Positions 1 to 32,179 of a DNA stretch of 32,179 nucleotides are shown here, in pieces; the stretch's first letter is position 1, and each line of letters begins with the position of its first letter. Location of the stretch: positions 1 to 32,179 of the forward strand of contig JACROO010000045.1 in assembly GCA_016214355.1 (NCBI GenBank), read 5' to 3'. The position numbers and the translations under genes were made by a program. A model generated the notes under the pieces. It made no database searches. It was given only the letters and a program-made list of their open reading frames with translations, and was not told where the DNA came from. Source of the stretch: Nitrospirota bacterium (lineage in GTDB: Bacteria; Nitrospirota; Thermodesulfovibrionia; UBA6902; DSMQ01).

Positions 1-100
1 GCTATAAGCTGATGGGGTATTTTGTCAGAGGCGTGTGAGGGAAAGAGTTTTTCTTTCAACGCAGGTTAGGGGAAAGGGGGTTATCTCATAACGCCCGAAG

Positions 101-574
101 CTATAAAGAATCTGTATATTTAAGGTCAAGGATTAATCCTTCATCCGGGAATCTCGGATTTGGTTTCAGCGAGGCATCAAATAGTTTAAATTCTTCAAAG
201 TCGGTAAGGACTACGAAATAAACCTCTTTTGTTGACCATGCATAACTTTTTGCCTGAAGTATGTGGTTGATATTATCAAGAGTTACAGACGGCGCTTTTG
301 CCTCAACAAAGAATTTTGTTGCGCCGTTTATGCGGAAGTTGTAATCAGGTCTTCCTGTTGTTTCAGGTGAAAGCTCAACAATGACGTCTCTTTCATGAGG
401 AGGCTTCTGTGCCTTATTTTCTATATCCCAGCCTAATGCCTCAAAAAATGGATTTATAAAATCAATTCTTACCTGCGCCTCAAGATAACCTTTTGAAAGA
501 TAGTAGTCCTTGTCTTTTTCAAACTTTGCTATTAAGTCCTGTAATTTTTCTCTAAATGAATTAATATCAGACAT
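101..574 (-). pseudogene. Truncated N-terminal endonuclease domain (HsdR_N-like) of a Type IIG/Type I-like restriction-modification enzyme
   Basis: EAQVRIDFINPFFEALGWD, RPDY and FFVEAK (PD-(D/E)xK), QAKSYAW and LTDFEEF motifs. It stops after 157 aa with no methyltransferase domain; such proteins are normally much longer. Confidence 0.75.
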
Positions 575-723
575 TGTTTATTTGTGCATTAATGATAAAA
601 CTGTCACACACAAGCTGTCAAACAACCGGAATATATAACCATTTGAGATTACTTGCTTTTACATGGTATATTACCTATACATTTTTTCATAATTTTTTTA
701 TTAGTTGGAAGGAGTTGGGTTAG

Positions 724-1941
724 TTGCTTATTGTCCAGAAATACGGCGGGACATCTGTTGCTGATACTAAAAGGATTAAGGCTGTTGCAAGGCGTGTAGT
801 GGAAACTGCGAAAAACGGCAATAAGGTCGTTGTGGTTGTCTCAGCCATGGCTGGTGAGACGGACAAATTGATAAACCTTGCCCATAAAGTTTCGTCTACG
901 CCAAAGGAAAGGGAAATGGACATGCTCCTTTCCTCAGGCGAACGTATTACCGCTGCACTTACAGCAATAGCAATTGAAGAGTTAGGACACAAGGCAATTG
1001 CGCTCACAGGCAGGCAGATGGGTATAATAACTGATACGGTTCACACAAAGGCAAAGATTGAAAAAATCACAGGAGAAAAGGCAAAAAAAGCACTTGACGA
1101 GGGTTATGTAATTGTTGTTGCGGGCTTTCAGGGAATAACAGAGGATGACGATGTCACAACCCTCGGCAGGGGAGGCTCTGACCTTTCTGCTGTTGCAATT
1201 GCCTCGGCACTGGATGCAGATTTATGCGAGATTTATACAGACGTTGACGGCGTTTATACAACAGACCCCAATATTGTTCCCGAGGCTAAAAAACTGGATA
1301 AAATCTCTTTTGAGGAAATGCTTGAACTTGCAAGTCTCGGCGCAAAGGTGCTTCAGACAAGGTCTGTGGAGTTTGCCATGAAATATAAAATGCCTGTGGT
1401 CGTAAGGTCAAGCTTTAATAATAATCCGGGGACGCTTGTTACTAAGGAGGATAAGGATATGGAAAAAATTATGGTCGCTGGAATCACCTATGATAAAAAC
1501 CAGGGCAAGATTACCATAATGGGAGTACCTGACAGGCCTGGTATTGCCGCGAAGCTCTTTAAAAAAATTGCAGATGCAGATATAGTCGTTGACATGATTG
1601 TCCAGAATGTAAGCAGCGACGGCAAGGCTACGGACATATCGTTTACCGTGCCAAAAACCGATTGTAAAAAGGCGCTTGAATTGACAAACGAAATATTGAA
1701 AGAATTAGACGCAAAAGGCGTTACCATGAGGGACGATATAGCTAAGGTATCAATCGTCGGTGTCGGCATGAGGACTCACTCCGGAGTAGCGGCGATGATG
1801 TTTGAAACGCTGGCAAAGCACGGCATCAACATAATGGCAATCAGCACGTCAGAAATAAAGATTTCATGCCTTATAGAAACAAAATATACAGAACTTGCTG
1901 TAAGGGTTTTGCACGAGACTTTCGGGGTCGGTGAGAGGTAA
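724..1941 (+). CDS. lysC: Aspartate kinase
   Basis: [31 protein letters not shown] and two C-terminal ACT domains (STSEIKIS); TTG start after GGAG. Confidence 0.97.
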
Positions 1942-1957
1942 AATAATTCTTAATACT

Positions 1958-3520
1958 ATGCGTTTTATTGAAATTTACGATACAACGCTGAGGGACGGGG
2001 CACAATCAGAGGATATTGCATTCTCTGTTGAAGACAAGCTGAGGATTGCCGGAAAACTTGATGAGCTTGGGGTTCATTATATTGAAGGCGGCTGGCCCAG
2101 CGCTAATCCTAAAGACACAGAGTTTTTCCGCAAAATGCGCAAAGTCAAGCTAAAGACCTCAAAGATAGTCGCCTTTGGCTCTACACATCATCCCGCACGC
2201 AAAGTTAGTAATGACCAGAATATAAAAGCCCTGTTAGATGCAGGCACAGCCATTGTTACTATATTCGGAAAAACATGGGACTTTCATGTAAAAGAGGCAT
2301 TGAGAATCTCACTCTCAGCAAACCTTGATCTGATTCATAACTCTATTGCCTATATTAAAAAACATGTCCAGAAAGTTTTTTTTGATGCAGAGCATTTTTT
2401 TTTTTTTTTTTAAACAAACCCCGAATATGCCTTCAAGGCATTAGAATCTGCAGTTATTGCGGGCGCAGACTGTCTTGTCCTCTGCGATACAAACGGCGGT
2501 ACATTGCCCCAGGAGATAGAAGATATAGAGAGAAAGACATTAAAAAAGCTTAGGATACCTGTAGGTATCCATGCTCATAATGATGCCGAGTGTGCTGTTG
2601 CAAATTCTATTGTCGCCGTAAAACTCGGCGCCTCGCAGGTGCAGGGAACAATAAACGGTTTAGGAGAGCGATGCGGCAATGCCAATCTTATTTCAGTCAT
2701 CCCAAACTTAAAGTTAAAACTTAAATATAACTGCATAACCGATGAACAATTAAAGAAATTAAAAGATGCATCAAGGTTTGTAACAGAGCTCGCCAACTTA
2801 AGGCATTTTAAAAGACAGCCATATGTGGGAGACAGCGCCTTTGCACATAAAGGGGGCATTCATGTCAGCGCCATTTTAAGGCATCCGGAGACCTATGAGC
2901 ATGTAAGACCGGAGCTTATCGGTAACTCCCAGCGGGTGCTCATTTCAGACCTTGCCGGTAAAAGCAATATCCTCAGAAAGGCTAAAGAAATAGGTATTCG
3001 TTTGGACGCTGACTCCCCTAAGCTGCAGGGTATTCTGAACAAATTAAAAAAATTAGAACATCAGGGTTTTCAGTTTGAAGGCGCAGAAGCGTCCTTTGAA
3101 CTCCTTCTAAAAAAAGAGCTTGGACTTTACAGAAAATTCTTTAACCTGCTTGGAGTCAGAGTTATAGTAGAAGAGAAAAGACAGCATGGCGTGCCTGTTG
3201 AAGCGACAGTAATGCTTAAACTGCCTGACAGACGCATTGAGCATACTGCTGCGATTGGGAATGGTCCTGTAAATGCACTTGATAATGCCCTTAGAAAGGC
3301 ACTTGAAAAATTCTATCCCCAGCTTAAAAAAGTAGAGCTTATTGATTACAAGGTAAGGGTCCTTGAAGCCGGCATAGGAACATCAGCAAGGGTGAGGGTC
3401 TTAATAGAATCAGGTGACGACACGCATAAATGGGGAACAGTGGGGGTATCTGAAAATATAATAGAAGCTTCATGGCAGGCGCTTGTGGACAGCATTGAAT
3501 ATAAGCTTCTGCGGGGATAA
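1958..3520 (+). CDS. cimA: Citramalate synthase (LeuA family), interrupted by a poly-T run and an in-frame TAA at 2411-2413 (probable artefact)
   Basis: [58 protein letters not shown]. ORFs 1931-2413 and 2504-3520 are in the same frame. Confidence 0.9.
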
Positions 3521-3529
3521 GTAGAGGAT

Positions 3530-3626
3530 AGGGTTCAAGCGGTCAAGGGGTCAGGGATTCAAGTGCTGGATTAATTTTTTAATTATAATTCACTTGAACC
3601 CTGGAATCCATGAATCCTCGAACCCT
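3530..3626. repeat. Inverted array of degenerate 7-9 bp units (GGGTTCAAG-like / CTTGAACCC-like)
   Basis: gggttcaagcggtcaaggggtcagggattcaagtg ... cacttgaaccctggaatccatgaatcctcgaaccct. Confidence 0.8.
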
Positions 3627-3633
3627 TTTCGTT

Positions 3634-4071
3634 ATGATAGAAGAAACAGGCACAGTCACAAAAACAGACGGTCTTACGGCAACAGTTCTTGTTCAAAGAA
3701 AAAGTGAATGCGAGGCGTGCACAGCAGCGCGCATCTGCGAACCTTCTCAAGGAGGAATGGAAATAGAGGCGCTAAATCCTGTAAACGCCAAGGCAGGGCA
3801 GAGAGTTAAAATAGCCATGAAACCGCAGGCTTACCTTAAAGGCTCAATAATTGTTTACGGAATCCCGCTGACAGCTTTTATTGCAGGGGTAATATTAGGG
3901 AAAAATATAGGCGAGACGCATTTCAAGGAATTCAGTTCTGATACTACGGCAGCAATTTTTGGTTTTATTTCTCTGATTATAACCTTTATAATCATAAAAA
4001 TCTGGAGCAAAAAGGCTGAAAAAAGATTAGACTATAAGCCAGTTATAGAAAAAATAGTGAATAGTGAATAG
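3634..4071 (+). CDS. RseC/MucC (SoxR-reducing system, RnfF-like) family membrane protein
   Basis: MIEETGTV start, RKSECEAC-x4-C cysteine cluster, YGIPL, two TM helices. Confidence 0.85.
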   Translation: MIEETGTVTKTDGLTATVLVQRKSECEACTAARICEPSQGGMEIEALNPVNAKAGQRVKIAMKPQAYLKGSIIVYGIPLTAFIAGVILGKNIGETHFKEFSSDTTAAIFGFISLIITFIIIKIWSKKAEKRLDYKPVIEKIVNSE

Positions 4072-4264
4072 TCTTTTTAACTAATGCAAACGCAAGAAGT
4101 AAAGTGTCATTGCGAGGAGTGAAGCGACGAAGCAATCTCTGTATTTACAAGGGGATTGCCACGCTCCCGTTGGTCGCTCGCAATGACAATGTAACAACAT
4201 TTAATGCGTTTGTATTAAATACTATTCACTAACGACTATTCACTGCCGTTGTTACTATTCACTA
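4053..4264. repeat. Nested repeat: AATAGTG/ACTATTC heptamer arms around a MITE-like element (4081-4218) containing a REP-like TGTCATTGCGAG...CTCGCAATGACA palindrome (4105-4188)
   Basis: Three concentric inverted-repeat pairs readable in the sequence. Confidence 0.85.
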
Positions 4265-4279
4265 AAAAGGGGAGGCTGA

Positions 4280-6242
4280 ATGGTAAATTTTGACATTGAG
4301 AAAATCAGAAACGTTGCAGTAATTGCACACGCAGGAGCAGGGAAGACCTCACTGGTTGAAGCTATGCTTTTTAATTCAAAGGCTGTAGACCGCCTTGGAA
4401 AAATCATAGAAGGCAATACAACCACCGACTACGAACCCGAGGAGATAAACCGTAAATTTTCAATTTCTTCAGCCCTTGCATTTTGTGAATGGAATGGTCA
4501 CAAGATCAATATCATTGACACGCCCGGATATATAAATTTTTTGGAAGACACAAAATCCTGCCTTTCTGCTGTTGACGGTGCCGTTGTCATAGTAAGCGCA
4601 TTATCAGGGGTAAAGACTGAAACAGAGAAGGTCTGGCAATATGCAAATAAGCATGAGCTTCCCAAAATAGTATTTGTCAATAAAATGGACAGAGAAAACG
4701 CCAATTTCAGCACAGCATTGAACGAACTTGAAAAAACCTTCGGCGCAAATGTAATACCTTTAAATATACCTATCGGCTCTGGGGACAGCTTTGAGGGTGT
4801 TATAGATATACTTGATATGAAGGCTGTTAAATTTCAGAATGGGAACCCCTCAAAAGCAGAAATCCCCGATGAACTTAAACCGGAGGCTGAGGAATACAGA
4901 AAGAAGCTCGTTGAAAAAATTGCTGAATCAGACGACTCCCTGCTTGAAAGATACCTTGAGGGCCATACCTTCTCCGGCTGAAAAGTCGGACATCACGCCG
5001 ATAAAGGGAACAAACCCGAAAAGCAAAGATGAAGTTACAAGAAAACCTCTGGATACTGAACCCCTCTCAGCGTTGGTATTCAAGACTATTGCTGACCCCT
5101 TTGCAGGCAGGCTTACACTTTTCAGGGTCTTCTCCGGGGTCATGAAGGCTGACTCCACCGTCTACAACTCTGCACGCGGCAGCAAGGAAAGGGTAGGACA
5201 AATTTTTTATCTTATGGGGAAAAAACAGGTGCCTGCTCAAAAAGTTGGCCCGGGTGAAATTGCAGCGGTGGCTAAACTAAAGGATGCCCTTACAGGCGAT
5301 ACCCTTACTGATCATGATAAGCCTGTGCTTTTTGAACCTGTTAAATTCGCTGACCCGATGATTTCTTATGCCATTGCACCCAAAAGCAGAGGGGACGAAG
5401 ATAAAGTAAGCATAGGACTCCATAGAATGCTTGAGGAAGACCCTACTCTTAAATTTCATCGTGATACTGAAACCAAGGATATGATTCTCTCGGGAATGGG
5501 TCAGATGCACCTTGAGATTACACTTGAAAGATTAAAAAGAAAGTTTGGGGTTGAGGTATTGATGAAGGCCCCGAAGATTCCTTATAAAGAAACGATTAAA
5601 ACCACTGCGAAGGCTCAGGGCAGATATAAAAGGCAGTCAGGCGGTAAAGGGCAGTACGGTGACTGCTGGATAGAAATAGAGCCGCTGCCTAAAGGCGGAG
5701 GGTTTGAATTTGTAGATAAGATAGTCGGCGGTGCAATACCCCGTCAATATATCCCTGCAATTGAAAAAGGCATTGTAGAAGCCATGCATGAAGGCATACT
5801 GGCAGGCTATCCTGTGGTTGACCTCAGGGTAACTGTTTACGATGGTTCGTATCACACGGTTGATTCTTCGGAGATGGCATTTAAGATAGCCGGTTCTTTA
5901 GCCATAAAAAAGGCTACGCAGAACGCAAAACTTGTCCTGCTTGAGCCGATTCTAAAGGCTGAAGTAATAGCTTCTGATGAATTTTTAGGCAGTGTAATAG
6001 GTGACCTTAACGGGAGGCGTGGAAAGGTTCAGGGTGTTGAATCTCAGGCAGGCGGCAACCAGAGAATCACAGTACTTGTCCCGATGGCGGAGATGCTGAC
6101 ATATGCAAATCAGCTTAATTCCCTGACCAGCGGACGCGGTATGTACACCGCAGAGTTTTCTCACTACGAAGAAGTTCCGTCTCACCTTGCGCAGAAAATT
6201 GTAGCTGAAAAGGCAGCTGCAAAGAAAGGAGAGGAAGATTAA
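4280..6242 (+). pseudogene. fusA: Elongation factor G paralogue (EF-G2-like) with an internal deletion and frameshift at ~4961-4964
   Basis: AHAGAGKT, DTPGY and NKMD in ORF 4280-4981; GMGQMHLE, YKRQSGGKGQYG and DGSYHTVDSSEMAF in ORF 4839-6242. The segment between YLEG and PSP is absent. It is not in an rpsL-rpsG operon. Confidence 0.85.
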
Positions 6243-6247
6243 TTCTT

Positions 6248-6646
6248 ATGGATAAAATAATCGCCGCAATATTAATGTTGGGACTGATATTAATGGTTAT
6301 TTTCTGGATTCCTACAATTTTGCAAATCAGGAAGACGGCAAAATCTTTAGAAGACTTTCTGAAGACCACCCGGGAGACACTGCATCCCCTCTTGCTGGAA
6401 TTAAAAGAAGGCATTAACAGAATGAACAAGACTACCGAAGGGATTGAGGAATCCGTAAAAAATGTGCAGCGCCTTACAAAGTCCGTGGGAGAGATTGGCA
6501 CTATGATTGACAGTGTAAACAGCTTAATCAGGCAGACAGGTATTGCATTTACTGTCAAGGCTGCCAGCACTGCTGTTGGTATAAAGACAGCCCTCAGCGT
6601 TTTGGCTAAGGGGCTGCTCACAAAGGGAGGTGAAAAGCATGAGTGA
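6248..6646 (+). CDS. DUF948/YoxC-like membrane-anchored coiled-coil protein
   Basis: N-terminal TM then amphipathic helices; typical partner upstream of YtxH. Confidence 0.7.
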   Translation: MDKIIAAILMLGLILMVIFWIPTILQIRKTAKSLEDFLKTTRETLHPLLLELKEGINRMNKTTEGIEESVKNVQRLTKSVGEIGTMIDSVNSLIRQTGIAFTVKAASTAVGIKTALSVLAKGLLTKGGEKHE

Positions 6647-6950
6647 AGAAAAAGGTTTTACGACAAGTAATGTTCTTTTGGCATTTGTGATCGGCGGTAT
6701 TGTCGGGGCGGGCGTTGCCCTGCTTATGGCTCCGCAGTCAGGCAAAGAGACACGGCAGAAGATTAAAGAATTAGCCGGCGAGGCTAAAGACAAGGCAGGG
6801 GATTACATAAGCCATGTAAAAGAAAAAGTTACCTCTGCTGTTGAGCACGGCAAGGAATTTGTCGGAGAAAAGAAGTCTTTAATCGCTACCGCAATAGAGG
6901 CAGGCAAGGAGGCATACGAAAAAGAAAAGGAAAAACTTTCCAAGCAATAA
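6639..6950 (+). CDS. YtxH domain protein
   Basis: GGIVGAGVALLMAPQSGKETR signature; GGGAGG RBS before ATG 6639. Confidence 0.92.
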   Translation: MSEEKGFTTSNVLLAFVIGGIVGAGVALLMAPQSGKETRQKIKELAGEAKDKAGDYISHVKEKVTSAVEHGKEFVGEKKSLIATAIEAGKEAYEKEKEKLSKQ

Positions 6951-6956
6951 ACACAG

Positions 6957-9900
6957 ATGAAAAAATTCATTGGGCTTGACGCTGGTTCCGTAAGCGTAAA
7001 AATTGCTGTTTTAGACGCAGAAGGCAGCATCCTTGAAACTAAATATGTCCGCCACAAAGGAAAACCATTAACAGTCGCCTGTGACCTGTTAAGCGAAATC
7101 AACTGCCCGTATTCCCTCAGTATTACAGGCTCGGCAGGGAGGCTTATTGCGCAAATTTTCGGCATTGAACCGGTAAATGAGATAGTCGCACAGAGCTATT
7201 CAACCAAAAAGCTCTTCCCTCATATTAATACCGTCTTTGAAATGGGCGGCGAGGATTCAAAACTTATATTACTTGAAAACGGCAGGGTAAAAGAGTTTTC
7301 TATGAATTCCGTATGCGCAGCCGGTACGGGCTCCTTTCTTGACCAGCAGGCAGAGAGATTACGGTTAAGCATTGAGGAATTCAGCGAGATAGCCTTAAAG
7401 TCCGAAACCCCCCCGAGGATTGCAGGACGATGCAGTGTTTTCGCAAAGTCTGACATGATACATCTGCAGCAGATAGCAACCCCGATGGAAGATATAGTTG
7501 CAGGCCTCTGCTTTGCTGTTGCAAGGAATTTCAAAGGAAGTATTTGCAAAAACATGGCACTCACAGAGCCAGTAAGTTTTCAGGGCGGTGTGGCTTCAAA
7601 TAAAGGTGTCACAAAGGCTATTAAAGAAGTTTTTGGCTTTAAAGGCCTGCTCATCCCCGAGCATTATGCACTGATGCCTGCAATTGGTGCAGCCCTTAAT
7701 GACATGGAACAGGGGGGGGGAAATACCTATGACATTGAGAAACTCAAAGCATTTCTCTCTTCCCGGAAAAATGAGGACAGGGGACATGAACCACTGACAA
7801 AAGTTCATAGTTCACAGTTTACAGTTTACACTAAACAAACACCTACCTATCAACTGTCAACCGTCAACCGTCAACTGTCAACTAAAGCTTATCTTGGCAT
7901 TGACATTGGTTCAATAAGCACAAACCTTGCTGTTATTGACGAAGACGGCGGTCTCCTTGCAAAGAGATACCTGATGACTGCCGGCAGGCCTATTGAGGCA
8001 GTAAGACAGGGGCTTGCAGAGATAGGCGGGGAGATCGGAAATAATGTAAAGATAATAGGTGTGGGAACTACCGGGTCAGGAAGATACATGATTGCAGATT
8101 TTGTCGGAGCAGACATTGTAAAGAATGAAATAACTGCACAGGCAACTGCTGCTGTAGCGATAGACACGGAGGTTGACACAATTTTTGAGATTGGAGGGCA
8201 GGACTCAAAATATATTTCAATAAAGGACGGGGTAATCGTTGATTTTGAGATGAACAAGGCATGTGCCGCAGGGACAGGCTCTTTTATTGAGGAACAGGCA
8301 GAAAAACTTGACTTGTCAGTAAAGGAAGAGTTTAGCAAGATGGCTTTTGAATCCCGGAACCCCTGCGCCCTCGGCGAAAGATGCACTGTATTTATGGAAA
8401 ACTCCCTTCTCTCAAGACAGCAGAGGGGCATCCCGAAGGAAGACCTTGTTGCAGGGCTGTCTTACTCAATAGTACAGAACTACATTAATAGGGTTGTGGG
8501 TGACAAAAAGATAGGCGAGAAGATATTTTTTCAGGGCGGGGTAGCTTTTAACGAGGCGGTCGTTGCCGCATTTGAAAAATATCTTAATAAAAGCATTACC
8601 GTTCCGCCTCACCACGACGTAACAGGCGCAATAGGCATGGCGATTATAGCCAGAGGGTATATGAAAAACAAAAAGTCAGCGATTAGCAGTGAGCAGTTAG
8701 CAGTTAGTAAAAACGAACTAACAGCTAACAGCTATTCGCTAACTGCTGAGTCTTCTTTCAAGGGTTTTGATCTTTCCAGAAGAAATTATGAAATCAAATC
8801 CTTCGGGTGCAAAGGCTGTGAAAATCTCTGCGAGATAAACAGTGTACGGATAGAAGGAGAAAAAGACCCGCTTTTCTACGGAAGCAGATGCGAAAAATAT
8901 GATGTCAAGAGAAAGAAAAAATATTCTTCAAATATTGATATGCCCGACCTGTTTGCAGAAAGAGAGGACATCCTTACAAAAACACACAGGGAATATAAAG
9001 AAAGGTTCTCAGTTCCCAGTTCTCAGTTCCCAGTTCGTATCGGCATACCAAGGATATTCTTTTTCCATGATTTACTGCCCTTCTGGAGTACGCTCCTGTG
9101 GGAACTCGGATTTGAGGTTGAACTTTCGGATAAAACAACCAGACAGATAGTCAACAAAGGTGTAGAAAACATCCTCTCGGAGAGCTGTTTCCCTCATAAA
9201 GCCTCGCACGGGCACATAAAGAATTTAATTGAAAAAAATGTTGATGCCATTTTAATCCCGAGTTTTATAAACCTCAATTCTTCAATAGAGGCAATGCGCG
9301 GTTTTGCCTGCCCGTATGTTCAAACTATACCTTATATCGCAAGGGCAGCCTTTGGAAAAGCGGAAAACAGAATAAAATTTCTCAATCCCGTAGTTAATAA
9401 AGAATTAGGGGAAGACTTCCTGTTAAGTGAACTGCATAAAACATTACGCCACTACAATATTTCAAAACACAAGATTAAAAAAGCAGTTATAAAAGCGGAA
9501 AACGTGCAGGGAGAGTTCATTTCAGCGGTAAAAAACAGAGGGAAAAAAGTGCTGGGCAATCTCAATGGAAAAACGATTGTCATATTAGGACGTTCGTATA
9601 ATGCATTTGATTCCGGTATGAATCTTGACATTCCCAAAAAGCTGTCAGACCTCGGCGTTCTCTCCATCCCTATGGACTATCTGCCGTTAGAGGAAATTGA
9701 TATATCAAGTAAATGGCCGGGCATGTACTGGAGGTCAGGGCAGAATATTTTAAGGGCAGCAGAGATAATCAGGAATAATACGGACCTCTTTGCACTGTAT
9801 TTAGGGAATTTTTCCTGCGGTCCTGACTCTTTTATCCATAAATATTTTAAAGAGACAATCGGCAGCAAGCCTTTTCTTCAGATTGAGATTGATGAACACA

Positions 9901-11273
9901 GCGCAGATGCCGGTGTTATAACGCGGTGCGAGGCTTTTCTTGACAGCATTAGCAATATAAAAGCAGTTAGCAGTGAGCAGTTGGCGGTTAGTAAAGAACT
10001 AACTGCTAACTGCTATCCGCTATCCGCTAAATCGCCAACTATCTCTCGTAATTTACAAAGGCGTATTATATTTATACCACGGATGTCAGACCATGCATTG
10101 GGGATTGCTGCAGCCTTTGAGTCCTGCGGGGTTGACGCTGAGGTCTTGGATGCGCCTGATATTGAAACCGTGAAGGTCGGGAGACAATACATTTCAGGGA
10201 AAGAATGCTATCCATGCGTTATCACAACAGGGGACATGGTAAAAAAGGCGATATCAAAAGACTTTAATCCTTCAAGGGCTGCCTTTTTCATGCCGTCAGG
10301 CGCAGGACCGTGCCGTTTCGGGCAATATAATATCCTCCACAGGCTTGTTCTGAGTGAAGCAGGATTCCCGGATGTCCCGATATTTTCCCCCAACCAGGAC
10401 GCATCTTTTTACAGGGAATTAGGCATGGTCGGCAAGGACCTCACTAAACATGCATGGAAAGGCATTATTGCAATAGAACTGCTGATGAAATGTCTTCATG
10501 AAACAAGACCCTATGAAAGTAACAAAGGAGAAACCGAAAATATTTACAAAGAATATCTCGTAAAAATCAGCCGGAGCGTTAAAAGCCATAATGGCGCTAT
10601 GCATGAACTTTTGAGAGAAATGCAGAGGACATTTTCTGCAGTACCAAAAAATACCCGGAAAAAGCCCCTTGTCGGCATTGTCGGAGAAATCTTTGTCAGG
10701 CACAATGCCTTTTCAAATGAAGATATTATCAGAAAGATAGAGGCGCTGGGCGGTGAGGTCTGGCTTGCTCCCGTAGAAGAATGGCTTTATTATGTAAATC
10801 AGATGGGACTGCGCAAGGCAGTAAACAAATTCAGGAGTATGCCTTTTTCAAAAAAAGCTGCGTCAGAAACCTTAAGCATCTTTGTTACAGGACTTGTGCA
10901 AAAAAGGATTGAACATGAATTTTCAAAACCGTTTAACGGGTTTCTTAAAACAGTTAAGGAGCCTTCAACAAAAAAAATATTTGCAAATGCCTTACCATAC
11001 CTGCATAATTCTTTTGAAGGCGAGGCGATTCTGAGCATGGGCAAGGCGGTGGATTTTGTTCAAAGGGGAGCCTCTGGCATTATCAGCGTAATGCCTTTCG
11101 GCTGCATGCCGGGAACTATCGTAAGCGCCTTATTGAAAGGACTAAAACAGGATACGGACATTCCGTGCCTCAGCATCGCATATGACGGGGCAGAGGCAAC
11201 ATGCTCTGAGATACAGCTTGAGGCTTTTATGCATCAGGCGGCAGTGTTGTTAAATGGCGCAAAAAGAAGATGA
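6957..11273 (+). CDS. Acyl-CoA dehydratase activase-related protein (two BadF/BcrAD/HgdC ASKHA ATPase domains + DUF2229 + C-terminal domain)
   Basis: GLDAGSVSVK and GIDIGSISTN, two CAAGTGSF and two RC(S/T)VF motifs, ESCFPHK, FSCGPD, KECYP, GPCRFGQY, PFGCMPG. Confidence 0.92.
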   Translation: MKKFIGLDAGSVSVKIAVLDAEGSILETKYVRHKGKPLTVACDLLSEINCPYSLSITGSAGRLIAQIFGIEPVNEIVAQSYSTKKLFPHINTVFEMGGEDSKLILLENGRVKEFSMNSVCAAGTGSFLDQQAERLRLSIEEFSEIALKSETPPRIAGRCSVFAKSDMIHLQQIATPMEDIVAGLCFAVARNFKGSICKNMALTEPVSFQGGVASNKGVTKAIKEVFGFKGLLIPEHYALMPAIGAALNDMEQGGGNTYDIEKLKAFLSSRKNEDRGHEPLTKVHSSQFTVYTKQTPTYQLSTVNRQLSTKAYLGIDIGSISTNLAVIDEDGGLLAKRYLMTAGRPIEAVRQGLAEIGGEIGNNVKIIGVGTTGSGRYMIADFVGADIVKNEITAQATAAVAIDTEVDTIFEIGGQDSKYISIKDGVIVDFEMNKACAAGTGSFIEEQAEKLDLSVKEEFSKMAFESRNPCALGERCTVFMENSLLSRQQRGIPKEDLVAGLSYSIVQNYINRVVGDKKIGEKIFFQGGVAFNEAVVAAFEKYLNKSITVPPHHDVTGAIGMAIIARGYMKNKKSAISSEQLAVSKNELTANSYSLTAESSFKGFDLSRRNYEIKSFGCKGCENLCEINSVRIEGEKDPLFYGSRCEKYDVKRKKKYSSNIDMPDLFAEREDILTKTHREYKERFSVPSSQFPVRIGIPRIFFFHDLLPFWSTLLWELGFEVELSDKTTRQIVNKGVENILSESCFPHKASHGHIKNLIEKNVDAILIPSFINLNSSIEAMRGFACPYVQTIPYIARAAFGKAENRIKFLNPVVNKELGEDFLLSELHKTLRHYNISKHKIKKAVIKAENVQGEFISAVKNRGKKVLGNLNGKTIVILGRSYNAFDSGMNLDIPKKLSDLGVLSIPMDYLPLEEIDISSKWPGMYWRSGQNILRAAEIIRNNTDLFALYLGNFSCGPDSFIHKYFKETIGSKPFLQIEIDEHSADAGVITRCEAFLDSISNIKAVSSEQLAVSKELTANCYPLSAKSPTISRNLQRRIIFIPRMSDHALGIAAAFESCGVDAEVLDAPDIETVKVGRQYISGKECYPCVITTGDMVKKAISKDFNPSRAAFFMPSGAGPCRFGQYNILHRLVLSEAGFPDVPIFSPNQDASFYRELGMVGKDLTKHAWKGIIAIELLMKCLHETRPYESNKGETENIYKEYLVKISRSVKSHNGAMHELLREMQRTFSAVPKNTRKKPLVGIVGEIFVRHNAFSNEDIIRKIEALGGEVWLAPVEEWLYYVNQMGLRKAVNKFRSMPFSKKAASETLSIFVTGLVQKRIEHEFSKPFNGFLKTVKEPSTKKIFANALPYLHNSFEGEAILSMGKAVDFVQRGASGIISVMPFGCMPGTIVSALLKGLKQDTDIPCLSIAYDGAEATCSEIQLEAFMHQAAVLLNGAKRR
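7802..7883. repeat. In-frame heptamer hairpin (AGTTYAC n ... CYGTCAA n) in an activase linker
   Basis: Encodes VHSSQFTVYTKQTPTYQLSTVNRQLST between the two ATPase domains. Confidence 0.85.
8675..8748. repeat. In-frame heptamer hairpin (AGCAGTT n ... AACWGCT n)
   Basis: Encodes SAISSEQLAVSKNELTANSYSLTAE. Confidence 0.88.
9005..9036. repeat. In-frame heptamer tandem repeat (CAGTTCY n)
   Basis: gttctcagttcccagttctcagttcccagttc encodes FSVPSSQFPV. Confidence 0.8.
9962..10029. repeat. In-frame heptamer hairpin, close relative of 8675-8748
   Basis: Encodes AVSSEQLAVSKELTANCYPLSAK. Confidence 0.88.
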
Positions 11274-11329
11274 GCAAGCACAAGCACAAGAAGCTTCTCA
11301 AAAAAACCAAACATCAGAGAAGAAAATAG
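11240..11329 (+). CDS. AURKAIP1/COX24 (bS22/mS38-like) small basic protein; expected start codon missing, internal ATG at 11270
   Basis: The frame reads GSVVKWRKKKMSKHKHKKLLKKTKHQRRK*, matching the MGSVIKKRRKKMSKHKHKKLL family pattern. It is too short for the ORF track. Confidence 0.8.
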   Translation, partial: GSVVKWRKKKMSKHKHKKLLKKTKHQRRK

Positions 11330-11368
11330 CGCCTGTGGAACGCAGGTAACCGGGCTATTTCTTGCCTC

Positions 11369-11398
11369 TTGACATCTTGGAATATAATACCTTATACT
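11369..11398 (+). promoter_or_regulatory. Sigma70-type promoter upstream of the LamG gene
   Basis: TTGACA-18 bp-TATACT. Confidence 0.55.
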
Positions 11399-11458
11399 TT
11401 TTAAGTTTTTAATAATCCAGCCAAGTACAATATTTTATTTAAGGGGGAAGGTGCAATT

Positions 11459-12394
11459 ATGAAGATGTTATTCAGTTATAAGAGAAATTTATTGCTGTTT
11501 ATTGCGGGTATTTTTATTTTGACAGCCGCAGGTTTTTTGCTGACAAGCTGCGGCGCAGGCCCGCAGACTAAGGTGACGGAGCCAGAGAATGGGGATTTCG
11601 CTCTTCAATTTACTGGTGCTGAATATGTTAGAGCAGATATAACTCAAGGACAGGGGTCATCGCTCAGGAATAAACCTGTTACAGTTGAAGCGTGGGTAAA
11701 GACAACTGCCACAACTTTAACGACCATTTTTGCGCGGGGAGCTACTACAGGAGCTATTTTATTTGTTGATAATGGTGCAAATTGTGCTGCTGCCGGCAGG
11801 GTTGGTTTTACCGATGGCGATGTATTTGTATGCAGTACTGCTGCGAAAAATGACGGCGCATGGCATCATCTGGCAGGAGTAATAGCAAATGCTGACCACA
11901 GCACTGTTCATGCAGAGTGTTCTTGTGCTACTATTGTATGCGGTGATTTGGATTCAGATTTGTCGTATAGAGATGAAATACCACATATAGATTTCTATGT
12001 AGACGGTGTTTTTCAGGATTGTGCTGCTCCAAGTTCAAGTATTTACCCTGCAGGTATTGATAACGGCACTAATGCAATGGGAGCTAATCCGGATGGGGTT
12101 GGGAGCAATCTTTCTGCTACCCCGGTTGATTTTACCGGAACTATTGATGAGGTTAGAATCTGGGGCGCTGCGAGAACAGAAAATCAGATTCAGCAATGCA
12201 TGCGGCAGGAGCTTGGCGTAACAGGAGGGGTATGCGGAATTGATAGCAGTATTTTAGAAGGTTACTGGAAACTTAATGAGGGAACCGGTCACAAGGCTAC
12301 TGATGCCTCGGGTCATGGCATTGACGGTTCAAAATATATTTCTGCTACTTCTGCTAACTGGGACGGCGGCTGGGTTTCAGGTTATCCGTTTTAA
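11459..12394 (+). CDS. LamG/concanavalin-like jellyroll lipoprotein
   Basis: Lipobox LTSC; TVEAWVK, WHHLAGV, FYVDG, FTGTIDEVRIW, GYWKLNEGTG...DASG motifs. Confidence 0.88.
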   Translation: MKMLFSYKRNLLLFIAGIFILTAAGFLLTSCGAGPQTKVTEPENGDFALQFTGAEYVRADITQGQGSSLRNKPVTVEAWVKTTATTLTTIFARGATTGAILFVDNGANCAAAGRVGFTDGDVFVCSTAAKNDGAWHHLAGVIANADHSTVHAECSCATIVCGDLDSDLSYRDEIPHIDFYVDGVFQDCAAPSSSIYPAGIDNGTNAMGANPDGVGSNLSATPVDFTGTIDEVRIWGAARTENQIQQCMRQELGVTGGVCGIDSSILEGYWKLNEGTGHKATDASGHGIDGSKYISATSANWDGGWVSGYPF

Positions 12395-12448
12395 CTGCAC
12401 ATTTAGGGCAATTACATAAAGGGGAAGTGTTAAATCGCTTCTTTTTTT

Positions 12449-13240
12449 TTATTCCTTAAACCTTGTAACTTTTATGCCGATGAATTTCATTGATTTAAGA
12501 TAGTCGGCAAAAAGCACTTTTTTTACCCCGTTAGAAACATTTTTTCTAACGGGGTCAGTGTCTTTGCCTTTCACCCCGCTTGCATGGATTAAATAAATTT
12601 CTCTGTGTTCTGTGTTCTGTGTTCTGTGCTCTGTCTTTATAATCCCGATATGCCCGACTATTTCACCACCAACTCTCTTTTTAGGGTCTTTAATGAAAAA
12701 GACGATATCACCGTTTTTTAACATCTCAACGGCATTCACTGCCTCCTGTTTCAGAAGAATCTTAACTTTTTTTTGCCCGCGCGAGCCTTTTATGGATGTT
12801 GTCTTTCCGAGTTCTGCTGAAATATCATTCCCCCATTTACCGCTTAAAATCATATCTTCGCCGTATTGAAACCTGTCGCTGTAGTTTAAAACCGTGTTAT
12901 CCTGCAAAATCCCTTTTGTGTGAAACCGCATATCAAGCGCCTTTTCAATTGCCTGCTCAGGGGTACTGCTCAGGGCAAGCTCTGCAGACCTGAATACATG
13001 ATACATGCAGTCCACCCTTTCATCCGAGACTATCACTTCTCTCCTTACATATTCACCCAGCGGGTCAGGGTCATAAGGACTGCCGACAAACTGCTCTGCC
13101 CAGAAGGCAATTCTGTCAGCAAGAGGTTTATCTTTTAATGCCTGCTGCAGTCTATCAATATTTTCTGTTTCTAAGGCAGTTACATTTTGACTTGATAGAG
13201 TAAGTGCAATGATATATATTATTACTACAAACTTTTTCAT
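12449..13240 (-). CDS. DUF1460/AmiA-like NlpC/P60-superfamily peptidoglycan amidase, secreted
   Basis: Signal peptide, FVGSPY, VDCMYHV (catalytic Cys), GDIVFF, HIGII, IHAS. Confidence 0.75.
   Translation of the reverse strand: MKKFVVIIYIIALTLSSQNVTALETENIDRLQQALKDKPLADRIAFWAEQFVGSPYDPDPLGEYVRREVIVSDERVDCMYHVFRSAELALSSTPEQAIEKALDMRFHTKGILQDNTVLNYSDRFQYGEDMILSGKWGNDISAELGKTTSIKGSRGQKKVKILLKQEAVNAVEMLKNGDIVFFIKDPKKRVGGEIVGHIGIIKTEHRTQNTEHREIYLIHASGVKGKDTDPVRKNVSNGVKKVLFADYLKSMKFIGIKVTRFKE
12525..12555. repeat. ACCCCGTTAGAAA...TTTCTAACGGGGT mini inverted-repeat element, in frame in the amidase
   Basis: Perfect 13-bp inverted repeat; second copy at 19074-19115. Confidence 0.85.
12602..12635. repeat. 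In-frame heptamer tandem repeat (TCTGTGT n)
   Basis: Encodes TEHRTQNTEHR in the amidase. Confidence 0.85.
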
Positions 13241-13282
13241 CTCACTTAAAGTTTAAAAATAAAAAAGCAAAATTGCAAATGA

Positions 13283-13494
13283 ACCACCCTGCGGCAGAGA
13301 CTGTAGGGCATCTAAAAAATTTATTTTGTTAGCTGTCATTCCTGCGGAAGTCTATGACCCGTGCCTATGGCTCGGAGCCAACGGCTCATAGAGGGTCACG
13401 ACCCATAGGGCAGGAATCCAGAAAAAACAAAAGACTGGATTCTCTACGAGTCATAGACCGCATCTCTACGAGTCGTAGGCAAGTGCGGAATGAC
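13283..13494. repeat. Hairpin (13287-13308) plus REP-like TGTCATTCCTGCGGAA/GGAATGAC element carrying ~6 nested 16-bp palindromic inserts
   Basis: Comparison with the uninterrupted copy at 24465 shows inserts at 13350-13409, 13443-13458 and 13465-13480. Confidence 0.85.
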
Positions 13495-13510
13495 GTAAAC
13501 GAGTGCAGAT

Positions 13511-16500
13511 ATGCGAGTTGAGAAAATAGAACTAATAGGCTTCAAGTCTTTTTCCGAAAAAACTGTCTTTAATTTCCATCACGGAATTACCGCAATTATT
13601 GGTCCTAACGGCTGCGGCAAAAGCAATATTGTTGATGCCGTTAAGTGGGTCCTCGGTGAACAGAGCGCCAAAAGCCTTAGAGGCGCCAGCATGGAAGATG
13701 TCATATTCAACGGCTCTGTCTCAAAAAAACAAAAAGGGATGGCAGAGGTAACTTTTGTAATATCAGGAATCAGCAGCGGTTCATCCGGAAATGGTGAAGT
13801 CTCTGTCACAAGGCGTCTCTACAGGTCCGGCGAGAGCGAATATCTTATAAATAAAGTGCCGTGCAGGCTTAAAGATATTAAAGACCTCTTTCTTGATACA
13901 GGACTTGAGCTCAAAACCTATTCAATATTAGAACAGGGCAGGATGGACGAAATCATTACTTCAAAACCTCTGGACAGGAGGTTCCTGATTGAAGAAGTCG
14001 CCGGCGTTATGAAATACAAGGTGCGAAAGGCTGAGGCACTTCAAAAACTTGAGTCATCCCAGACAAACCTCCAGAGATTACAGGATATAATTACTGAAGT
14101 TAAACGTCAGATTAACTCTATTGACAGATATGCAAAAAAGGCAGAAAGGTATAAAAGACTTTTTGAGGAAATCAAAGACATTGAAATTAGAATTGCCGCA
14201 AGGGATACAAATCTCTTAAGTAAAGAGCTCTCAGATATTACGTCATCAGAGAATTCGCTCAAATCACATGAGGCTGAACTCTCTGCGAACATGCACTCAG
14301 CAGAAGCACTGATAGAGCAAAAAAAGCTTGTATGCCTTGAAAATGAAAAAAAACTCGCGGAGATTCAATCTAAGCTCTATTCTGCTGAAAGAGAAGTTAC
14401 AGAGGGTGAAGGCAAAGCAGCACTTCTCAGAAGCGAATGTGACAATCTGAAAGGCAGGCTCCACAGGCTGTTTTCGCGCGACAGTGAACTTGCCATTGAG
14501 ACAGAAAACATCAGCACCCAGAATAAAGAGGCAGAAGATACCTCCATGAAGTTAAGTTATGAGATATCAAGCCTTGAGGAAATCCTCAGGACAAGGAGCA
14601 GTTCATTTCAGGATTCTGAAAATGAAATTCTGGGGCTTGAACAAATTCTTGAATCCGGAAGAAAGCAGCTTTTTGACAAGGCAGAGAGCATCATTGCCCT
14701 TAAAAATGAGATAAGCAATCTGACAGCATTGATAGAAGACCTCAATAGAAAAGAAGACAAAAATACCGGTGATATAAATTCTGCTAAAGAAAAAATTTTC
14801 TTGCTCGGCACTTCAATCAGGGAAATAAATAACAGTTGTTTAAATTTAGATTCAGAATTTAAAAACAGGACAGAGACAAAAGAAAGGCTGATTAGCGACA
14901 TAGACAGAAAAAAAGAGGAACTGGCAAAGATAGAAGAACAGCTTTATAAGGACAGGGAAGAACTCGCCTTCTTGACTTCAAGGCTTGAATCCCTGACAGA
15001 GTTATACAGGGACAAAAGAGAAGGCGTAGAGGAAAACATAAAGATACTCTGCCAGGTAGCTGATATTTTTGAGAGTCCTCCGGAGTATGAGACCGCGATA
15101 GAGGCAGCACTCGGAGAAAAACTCAGCGCAGCAGTCGTAGATAACCACCATGAAATAAAAAAGGCATTAGATTTTATAAAAGAACATAAAATAAACAGAA
15201 CTGCCTTTATACCTGTAAATATAAATTTCCACGGTGCAGTTCAGCAGGCTTCTGCTGCGACGGAAAATCAGGAAGGAGTTATTGGCAGAGCCGTTGATTT
15301 TGTCAAGGCAAAGGAAGGGTTTGAAAAAATTGTGGCGTCCCTGCTTAACAATGTGCTTATAGTTAATAACCTGAACGCAGTGTTTGACCTCTGGCAGTCT
15401 TCGCATCAGGTGCATCCGCTAAATGGGACGGCAAAACTCTTTGTCACACTTGACGGAGATGTGCTTGAACCTTCAGGCATTGCCGTTGGCGGCATTGAAA
15501 AAGGCATTCTGAAGGTAAAGCGCGAGATTAAACAGCTTAAAAAAACTATTACTTCAAAGAAGTCTGATATTTCTTCATACGAGGGGAAAGTGGCATCCTT
15601 CAAAGAAGACATTGCATCTATAGATAAAAACATTTCCTCCATCATAGAGGAAATTTCCCGCATTGAAAAAGATCGTCATGAGCTTCAACTGAAAATAGTC
15701 AGCCTGCAGGAAGAAAACCTGACTCAGGAAAAGAAATTAGAATACCTCGTCATTGAACTTGATGAATACCGGAAAGAAAGAGATACGGCTCTGCAGGTTT
15801 TAAATGAAAAGAATACTGCCTGTAAGGCGCAGGAAGATGAACGCTCTGCAATAGAAGACAGGATAAGAAACGCCCATAGCGCAATTACTGATAAAAAAGA
15901 AATACTTGAGGCACTGCGCACTGAACTCACAGAGACTAAACTCTCTATTGCCGCTCTCAGGGAAAAGATTGATTCTCTGGGAAGGGAAAAAGAAAGGCTC
16001 AACACATCCCTTTCAGAGATAAAAAAGAAAAAAGAAGAAATATCAGGGGAACGCCTTGAGATTGAGCAGCGAATCGGACAGAAAGAGGATGAGATAAAAG
16101 AAAAAGAAGACCTCCTCAGGTCTTCTGTGGTTACAATCGGAGAAATGCAGGCTGAACTTTCAAATGTAAAAGATATGCTCGAGGCTAAAACAGCAGAACT
16201 GAATCTGATAGAAAAACAGCAGAAGTCCTACGCGTCAGGGCTGGAATTAGTCCGCAGGGAGCTTTCGCAGGCGGAGCTAAAAAAGACAGAGGCATCTTTA
16301 AGGCTTAAGTATATAACAGAAGATATTAAAAAGTCCTACGGTATTGAGCTTGCCGTTTCAGAACAGCCGACGGCTGAACCATCTCTTTCAGAAAACGAAG
16401 AAAGGCTCCCGGCATTAAGGGAAAAACTTCAGGAGATAGGGCCTGTTAATCTCGGCACGCTGGAAGAATTTGAGGAGCTCAAGACAAGGTATGAATTTCT

Positions 16501-17035
16501 GACCCGGCAGCAGGATGACCTCATTCAGTCCATAAGCTCACTGCAAGATGCAATTTCAAAAATAAACAGGACAACGCACAAGAGGCTCACAGAGGCATTT
16601 GAGGCGCTGAACGCAAAATTTAAAGAAGTCTTTGCAGTGCTTTTTGGAAAAGGCAGGGCAGAACTTACCCTTACCTCAAACAACATCCTTGAGGCAGGCA
16701 TTGAAATAGTGGCACAGCCGCCCGGCAAAAAATTACAGAATTTAATGTTGCTCTCAGGCGGAGAAAAGGCGCTGACAGCTCTTTCCCTGCTCTTTGCAGG
16801 TTTTATGATAAAGCCCACTCCTTTATGCCTTCTGGATGAGGTGGATGCACCGCTGGATGAATCAAATACGGATAGATTTGTTGCCTTACTGACAGAACTT
16901 GCAAAAAATATCCAGTTTATTACCATCACCCACAACCGGAGAACCATGGAAGCTGCTGAATACATATACGGTATTACGATGGAAGAGCCCGGAGTATCTA
17001 AGGTTATCTCAGTGCATATGGCGGAAGCGGTGTGA
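13511..17035 (+). CDS. smc: Chromosome segregation protein SMC
   Basis: GFKSF, Walker A GPNGCGKS, coiled coils, hinge Gx6Gx3GG, LSGGE, LLDEVDAPLD. Confidence 0.98.
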   Translation: MRVEKIELIGFKSFSEKTVFNFHHGITAIIGPNGCGKSNIVDAVKWVLGEQSAKSLRGASMEDVIFNGSVSKKQKGMAEVTFVISGISSGSSGNGEVSVTRRLYRSGESEYLINKVPCRLKDIKDLFLDTGLELKTYSILEQGRMDEIITSKPLDRRFLIEEVAGVMKYKVRKAEALQKLESSQTNLQRLQDIITEVKRQINSIDRYAKKAERYKRLFEEIKDIEIRIAARDTNLLSKELSDITSSENSLKSHEAELSANMHSAEALIEQKKLVCLENEKKLAEIQSKLYSAEREVTEGEGKAALLRSECDNLKGRLHRLFSRDSELAIETENISTQNKEAEDTSMKLSYEISSLEEILRTRSSSFQDSENEILGLEQILESGRKQLFDKAESIIALKNEISNLTALIEDLNRKEDKNTGDINSAKEKIFLLGTSIREINNSCLNLDSEFKNRTETKERLISDIDRKKEELAKIEEQLYKDREELAFLTSRLESLTELYRDKREGVEENIKILCQVADIFESPPEYETAIEAALGEKLSAAVVDNHHEIKKALDFIKEHKINRTAFIPVNINFHGAVQQASAATENQEGVIGRAVDFVKAKEGFEKIVASLLNNVLIVNNLNAVFDLWQSSHQVHPLNGTAKLFVTLDGDVLEPSGIAVGGIEKGILKVKREIKQLKKTITSKKSDISSYEGKVASFKEDIASIDKNISSIIEEISRIEKDRHELQLKIVSLQEENLTQEKKLEYLVIELDEYRKERDTALQVLNEKNTACKAQEDERSAIEDRIRNAHSAITDKKEILEALRTELTETKLSIAALREKIDSLGREKERLNTSLSEIKKKKEEISGERLEIEQRIGQKEDEIKEKEDLLRSSVVTIGEMQAELSNVKDMLEAKTAELNLIEKQQKSYASGLELVRRELSQAELKKTEASLRLKYITEDIKKSYGIELAVSEQPTAEPSLSENEERLPALREKLQEIGPVNLGTLEEFEELKTRYEFLTRQQDDLIQSISSLQDAISKINRTTHKRLTEAFEALNAKFKEVFAVLFGKGRAELTLTSNNILEAGIEIVAQPPGKKLQNLMLLSGGEKALTALSLLFAGFMIKPTPLCLLDEVDAPLDESNTDRFVALLTELAKNIQFITITHNRRTMEAAEYIYGITMEEPGVSKVISVHMAEAV

Positions 17036-18396
17036 AAAACATCAAGGACATCCTGCCCGGCAGGGTATTAACAGATATAGAAGACCTTTTCTGCTACGGA
17101 TTTGATGCCTCATCCTTTGAAGGGCTCCCTTCTGCCGTAATCAGACCGGTTAATACCGATGAAGTTTCCATCGCTGTCACCTTTGCATTTGAGCGGGGCG
17201 TCCCTTTGATTCCCCGCGGCGCAGGGACAGGCATGACAGCAGGCGCAGTCCCAAATCTTCGGGATTCAATCATACTTTCCCTTGAGGGAATGAACAGAAT
17301 TATTGATATTGACGATAAAAATCTCGTCGCTGTACTTGAACATGGTGTTATAAACGCCGCATTGCAGAATAAATTAGAGTCAATGGGATTTTTTTATCCG
17401 CCTGACCCCGCAAGCATGGATTTCTGCACGATAGGCGGAAATGTCGCAGAAAACGCAGGTGGTCCGAGGGCGCTTAAATACGGCGTTACCAGGGATTATG
17501 TCCTTGGACTTGAGCTCGTCCTTCCAAACGGCAAAGTCCTTACAACAGGCGTAAAAACACATAAAGGAGTCGTGGGCTATGACCTGACAAGGCTTATAGT
17601 AGGCTCTGAAGGGACGCTTGCCGTCATAACAAAGATATTTTTAAAGGTACTGCCTCAGCCGGAGGAAATAGCTACCCTTTTATGCCCGTTCCCTAAATTG
17701 GAGTCAGCAGCAATGGCAGTCTCTAAGATAACAGCGTCAAAGATAATACCGAGAACCCTTGAATTCATGGACCACGAGGCAATCAAGGCTGTTGAAAATT
17801 ACAAACCTGTGGGGCTTCCTGCTGACGCCGAGGCATTGCTCCTGATAGAAGTTGACGGTGCGCCGGCTTCGGTAAATGCAGAGGCTGATAAAATAGCAGC
17901 AATCTGCACTTCTTTGGGTGCTGATGTCCGCGTAGCAGACGATATTTACTCAAGAAAGCGGCTTTGGGAGGCGAGGAGGTCAGTATCACCTGCACTTTAC
18001 AGGATAAGCCCTTCAAAGATAAACGAGGACATTGTTGTTCCGAGAAGCAAAATACCGGAGATGATACTCTCACTGAGAAACATAGGGGACAGGTATGGTT
18101 TAAAAATAGTGAATTTTGGACATGCAGGCGATGGGAACATCCACGTAAACATCATGACCGATAAAAATAATCAGGAGGAATATCAAAAGGCAAAAGACTC
18201 AGTAAAAGATATTTTTGAAGCCACGCTCAGATTAGGCGGAACCATCTCGGGAGAGCATGGGGTAGGGCTGAGCAAAGCAGAATATCTGAAGATGGAACTT
18301 TCTCCTTTAGGTATTGAGCTTATGAAGGCCATAAAAAAGACTTTTGACCCGAAAGGCATCATGAATCCCGGCAAGATATTTCCGGCTGATATTTAA
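17032..18396 (+). CDS. FAD-linked oxidase, glycolate oxidase GlcD / D-lactate dehydrogenase family
   Basis: PRGAGTG, YPPDPAS, TIGGNVAENAGG, GSEGTLA, GHAGDGNIH, SGEHGVG, NPGKI. Confidence 0.92.
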   Translation: MKNIKDILPGRVLTDIEDLFCYGFDASSFEGLPSAVIRPVNTDEVSIAVTFAFERGVPLIPRGAGTGMTAGAVPNLRDSIILSLEGMNRIIDIDDKNLVAVLEHGVINAALQNKLESMGFFYPPDPASMDFCTIGGNVAENAGGPRALKYGVTRDYVLGLELVLPNGKVLTTGVKTHKGVVGYDLTRLIVGSEGTLAVITKIFLKVLPQPEEIATLLCPFPKLESAAMAVSKITASKIIPRTLEFMDHEAIKAVENYKPVGLPADAEALLLIEVDGAPASVNAEADKIAAICTSLGADVRVADDIYSRKRLWEARRSVSPALYRISPSKINEDIVVPRSKIPEMILSLRNIGDRYGLKIVNFGHAGDGNIHVNIMTDKNNQEEYQKAKDSVKDIFEATLRLGGTISGEHGVGLSKAEYLKMELSPLGIELMKAIKKTFDPKGIMNPGKIFPADI

Positions 18397-18619
18397 GTCA
18401 TCTAAGTGACAAATGGAGGATTAAACCCTTAAATGAATTTACACAGAAGTCTTGACACTAATAAGACTTTTCGTTGTTTGACAATGCCTGCTGATTCTTG
18501 TTAGTATTCTTATATTAAATTTAACCTGCAACAGATTAAATTTTTCCTTTTATGGTATTTAATCGGTTTGTTTTTCTTACTGAAACTCTAATTTAAACAG
18601 AAGGGGGATGCACAATTCA

Positions 18620-19066
18620 ATGAAAGTTATTTTAATGGAAAACGTTAAAAATCTTGGAGACATAGGCAGTGTGGTAAATGTAGCCAACGGCTATGCGAGA
18701 AACTATCTCATACCTAAAAATTTAGCCGCAGAGGCAAGCACCAAAAACATCAAAAAACTTGAGCACGAAAAAAAAATAATCCTTGAGAGGGCTAAAAAAG
18801 TTAAGAGTGCGGCAGAGAAGCTCGCAAGTAACGTAGCGGGCACCACAGTAATTATTGAGGCGCAGGCAGGTGAAGAGGATAAACTTTTCGGCTCTATCAC
18901 AAGCATGGATATCGCAGAAGCACTTGCAAAACAAGGGATGGAGATTGACAAACGCAAGATAATTATTGATGAGCCTATAAAACGGCTCGGCACCTATGCC
19001 GTCTCGGTTAAACTCTATCCCGAGGTAACGGCCAGCATAAATGTAGAAGTAAGGAGTAAGCAGTAA
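18620..19066 (+). CDS. rplI: 50S ribosomal protein L9
   Basis: MKVIL...GYARNYLIP, KLFGSIT, PIKRLG. Confidence 0.98.
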   Translation: MKVILMENVKNLGDIGSVVNVANGYARNYLIPKNLAAEASTKNIKKLEHEKKIILERAKKVKSAAEKLASNVAGTTVIIEAQAGEEDKLFGSITSMDIAEALAKQGMEIDKRKIIIDEPIKRLGTYAVSVKLYPEVTASINVEVRSKQ

Positions 19067-19073
19067 GCAGTAA

Positions 19074-19115
19074 ACCCCGTTAGAAATTCCAGCGGGGCAT
19101 TATTTCTAACGGGGT
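19074..19115. repeat. Second ACCCCGTTAGAAA...TTTCTAACGGGGT element, intergenic
   Basis: Same 13-bp terminal inverted repeat with a 16-bp spacer; preceded by AGCAGTA heptamers spanning the rplI stop. Confidence 0.85.
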
Positions 19116-19140
19116 AAACAGATTAGGATTTGGATAAAAC

Positions 19141-20487
19141 ATGAAAGGGCTTGACCTCTCAGTTGACCGTCTACCGCCTCAAAACGTTGAAGCAGAGCAG
19201 TCTATTCTGGGCGCAATCCTGCTTGAAAATGAAGCATTATCAGCAGCGATTGAAGTCCTCTCCTCTGATGATTTCTACAGGGAATCGCACAAAAAGATAT
19301 TCATTGGAATGCTTGACCTTTATGAGAGAAATGAACCTATTGATTTAATTACACTCACAGAACAGTTAAGCAGAAGGGGACATCTCGAAGAGATAGGCGG
19401 AGCCTCCTATCTCAGCTCTATTGTAAACATGGTGCCGACCTCTGCAAATATCAGATACCATTCAAAGATAGTAAAGGAAAAAGCCGTCTTAAGAAACCTT
19501 ATCAGGACCGCAACCGAGATTGTCTCTATGAGTTATGACGAAAACCTTGATGTCAGCGAACTATTAGACAGGGCTGAGACAAAAATCTTTTCTATATCTG
19601 AAAAAATGGTGAAAAGCTCCTTTGTCCATGTGAGGAACGTCGTAAAAGATACCATAGATTTTGTGGATAAGCTCTATAATAAAAAGGAGTATATAACAGG
19701 CCTTCCCACAGGCTTTACGGACCTTGATATGCTTACAACCGGATTTCACCCCGGCGAGTTAATAGTAATCGGCGCAAGGCCCGGCATGGGCAAGACCGCC
19801 TTCTGCCTAAATATTGCCTCACATGTCGGGATGGAAGTCAAAGTGCCTGTGGCACTTTTCAGCCTTGAGATGACAAAGGAGCTTATTGTCTTGAGAATGC
19901 TGTGTTCTGAGGCAGAGGTAGACTCCAAGAGCGTCCGTTCAGGTTATCACAGCAAGGAAGATTATAAAAAACTTGTAAATGCAGCAGGCAGGCTTGCAGA
20001 TGCCCCGATATACATAGATGACGCTTTCAATTCAGTACTGGAGATAAGGGCTAAGGCGCGCCGGCTTAAGGCTGAACACGGACTGGGACTTGTAATTATA
20101 GATTACTTACAGCTTATGAGAGGCAAGGGCTCACACATCCAGAGAGAACAGGCAGTCTCTCAAATATCCCGCTCATTAAAGGCGTTATCCAAGGACCTTT
20201 CCCTGCCTGTAATTGTAATCAGTCAGCTTAACAGGAGCTGCGAGCAGAGAGGGGAAGATAAACGGCCAATACTCGCCGACATGAGGGAATCGGGCGCAAT
20301 AGAGCAGGATGCAGATACAATATTATTCCTTTACAGGGGTGATTATTATAAGGCTAAAGATGCCAAAGAAGGCGTCACTGAATTGAATGTGGCTAAACAG
20401 AGGAACGGGCCAACCAGGGTAGTAGAGCTGACCTTTCTTGATAAATATACAAAATTCAAAAATTATACAGACAGAGAGGAGTTTTGA
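19141..20487 (+). CDS. dnaB: Replicative DNA helicase
   Basis: PPQNVEAEQ, ARPGMGKT, FSLEM, IDYLQL, SQLNR, RESGAIEQDAD, KQRNGP; no intein. Confidence 0.98.
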   Translation: MKGLDLSVDRLPPQNVEAEQSILGAILLENEALSAAIEVLSSDDFYRESHKKIFIGMLDLYERNEPIDLITLTEQLSRRGHLEEIGGASYLSSIVNMVPTSANIRYHSKIVKEKAVLRNLIRTATEIVSMSYDENLDVSELLDRAETKIFSISEKMVKSSFVHVRNVVKDTIDFVDKLYNKKEYITGLPTGFTDLDMLTTGFHPGELIVIGARPGMGKTAFCLNIASHVGMEVKVPVALFSLEMTKELIVLRMLCSEAEVDSKSVRSGYHSKEDYKKLVNAAGRLADAPIYIDDAFNSVLEIRAKARRLKAEHGLGLVIIDYLQLMRGKGSHIQREQAVSQISRSLKALSKDLSLPVIVISQLNRSCEQRGEDKRPILADMRESGAIEQDADTILFLYRGDYYKAKDAKEGVTELNVAKQRNGPTRVVELTFLDKYTKFKNYTDREEF

Positions 20488-20614
20488 AAAAACATTGCAA
20501 ACTGCAAAATTATCATTTTAAATTTTAAATGATAATTTTATATTGATAAATTTACAATGAATCAGTTGTCTATGAAAATTATTATTGCAGTCCATGTATC
20601 AAGCGATATTTTCC

Positions 20615-21415
20615 ATGAAGCGTAAGCCTGCGGTAGCAGGACAATTTTATTCAGGCTCATCTACAGGACTTTCAAAAGAAGTTCAGGGATATATTGAGAC
20701 ATCCGCAAAAGAAAAAGTTCTGGGTGCCGTCTCGCCGCACGCAGGGCTTATGTATTCAGGCACAGTAGCAGGCGCTGTTTATTCAAGGATTGAGTTTCCG
20801 CACACCTTTGTGCTCATCGGGCCCAATCACACAGGGATGGGCAGAGATGTATCTATAATGACATCAGGAGAATGGGATATGCCTACAGGCAGTTTAAAAA
20901 TAGACGAGGTCCTCGCAAAAAATATCACGGGTAAATCTAAAATCATAGAGGAAGACAGCAGCGCCCACTTGATGGAACATTCACTTGAGGTACAGATTCC
21001 ATTTATACTGCATTTTTCCTCAGATGTAATGATTGTGCCGATTACGATGATGGCGCACTCACATGATGCCTGCAAGGAAATCGGAGAAACACTGGCAGAT
21101 GCTGTCAGAAACACAAACTATCCGGTCACAATCGTTGCAAGTTCTGACATGACTCACTACGAGAGCGATGCAAAGGCAAGGATAAAGGATAAAAAAGCAA
21201 TTGACAGAATTTTAGACATTGACCCCGAAGGACTTTATAAAACCGTGGTCAAAGAGAGGATAAGCATGTGCGGCTTTGCACCTGCAACTGCAATGCTTTA
21301 TGCGGTTAAAAATTTAGGTGCCAAGAAAGCAGCCCTTGTGAAATATATGACATCGGGCGATGTCAGCGGCGACTACGAACGCGTCGTAGGGTATGCGGGG
21401 GTAATAATAAAATAA
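20615..21415 (+). CDS. amrB: AmmeMemoRadiSam system protein B (MEMO1 family)
   Basis: RKPAVAGQFY, PHAGLMYSG, GPNH, EHSLEVQ, SSDMTHY, SMCG, VVGYAG. Confidence 0.95.
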   Translation: MKRKPAVAGQFYSGSSTGLSKEVQGYIETSAKEKVLGAVSPHAGLMYSGTVAGAVYSRIEFPHTFVLIGPNHTGMGRDVSIMTSGEWDMPTGSLKIDEVLAKNITGKSKIIEEDSSAHLMEHSLEVQIPFILHFSSDVMIVPITMMAHSHDACKEIGETLADAVRNTNYPVTIVASSDMTHYESDAKARIKDKKAIDRILDIDPEGLYKTVVKERISMCGFAPATAMLYAVKNLGAKKAALVKYMTSGDVSGDYERVVGYAGVIIK

Positions 21416-21425
21416 AAATGCAAAA

Positions 21426-22436
21426 TTAAGGAACAACCACGACCTTTAATGACTCTTTTCCCTCTGAGACAAGCCTGAATCCCTGCTGTATCTCAGAAAA
21501 AGGAACCCTGTGTGTTATCATCTTCTCCGCATTGATGCTGCCGTTTTCAATCAGATTCATCGCCTCCTTAATGTCGTCTGGAGCGGCGCCGTATGAAAAT
21601 GCAATATTTATCTCATCTCTCCAAAACCTCACAGAAGGTATGGCAATGTCCGTATCAGGTACAGCAAAAAAAAGTACCGTGCCGTTTCTGTCAATAGAAG
21701 AAAATGCATCCTCCACAGCCTTCTTTGCACCTGCGCAGACAATGACTGCGTCTGCCAATTTGCCGCTGTTAACATCCTTTAATTTATCCTCAGAATAATC
21801 CTTTGCATTAAATACATAATCAGCGCCGAATTCAAACGCCTTATGTAATCTGTATTCATTAAGGTCTGTTGCAATTACCCTTGCGCCCCTAAGTTTGGCA
21901 AGCTGGATATGCAAAAGCCCTGAAATTCCAGAGCCGATTATAAGGACAGACTGCCCTTTTTTAAGCCTTATAATATCCTGTCCCCTTACCGCGCACCCTA
22001 AAGGCTCAATCATTGCTGCATTCTCATAAGTCATATCTTGAGGAAGCAGGAATGTCCCGTATTTTACATTTTCTTCAGGGACTCTTATAAATTCAGCGAA
22101 TCCTCCGGGGTCATAATTGCCGGCGTGCAATGCCTCACACGCAGTGTGCTTGCCGGCAAGACAATAACGGCATTGATAGCAGGGGACGTGATGAGATACA
22201 AATACCCTGTCGCCCTTTTTGAATTTTTCAACCCCCCCACCAACATCTGCGATTTTTCCTGCCATCTCATGACCAAGGACACGCGGGGCTTTTTTAATCC
22301 TGTACCACTGCATAACATCAGTTCCGCAGATGCCGGAGGCTTTCATCTTTACGAGTATCTCTCCACGGGAAAGAGGCGGGGCAGGGCGCTCCTCAATCCT
22401 CACGTCATTATTATTGTAATAGACTGCGACTTTCAT
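21426..22436 (-). CDS. Zn-dependent medium-chain dehydrogenase (sorbitol/iditol/threonine DH-like)
   Basis: GICGTD, LGHEMAG, CxxCxxCx7C, Rossmann GSGISG. Confidence 0.93.
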   Translation of the reverse strand: MKVAVYYNNNDVRIEERPAPPLSRGEILVKMKASGICGTDVMQWYRIKKAPRVLGHEMAGKIADVGGGVEKFKKGDRVFVSHHVPCYQCRYCLAGKHTACEALHAGNYDPGGFAEFIRVPEENVKYGTFLLPQDMTYENAAMIEPLGCAVRGQDIIRLKKGQSVLIIGSGISGLLHIQLAKLRGARVIATDLNEYRLHKAFEFGADYVFNAKDYSEDKLKDVNSGKLADAVIVCAGAKKAVEDAFSSIDRNGTVLFFAVPDTDIAIPSVRFWRDEINIAFSYGAAPDDIKEAMNLIENGSINAEKMITHRVPFSEIQQGFRLVSEGKESLKVVVVP

Positions 22437-22451
22437 TTAGCTGAAAAATTC

Positions 22452-22520
22452 ACTGCAAATTTAGCACTGCAAATTTAGCATTGCAAATTTGAAATGTGAA
22501 ATGATAATTTTGCAATTTAA
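22452..22520. repeat. AT-rich heptamer-based tandem/inverted repeat (TGCAAAT-like); relatives at 20494-20558 and 27890-27938
   Basis: actgcaaatttagc repeated, with a ttttgcaattt opposite arm. Confidence 0.65.
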
Positions 22521-22528
22521 ACTGTTTT

Positions 22529-23326
22529 TTATTTGGCTTCAACGGGCTGTTTTTTGGAACTTGAATATATTTCAAACGCCTCTTCTGCGGTAGCGCCTTT
22601 ATGCACAATTGCCCTTACTGCCTTAATCATACCTACAGGGTTGTCGCTCTGGAAGATGTTTCTTCCCATATCAACACCTGTTGCACCTTCTTTAATTGCG
22701 TTTTCCGTCATTTGCAGGGCTTCCATCTCAGGCAGTTTTTTGCCGCCGGCAATGACAATCGGGACAGGGCATCCTTCAACCACTTTATGAAAATCCTCGC
22801 AGTAGTATGTCTTGACCATGTGCGCACCTATCTCTGCTGCTATCCTGCATGCAAGCCCAATGTACCTCGCATCCCTTGCCATATCCTTGCCAACCGCAGT
22901 TATTGCCAGCACAGGCATTCCGTATTGTTGAGCCTCATTAACAAGCCTGCCGAGATTTGATATTGTCCTGTCCTCATTGCCCGCGCCAACGAAAATAGAC
23001 ATGCCGACTCCTGCTGCATTCAGCCTCAAAGCCTCTTCCATGGATACGATAACGTCCTCATTTGATAATTCTCCGAGAATACTCGGACCGCCGGAAACCC
23101 TCAGGCATATTGAAATATCAGTCCTTGGGTCAACACAGTTTCTTACTATGCCTCTTGTTACAAACAGACAGTCTGCATGGGGAATCAGCGGGGTGATTGA
23201 CTTCTTAATATCCTTCAGCCCGGTTGTCGGTCCCTGAAAGTACCCGTGGTCAACCGCAAGCATGACGGTCTTCCCTGACTTGGGGGGAATGATTTTTGAT
23301 AACCTATTTTTTAATCCAAAGTCCAT
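22529..23326 (-). CDS. lsrF: LsrF-like class I (DhnA family) aldolase/thiolase
   Basis: MDFGLKNRL start after AGGAGG; MLAVDHGYFQGPTTGL, VKTYY (Schiff-base Lys), IAGGKK, DMGRNIFQS. Confidence 0.9.
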   Translation of the reverse strand: MDFGLKNRLSKIIPPKSGKTVMLAVDHGYFQGPTTGLKDIKKSITPLIPHADCLFVTRGIVRNCVDPRTDISICLRVSGGPSILGELSNEDVIVSMEEALRLNAAGVGMSIFVGAGNEDRTISNLGRLVNEAQQYGMPVLAITAVGKDMARDARYIGLACRIAAEIGAHMVKTYYCEDFHKVVEGCPVPIVIAGGKKLPEMEALQMTENAIKEGATGVDMGRNIFQSDNPVGMIKAVRAIVHKGATAEEAFEIYSSSKKQPVEAK

Positions 23327-23359
23327 ATTAATCCTCCTTGAAAACAGCGATTTTCTTAA

Positions 23360-23389
23360 AGTATATAAAATAAAGCTATTGAGTGTCAA
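23360..23389 (-). promoter_or_regulatory. Sigma70-type promoter for lsrF-dehydrogenase
   Basis: Minus strand TTGACA-18 bp-TATACT. Confidence 0.55.
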
Positions 23390-23413
23390 AATCAGGGAAA
23401 AGGGGGACAGATT

Positions 23414-24442
23414 TTAACGCCACTGGCTCTGAATATCATACGTCCCGTGCTTCCTGAAATTCCTTTTAAGCCTATTCAAATCATCGCCGGCAAGCCCTTC
23501 AAGGGAATACTCGCCCAGTCCCTCTTTTTGCAGATAATAAAGATACCCTATATCCTCCGGCTCAATACCAAGGAGGCGTGCACCAACTCCGTCGGCTTTG
23601 ATGGGGTCGGCTGAGGCTATGGCAATTTTCATATCAACGGCAGTGCCGTCCACCGGTCCGTCGCCTTCCATGCAGATAAAACCGTCAAGGACAACCAGAG
23701 CAGGCCAGACCTTTTTGGCAAGTTCAGTAATGTTGTGGTGAATCATCTTTACGCTTTTTCTATAACCTTTATATTGCCTGAACATAAAATTGATGAACCA
23801 GTTTGGAAGCAGTCTTCTTGCCTTTGAGACTGTGCCGGGCGGTAGTTTATCAAGAAATGTCTTGGGCGCATCCACTTCAATGCCTCCTTTCATACCGTGA
23901 ATCATTGCCATATCCTGCCTCATTACAAGCCCTGCCATATTCTTTATCCCGAAGGTTGCCATTGCAAAGTTGTGTGTCTTGGGAATAGCCAGTGAAATTT
24001 TGTAGTCGTATTGTTCAGCACGTTTTGTAATCCTTAGGCGCGCGTCTCCTATAATTGAGTGAATGTGGCTGTAAATGAAATCTTTATCGTCGTCAAATGC
24101 AGTCAGCCTGACATTATCGTATTTCTTCTCAAGCCGATAGTAATCAAAATCCCTGAAAACATCTGTCGTTGGAAGCCTGTTGTAAAAAGCTGTGGCAGAA
24201 GCCTCGCCGACAGTGATTGGCGTGTCCGGAATAATTCCCCTGATAAACTCAATAACCGCTTCTATTGCCTCAACATGGGTATTGGCAAAGTCAGGCTTAA
24301 GGGCAACAAGGTTGGGTTTAATAAGGATATTCTTTGCACCTGTTATCGGTTCAAGGTCTTCGCGGATTAAAGTCAGACACTTTTTAATATTTTCTTTGCG
24401 GTTTTCTCCTTTTACAAGGGCAACTTTCTTTTTATGGTTCAT
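23414..24442 (-). CDS. DUF362 domain protein
   Basis: LIKPNLV, VGEAS, PKTH, GIKNM, DGFICMEGDGP, SADPIKAD. Confidence 0.88.
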   Translation of the reverse strand: MNHKKKVALVKGENRKENIKKCLTLIREDLEPITGAKNILIKPNLVALKPDFANTHVEAIEAVIEFIRGIIPDTPITVGEASATAFYNRLPTTDVFRDFDYYRLEKKYDNVRLTAFDDDKDFIYSHIHSIIGDARLRITKRAEQYDYKISLAIPKTHNFAMATFGIKNMAGLVMRQDMAMIHGMKGGIEVDAPKTFLDKLPPGTVSKARRLLPNWFINFMFRQYKGYRKSVKMIHHNITELAKKVWPALVVLDGFICMEGDGPVDGTAVDMKIAIASADPIKADGVGARLLGIEPEDIGYLYYLQKEGLGEYSLEGLAGDDLNRLKRNFRKHGTYDIQSQWR

Positions 24443-24464
24443 AATGTCCCTCCATAAAGTACTT

Positions 24465-24552
24465 TGTCATTCCTGCGGAAGCAGGAATCCATGGCTTTGT
24501 CATGCTGAATTTATTTCAGCATCTCTGTATTCCCGCCTTAGCGGGAATGACA
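24465..24552. repeat. REP-like palindromic element TGTCATTCCTGCGGAAGCAGGAATCC...ATTCCCGCCTTAGCGGGAATGACA with an internal third hairpin
   Basis: Paired terminal hairpins; inner tgtcatgctgaatttatttcagcat. Confidence 0.85.
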
Positions 24553-24571
24553 TTTTCACGCAGGATTCAGG

Positions 24572-27500
24572 TTAAAAACTCGCCCTTTCCCTCACATACT
24601 CAAACGACCTGTCGTTAAACCACCTGTCAAGCTGAGACGGCTCTTTCAACTGCTGGCCCCGGTATCTTGGGACTGCAACATAGCTTATCTTTAAATCTTT
24701 CAGGCGGGTCATGTCCCCCCATAGTTTCTCAAATTGTGCTACGGGATAAACATCTTCCTGTCCTGAACCCCATACATACTTCACATTCTTGATGGTTACA
24801 TATGTCGGCATCCTTTTTTCAATATGCTGAATTGCCTCAAGTATCCTGTCGTTCTTCGCGGAATCCTTCTCAGCATCTATGATTAAACCTCTGTCAAGAC
24901 CAAAAAACTCAAGAAGACTATCTATCGTAATCCAGTTTGTAAGGGTATTATAATAACTTAACATATACTCATCCTCTTCCCGTGGAAGTGCTAATCCTTC
25001 TATAAGCTGGATATACCCGTTTATCTTTGCCAATCCGCCGCCTCTGTCTTCAATCCGCCTGGGGGTCACCTCAAATGACAGGCAGGATTGATTTGAAATG
25101 TGCATACCGAGAATCGCAGGTTCAATATCAGCGCCCATTGTATCAATATTGTGGCAGAAGAGATATTTAAGGCAGGGGTTCTCTTTAATTATTCCGGACA
25201 GGACGCCATTTTTTATAAGATTCGGAATTTCATACCAGTGACCGGGGGGATTGAACCTCAGTATGGGCTTATTTTCTGAATAATCTTCTCCTTCCCCTTT
25301 GGATTTTGTCCACTCAATCAATGCCCTGTGGATATTTTCCTGCAGTTTCTGGGTGTTTTCGTCTAATTTTTGCTGAAGCTGGTCTTCCCACAGAAAACGC
25401 AGGTCCCTCTCATTAGGATAAACCCTGTGTCCTATACTCTTGCCCAGAGACAAATATATCCTTGCCCTGTCGCCAAAATAATTAAACCTCTTCAGATAGT
25501 TATCAATGGCGACGTGAGTCAGGTAACTTGTTGTGATTACATGAGGTATCTTATATCCGGATACCCTTCCTGTTTTTCTGCTTTTAGCAAGATGGATTTC
25601 CATGAAAGTCCGGAATTTTCCCTCCATCTTTACAAAGGGGTTTATCGGTTTAACAACCGCTGCCCCTTCGGTCCATCTGCTGCCCATGCCTCCGGCAAAA
25701 GTCACAACTGCGGCCTCATTTCTTTTTAATGACTCCATTCCCGATTTATAAGAATCTCCGTTAGATTTGTCCTTTTCAAAATGGGAAACTTCGTTATCAC
25801 TGACGTCCTCAAGTTTAGTGGTTACAGGCAGCCTGTTCCTTGACAGGCCAATTTCTCCCTGCCTAAGAAGGGTCTTCATATGCTCGTGGGATTTGGAGTC
25901 AAATCCGTATTCCCTCTTAATCCATTTTTCGTTAAGAAATTTTTTAGTCCCGGAAGCAGAATCTTTATCATCCTGTATCTTAGAACTCTCAGGCATCTTT
26001 GCATCTTCGCCGGCTAATAACCGGGCAGAGTTGCCATCATGATTGAAGTCAAAGTCATATACCAGCGGGTCAATGGTAAAAGGAAGGGAATAATTATATA
26101 AATTCTTCAGCTCAGACATAATCTCAACTACCCTCTTTTTAAATTTTTCTTTGATTTCAGGTTTTATAATAAATGCCATTCCGCTGCCTGACATTCCGCC
26201 TAACATCAGGAAACCCCAGTAGTCTTCTTTGAATTCTTTTTTAACATTGTTAATCAGGTCTTCTGTAAATGCATTATTTGCCCATGGAATAATCTGCTGT
26301 ATTGGTCCTTCCCAGTCCTCTGTCGTAAGCCTGCCGAGTTCTTTCAGATTTCCCTGCGCGAGGGCATCAGTAATCTTGTCAAACAGATGAATCCCCCTTA
26401 TCCTTGCGTTCCATTCCTTTTCGTATCTCAGCAGATATTTCTCAGTGACCATTTCCAGAATCGGACCGACATTCTGAGAAATTCCTCCGTGAACAAGAAC
26501 CACAGAATTTATTATCTTATCTTCAACCCCCTGCGGTACATCGGTACGGGAGAATAAACTGTGATTGGGAAGCAGGCATCCTCTGCTGACACCGAATTCA
26601 GGAGTCCCAATCGTAGCTGCTTCACCCGTAATTATTTTTATCCCTGGCCATAATCCGCCTGAATCCTGCCATCCGCCGCCAGAGCCGCCAAGCCACTCCC
26701 CAAGTATTGCACGTGAAGCCGCTATCCGCCGTTCCTCTTCTGTCAGTAAACCCGTCTGACTCTTAGTCTGTCCGCTGAACCTCATCAAGCAGGTTATGAT
26801 TGTTGCCAGAAGTGTTGTGCTTACAGCAAGCCGCGACCCTTTCGGAATATCGTTTACCCTGCTTACAACTTCTATACCGCCCGGTTTATTCAGTAATTTT
26901 TTCAGGATATCTTTTAATTCAATATTTTTGTTTTCAAAAGAGGGCGGTACAATTCCTGATGCCACAACGCCTGCCTTTAATAATGAGAGGTAGTCATTTC
27001 CGAAATTAAATAACTCCAGAAGCGAAGATATTTTCTTTGATGTATTTAAATCAATAGACCTGAGGGATATAACAGGTTCTTCAATAAACCTGCAGTAACA
27101 CTCACACGGCGGTTTAACAGTCCCTTCATCGCCGCTAACCTTAAGATTAACAGAGATATTGACAACCCGTGCACCTTCAGGAAAGTCCATCCCGAGAAAA
27201 AATATGTCAGACCATCCGCTGTGTGAAGGATCTAATCTGACAGGCGTGGCATCCATTCCAACAGGGTATAAACCTGTCCCGGCATCCGGGATTGTCAATT
27301 CCGGCAGGACGGAATATGGATAATTTTCCAAACCATGCGTATTAAAGAGATAAAAGTTTTCATTGCATTGACTGATAGACAGTCTTACCTGGTCAACTAA
27401 ATATTTAAAGGCTAACTGATAATAAGAATGGGCAATTGCACTGCAGACAGCACCATTAAGGTTTCTATTTTTCATTACATCCTTCAGGTAAATATTTATT

Positions 27501-27787
27501 GATTCTTCAAAATTCCTGTCAAGCGCAGCCTTTACGCCTTCAAACGGAATCCTGCCCTCTGGTTTTATCTCTTTATTTTCCTGAAGATAAAACCTGTAAA
27601 TGACAAAAAGGAACAGCGATGCACGCACCTTATGATACAGATTGTTAACTGTCTTTCTAAAATCCTCAAGTTCTTCCGCTGATTTCAGAAGTTCGTCTGT
27701 ATTTTTATTTTTCAGCAGGGAGTCAATGGAACGGTTGCGGAGAGAGATGTCTTCGCTGGTTATTGTTTCAATAAGTTCATTTATCAT
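24572..27787 (-). CDS. Fusion of a GHMP (fucokinase-like) sugar kinase and a UDPGP-family sugar-1-phosphate nucleotidyltransferase
   Basis: N-terminal half: PVRLD...GWSD, IPKGSRLAVS, GGGWQD, LGGMSGSG. C-terminal half: FAGGMGSRW...K, NPPGHW, HNIDT, RGGG, QFEK. Confidence 0.8.
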   Translation of the reverse strand: MINELIETITSEDISLRNRSIDSLLKNKNTDELLKSAEELEDFRKTVNNLYHKVRASLFLFVIYRFYLQENKEIKPEGRIPFEGVKAALDRNFEESINIYLKDVMKNRNLNGAVCSAIAHSYYQLAFKYLVDQVRLSISQCNENFYLFNTHGLENYPYSVLPELTIPDAGTGLYPVGMDATPVRLDPSHSGWSDIFFLGMDFPEGARVVNISVNLKVSGDEGTVKPPCECYCRFIEEPVISLRSIDLNTSKKISSLLELFNFGNDYLSLLKAGVVASGIVPPSFENKNIELKDILKKLLNKPGGIEVVSRVNDIPKGSRLAVSTTLLATIITCLMRFSGQTKSQTGLLTEEERRIAASRAILGEWLGGSGGGWQDSGGLWPGIKIITGEAATIGTPEFGVSRGCLLPNHSLFSRTDVPQGVEDKIINSVVLVHGGISQNVGPILEMVTEKYLLRYEKEWNARIRGIHLFDKITDALAQGNLKELGRLTTEDWEGPIQQIIPWANNAFTEDLINNVKKEFKEDYWGFLMLGGMSGSGMAFIIKPEIKEKFKKRVVEIMSELKNLYNYSLPFTIDPLVYDFDFNHDGNSARLLAGEDAKMPESSKIQDDKDSASGTKKFLNEKWIKREYGFDSKSHEHMKTLLRQGEIGLSRNRLPVTTKLEDVSDNEVSHFEKDKSNGDSYKSGMESLKRNEAAVVTFAGGMGSRWTEGAAVVKPINPFVKMEGKFRTFMEIHLAKSRKTGRVSGYKIPHVITTSYLTHVAIDNYLKRFNYFGDRARIYLSLGKSIGHRVYPNERDLRFLWEDQLQQKLDENTQKLQENIHRALIEWTKSKGEGEDYSENKPILRFNPPGHWYEIPNLIKNGVLSGIIKENPCLKYLFCHNIDTMGADIEPAILGMHISNQSCLSFEVTPRRIEDRGGGLAKINGYIQLIEGLALPREEDEYMLSYYNTLTNWITIDSLLEFFGLDRGLIIDAEKDSAKNDRILEAIQHIEKRMPTYVTIKNVKYVWGSGQEDVYPVAQFEKLWGDMTRLKDLKISYVAVPRYRGQQLKEPSQLDRWFNDRSFEYVRERASF

Positions 27788-28037
27788 TCTTGGTTTATAT
27801 TATAACCATGCAGTTCTTTGGTAGGCAAGTTGTTAGTTTGCGTCCATCTCCAAAAAAGTTGGGATAATCTTAATTCAAAGAATCAAGTAAAAGTTAGCAG
27901 TTAACAATTATCATTTTAAATTGCTAAATGCTAACTTTGACCTTATATCTGCTCCCTTGCCATGAGAACAAATCCTTTTGACCCATCTGCATCACCGGTA
28001 GTGAAATGAGGATACTTTTGCAAAGAGTCAAAACCGT

Positions 28038-28364
28038 TTAAGACAGATTTTTTACAAATTCCCTGTACCTTAAAGGCGGGTCTATAATCTCCATACCAAT
28101 TGTGGTTGTTATGTCATCAGGCGGAGAGTTGTGATATGACCATCTGACAGCACAATTAAGATTAATCGTGTCTCCTGAAGAGAGTTCAAACTTCAGGTCA
28201 ATAGGCGTACCCGGGAAAAATTCAATTATTGACTCTGCAGGCACAGTTATTATCTGAATACCGTGCTCTGAAATATTCTCTATAAACACTGCACGGTTTT
28301 CATCGCCTGAGATGCGCTCAGCCTTCAGATAAACCTTTTTTCTTTCAAAACGTCTTTTTTCCAT
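28038..28364 (-). CDS. PilZ domain (c-di-GMP-binding) protein
   Basis: RRFER (RxxxR) and NISEHG ((D/N)xSxxG) motifs, VRW, GMEI. Confidence 0.9.
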   Translation of the reverse strand: MEKRRFERKKVYLKAERISGDENRAVFIENISEHGIQIITVPAESIIEFFPGTPIDLKFELSSGDTINLNCAVRWSYHNSPPDDITTTIGMEIIDPPLRYREFVKNLS

Positions 28365-28535
28365 CGGGGAGATTTTACCATCAAAGAAAGAAAAATTAAA
28401 GCAAAAAATCAGTAGTGATGTCTAACATTCTGCCAAACCACTACAATATTGTCATCCCCGCTTCCAGAGTTAATAGTCTTTTAGTTATCATATAAATTAA
28501 AATAACATCTACATTGTTTTTAGAGAAACAGCGGC

Positions 28536-28571
28536 ATGAGTAAAAAATTCCATATACATACATTTGGCTGA
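28536..28571 (+). pseudogene. miaB: Stranded original 5' end of miaB (left junction of island)
   Basis: ATG AGT AAA AAA TTC CAT ATA CAT ACA TTT GGC TG|A = MSKKFHIHTFG; joining at TG to 31195 restores TFGCQMN. Confidence 0.72.
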
Positions 28572-28732
28572 CCCTTGGGCTGTCCTCTACAAATTGTTTA
28601 AACCATTCTTTTTTACCGCTTTTAAATCAGAATTAGCATTTTAAATAAAAACAACCCACACCAACGGCTTTGGTCTGCCTTACCTGCCTGCAAGTCAGGA
28701 AAGGTGGCCTGCTTCCCCCTATAAAAAAATCG

Positions 28733-28788
28733 TTGACATAATCGTATAAAATATATATACTTATTGACAAGTAGTAAGAGATTATACG
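28733..28788 (+). promoter_or_regulatory. abiE promoter with overlapping inverted-repeat operator
   Basis: TTGACA(28733)-17 bp-TATACT(28756); imperfect 20-bp inverted repeat 28743-28762 / 28769-28788 (14/20). Confidence 0.7.
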
Positions 28789-28796
28789 GAGGTTAA

Positions 28797-29387
28797 ATGA
28801 ACACAAGAACACAGGAACTCATGAATTTTTTTCAGAGCCATGGCGGGGTGGCCCGTTTTTCTACTGTTCTGAAGGCTGGATTTCATCCTGATTCGCTTAT
28901 TGCTCTTGAAAAAGAGGGGAAGGTTGAAAAGATTGCCCGGGGCCTTTACCGGGTGGCCAATTATACCCATGGTACACATCCGGATCTTGTTATTGCATCA
29001 CTTCAGGCACCCAGAGGCGTTATTTGTCTTCTTTCTGCTCTGTTTTTTTATGATGCAACAAGCGAGATCCCAAAGTATGTAGCCCTGGCTATTCCGCAAG
29101 GTAGTCATGCAAATAGAATTAAGTATCCACCGGTAAGATTTTGCCGTTTTGCGTCTAAAGCATGGAAAGCAGGGATTGAAGAGCATGAAATTGAAAGACA
29201 GTATAGCCTCGCTAAGACGATTGCCGATTGTTTTAAATTCCGTAATAAAATAGGTATGGATGTCGCCAGAGATGCCCTCAAGGTTGCTGTTACAGAAAAA
29301 AACATAACTCCAAAAGAAATTATGAAATACGCCAAAATTTGCCGTGTTGATAGCATTATAAAACCAATACTGGAAGCTATGATATGA
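28797..29387 (+). CDS. abiEi: Type IV TA antitoxin AbiEi family
   Basis: wHTH with KIARGLY, GVICLLSAL, KTIADCFKFRNKIG; ATGA overlap with the toxin gene. Confidence 0.92.
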   Translation: MNTRTQELMNFFQSHGGVARFSTVLKAGFHPDSLIALEKEGKVEKIARGLYRVANYTHGTHPDLVIASLQAPRGVICLLSALFFYDATSEIPKYVALAIPQGSHANRIKYPPVRFCRFASKAWKAGIEEHEIERQYSLAKTIADCFKFRNKIGMDVARDALKVAVTEKNITPKEIMKYAKICRVDSIIKPILEAMI

Positions 29388-30298
29388 AAAAGGATATTAA
29401 GAATATAAAAGCTTCTGTTCGCGCCCGTCTTCAAGATAAAGCGAAGGAAGCTGCTCAGCCATTTTCAGAAATTCTGCAATATTATGGGATGGAGAGATTC
29501 CTTTATAGGTTTAGCCGTTCTAAATATGCGGATAAATTTATCCTGAAAGGCGCGCTTATGTTTACAGTTTGGCAAGTTCCACAAAGACGGACAACGCTTG
29601 ATATAGATTTCTCAGCACGCTATGACAATCAGATAGCAACTATTGAGAAAGTAATCAAAGATGTATGTAAGGTTTCGGTGACTCCAGACGGGCTTGTTTT
29701 TGATTCGCAGACAGTAAAGGGACAGAAAATAAAAGAAGATGCTGATTACGAAGGCATACGTGTTAAATTTAGAGGTTTTTTAGAACGCTCACGTATCCCG
29801 ATGCAAATTGATATTGCTTTTGGCGATATCATCTATCCAAAACCTAAAGTTATTGATTATCCTGTTATTTTAGATTTTCCTAAACCCCATCTTAAAGGAT
29901 ATCCCGCAGAAAGTGTTGTTAGCGAAAAATTTGAAGCTATGGTTAAGTTAGGTCTTTTAAACAGTCGCATGAAGGATTTCTATGATATTTGGCTCATGAT
30001 GCGTCAGTTTGATTTTGATGGTCTAAAACTCGTTGAAGCTTTAAAAGGAACCTTTGAACATCGTAAAACTCCTTTGCCAGAGCATAAACCATTATTCGCT
30101 GAAGAAATTTACGATGAAAAATCCGATCGCCAAACATTATGGAAGGCTTTTCTAAAAAAGGGAGATATTAAATACGTACCAGAAAAGTTGCGCACAACAG
30201 CCACAGAGATAGAACAATTTCTTATTAACCCGCTTGATGCAATTTATAGAAGCCAAGAGTTTAGCAAAGAATGGAAATCCGCAGGACCGTGGAAATGA
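29384..30298 (+). CDS. abiEii: Type IV TA toxin, AbiEii/AbiGii nucleotidyltransferase
   Basis: ERFLYR, ILKGA, RTTLDIDF, QIDIAFGD, SEKFEA, NSRMKDFYD. Confidence 0.93.
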   Translation: MKKDIKNIKASVRARLQDKAKEAAQPFSEILQYYGMERFLYRFSRSKYADKFILKGALMFTVWQVPQRRTTLDIDFSARYDNQIATIEKVIKDVCKVSVTPDGLVFDSQTVKGQKIKEDADYEGIRVKFRGFLERSRIPMQIDIAFGDIIYPKPKVIDYPVILDFPKPHLKGYPAESVVSEKFEAMVKLGLLNSRMKDFYDIWLMMRQFDFDGLKLVEALKGTFEHRKTPLPEHKPLFAEEIYDEKSDRQTLWKAFLKKGDIKYVPEKLRTTATEIEQFLINPLDAIYRSQEFSKEWKSAGPWK

Positions 30299-30331
30299 GA
30301 AATGATGAAAGAAGAAGTATAGTATAAGATA

Positions 30332-30629
30332 ATGAAAACCGCCTTATACATAAGAGTATCCACCGAAGACCAAGCCAAAGAAGGCTATTCTCTTGAAGTC
30401 CAGAGGGAGCCCCTATAGATTCTTTCAGAATCTAAACACAGGGATAGATATATCTTGAGTCCTTTGCTGAAAGGGAAGGGCACCCCCATGGTTTTGATAC
30501 CCGTAGTTTTCCTTATGGAAAACATAGCACGGGTACAGGACAAAACAAAATATGGGGACGTATGAGATTTATAAAATCTATCAGGATGATGGGATAAGCG
30601 GCTATTCTACCGAACGTCCTGCTTTTTAA
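30332..30629 (+). pseudogene. Serine recombinase N-terminal relic split by two palindromic insertions
   Basis: MKTALYIRVSTEDQAKEGYSLEVQRE [41 bp] YLESFAEREG [80 bp] YEIYKIYQDDGISGYSTERPAF*. Confidence 0.88.
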
Positions 30630-31160
30630 TTAAAACCCTTGCTCAAATATTGTAAAATATCTGTTACCATGAGTTTTAAACGTAATGCTGTGTTTTTCGT
30701 ATATATCGTTAAATGTGCTAACGGAACATATTACACCGGTTACACAAATAATCTCGAGAACCGAATCAAACTACACAATAAAGGGGATGGCGCAAAGTAT
30801 TTAAAAGGAAAGTTGCCGGTCCAGTTGGTTTATGCTAAAGAATATAAATATTATAAAAATGCGTTGCATGCTGAGAGGAATTTAAAGAAGTTGACTAGGA
30901 AAGAGAAGGAGGTATTAATTTCGAACTATGAGCGCACAAATGGAAATTTATCCCTATAGATTCATTCTGAATCTATACATAGGGATTAGAAAAAAAGGTT
31001 GCCCCCGTAGTTTTGCTATTGCAAAACTGGACACGGGGACACCCATGTCTAAGTTTTCAGGTGGTATTTTATGAGATACTACTCCAGAATGTTTAGGTGC
31101 TCCCACAGATTTGCCGCTGCAAATCTAGGACGTGGGAGCAACCGTGTCCAGGTTTTGAGG
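30410..31160. repeat. Family of ~40-bp imperfect palindromes, about CCC-NTAG-WTTT-loop-AAAW-CT-NNACAC-GGG
   Basis: Copies at 30410-30450, 30481-30560 (nested pair), 30951-30986, 31002-31039 and 31100-31138; half copies at 31041-31060 and 31141-31160. Confidence 0.8.
30669..30959 (+). CDS. GIY-YIG nuclease (UPF0213/YhbQ-like)
   Basis: VYIVKC...YTGYTNNL..R...HN.G.GAKY, AE..LKKL.R..KE; the stop codon lies inside a repeat copy. Confidence 0.9.
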   Translation: MSFKRNAVFFVYIVKCANGTYYTGYTNNLENRIKLHNKGDGAKYLKGKLPVQLVYAKEYKYYKNALHAERNLKKLTRKEKEVLISNYERTNGNLSL

Positions 31161-31165
31161 AAAAT

Positions 31166-32179
31166 ATGAAATATTTTCTCAAAACCTACGGTTGTCAGAT
31201 GAATGTCCACGACTCTGAGAAGATTGCAGGTATTCTCTCGGAATCAGGATATAATGCGGCAGATTCTGTCACAGATGCTGATGTGATAGTTCTGAACACA
31301 TGCAGTGTGAGGCAAAAGGCAGAGCAGAAGTTTTTTAGTGAACTGGGAAGGCTGAAAGCAGAAAAAAAGAAAAATCCTGATTTAAAAATTGCTGTTGCCG
31401 GCTGTATTGCACAGCAAAGGGGCAGCGATATATTTGAACGTTTCCCTTATGTTGATTTTATTTTTGGTCCTCAGAATATTGATAGTCTTGAGAAGTGGAT
31501 ATCAGACAAACCACAGGCAATAGACGCCAGACAACAGACATCAGACTACGCAGTACGCGGTACGAGATACGCAGAACAGAATCCTATAAAAAGGGAAGGG
31601 CAGGTCAAGGCATGGGTAGCTATAATGCACGGTTGTAACAACTTTTGTTCGTACTGTGTTGTGCCTTATACCCGCGGCAGGGAAAAAAGCAGGCACAGCA
31701 TGGACATTCTTAATGAGATTAGGGAAATTGCAGTGCAGGGGTTTAAAGAGGTGGCACTTCTTGGGCAGAATGTTAATTCCTATGGCAAAAATCTTCCTGA
31801 AAACATAGACTTTCCAGATTTACTTAAAGTAATCCATGAGATAAATGACATACAAAGGATTAGATTTATCACCTCTCACCCTCGGGACCTTTCAGAAAAA
31901 CTGATAAAAACAATGCGTGACCTGCCTAAAGTATGTGAGCATATGCACCTGCCCATACAGGCAGGCTCTGACAAAATCTTATCACTTATGAACAGGGGGT
32001 ACTCATACATTCAGTACAAAGAGAAAATTGACATGCTCAGAACAGAAATCCCTGATATTGCTATAACAACAGATATAATCGTTGGTTTCCCCGGGGAGAC
32101 TGATGATGATTTTGAATGTACAGTTAACGCCTTGAAGGAGATAGAGTTTGACGGTATTTTTGCCTTTAAATATTCAAAA
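31166..32179 (+). CDS. miaB: tRNA (i6A37) methylthiotransferase MiaB, runs off the window end
   Basis: TYGCQMNVHDSE, NTCSVR, VAGCIAQ, radical SAM GCNNFCSYCVVPYTRG, LLGQNVNSY, TSHPRD, IIVGFPGET. It is absent from the ORF track because no stop falls in the window. Confidence 0.96.
   Translation, partial: MKYFLKTYGCQMNVHDSEKIAGILSESGYNAADSVTDADVIVLNTCSVRQKAEQKFFSELGRLKAEKKKNPDLKIAVAGCIAQQRGSDIFERFPYVDFIFGPQNIDSLEKWISDKPQAIDARQQTSDYAVRGTRYAEQNPIKREGQVKAWVAIMHGCNNFCSYCVVPYTRGREKSRHSMDILNEIREIAVQGFKEVALLGQNVNSYGKNLPENIDFPDLLKVIHEINDIQRIRFITSHPRDLSEKLIKTMRDLPKVCEHMHLPIQAGSDKILSLMNRGYSYIQYKEKIDMLRTEIPDIAITTDIIVGFPGETDDDFECTVNALKEIEFDGIFAFKYSK
31501..31574. repeat. In-frame degenerate heptamer repeats (AGACNNC n, TACGCAG n) in the MiaB interdomain linker
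   Basis: Encodes SDKPQAIDARQQTSDYAVRGTRYA. Confidence 0.75.

Follow-up and report, generated by a model that had tools for sequence, protein, structure and literature searches.

The window, by which we mean the whole 32,179-nt stretch of Nitrospirota DNA analyzed here, raises the question of why the tRNA-modification gene miaB seems to begin twice: once as an orphan ORF of an ATG and ten further codons closed by a TGA (ending at 28571), and again downstream of an AbiE-type gene pair, where a second start leads into the rest of the gene. The initial annotation had noticed both an 11-codon MiaB-like start at 28536 and a second start, MKYFLKTYG, with a GAGG ribosome-binding site (31155-58, 7 nt upstream of the ATG at 31166), and both can be read in the sequence (Table 1). 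It had proposed that a serine-integrase island within miaB carries a replacement N-terminus, which proved largely right given an empty site in the same-family genome G004, a left (P') arm that matches the tail of a large serine recombinase (LSR), and an intact relative of the element in G453. We put the probability at about 0.85 that positions 28569-31194 are a decayed integrative element inserted in miaB by an LSR, with strand exchange at the TG of the codon for the first conserved Cys, which we take to be an Fe-S cluster ligand.

Table 1. Features of the split miaB locus in the window.
Feature	Positions	Strand	Match or remark
PilZ-domain gene, host flank left of the island	28038..28364	-	Pfam PF07238, E 7.5e-11
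Stranded native miaB start (B arm), MSKKFHIHTFG	28536..28568	+	Peptide equals live miaB start of same-family G004
Left TG copy of the putative crossover core	28569..28570	+	With the next A, the orphan's stop codon
P' arm, putative 3' tail of the recombinase gene as in the excised form	28571..28700	+	
AbiEi antitoxin-like regulator (cargo)	28797..29387	+	Pfam PF13338, E 6.6e-8
AbiEii nucleotidyltransferase toxin-like gene (cargo)	29384..30298	+	Pfam PF08843, E 5.3e-41
LSR pseudogene, 66 codons left	30332..30656	+	Three pieces versus a 541-aa relative
Small GIY-YIG nuclease-family gene, in the place of the missing LSR part	30669..30959	+	Pfam PF01541, E 7.2e-18
Array of strong hairpins/repeats upstream of the new miaB start	30950..31165	+	Repeat families D2, D3, I1, I21
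Replacement miaB start MKYFLKTYG (27 nt), read as surviving P-arm end	31166..31192	+	
Right TG copy of the putative core	31193..31194	+	First two bases of the Cys codon
Native miaB body (B' side), CQMN onward, open at contig end	31195..32179	+	Pfam, PDB matches

The downstream ORF is an intact reading frame of 338 aa to the contig end, in which TGT at 31193 begins CQMN. It has the domains of a MiaB, namely UPF0004 (PF00919; residues 2-101, profile positions 1-98 of 98) with the first conserved Cys, followed by Radical_SAM (PF04055), and it aligns from residue 2 with the PDB MiaB 7mjv (E 1.7e-88); its C-terminal TRAM part falls beyond the contig end. Together with the orphan, this gives the layout of an island insertion, with an old 5' end left stranded and a new island 5' end in frame at 31166. 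Both junctions are bridged without differences by Logan contigs of run X1 (27800-28595 and 30365-31222), a run that may be the source sample, so that its support is not independent. Reads across attB or attP, which the initial annotation had suggested as a check, were not found for this organism.

That annotation had also predicted that relatives with an empty site would have PilZ and miaB side by side, and this arrangement occurs in G004, where PilZ is divergent from miaB across a spacer of about 190 bp with no island, and where the intact miaB begins MSKKFHIHTFGCQMN, the same peptide as the window's orphan. The window's PilZ gene is 75% identical to that of G004, and a promoter-like site (28449-28477) lies ahead of the stranded start. 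G004, which offers the nearest empty site, is from a different genus and is not a sister strain (MiaB 67-74% identical), and the gene order orf342, a 1071-aa UDPGP-like gene and miaB is common to at least nine relatives. These comparisons bear on the converse reading, namely that MKYFLKTYG-miaB is native and the 11-codon fragment is foreign, carried in by the island from an earlier host. Starts of the MSKKFHIHTFG and MKY.LKT.G types are both natural in the order, and the closest MiaB by identity (G018, 72%) begins MKYYLKTYG, as such a history would allow. However, the fragment occupies the position of G004's start beside the same PilZ neighbor and encodes the identical peptide, which contradicts this reading; moreover, the P' arm begins only after the fragment, and the DNA to its left is host synteny. 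We consider a foreign origin of the fragment highly improbable.

The arm that follows the orphan points to the kind of enzyme involved. Read from 28567, the frame gives ADPWAVLYKLFKPFFFTAFKSELAF and then a stop, and 20 of the 24 translated residues are identical to residues 539-562 of the 564-aa LSR P0072; more broadly, 28567-28641 is 79-83% identical to the final residues of P0072, P0070 and P0099. These alignments show the left junction as the host start MSKKFHIHTFG joined to what would be the P' arm of the element, the 3' end of the LSR gene in its excised form. The arm has 88-94% nucleotide identity to G010:C33 and stands, from the same base, behind five MiaB-type starts (the window, G010, L058 and two sites in L059), where the third base of the Gly codon before TG is C, C, G, C and A. 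Orphan starts in G037, G034, G046 and G036:C80 are followed by P' arms of two further classes, and in three of these four (G037, G034 and G046) a live miaB lies downstream of the orphan in the same orientation. Since the 26 nt from 28569 follow, without any change, four further short starts of the MiaB type in other records, and since the orphan peptide equals the live start of G004, the split-miaB pattern, as judged by alignment, is far beyond chance.

At the left junction the sequence is GGC-TG-A, at the right one GGT-TG-T, so that the base 5' of TG is C on the left and T on the right, and the base 3' of it A on the left and T on the right. Across nine junctions (the window and eight others), flanking bases vary or switch origin immediately on both sides of TG, as expected from the exchange at a 2-bp core that had been proposed for this locus. 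Strand exchange appears to be confined to this non-palindromic TG core, which is of the serine type. An 8/11 palindrome and a GGT/ACC symmetry, also pointed out previously, are present in the sequence; they are weak when taken alone and are not needed here.

Between the two junctions, AbiEi and AbiEii (93% and 91% nucleotide identity to G046:C21) are adjacent, overlapping ORFs that form a predicted AbiE-type pair (type IV toxin-antitoxin/abortive infection), with a strong promoter-like site (11/12 positions) at 28733-28761 ahead of AbiEi. The gene behind them begins MKTALYIRVSTEDQ, which has 86% identity to residues 1-28 of P0009, as expected of a resolvase-type catalytic domain with its serine nucleophile motif at the N-terminus; the Pfam Resolvase match over these first 28 aa is below the cut-off (E 0.0037). 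Its pieces correspond to residues 1-28, 27-36 and 38-66 of a 541-aa relative (86%, 90% and 77% identical by tblastn with P0009), are frame-shifted, and are cut after RPAF. Two small insertions interrupt them at about 30406-30449 and about 30484-30560, and contigs from runs X3, X1 and X6 are without both. Past residue 66, tblastn found nothing in the window, and the recombinase (PF07508) and zinc-ribbon (PF13408) domains are likewise absent from it; since both are present in homologues and deleted here, the window LSR is a pseudogene and not a working enzyme. The earlier proposal that the island supplies the start of miaB was supported with amendments; in particular, the island is a dead relic, its LSR down to 66 codons. 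Since neither the window nor the MAG (85% complete) has an intact LSR, the enzyme behind the junctions cannot be named with certainty.

In the remaining part of the island, a promoter-like site (30630-30658) precedes the GIY-YIG gene, and the hairpin array holds a second copy of a 35-nt palindrome that is present at 30411-30445 (RNA fold of 30940-31200, z = -7.9). We find it probable that miaB is now transcribed from island promoters, either that of GIY-YIG or that of AbiE.

Homologues of the broken gene are LSRs of 540-565 aa that carry PF00239, PF07508 and PF13408, with sources labeled Nitrospirota, Omnitrophota or simply bacterium; the search gave 514 matches, the best 120 of which were used, and identity over the catalytic piece is 80-94% among the matches listed. 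How these proteins end proved informative. Among the matches listed, 41 of the 69 LSRs of at least 500 aa terminate in [A/D][V/A][R/K]-stop, 19 carry P'-type tails (3, 9 and 7 by class), and 9 end otherwise. The three-residue end is the one expected of an LSR ORF running into the TGY-CAR-ATG-A of miaB (Cys-Gln-Met codons), and together with G453, where it is seen in DNA, it provides the link between recombinase and miaB that the initial annotation had recommended looking for.

In G453, an intact LSR gene lies directly upstream of miaB and overlaps it, the LSR frame ending ESISGLSDVR-stop and the miaB frame reading MPEKSKSYEKSAPRVYIRTFGCQMN to open a 443-aa MiaB, with mtaB next. Read in the second frame, the last LSR codons spell out a substitute N-terminus for MiaB, complete with ATG and ribosome-binding site and connected to CQMN at TG. 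This arrangement shows that, in the intact relative, the P arm is the LSR gene end and doubles as a predicted MiaB-type N-terminus. Integration there would have stranded the old start and given miaB a new one before the rebuilt Cys codon, and it would also have shortened the LSR, a tail of ~25 residues giving way to three residues and a stop from the CAG-ATG-A of miaB. Dual coding is seen in DNA in this one element, and for the other 40 LSRs it is read from how the proteins end. A search for the left junction of the G453 element did not find it. A replacement N-terminus within the LSR 3' end, in the second frame, was unforeseen in the initial annotation.

With the family described, we can weigh a reading in which a tyrosine integrase or illegitimate recombination made the junctions and the serine-recombinase remnant is an unrelated passenger. 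The window's recombinase is too broken to test, and the role of an LSR is read from sequence, which leaves some room for this account. On the other hand, a recombinase gene's own 3' tail makes up the P' arm, 41 of the 69 family members listed end within the CQMN codons of miaB, and no tyrosine integrase was found between 28571 and 31165 by listing the ORFs and scanning the named genes with Pfam. Furthermore, crossover identity is only 2 nt here, whereas 6-8 nt is typical of tyrosine recombinases. We regard the passenger account as close to negligible.

The right end is less simple. In the window, the LSR frame is closed by a TGA overlapping the ATG, and tblastn with P0009 found nothing LSR-like upstream of 31166, which together indicate that this arm is not of the dual-coding type of G453 and that the end was rearranged. 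The same two facts would suit a history in which the integration at TG is genuine but MKYFLKTYG did not come from the element's arm, a later event having restored the broken miaB 5' end; its source could be recombination with foreign DNA carrying GIY-YIG and a miaB 5' end, or gene conversion. In line with this, G013 and G033 carry a GIY-YIG homologue (73% aa identity) amid ordinary host genes, 1.7-4 kb ahead of miaB, and no orphan was seen in the fetched stretches of G024, G033 and G018 (the G018 contig begins 83 bp upstream of miaB) despite their MKY.LKT.G-type miaB starts. We nevertheless judge such a repair unlikely. Exact MKYFLKTYG occurs in 2 of the 32 miaB starts seen, those of the window and G046, and in both cases the start is preceded by the same module of AbiE genes and broken LSR (91-93% nucleotide identity), which in G046 is without the GIY-YIG gene. 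The two miaB genes are 69% identical in nucleotides, and their proteins are not sisters in a tree of 30 rows (MiaB residues 10-338), where the window pairs with same-family G003, with weak support (88/29). Since start and module are shared despite unlike miaB bodies, the replacement start appears to travel with the island. Over the first 27 nt of miaB, the window and G046 have 4 synonymous differences and are not clearly closer than in the conserved codons that follow; G046 also has an orphan start of its own (MKFFLKTYG), which lies 14.7 kb upstream. Also against a later repair, the short relics in G037, G034 and L059 repeat the order of orphan, P' arm, little cargo and fresh complete start, the arm of the intact G453 element does provide a start, and a low-depth contig of run X6 appears to fuse a P-arm-like end directly to 28565 onward.

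Under the preferred reading, in which an LSR inserted the element at TG, the window copy would have decayed after integration through the two small insertions, a frame shift and the loss of ~475 codons, with the GIY-YIG gene and unrelated hairpin repeats now filling the vacated space and the AbiE pair as the remaining cargo. The right end has probably retained only the 27 nt for MKYFLKTYG and the GAGG site, presumably because the single miaB of the cell now begins with them.

A broader view, which we offer tentatively and think somewhat less likely to be right than wrong, is that the attachment site at the integrase 3' end of this family serves as recognition arm, integrase tail and second-frame spare MiaB N-terminus, such that integration toggles the tail and the MKY.LKT.G starts of this order are fossil integrase ends. 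The integrase would be long-tailed when excised and short-tailed when integrated, which could constitute a putative built-in switch of activity or direction. Integration would also regenerate a usable target, so that elements could stack in tandem and decay in place, and over time the MiaB N-terminus might be overwritten in whole lineages.

These observations suggest a family of site-specific serine integrases devoted to a single codon in a near-universal gene, with hundreds of metagenomic members (514 matches) and a seemingly costless entry into an important gene through a substitute start carried within the integrase coding tail. They make it testable whether the tail swap controls integrase direction, whether chimeric MiaB N-termini work, and whether repeated integration drives N-terminus turnover in a conserved protein. 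Since attB, attP and the core dinucleotide are readable from data, the enzymes are candidates for the integrase toolbox, and a short MiaB-like ORF that ends in TGA ahead of miaB can be annotated as the scar of an old integration.

Among known systems, SCCmec uses ccr serine recombinases to enter the 3' end of rlmH/orfX without destroying the ORF. The miaB island is likewise a serine-recombinase element in the end of a conserved RNA-modification gene whose ORF is spared, but at the 5' end, and we know of no overlap between recombinase gene and site in SCCmec. In the integration-dependent immunity of mycobacteriophages, the repressor gene contains attP and a tyrosine enzyme serves as integrase; there, as here, an attachment site inside an element gene means that integration alters a protein's C-terminus, whereas in our case the protein is the integrase itself and regulatory use is putative. 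Classical LSR prophages and islands occupy protein-coding genes such as comK, sigK and spsM, and in the literature searched we saw no mention of miaB among LSR sites. In the main text of Durrant et al. 2022 (PMC10083194), targets include comM and a prolyl-isomerase, miaB is not named and tRNA has 0 matches. As far as that text goes, its LSRs resemble ours in their resolvase, recombinase and zinc-ribbon domains, in a dinucleotide core, and in the targeting of one conserved coding-sequence site by many diverged LSRs; classical insertions are reported to break the target gene, whose function is recovered when the element excises, whereas here the target is rebuilt upon integration. According to Farrugia et al. 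2015 (PMC4482086), tyrosine recombinases place dusA-specific integrase (DAI) islands and prophages at the 5' end of a tRNA-modification gene. We considered the window as a DAI family member and rejected this, as only a serine-type recombinase was found. The miaB island works like a dusA island, with the 5' end of a tRNA-modification gene as target and a replacement 5' end, and differs from DAI islands in its LSR, its 2-bp core, its target miaB, and, in the intact relative, a substitute 5' end carried in the second frame of the integrase gene.

The two-start layout that the initial annotation had described at miaB is present in the sequence exactly as it stated, with an orphan start just before, and a replacement start at the right end of, an island at 28569-31194 that has a TG at each end (28569-70 and 31193-94). 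We found that the open reading frame from 31166 encodes MiaB, with Pfam UPF0004 over residues 2-101 (the entire profile) followed by Radical_SAM, and the alignment of the solved MiaB structure 7mjv to it begins at residue 2. The window is the entire 32,179-bp contig C37 of a 1.85-Mb MAG (189 contigs, 85% complete). The island is not set off by G+C content, an Rfam scan of 28300-31400 found nothing at E up to 1, and no further copies of the island DNA or its small repeats were found in the MAG.

Features of the window and orphan-start junctions in related loci (P' arm, element DNA right after the left TG)
Feature	Location	Strand	Basis
Orphan miaB-type start MSKKFHIHTFG, eleven codons, closed by TGA	ATG at 28536	+	sequence reading
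AbiEi	28797-29387	+	Pfam
AbiEii	29384-30298	+	Pfam
Serine-recombinase start, three out-of-frame pieces	30332 to ~30656	+	comparison with P0009
Small GIY-YIG gene	30669-30959	+	Pfam
Strong hairpin run	30940-31200		fold z = -7.9
New miaB start MKYFLKTYG	ATG at 31166, GAGG 7 nt upstream	+	sequence reading
Cys codon TGT, then CQMN and MiaB ORF open to contig end	31193 onward	+	sequence reading
(T)KYLLKTYG + P' arm of window	G010:C33		
MKFFVKTFG + P' arm of window	metagenome contig L058		
Decayed ..HTFG and MKYYIRTFG, each + P' arm of window, 0.95 kb apart	L059		
New junction, orphan MTKKYHIHTFG	G037, 0.75 kb upstream of live MTKKYHIHTFGCQMN; HicAB-like cargo between		
New junction, core mutated to TA	G034, 1.9 kb upstream of G034 miaB		
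New junction, orphan MKFFLKTYG	G046, 14.7 kb upstream of G046 miaB		
New junction	G036:C80		regex scan

The stranded start MSKKFHIHTFG is, judging by relatives, the host's own native miaB start. The same-family genome G004 has a divergent PilZ gene, 75% identical to that of the window, ~190 bp from a miaB starting MSKKFHIHTFGCQMN, with no island between the two; this start has the same eleven residues as the window orphan, and its DNA differs only at synonymous-type sites. The predicted empty site, with PilZ and miaB adjacent and an orphan-type start, is therefore found in G004, which belongs to another genus and is not a sister strain. In G003, also of this family, miaB begins MKKFHIHTFGCQMN. 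A joint of the two TG positions, as in an empty site, was not among the joints listed for the assembled contigs of metagenome runs X1, X2, X3 and X6. Upstream of miaB, a 1071-aa UDPGP-like gene, itself preceded by a 342-aa gene, is found in at least nine relatives. The 1071-aa protein (window 24572-27787, minus strand) is a conserved neighbor of miaB throughout the order (66-71% identity); its UDP-glucose-pyrophosphorylase-like domain is confined to residues 839-962, and the greater part of the protein is without a Pfam match. We rejected GIY-YIG as an ancestral neighbor of miaB because it is absent between the UDPGP-like gene and miaB in G004 and G003. In one genus, a GIY-YIG homologue (73% amino acid identity) is located 1.7-4 kb upstream of miaB, at L050 (G013:C15, 3944-4249) and L049 (G033:C23), and in G013 it stands among the host genes phoR, arsR, and acr3.

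The left junction of the island recurs elsewhere. We found the 26 nt from 28569 at the same base after four other MiaB-type short starts, and the base preceding TG in the five junctions sharing this P' arm is C, C, G, C, and A, while TG and everything downstream are constant. A regex scan covering the window and 581 kb of other loci returned 12 matches, eight being orphan/P' junctions and four off-strand or with other stop codons; the junctions in G037, G034, G046, and G036:C80 form two further P' classes. Since the window reads GGC-TG-A at the left and GGT-TG-T at the right, strand exchange is limited to the two bases TG, in agreement with the proposal of a 2-bp core as for a serine recombinase. 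The palindrome claimed for the rebuilt host site was given no weight: its 8 of 11 depends on a 3-nt centre, and a hand count around a strict 2-bp centre finds symmetry at just 3 of the 25 arm positions. On the minus strand of L059 (~2420-1250), a HicA-like gene lies between the two orphan-plus-P' junctions and a LexA-like gene follows the second, a double junction suggestive of repeated insertion at a site that had been regenerated. In G010 (94% complete), an orphan start fused to this P' arm is flanked by a glycosyltransferase gene on one side and a host gene on the other (L048, 11500-11670); no miaB was found in the entire assembly (best E 2.5e-9), and a single deletion may have removed both miaB and the element.

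With an 85-aa catalytic piece from a longer G010 pseudogene as query, 514 proteins were matched, and we compared the best 120. Many of these are large serine recombinases (LSRs) 540-565 aa long that combine resolvase, recombinase, and zinc-ribbon domains and show 80-94% identity over the query piece; their source records call them Nitrospirota, Omnitrophota, or just bacterium. The C-termini are alike up to a KSLSGLS[A/D]-like motif and then split into classes. For the 69 proteins of at least 500 aa among these best 120 of 514, 41 stop after [A/D][V/A][R/K], three end in DPWFVLYKL.KPFFFTAFQVELA, nine have DRW.RY-type tails, seven have DLMLRLYN-type tails, and nine have other endings. The window frame from 28567 reads ADPWAVLYKLFKPFFFTAFKSELAF followed by a stop and is identical at 20 of 24 positions to residues 539-562 of the 564-aa family member P0072, so the left end of the island is the recombinase gene's own 3' tail, and the attachment site falls within the recombinase ORF. 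Recombinase-frame translations of the four junctions in the two further P' classes align to the expected positions of the DRW and DLML tails, though with weaker scores (E 2e-5 to 5e-3). A 20-mer of the P' arm had 0 matches in the viral contig collection and, among genome contigs, matched only the G010 contig plus a GC-rich chance match (L057); with three mismatches allowed, a 26-mer matched only the window in the 401-genome phylum sample.

A close intact LSR was not found in the 64 genomes of the order (best 46% identity), and none was found in the viral contig collection or the phylum sample (0/401 genomes). In the class, two of 390 genomes gave a match, and only that on contig C1 of G453 is close; it is 100% identical to P0069, labeled Nitrospirota by its source. 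This recombinase has 544 aa and ends ESISGLSDVR-stop, and a one-base shift of the same DNA reads MPEKSKSYEKSAPRVYIRTFGCQMNFHDSE, which opens a 443-aa MiaB followed by mtaB. In a second role, the final codons of the G453 recombinase encode a MiaB-type N-terminus that has an ATG of its own and, upstream, an AAGGA-like site; the Cys codon is completed by the TG core, and the recombinase stop is the TGA within the host's CAG-ATG-AAC. Because TG(T/C)-CA(G/A)-ATG-A in the recombinase frame gives [A/D][V/A][R/K], the 41 short-ended members are explained, and the ORFs of the 19 long-tailed members among the best 120 of 514 run across a joined P-P' site (P arm, the element end carrying the replacement start) in an excised or tandem form. 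A replacement N-terminus and expression signals supplied by the island, as the initial annotation had suggested, are directly seen in G453, though inside the recombinase end, a form that it did not foresee. Altogether, the interpretation given with the initial annotation is supported, and we put a probability of roughly 0.85 on this mechanism, in which an LSR integrative element restores the gene that it enters by means of sequence carried in the tail of its own integrase. The left junction of G453 was not found in the 11.2-13.9 kb searched, and two GGNTGAYC matches were rejected because both lie inside real genes. In P0048, a 551-aa family LSR with a PF00919 match, the frame continues past FFAP into KVFIRTFGCQMN and ~40 further MiaB-like residues; this may be a dual-coding arm altered by deletion or frameshift.

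The window's own element is a dead relic. Only recombinase residues 1-66 are left, in three pieces with 86%, 90%, and 77% identity to the family member P0009, interrupted by a palindromic 44-nt insertion (about 30406-30449) and a second insertion (about 30484-30574). Contigs from other runs have neither insertion, so both are secondary, and since the second is common to G010 in a shorter form, the recombinase gene had been disabled before the module was shared. This second insertion is MITE-like with inverted ends (30478-30560), and its G010 counterpart is at L048 (G010:C33) 330-660. The island has two copies of a 35-nt palindrome, at 30411-30445 inside the recombinase ORF and at 30952-30986. 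About one-fifth of sampled island words were found in marine and hydrothermal-vent runs of other studies (X3-X7, X10, and X11); these matches fall mostly in the AbiE pair and recombinase start (window 28733-30408) at ~90-99% identity, so this module circulates widely.

The window recombinase ends after RPAF, with GIY-YIG and the hairpin repeats next, and no LSR-like sequence was found directly upstream of 31166, between the RPAF break and the ATG. A TGA in the recombinase frame overlaps that ATG, so the window arm, as it stands, is not dual-coding in the manner of G453. Foreign DNA might have repaired the 5' end of miaB later, an explanation that we regard as improbable, and we instead read MKYFLKTYG as the part of the element's arm that has survived at its end. 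Several observations point to this: of the 32 miaB starts examined, two have exactly this peptide, one in the window and one in G046, and each of them follows the same module of AbiE genes and broken LSR; the module is 93% and 91% identical over 667 and 1026 nt, while miaB is only 69% identical; a separate orphan start, unlike that of the window, stands farther upstream in G046; and in a MiaB tree (residues 10-338, 30 rows), the window pairs with G003, with weak support (88/29), and G046 with G017. The tree was built without G004 (frameshift) and G016, G020, G027, and G031 (partial or split). The short relics in G037, G034, G032, and L059, which lost the recombinase and kept a complete start, fit the same reading. 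Selection for the cell's only miaB would preserve exactly these 27 nt; G000 has one miaB and one mtaB-like paralogue. Run X6 has a joint from about 31078 to 28565 at a depth of 2.79, a hint only.

Promoter-like sites precede the orphan (28449), AbiEi (28733, 11 of 12 positions), and GIY-YIG (30630), and none was found directly before the new miaB start. We infer that miaB is now probably transcribed from island promoters. Together with codons 2-7, the GAGG and ATG lie within a near-perfect 15-bp inverted repeat (31150-31185), part of the hairpin array, which might limit translation or might be the scar of the recombinase deletion.

The relic in the window exposes a widespread, apparently undescribed integrase-target arrangement. 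Within full-text literature available outside subscription journals, we found no report of miaB (or methylthiotransferase) as an attachment site for a serine or other integrase or a prophage, or as an attL/attR site. Durrant et al. 2022 (PMC10083194) describe LSR target genes as disrupted by insertion, and miaB is unnamed in the main text. Another report (PMC4482086) mentions the MiaB-like rimO as a target in Polaromonas and describes islands that replace the 5' end of dusA, another tRNA-modification gene. The dusA islands are the closest analogue of the window's island, but they use a tyrosine integrase (PMC4482086).
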